A stretch of 6,093 bases of DNA from Selaginella moellendorffii (lineage: Eukaryota > Plantae > Lycopodiophyta), in NCBI RefSeq assembly GCF_000143415.4, contig NW_003314705.1:1-6093 (forward strand). Reading direction: 5' to 3'. This document shows positions 1 through 6,093 of this stretch, in pieces. The first letter of the stretch is position 1, and each line of letters opens with the position of its first letter. A program made the translations under genes and the position numbers. The notes under the pieces are model-generated. The model was not told where the DNA came from, ran no database searches, and saw only the letters and a list, made by a program, of their open reading frames with translations.

Positions 1-58
1 AAAAAAAATCAAAACCAAAGGGCGAACTACCTAAAGTGCTTTGCTATGGTTTTGGCAG

Positions 59-1160
59 GCTCGGGTCCCTGAATCGGTTCCCTCGAATGATGACGATTGG
101 GACAAGGAGCTAGCACCGGAAGATCTCGAAGAGTTTGTACTCTCGGCTTTGTCACCAGAGGCGCTCGACAACGGGAAGCCTGACATCGAAAATGCTACTG
201 GTGCTAAAGGCGATGCAGGAGTTGTTTCGGCAAAGCCAGGCCTGGACAGGGGGCAGCAAAGTCACAGCCATAGCCAAACTGGCGTCAGCAGCTCTGAGAG
301 GATAAAAGGGAAGGCAGCAGCAGTAGAACCCGAGCTTTCCGCAGGTGCTCTGGTTCTTCAGGAGCTGGAGACGGTTGTCTCGAAGGTACGCCCCTTGCGG
401 CTTTAAAAACCATTGCACATTTTTTTCATCTATGCCCGATCCTTTTTTACAGCTCGAAAGCCGGAGCAGACTTTGCTTGAGGGACGCGTTCTACAGGCTC
501 GCAGACAATGCCACGCGAAGAACCGGAGTTCAAGCCGACGCAGCGGAACTCCAGCGCTTGTCGTGGCGCACAGCATCCTTGTCCCTGAGGTACAAACACC
601 AACCCCGTCTCTTTTCTTTTCGTTCTCTCGCATTTCCAGTTTCCTGGTACGTAACGCTCGATCGAAAACCAAACAGACAGGAGCTGTCAACTAATACGAT
701 TGATCGATCCGTCGCGAGCATGCTCTTCTGCAAGGAATCTCCCCCTCCACCTCTCCCGCTCCCGGCTCCCTCCTCGCCGCCGCCTCTTCCTCCACTTCCT
801 CCGCGGCCGCGTTCTTCTCCTGGTCGTCCTCTTCGTCCCAAATCCTCAGCTTCTTCGAGCAGTAGCATTCCAAAGAAGCAACACCAACACCATCAAGCTC
901 CGCTGGGCAACAACACCAACAAGAAGTTGTCGCTGGCCCCAGCTCACAAGCATCGTTGTGCTGGATCGACCAGCGTGCTACGAACAGCCACGACATTGCG
1001 AGCGACGCCGGCGGCGATCCCAGGAGCAGCTGCCAGGAACACCAAGAGTTTGATACTACTCCCGCCACCAGCGGCCACCAAGCGAAGATCGCCAAATGCC
1101 ACTACTACTTTTACTAGTACTAGTACTACTACGACGACTAACAAACGAGGCAAGCTCTGA
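59..1160 (+). CDS. LNK: LNK (NIGHT LIGHT-INDUCIBLE AND CLOCK-REGULATED)-family protein, 5'-partial. Exons 59-385, 453-589 and probably 677-1160; the middle intron is uncertain.
   Basis: Acceptor TTTTGGCAG|G at 57-58. The phase-0 intron 386-452 joins ORF 41..406 to ORF 345..1160, giving LQELETVVSK|LESRSRLCLRDAFYRLADNA (LNK R1-like, cf. LDxRTKLCIRDSLYRLA) followed by ELSTNTIDRSVASMLF (R2-like, cf. ETxTNPIDRSIAHLLF). Stop TGA at 1158-1160. Motifs were recognised from memory, not by a search. Confidence 0.85.
386..452 (+). other. Spliceosomal intron (67 nt, phase 0) within LNK R1 region
   Basis: AAG|GTACGC donor, T-rich interior, CCTTTTTTACAG|C acceptor. Removal restores a continuous LNK R1 motif and skips the in-frame TAA at 404-406. 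Confidence 0.88.
590..676 (+). other. Probable intron between LNK R1 and R2; 3' boundary ambiguous
   Basis: GAG|GTACAA donor at 590, pyrimidine tract about 607-637, candidate AGs at 638-639, 675-676 and 679-680. The 590-676 intron (87 nt) keeps the frame, and the unspliced frame is also open. Confidence 0.5.
1101..1140 (+). repeat. Imperfect (ACT/ACG)n trinucleotide run encoding a poly-Thr/Ser tract
   Basis: actactacttttactagtactagtactactacgacgacta encodes TTTFTSTSTTTTT at the LNK C-terminus. Confidence 0.85.
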
Positions 1161-1261
1161 GGGTGGCGAAGAAAAAAATAAAACTGCAGACCGAATTTGG
1201 GTCGCTTGACTTGGCATATTCAGTAAAGATGTTTATCGAGAATATTCTAAATGTTACGAAT

Positions 1262-2070
1262 ATGGCCTTTTTCCCCCAAAAATGTAAGTAAAAATACAGC
1301 AACCTAATGCCACTGGCCTAAGTGGCACAACCATCTTCTTCTTTTTCTTCTTCTTCTTCTTGATCACCATCACTTCACTGTTTGTTTGAAGATCTCAAAG
1401 CCGTCAGTCCAAGCGAAACGAATAGGTATCCCCGTATGTCTTCCTTTGTGGAAAGAGAGAATGTAGCATTTTTGCCACCGATTGGATCTGGAGACGCTGC
1501 TGGAGCACCAGCTTTAAAACGTCCAAATGCTGCCTCCTAGATCACTGTCGGTTCACATTATTTGGATGTCAAGCCTGAGGCACTGCTCTTGAGATCAACA
1601 AGCATCTGGTAGGCTTCTACAACAGTTTATGATTGCGAGAAGAACTGTTTGTGTTGCTCTTTGTAGGACGTATGAGATTCATTCCCTCGGGGCATATGAA
1701 AAATAAGTCTTGCCACATCATCTAACTCTTTCCTTGTCTATATTCCATCCAGACTTCAACAGCTAGAGCACCTGAAGTAGATCTTCTTGGGGACTTAGTG
1801 GCTCTTCTTTCTAGTGGCCAACACGGCCCATTCCAAACGGGAATTTCGTCGAATGGTTATGCCTTGTGTTACAAGAAAACTAGAATCTTCTATGTTCAGG
1901 ATCTCATTCACAAGGGTATGGGAAAACGGGTGCTCGAAAATCCGGACGCTTGGGCTGATGAAATAGTTTCAGAAGAGTCTTTGCTTATGGACGTCTTATT
2001 TATGACACTCCTGCTGCAGGAAAGATCTGGTCGTTTCTTTTCAGGTTGCACTGATTGCAGAACGGAATGA
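1262..2070 (+). pseudogene. Cryptic spliced gene or pseudogene of unknown family (alternatively intron-containing LNK 3' UTR)
   Basis: Donor GTAAGT at 1284 with acceptor at 1390-1391; donor GTAGGC at 1609 with TTTGTAG acceptor at 1665-1666 (58 nt); CTAAC branch point (1722-1726) plus pyrimidine tract and CAG at 1750-1752, followed by an open frame 1753-2070. One in-frame TAG at 1538-1540. Confidence 0.3.
1334..1361 (+). repeat. Imperfect (CTT)n microsatellite / pyrimidine tract
   Basis: tcttcttctttttcttcttcttcttctt, lying inside the candidate intron 1284-1391. Confidence 0.85.
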
Positions 2071-2220
2071 TGGTTTCCTTGTTGATAAGCACAGTATACA
2101 GCAAAAAGGCTATCAGTTACATTTGTTCACATAAGAAGAGTTGAAAATGTGATCTATATAAGAGTTTTAAGTTATCAAAATGACTTTAAAATAATTATGA
2201 TAAATAATTATGGTAGGCTA

Positions 2221-2375
2221 CCCCAAGTTCACAATTATCGGTGTACCAGATCGAGCAGCATTTGGTGATCCCAAGAGCTACCAAGAACACCAAGAGTTTG
2301 ATGCTACTCCCGCCAGCCGCGACAAAAGCGAAGAACGCCAAACGCCACTAAACATCTGTCACAAACAGGCAAGCT
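2221..2375 (+). repeat. Degenerate direct duplication of the LNK 3' coding region (source 937-1156)
   Basis: Collinear blocks: 2221-2261 vs 937-976; 2264-2315 (ggtgatcccaagagc---taccaagaacaccaagagtttgatgctactcccgcca) vs 1013-1067; aagcgaagaacgccaaacgccacta vs aagcgaagatcgccaaatgccacta; acaaac-aggcaagct vs acaaacgaggcaagct. Confidence 0.92.
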
Positions 2376-2507
2376 ACTCTTCCCGTTTGTGGAACCTGCC
2401 GTCTGAAATATTCAATAGAATGTTCCTTTGTTTAAATAAATGCTCTTTTTGTTTGGTATATTCTGTTTATGGAGCAAAACGAATATGCTTGAGCAGAGAT
2501 GGAGTAG

Positions 2508-5087
2508 ATGCTTTGGGAGAACTACGCGTCGGCTCTTCGATGGTGCGCCAAGACCAGGTCGCTCGCCCAGGGAAAACGAATCCATTGGGCGCTGATCGAG
2601 GAATTGGGCGACCATCCTGGCGCGCTCTTGGGGAATCTCTTGATCGGCATGTATGGGAGGTGTGGCTGCTTGGGAGAGGCTCGCGAGGCGTTTGAGAGGT
2701 TGAGCGAGAGAGATGGGTCGTCCTGGGACGCGATGCTGGGAGCGTATGCCCAGAATGGGGATGTGGGCGGTGCTAGGCGGTGCTTCGAGACAATGCCGGC
2801 GAGGTCTAGCGGCTCGTGGCGCGGTTTGCTGTGGGCATTGGCGCGCAGTGGGCGGGGAGGCGAGGCGATGGAGATGCTCAGTAGGATGGATCAGGAAGGC
2901 GTGGATATCCAGCTCGCAGCGCTCGCCGCCGCCGTGAGCGCCTGTAAGAACCTCCAGCAAGGGATCGCCATTCACGAAGAGATTGCTGCCGGCGGAGTAG
3001 AGTGTGAGGCAATTCTTGCAACAGCACTTATAAATATGTTTGTTAAGTTGCGTTGCTTGCAAAGAGCCAAGGATTTGTTTGAGAGAGTTCGCCCTTCCAG
3101 CGCAGTGGCGTGGACAATTCTCATTGTAGCAAATGCCCAAGAAGGGCATCTTGATCTAGCGCAGCACCTCTTTAGAAACATGCCAGAAAGAACCTTGATC
3201 TCATGGACAAGTATGATCACAATACTTGCAAGAGCCTCCCAAATCCACGAAAGCTGGAGCTACTTCCAAAAACTGCCAAGCCGAAGCGTAGTCTCTTGGA
3301 ACGCTATAATTGCAGCATTTACCGTAACAGGGCATCCATGTCGAGCACTAAAATGCTTTGGAGAGATGGACCTTGACGGCGTGGAGATGGATTCCATCAC
3401 CTTCGTATGCGCCATGTACGCTTGTTCCATCGTGGGCGAGTTACAAATTTGCAAAATTCTCCATGCCGGGCTCGTGGATCGCAAGATCCTGATCGAGACC
3501 GCAGTTGCCAACGCGCTGGTTTCCATGTATGCCAAATGCGGGGAAATGGCCGCCGCCCAATCGATCCTCGCGGCGATGACTTCTCACAACTCTCACAGCG
3601 GCCGCGCCCACAACACCCTCATCGCTGCATTTGCCCAGAGAGGCCAGATCGAGGAGGCACAGCGCGTCTTCGACCAAATGCCTACCACCGCCATCGACAC
3701 CGTCTCGTGGAACGCGCTCCTCGCAGCCTACACTCGCGGCGGGCGGACGATCGAGGCCGCCAGGATCTTCGACGCCATGGCGATGATCCAGTGCAACACC
3801 ATCACCTGGAACACCATGATCTCGGGCTTCCTGGACAACGATGAGCCGCATGCCGCGATCCAGGCTCTCCGGAGGATGGATCTCGAGGGCTTCCAGGCGG
3901 ATCGCGTGAGCCTGATCGCGGGAGTGTACGCGGCGGCCGGGATTGGGAGCGCCGCCGCCGGCGAGGAGCTCCTCGCTGCCGGGATGCTCGATCTCGACCG
4001 CGACTCCAGTGCCGCAGCGGGCGCGATCCATCTATATGGCCGATGCTGCAGGCTGGATCGCGCGCGGGAAATCTTCGCATCGATCGCGCGCCGCGATGCG
4101 CTGTGCTGGGACGCGATGGTGAGGAGTTTGGCGCACGCCCGGGAGCTCGGGCTCGCGCTGGCGGCGCTGGAGAGGATGCCGTACAACGACCTCTACGCGT
4201 GGAACGCGGTGGTGGCGGCGCACGCCCAGGCGGGGCTTGTACGGCAGGCGGAGGAGCTCTTCGCCGCCATGCCATACCGAAACGCAGTGTCGTGGAACAC
4301 GATGATCGCTGGCTACGCCCAAAACGGCCACCACTGCCGCGCTCTCCACCTCTTTCGATCCATGGACCTCGAGGGCGTGCCGCCCACCAAGATCTCCTTC
4401 ATCTCCTCGATCGATTCATGCGGAGAGGTGGCGGTGGCCGCGGTGGGGGCGGCGGCGGGGCCGCTCCTCCACGCCGAGATCGCTGGGAAGAGCTTCGAGT
4501 GGGACGTGGGCGTGGCCACCGCGGTGATTAGCATGTACGGCAAGCTCGGCCTCCTGGACCGCTCACTGGCGGTATTCCACGGCATGCCGCGGAGGACCGT
4601 GGTACCGTACAATGCCACCGCCGCGGCGCTGGCCGAGAATGGCCGTTCCCGCGACGCGCTGCACTTCCTCCACACGATGCTGCTCGACGCCGTGACGCCC
4701 AGCGACGTGAGCTTCCTCATCGCCATCGCGGCGTGCAGCCACGCCGGGCTGTACGAGGATGGATTGGAGCGCTCGGCTGGGATGAGCCAGGATCACGGGC
4801 TTGATCCCAGCTTCGATCACTACCTTTGTGTGGTGGATCTTTTGGGACGGGCCGGGCAGCTGGGCGACGCCGAGGAGCTGCTGTGCGTGATGCCGTACGA
4901 GCCCAACGTGGTAGCTTGGACCGCGCTGCTTGCCGCCAGCGTCAACCACTGTGACGTACACCGCGCGGTGCGTGCCGCGGGGCGGGTGCTCGAGCTCAAG
5001 CACGACCCGGCCGCCTATTCTTTGCTCTTGAACATTTGCTCTCCAAGACTGGAAACCAACTGTCAAGATAATATAGACTTTCTTTGA
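2508..5087 (+). CDS. PLS-class pentatricopeptide repeat protein, E subgroup (E1 plus truncated E2, no DYW); likely organellar C-to-U RNA-editing specificity factor
   Basis: Intronless 859-aa ORF with repeated SWN(A/T)xIxxY/AQxG, NALVSMYAKCG and MDLEG motifs. Terminal P2-L2-S2 (SFLIAIAACSHAG...HYLCVVDLLGRAG), E1 (VVAWTALL, from 4908) and an E2 start (AAYSLLLNI, from 5010). No HxE/CxxC deaminase motif or DYW end. Confidence 0.96.
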   Translation: MLWENYASALRWCAKTRSLAQGKRIHWALIEELGDHPGALLGNLLIGMYGRCGCLGEAREAFERLSERDGSSWDAMLGAYAQNGDVGGARRCFETMPARSSGSWRGLLWALARSGRGGEAMEMLSRMDQEGVDIQLAALAAAVSACKNLQQGIAIHEEIAAGGVECEAILATALINMFVKLRCLQRAKDLFERVRPSSAVAWTILIVANAQEGHLDLAQHLFRNMPERTLISWTSMITILARASQIHESWSYFQKLPSRSVVSWNAIIAAFTVTGHPCRALKCFGEMDLDGVEMDSITFVCAMYACSIVGELQICKILHAGLVDRKILIETAVANALVSMYAKCGEMAAAQSILAAMTSHNSHSGRAHNTLIAAFAQRGQIEEAQRVFDQMPTTAIDTVSWNALLAAYTRGGRTIEAARIFDAMAMIQCNTITWNTMISGFLDNDEPHAAIQALRRMDLEGFQADRVSLIAGVYAAAGIGSAAAGEELLAAGMLDLDRDSSAAAGAIHLYGRCCRLDRAREIFASIARRDALCWDAMVRSLAHARELGLALAALERMPYNDLYAWNAVVAAHAQAGLVRQAEELFAAMPYRNAVSWNTMIAGYAQNGHHCRALHLFRSMDLEGVPPTKISFISSIDSCGEVAVAAVGAAAGPLLHAEIAGKSFEWDVGVATAVISMYGKLGLLDRSLAVFHGMPRRTVVPYNATAAALAENGRSRDALHFLHTMLLDAVTPSDVSFLIAIAACSHAGLYEDGLERSAGMSQDHGLDPSFDHYLCVVDLLGRAGQLGDAEELLCVMPYEPNVVAWTALLAASVNHCDVHRAVRAAGRVLELKHDPAAYSLLLNICSPRLETNCQDNIDFL

Positions 5088-5133
5088 CTTTTCTATCGTT
5101 TGTACAGTGGAGATAGATACAAATTCTATCGCC

Positions 5134-5168
5134 ACTATTGTTTGTTTGACTATACAAACAATAGTCAA
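5134..5168. repeat. Perfect 12-bp inverted repeat with an overlapping alternative 8-bp stem
   Basis: ACTATTGTTTGT (5134-5145) pairs with ACAAACAATAGT (5154-5165). The loop TTGACTAT (5146-5153) pairs with ATAGTCAA (5161-5168). Confidence 0.85.
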
Positions 5169-5225
5169 CAATCCATCAAAGAGACTTTTCCACACAACTT
5201 GAAAAGGAGCTCTGTTCTTCGCAAT

Positions 5226-5263
5226 GCCGCCTACTCTTTTGCTCTTAAACATGTGCACTAAGA
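5226..5263 (+). repeat. Degenerate direct copy of the PPR E2-start sequence (source 5010-5048)
   Basis: gccgcctactcttttgctcttaaacatgtgcact--aaga vs gccgcctattc-tttgctcttgaacatttgctctccaaga. The offset is 216 nt and the copy carries a 1-nt frameshift (AAYS/LLNMC). Confidence 0.8.
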
Positions 5264-5315
5264 AAGCAAAAGCCTCTAGAACCCAAAACAATAGCAGCGC
5301 AATAATTCTTATTTC

Positions 5316-5326
5316 TTTATTTTATT
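5316..5326 (-). terminator. Tandem AATAAA polyadenylation-like signals of the minus-strand gene
   Basis: The + strand has TTTATT at 5316-5321 and 5321-5326, about 25-30 nt past the TGA at 5351-5349. Confidence 0.55.
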
Positions 5327-5348
5327 ATTTTAAATATAACTTTGGGAG

Positions 5349-5977
5349 TCAGTTTGCATAGAGCAGGGCAAGACCAGACCGGAGGATATAAATCACCCCA
5401 TTAAGTACAAAATAGATGCAGCTGTTAGGACGAACAATAACAATTACGTTTTGCACAATTCTGATACAGCCTTGGATGCTTACAATTATAGCTGCATCAA
5501 CTCTGATATATCTGAATGGAGACCACACAGGGAAGGCATTCCCGAAATACTTGCATATGATGATGATTATTTGCGGGCAAGGGTAGCCACCCGGCACGTA
5601 AATCACAATAATCTCAAGGATGATGATGATGGGAAGAAATATTACTTTGAGAAGGGGAACTTTAACACAAACGTCATTCAGGTTGGTTATAACTTGCTGA
5701 AGTGAGCCGTTCACTTTGTTAACCGAATCTGCTGGGACACCAATGTCCTGTTCACCTGAGACCTGCTTCAGAGAACGCATTGTACCTTTAAAATCATATG
5801 AAAAAACAATTAGTAGGCTACTAATATATATAGTGAGAGATAGATATATATACCAGAAAGATCTTCACTGAGTGAGATATCTTGCTCCGGAACAGAGACG
5901 TCCATGCCAAAAACATTTGTGGATGCTAAGAAGAGGCACAGGAGCGAGGCAACAATTGCCACATTTAACTTTGCCAT
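5349..5977 (-). CDS. Two-exon secreted prepro-protein (186 aa) of unknown family with an Ile/Val-rich, Cys-containing C-terminal domain. Exons 5977-5854 and 5785-5349.
   Basis: ATG GCA at 5977 starts a classic signal peptide MAKLNVAIVASLLCLFLASTNVFG. The phase-1 intron 5853-5786 joins it exactly in frame to ORF 5349..5780 (…EDLS|GTMRSLKQ…). 124+437 = 561 nt. A TATA-like box lies upstream and AATAAA downstream. Confidence 0.8.
5786..5853 (-). other. Spliceosomal intron (68 nt, phase 1)
   Basis: On the minus strand: CTG|GTATAT donor, CTAAT branch point (5813-5809), T-rich tract and TTTTAAAG|GT acceptor. It contains the stop of ORF 5810..6046. Confidence 0.82.
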
Positions 5978-6047
5978 TTGATTAATGCACAAATATAGGG
6001 GAAATGAACAGGAAAAGTGTGTGTTGTAAGTTTTGAAATGATACATG

Positions 6048-6055
6048 TTTAAATA
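6048..6055 (-). promoter_or_regulatory. Candidate TATA box (TATTTAAA) for the secreted-protein gene
   Basis: About 70 nt upstream of ATG 5977, followed by a C/A-rich then pyrimidine-rich leader-like stretch. Confidence 0.4.
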
Positions 6056-6093
6056 CTCAGATAAATTTCACCAAACAGGATAGATTCAAATCA

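What the first reader, a model, noticed from the sequence alone, without database searches (positions are those of the whole stretch)
5349..5977. Hidden two-exon gene for an unassigned secreted protein with an extreme Ile/Val-rich domain
Seen: splicing 5853-5786 fuses two separate ORF-track entries into MAKLNVAIVASLLCLFLASTNVFG-MDVSVPEQDISLSEDLSGTMRSLKQVSGEQDIG…LYAN (186 aa). By hand count the last 107 residues (5672-5352) contain 24 Ile, 15 Val (about 36% together) and 5 Cys, and only two acidic residues. They form short beta-branched runs (IIII, IIVIYV, IIIII, VIVIV, VIYIL) separated by P/G/N turns. Inference: this looks like a self-assembling beta-rich, surface-active or membrane-active protein (functionally analogous to a hydrophobin or amyloid; a spore-wall, cuticle or defence role), kept soluble by an acidic pro-region, rather than a Leu-rich helical membrane protein. 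I do not recognise the family.
Basis: partly seen in the sequence, partly recalled or inferred. Interest (0 to 1): 0.75.

Follow-up and report, generated by a model that had tools for sequence, protein, structure and literature searches.

The report
Spikemoss-only small hydrophobic helical membrane protein
This is a real two-exon gene of the spikemoss Selaginella moellendorffii, already listed in RefSeq as an uncharacterised protein. It belongs to a small gene family found only in that species and most likely encodes a small helical membrane protein, not a beta-rich amyloid or hydrophobin-like one.

Summary
The last 107 residues contain 24 Ile, 15 Val, 5 Cys and 2 acidic residues.

The gene is not hidden. 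The product is letter-for-letter RefSeq XP_024521635.1 / XP_024523909.1, an "uncharacterized protein" of Selaginella moellendorffii.

About 16 gene models in 9 clusters, all from S. moellendorffii, share 55-59% identity with it. They share the signal peptide, an invariant DLSGTMRSLK motif at the exon junction, and a 102-residue hydrophobic domain without any indel. A word search of 5.8 billion proteins and an exhaustive profile search of 1.84 billion representatives found no relative outside this species. Pfam, PDB sequences and the ESM Atlas gave no match.

The beta-rich, hydrophobin or amyloid reading is not supported:
- Two AlphaFold2 models are all-helical, with five helices of 19-24 residues.
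- Hydrophobicity repeats at 90-110 degrees, the helical period.
- The domain has GRAVY 1.3-1.7 and only 20% polar residues.
- Four segments exceed the Kyte-Doolittle transmembrane threshold.

Best reading: a lineage-restricted membrane protein with a cleaved signal peptide and four membrane-spanning helices. Its function is unknown. Interest is modest.

The parts
6048..6055 (-). TATA-like element TATTTAAA, 78 nt upstream of the ATG
   Evidence: Read directly from the sequence. It matches a consensus only; function was not tested.
5906..5977 (-). Start codon and 24-residue signal-peptide-like N-terminus, with predicted cleavage after VFG
   Evidence: Translation. The 19-residue window has Kyte-Doolittle ~2.0. 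Small residues sit at -3 and -1. Paralogues conserve the same kind of N-terminus (MAKSxIAFILPLACLLLAS..VSA). No SignalP tool was available.
5854..5977 (-). Coding exon 1 (41 codons plus 1 base)
   Evidence: The product matches residues 1-41 of RefSeq protein P0004.
5786..5853 (-). Intron, 68 nt, GT..AG, 22% GC, phase 1
   Evidence: Removing it reproduces P0004 exactly. Reading through it hits a stop instead (ORF 5810..6046).
5349..5785 (-). Coding exon 2 including the TGA stop (5349-5351)
   Evidence: Homologues were found with this exon alone.
5834..5869 (-). Exon-1 part (S37-E-D-L-S41 plus the first base of G42, 5869-5854) of the family-invariant motif D-L-S-G-T-M-R-S-L-K, followed by the first 20 intron bases. 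The rest of the motif lies in exon 2 (5785-5766). R-S-L-K fits the subtilase RXLX site.
   Evidence: Columns S37 and D39-K48 are invariant in alignment A1. The RXLX/RXXL recognition sequences are quoted in PMC4983112. Cleavage here is an inference and was not tested.
5358..5663 (-). Hydrophobic domain of 102 residues (K83-Y184). It has four hydrophobic helices in two hairpins, with turns PGGYPCP and (R/T)PNSC and invariant E99 and K120.
   Evidence: AlphaFold2 helices 85-107, 111-129, 139-158 and 164-182, repeated in the paralogue. The length is invariant at 102 aa and I+V is 33-36% across the family.
5664..5732 (-). Amphipathic helix H1 (residues 60-82/83) just before the hydrophobic domain. 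It contains the N-G-S sequon.
   Evidence: AlphaFold2 helix 60-83 with pLDDT 87-91. Its 100-degree hydrophobic moment is 0.43 and its alpha index is 2.99. Every full-length member has one N-x-S/T sequon N-terminal to the domain.
5316..5326 (-). Two overlapping AATAAA poly(A)-signal-like motifs, 23-33 nt after the stop
   Evidence: Read directly from the sequence. Consensus match only.
5451..5705 (+). Plus-strand 84-aa ORF. It is the same-register antisense shadow of the Ile/Val-rich domain, not a gene.
   Evidence: It has no Pfam family and no homologue. Antisense of ATH/GTN codons cannot give stops. The frame stays open with probability 0.14-0.54 under realistic codon usage.

Best explanation
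This is a genuine protein-coding gene of Selaginella moellendorffii, already annotated, and a member of a small tandemly duplicated family seen only in that species.

The protein enters the ER through a cleavable signal peptide. Its short acidic N-terminal segment would then face the lumen or the outside of the cell. That segment carries an invariant DLSGTMRSLK motif and one N-glycosylation sequon.

An amphipathic helix follows, then four hydrophobic helices of 19-23 residues arranged as two helical hairpins. These sit in a membrane of the secretory pathway or in the plasma membrane as a compact bundle. The narrow polar stripes of the helices, including the invariant E99 and K120, would face each other inside the bundle.

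The Ile/Val richness is the composition of membrane-spanning helices, not of beta strands. The biochemical role is unknown.

Shown: the gene model, the family, the absence of outside relatives, the helical prediction and the hydrophobicity.

Inferred: signal-peptide cleavage, membrane insertion, topology and any processing at RSLK.
For: Gene model and family:
- The spliced product is identical to RefSeq protein P0004.
- Paralogues at 55-59% identity conserve the signal peptide, the junction motif and a 102-aa domain with no indel.
- Conservation is highest (77%) in the first hairpin.

Structure prediction:
- AlphaFold2 gives helices 60-83, 85-107, 111-129, 139-158 and 164-182, with pLDDT up to 91. 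The same layout appears in the paralogue.
- The best fold matches are generic up-down helical bundles and the ZnT membrane domain, at Z 8-11.

Hydrophobicity:
- Kyte-Doolittle 19-residue peaks are 2.73, 1.75, 2.04 and 1.75. All exceed the 1.6 threshold of the published method, which I recalled from memory.
- A summed Hessa-scale score is about +0.4 to -1.2 for helix 2 and -0.6 to +2.9 for the others.
- The domain has GRAVY 1.32-1.72 and only 20-21% polar plus charged residues.
- Hydrophobic periodicity is at 90-110 degrees.

UniProt's automatic name for several paralogues is 'Transmembrane protein'.
Against: - No transcript, proteomic or localisation data could be consulted. XP_ records are predictions.
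- Only helix 2 is unambiguously membrane-grade. Helices 3-5 are amphipathic (moment 0.32-0.37) and marginal on the Hessa scale. A soluble or lipid-loaded bundle with helix 2 buried is therefore not excluded.
- The AlphaFold2 models rest on 9-10 close paralogues (mean pLDDT 59-64). AlphaFold tends to draw hydrophobic segments as helices.
- The charge distribution gives no clear positive-inside signal.
- No dedicated signal-peptide or topology predictor was available.
- Paralogue DNA could not be fetched, so selection (dN/dS) was not measured.
Confidence: 0.6

Rival explanations
1. A secreted, soluble or lipid-loaded five-helix bundle. Four amphipathic helices would wrap the very hydrophobic helix 2. 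The protein would carry lipid (cuticle or spore-wall precursors), or would insert into a target membrane after release, in the manner of pore-forming helical toxins. It might first be processed at RSLK.
For: - The protein has a signal peptide.
- Four of five helices show clear amphipathic periodicity around one uniformly hydrophobic helix.
- AlphaFold2 packs them into a compact bundle whose best structural matches are soluble four- and five-helix bundles, at Z 9-11.
- The invariant RSLK motif fits a subtilase RXLX site.
- A tandemly duplicated, species-restricted family is typical of defence or surface proteins. This last point is an inference.
Against: - The domain has only 20% polar residues and GRAVY 1.3-1.7, far outside what I recall as the usual range for soluble proteins.
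- The polar faces of the helices are one residue wide.
- All four helices have the length of a membrane span.
- The fold matches fall below the level at which helical-bundle Z-scores mean anything (tool note).
Confidence: 0.22
2. One reading: a beta-rich, self-assembling, surface-active protein, functionally like a hydrophobin or a functional amyloid. An acidic pro-region would keep it soluble.
For: - Beta-branched residues make up 36% of the domain. Runs such as IIIILEIIVIYV would be highly aggregation-prone in water; this rests on the known beta propensity of Ile and Val.
- The protein has a signal peptide and an acidic N-terminal segment.
- One segment (139-158) has about equal power at 100-110 and 170-180 degrees.
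Against: - Both AlphaFold2 models have no beta structure beyond two 3-residue bridges.
- Helical periodicity dominates in four of five segments.
- The hydrophobic segments are 19-23 residues long, not strand-length.
- Only three Cys are invariant (C111, C119, C164), so the eight-Cys hydrophobin pattern is absent.
- No hydrophobin, chaplin or curlin Pfam family appeared even at E up to 10.
- There is no internal sequence repeat of the strand-turn-strand kind.
Confidence: 0.08
3. Not a functional protein gene. Either it is a decaying or never-translated young ORF, or the plus-strand frame 5451-5705 is the coding one.
For: - The family is confined to one species.
- No expression data were seen.
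- The antisense frame is open for about 118 codons.
Against: - Intact paralogues at 55-59% identity keep the ORF, the signal peptide, the junction motif and an indel-free 102-aa domain.
- The plus-strand frame has no start before 5451, no family and no homologue.
- Its openness is expected from antisense Ile/Val codons (P 0.14-0.54).
- The minus-strand model has canonical splice sites, a TATA-like box and AATAAA motifs.
Confidence: 0.07

Closest known systems
DUF1218 / MWL-type land-plant proteins (signal peptide plus four membrane helices, about 170-190 aa). Architecture recalled from memory.
   Same: The overall layout matches: an N-terminal signal peptide, a small size, four hydrophobic helices and a few conserved Cys.
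   Different: No Pfam DUF1218 match, even at E up to 10, for any of nine members. This family has an extra acidic segment and an amphipathic helix before the first span, and it has no relatives outside S. moellendorffii.
Oleosin (hydrophobic hairpin with a proline knot)
   Same: Both have a long, very hydrophobic helical hairpin (residues 85-129) broken at its centre by a proline-rich turn (PGGYPCP).
   Different: As I recall, oleosins have no signal peptide, a roughly 72-residue hairpin and a PX5SPX3P knot. This protein has a signal peptide, two hairpins and no Pfam oleosin match.
Fungal hydrophobins and functional amyloids (chaplins, curli)
   Same: All are small, carry a signal peptide, are very hydrophobic and contain Cys.
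   Different: The eight-Cys pattern is absent, with only three invariant Cys. The predicted structure is helical and the periodicity is helical. There is no family match.
Small multidrug resistance proteins (EmrE type). Analogy only, recalled from memory.
   Same: Both have about 100 residues forming four hydrophobic helices, with one invariant Glu in the middle of the first helix (E99).
   Different: There is no sequence match to any Pfam family. This protein is eukaryotic and has a signal peptide and an N-terminal extension. Transport activity is pure conjecture.
RCI2/PMP3 small hydrophobic plant membrane proteins
   Same: Both are small Ile/Val/Leu-rich helical-hairpin membrane proteins of plants.
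   Different: As I recall, RCI2/PMP3 proteins are about 54 residues long, with two spans and no signal peptide. No Pfam match was found here.

Membership tests
Hydrophobin (Pfam PF01185 / PF06766) | Eight conserved cysteines in the characteristic spacing | tested here: not met
   The domain has five Cys (four within the 102-aa core). Only C111, C119 and C164 are invariant in the family.
Hydrophobin (Pfam PF01185 / PF06766) | Match to the family profile | tested here: not met
   No hydrophobin family was listed at E up to 10 for any of nine members.
Functional amyloid / beta-solenoid | Repeated strand-turn units with alternating (about 160-180 degree) hydrophobic periodicity and a predicted beta structure | tested here: not met
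   Periodicity peaks at 90-110 degrees in four of five segments. AlphaFold2 is all-helical for two members. Segment 139-158 alone is ambiguous.
Oleosin (PF01277) | No signal peptide, a hairpin of about 72 residues with a proline knot, and a profile match | tested here: not met
   A signal-peptide-like N-terminus is present and there is no Pfam match. Only the proline-rich mid-hairpin turn is reminiscent.
DUF1218 (PF06749) | Profile match to the four-span conserved region | tested here: not met
   Not listed at E up to 10. A profile-profile comparison was not run.
Integral membrane protein (general class) | At least one segment of about 19 residues above Kyte-Doolittle 1.6, plus further spans | tested here: met
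   Peaks of 2.73, 1.75, 2.04 and 1.75 in P0004 and 2.2-2.9 in paralogues. Domain GRAVY is 1.3-1.7. Actual insertion was not tested.
Secretory-pathway protein with cleavable signal peptide | An n-h-c region with small residues at -3 and -1, followed by a polar mature N-terminus | tested here: inconclusive
   The pattern is visible by eye and conserved in paralogues. No SignalP-type predictor was available.
Substrate of S1P/SBT6.1-type subtilase | An RXLX or RXXL site in a luminal pro-region, with demonstrated cleavage | not testable with these tools
   R-S-L-K is invariant in all full-length members except the mis-spliced model P0011. The motif definition comes from PMC4983112. A four-residue motif is weak evidence.
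Taxonomically restricted (orphan) gene family | No detectable homologue outside the lineage in exhaustive searches | tested here: met
   - An exhaustive profile search of 1.84 billion representatives gave 5 hits, all S. moellendorffii.
- Two word searches of 5.8 billion proteins gave only S. moellendorffii.
- Pfam, PDB sequences and the Atlas gave nothing.
- Caveat: how well other lycophyte genomes are covered in these libraries is unknown.

The most novel reading that the evidence does not exclude
The family is a Selaginella-specific invention with an active role: a pro-protein cut at the invariant RSLK site by an S1P/SBT6.1-type subtilase. Cleavage would release or activate a minimal four-helix membrane module with a buried, invariant Glu-Lys pair. 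That module would act either as a tiny proton-coupled transporter or channel, or as a membrane-inserting defence protein.
Probability: 0.1. Interest if true: 0.6.

Novelty: new member of a known kind. Interest (0 to 1): 0.3.

Why it matters
If the reading is right, this is one more lineage-restricted small membrane protein family. It is useful mainly as a well-defined case for studying how new membrane proteins arise and duplicate in a lycophyte.

Three features are unusual enough to merit a simple localisation and topology experiment:
- The conserved Ile/Val bias, 33-36% against roughly 20% in typical membrane helices (the latter figure is from memory).
- The indel-free 102-residue core with an invariant Glu and Lys inside the helices.
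- The invariant junction motif.

The finding does not open a long-standing question, and the gene model itself is already public.

Tried and rejected
- Plus-strand coding frame (5352-5705): no Pfam family, no homologue, and its open frame is explained by antisense Ile/Val codons. Rejected.
- Pfam on the window protein and on all nine aligned members at E up to 10: only sub-threshold noise, OrgC at 13.5 bits and CRIC_ras_sig.
- PDB sequence profile search at E up to 10: nothing.
- ESM Atlas by features: no usable hit, tried twice. By structure: all TM-scores below 0.5 by query.
- Foldseek against PDB: no match at E of 0.001 or better.
- VIA-align wide: generic helical bundles at Z up to 11.3, below the level the tool's own note calls meaningful for helical bundles.
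- Literature searches by SELMODRAFT, Smo and LOC identifiers: no papers. A general search on Selaginella orphan or secreted genes gave nothing specific.
- Earlier notes of this scan: none at this place or about this family.
Paralogue DNA, intron positions, neighbouring genes and dN/dS could therefore not be examined.
- Rfam on the window: no RNA family.
- Fibrillin link: P0016 fuses a PAP_fibrillin part to a family member, but the join falls inside the signal peptide and RefSeq keeps the two apart. I read it as a chimeric 2011 gene model.
- Joined-exon step: no joined exon sequence was handed to any search tool. Searches used exon 2 by reference (window:5352-5783:-) and the database protein P0004. 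The only join was an equality check inside a script, which printed no sequence.

Full report
**1. What is in the sequence**

Read on the minus strand, an ATG at 5977 opens a 41-codon exon. It encodes a typical secretory N-terminus, MAKLNVAIVASLLCLFLASTNVFG, followed by an acidic stretch.

- At 5853 the sequence turns into GTATAT...TTAAAG. This is 68 nt at 22% GC, with a CTAAT branch-like site and a T-rich tract.
- Reading through this stretch hits a stop (ORF 5810..6046).
- Removing it joins a split Gly codon to exon 2 (5785-5349), which runs to a TGA stop.
- The spliced CDS is 561 nt.
- Its product equals a database protein, P0004, letter for letter. P0004 is RefSeq XP_024521635.1 / XP_024523909.1, 'uncharacterized protein LOC112344007 / LOC112343050' of Selaginella moellendorffii.

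A TATTTAAA element lies 78 nt upstream of the ATG. Two AATAAA motifs lie 23-33 nt after the stop.

The exact model is already public. Only the 2011 GenBank protein set seems to lack it.

On the joined step: I handed no joined exon sequence to any search. Searches used exon 2 by reference and the database record P0004. The one join was an equality check inside a script, which printed no sequence.

**2. Which strand codes**

I reject it for four reasons.

- The plus-strand frame has no Pfam family and no homologue in the word search.
- Ile and Val codons (ATH, GTN) cannot give antisense stops.
- Given the protein sequence, the antisense frame stays open with probability 0.14 using this gene's own Leu/Ser codon usage, and 0.54 using that of the neighbouring PPR gene.
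- The minus-strand frame extends beyond the shadow ORF, carries the signal peptide and splice sites, and is conserved in paralogues.

**3. The family**

Exon 2 alone found three clusters. A profile of ten members found nine clusters. An exhaustive HMMER profile search of 1.84 billion representatives, which has no length limit, found five.

Every one is from S. moellendorffii. There are about 16 gene models on six scaffolds. Runs of adjacent locus numbers suggest tandem arrays: SELMODRAFT_407989-407993, 402881/402889/402890, and 441799/441800/412885. The assembly's two haplotypes probably double the count; that is my inference.

There are two subfamilies. One is this gene with its 97% twin P0001. 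The other is a larger group at 55-59% identity.

Features conserved across both subfamilies:
- the signal peptide type;
- an invariant D-L-S-G-T-M-R-S-L-K motif straddling the exon junction;
- one N-x-S/T sequon in the N-terminal part;
- a hydrophobic domain of exactly 102 residues, from KVP(L/F)L to LLY, with no indel and 33-36% Ile plus Val;
- invariant residues inside the domain, including E99, the PGG(Y/F)PCP turn, C119-K120-Y121, G123-N124-A125, P127-V128-W129, D138, Q153 and N162-S163-C164.

Between the subfamilies, identity is 77% in the first hairpin, against 42-50% in the flanking helices and the signal peptide.

Some old gene models are clearly faulty:
- P0011 and P0012 are mis-spliced.
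- P0005 has a read-through tail.
- P0016 is fused to a fibrillin fragment, with the join inside the signal peptide.

**4. No known relatives**

- Pfam gave only sub-threshold noise for the window protein and for all nine aligned members, even at E up to 10.
- A profile search of PDB sequences gave nothing.
- The ESM Atlas gave no usable feature hit.
- Searches of the paper library by gene identifiers returned nothing.

**5. Helix or strand**

AlphaFold2 was run on the nine-sequence alignment. It gives a disordered N-terminal 54 residues and five helices: 60-83, 85-107, 111-129, 139-158 and 164-182. Block pLDDT reaches 91.

An independent run with the divergent paralogue P0002 as target gives the same five helices. 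The Atlas's own model (pTM 0.65) matched only helical proteins, and weakly.

These models rest on shallow alignments, so I also tested the sequence directly.
- Family-averaged hydrophobicity has its spectral peak at 90-110 degrees in four of the five segments, with alpha indices of 1.5-3.0.
- Segment 85-107 is uniformly hydrophobic.
- Only segment 139-158 has comparable power near 170-180 degrees.
- The hydrophobic stretches between the P/G/N turns are 19-23 residues long. That is the length of a membrane span, not of a short beta strand.

**6. Membrane or soluble**

- Kyte-Doolittle 19-residue means peak at 2.73, 1.75, 2.04 and 1.75 for the four helices. The classical threshold, from memory of the method, is 1.6.
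- In paralogues the peaks are 2.2-2.9.
- A simple sum on the Hessa scale is about +0.4 to -1.2 for helix 2, and -0.6 to +2.9 for the others. That means one strong span and three marginal, amphipathic ones, as is common in multi-span proteins.
- The domain has GRAVY 1.32-1.72 and only 20-21% polar or charged residues.
- Structural neighbours are generic up-down bundles and the membrane domain of ZnT transporters, at Z 8-11. This is below what the tool's note calls informative for helical bundles. Foldseek found nothing.

I therefore favour a four-span membrane protein whose signal peptide is cleaved and whose N-terminus faces out. The invariant E99 and K120 would pair inside the bundle.

A secreted, lipid-filled or membrane-inserting bundle remains a live rival, because four amphipathic helices surround one very hydrophobic helix.

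**7. A lead, not a result**

R-S-L-K fits the RXLX recognition sequence quoted for the plant subtilase SBT6.1/S1P (PMC4983112). It is invariant in an otherwise variable region. A four-residue motif is weak evidence.

**8. Surroundings**

The gene converges on an 859-aa ORF at 2508-5087 on the plus strand. That ORF consists of PPR repeats. The two stop codons are 261 nt apart.

GC falls from about 0.68 in the PPR gene to about 0.39 in this gene. No RNA family was found in the window.

**9. Limits**

I could not read paralogue DNA, neighbours or intron positions, and could not measure selection.
- No transcript data, SignalP or topology predictor was available.
- Coverage of other lycophytes in the protein libraries is unknown, so 'species-restricted' means 'within these libraries'.

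**10. Verdict**

This is a real gene, already annotated and functionally uncharacterised. It belongs to a Selaginella-restricted family and is most likely a small helical multi-span membrane protein (confidence about 0.6). The hydrophobin or amyloid reading is unlikely (about 0.08). Interest is modest.

Noticed in passing
window 2508-5087 (+): An 859-aa intronless ORF made of PPR repeats (PF01535 E 1.6e-82). It has no E+ or DYW domain hit and ends in what looks like a partial E-type tail. GC drops from about 0.68 to 0.45 exactly at its end. It converges on the finding gene, with 261 nt between the two stops.
   Followed up: partly
window 1028-1073 and 2276-2321: A 46-nt direct repeat at 89% identity, 1248 nt apart. 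On both strands it produces the same short ORF peptides (QEHQEFD..TPA / GGSSIKLLVFL). It may be the ends or remnants of a repeated element.
   Followed up: no
window 345-1160 (+): A 271-aa ORF with Pro/Ser/Thr-rich low-complexity runs (PPPLPLPAPSSPPPLPPLPPRP, TSTSTTTTT). It has no Pfam family, and it is unclear whether it codes for anything.
   Followed up: partly
P0016 (SELMODRAFT_437607, 357 aa): A 2011 gene model that fuses a PAP_fibrillin fragment (PF04755, E 4.6e-22) to a family member. The join falls in the middle of the signal peptide. RefSeq has the 181-aa protein P0010 alone, so this is probably an annotation chimera. It does show that a fibrillin gene lies next to one paralogue.
   Followed up: partly
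P0005, P0011, P0012, P0013, P0014 (paralogue gene models): Several deposited models of the family look faulty or truncated: a read-through C-terminal tail (279 aa), a missed splice site (DLSGHYEV..), an internal skip, and early frame changes. Some may be pseudogenes and others annotation errors. This could not be checked without the DNA.
   Followed up: no
window 5766-5785 and 5854-5869 (-), residues 37-48: The motif S-x-D-L-S-G-T-M-R-S-L-K is invariant across both subfamilies, although the surrounding N-terminal region varies. Its R-S-L-K fits the subtilase RXLX recognition sequence.
   Followed up: partly
P0001 (XP_024537950.1, LOC112348871): A 97%-identical twin of the window gene, annotated from the internal Met25 and so lacking the signal peptide. 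It differs at six residues: Q32H, I34F, V50A, K65R, A140T and R177Q. Whether its first exon is damaged or merely unannotated is unknown.
   Followed up: no
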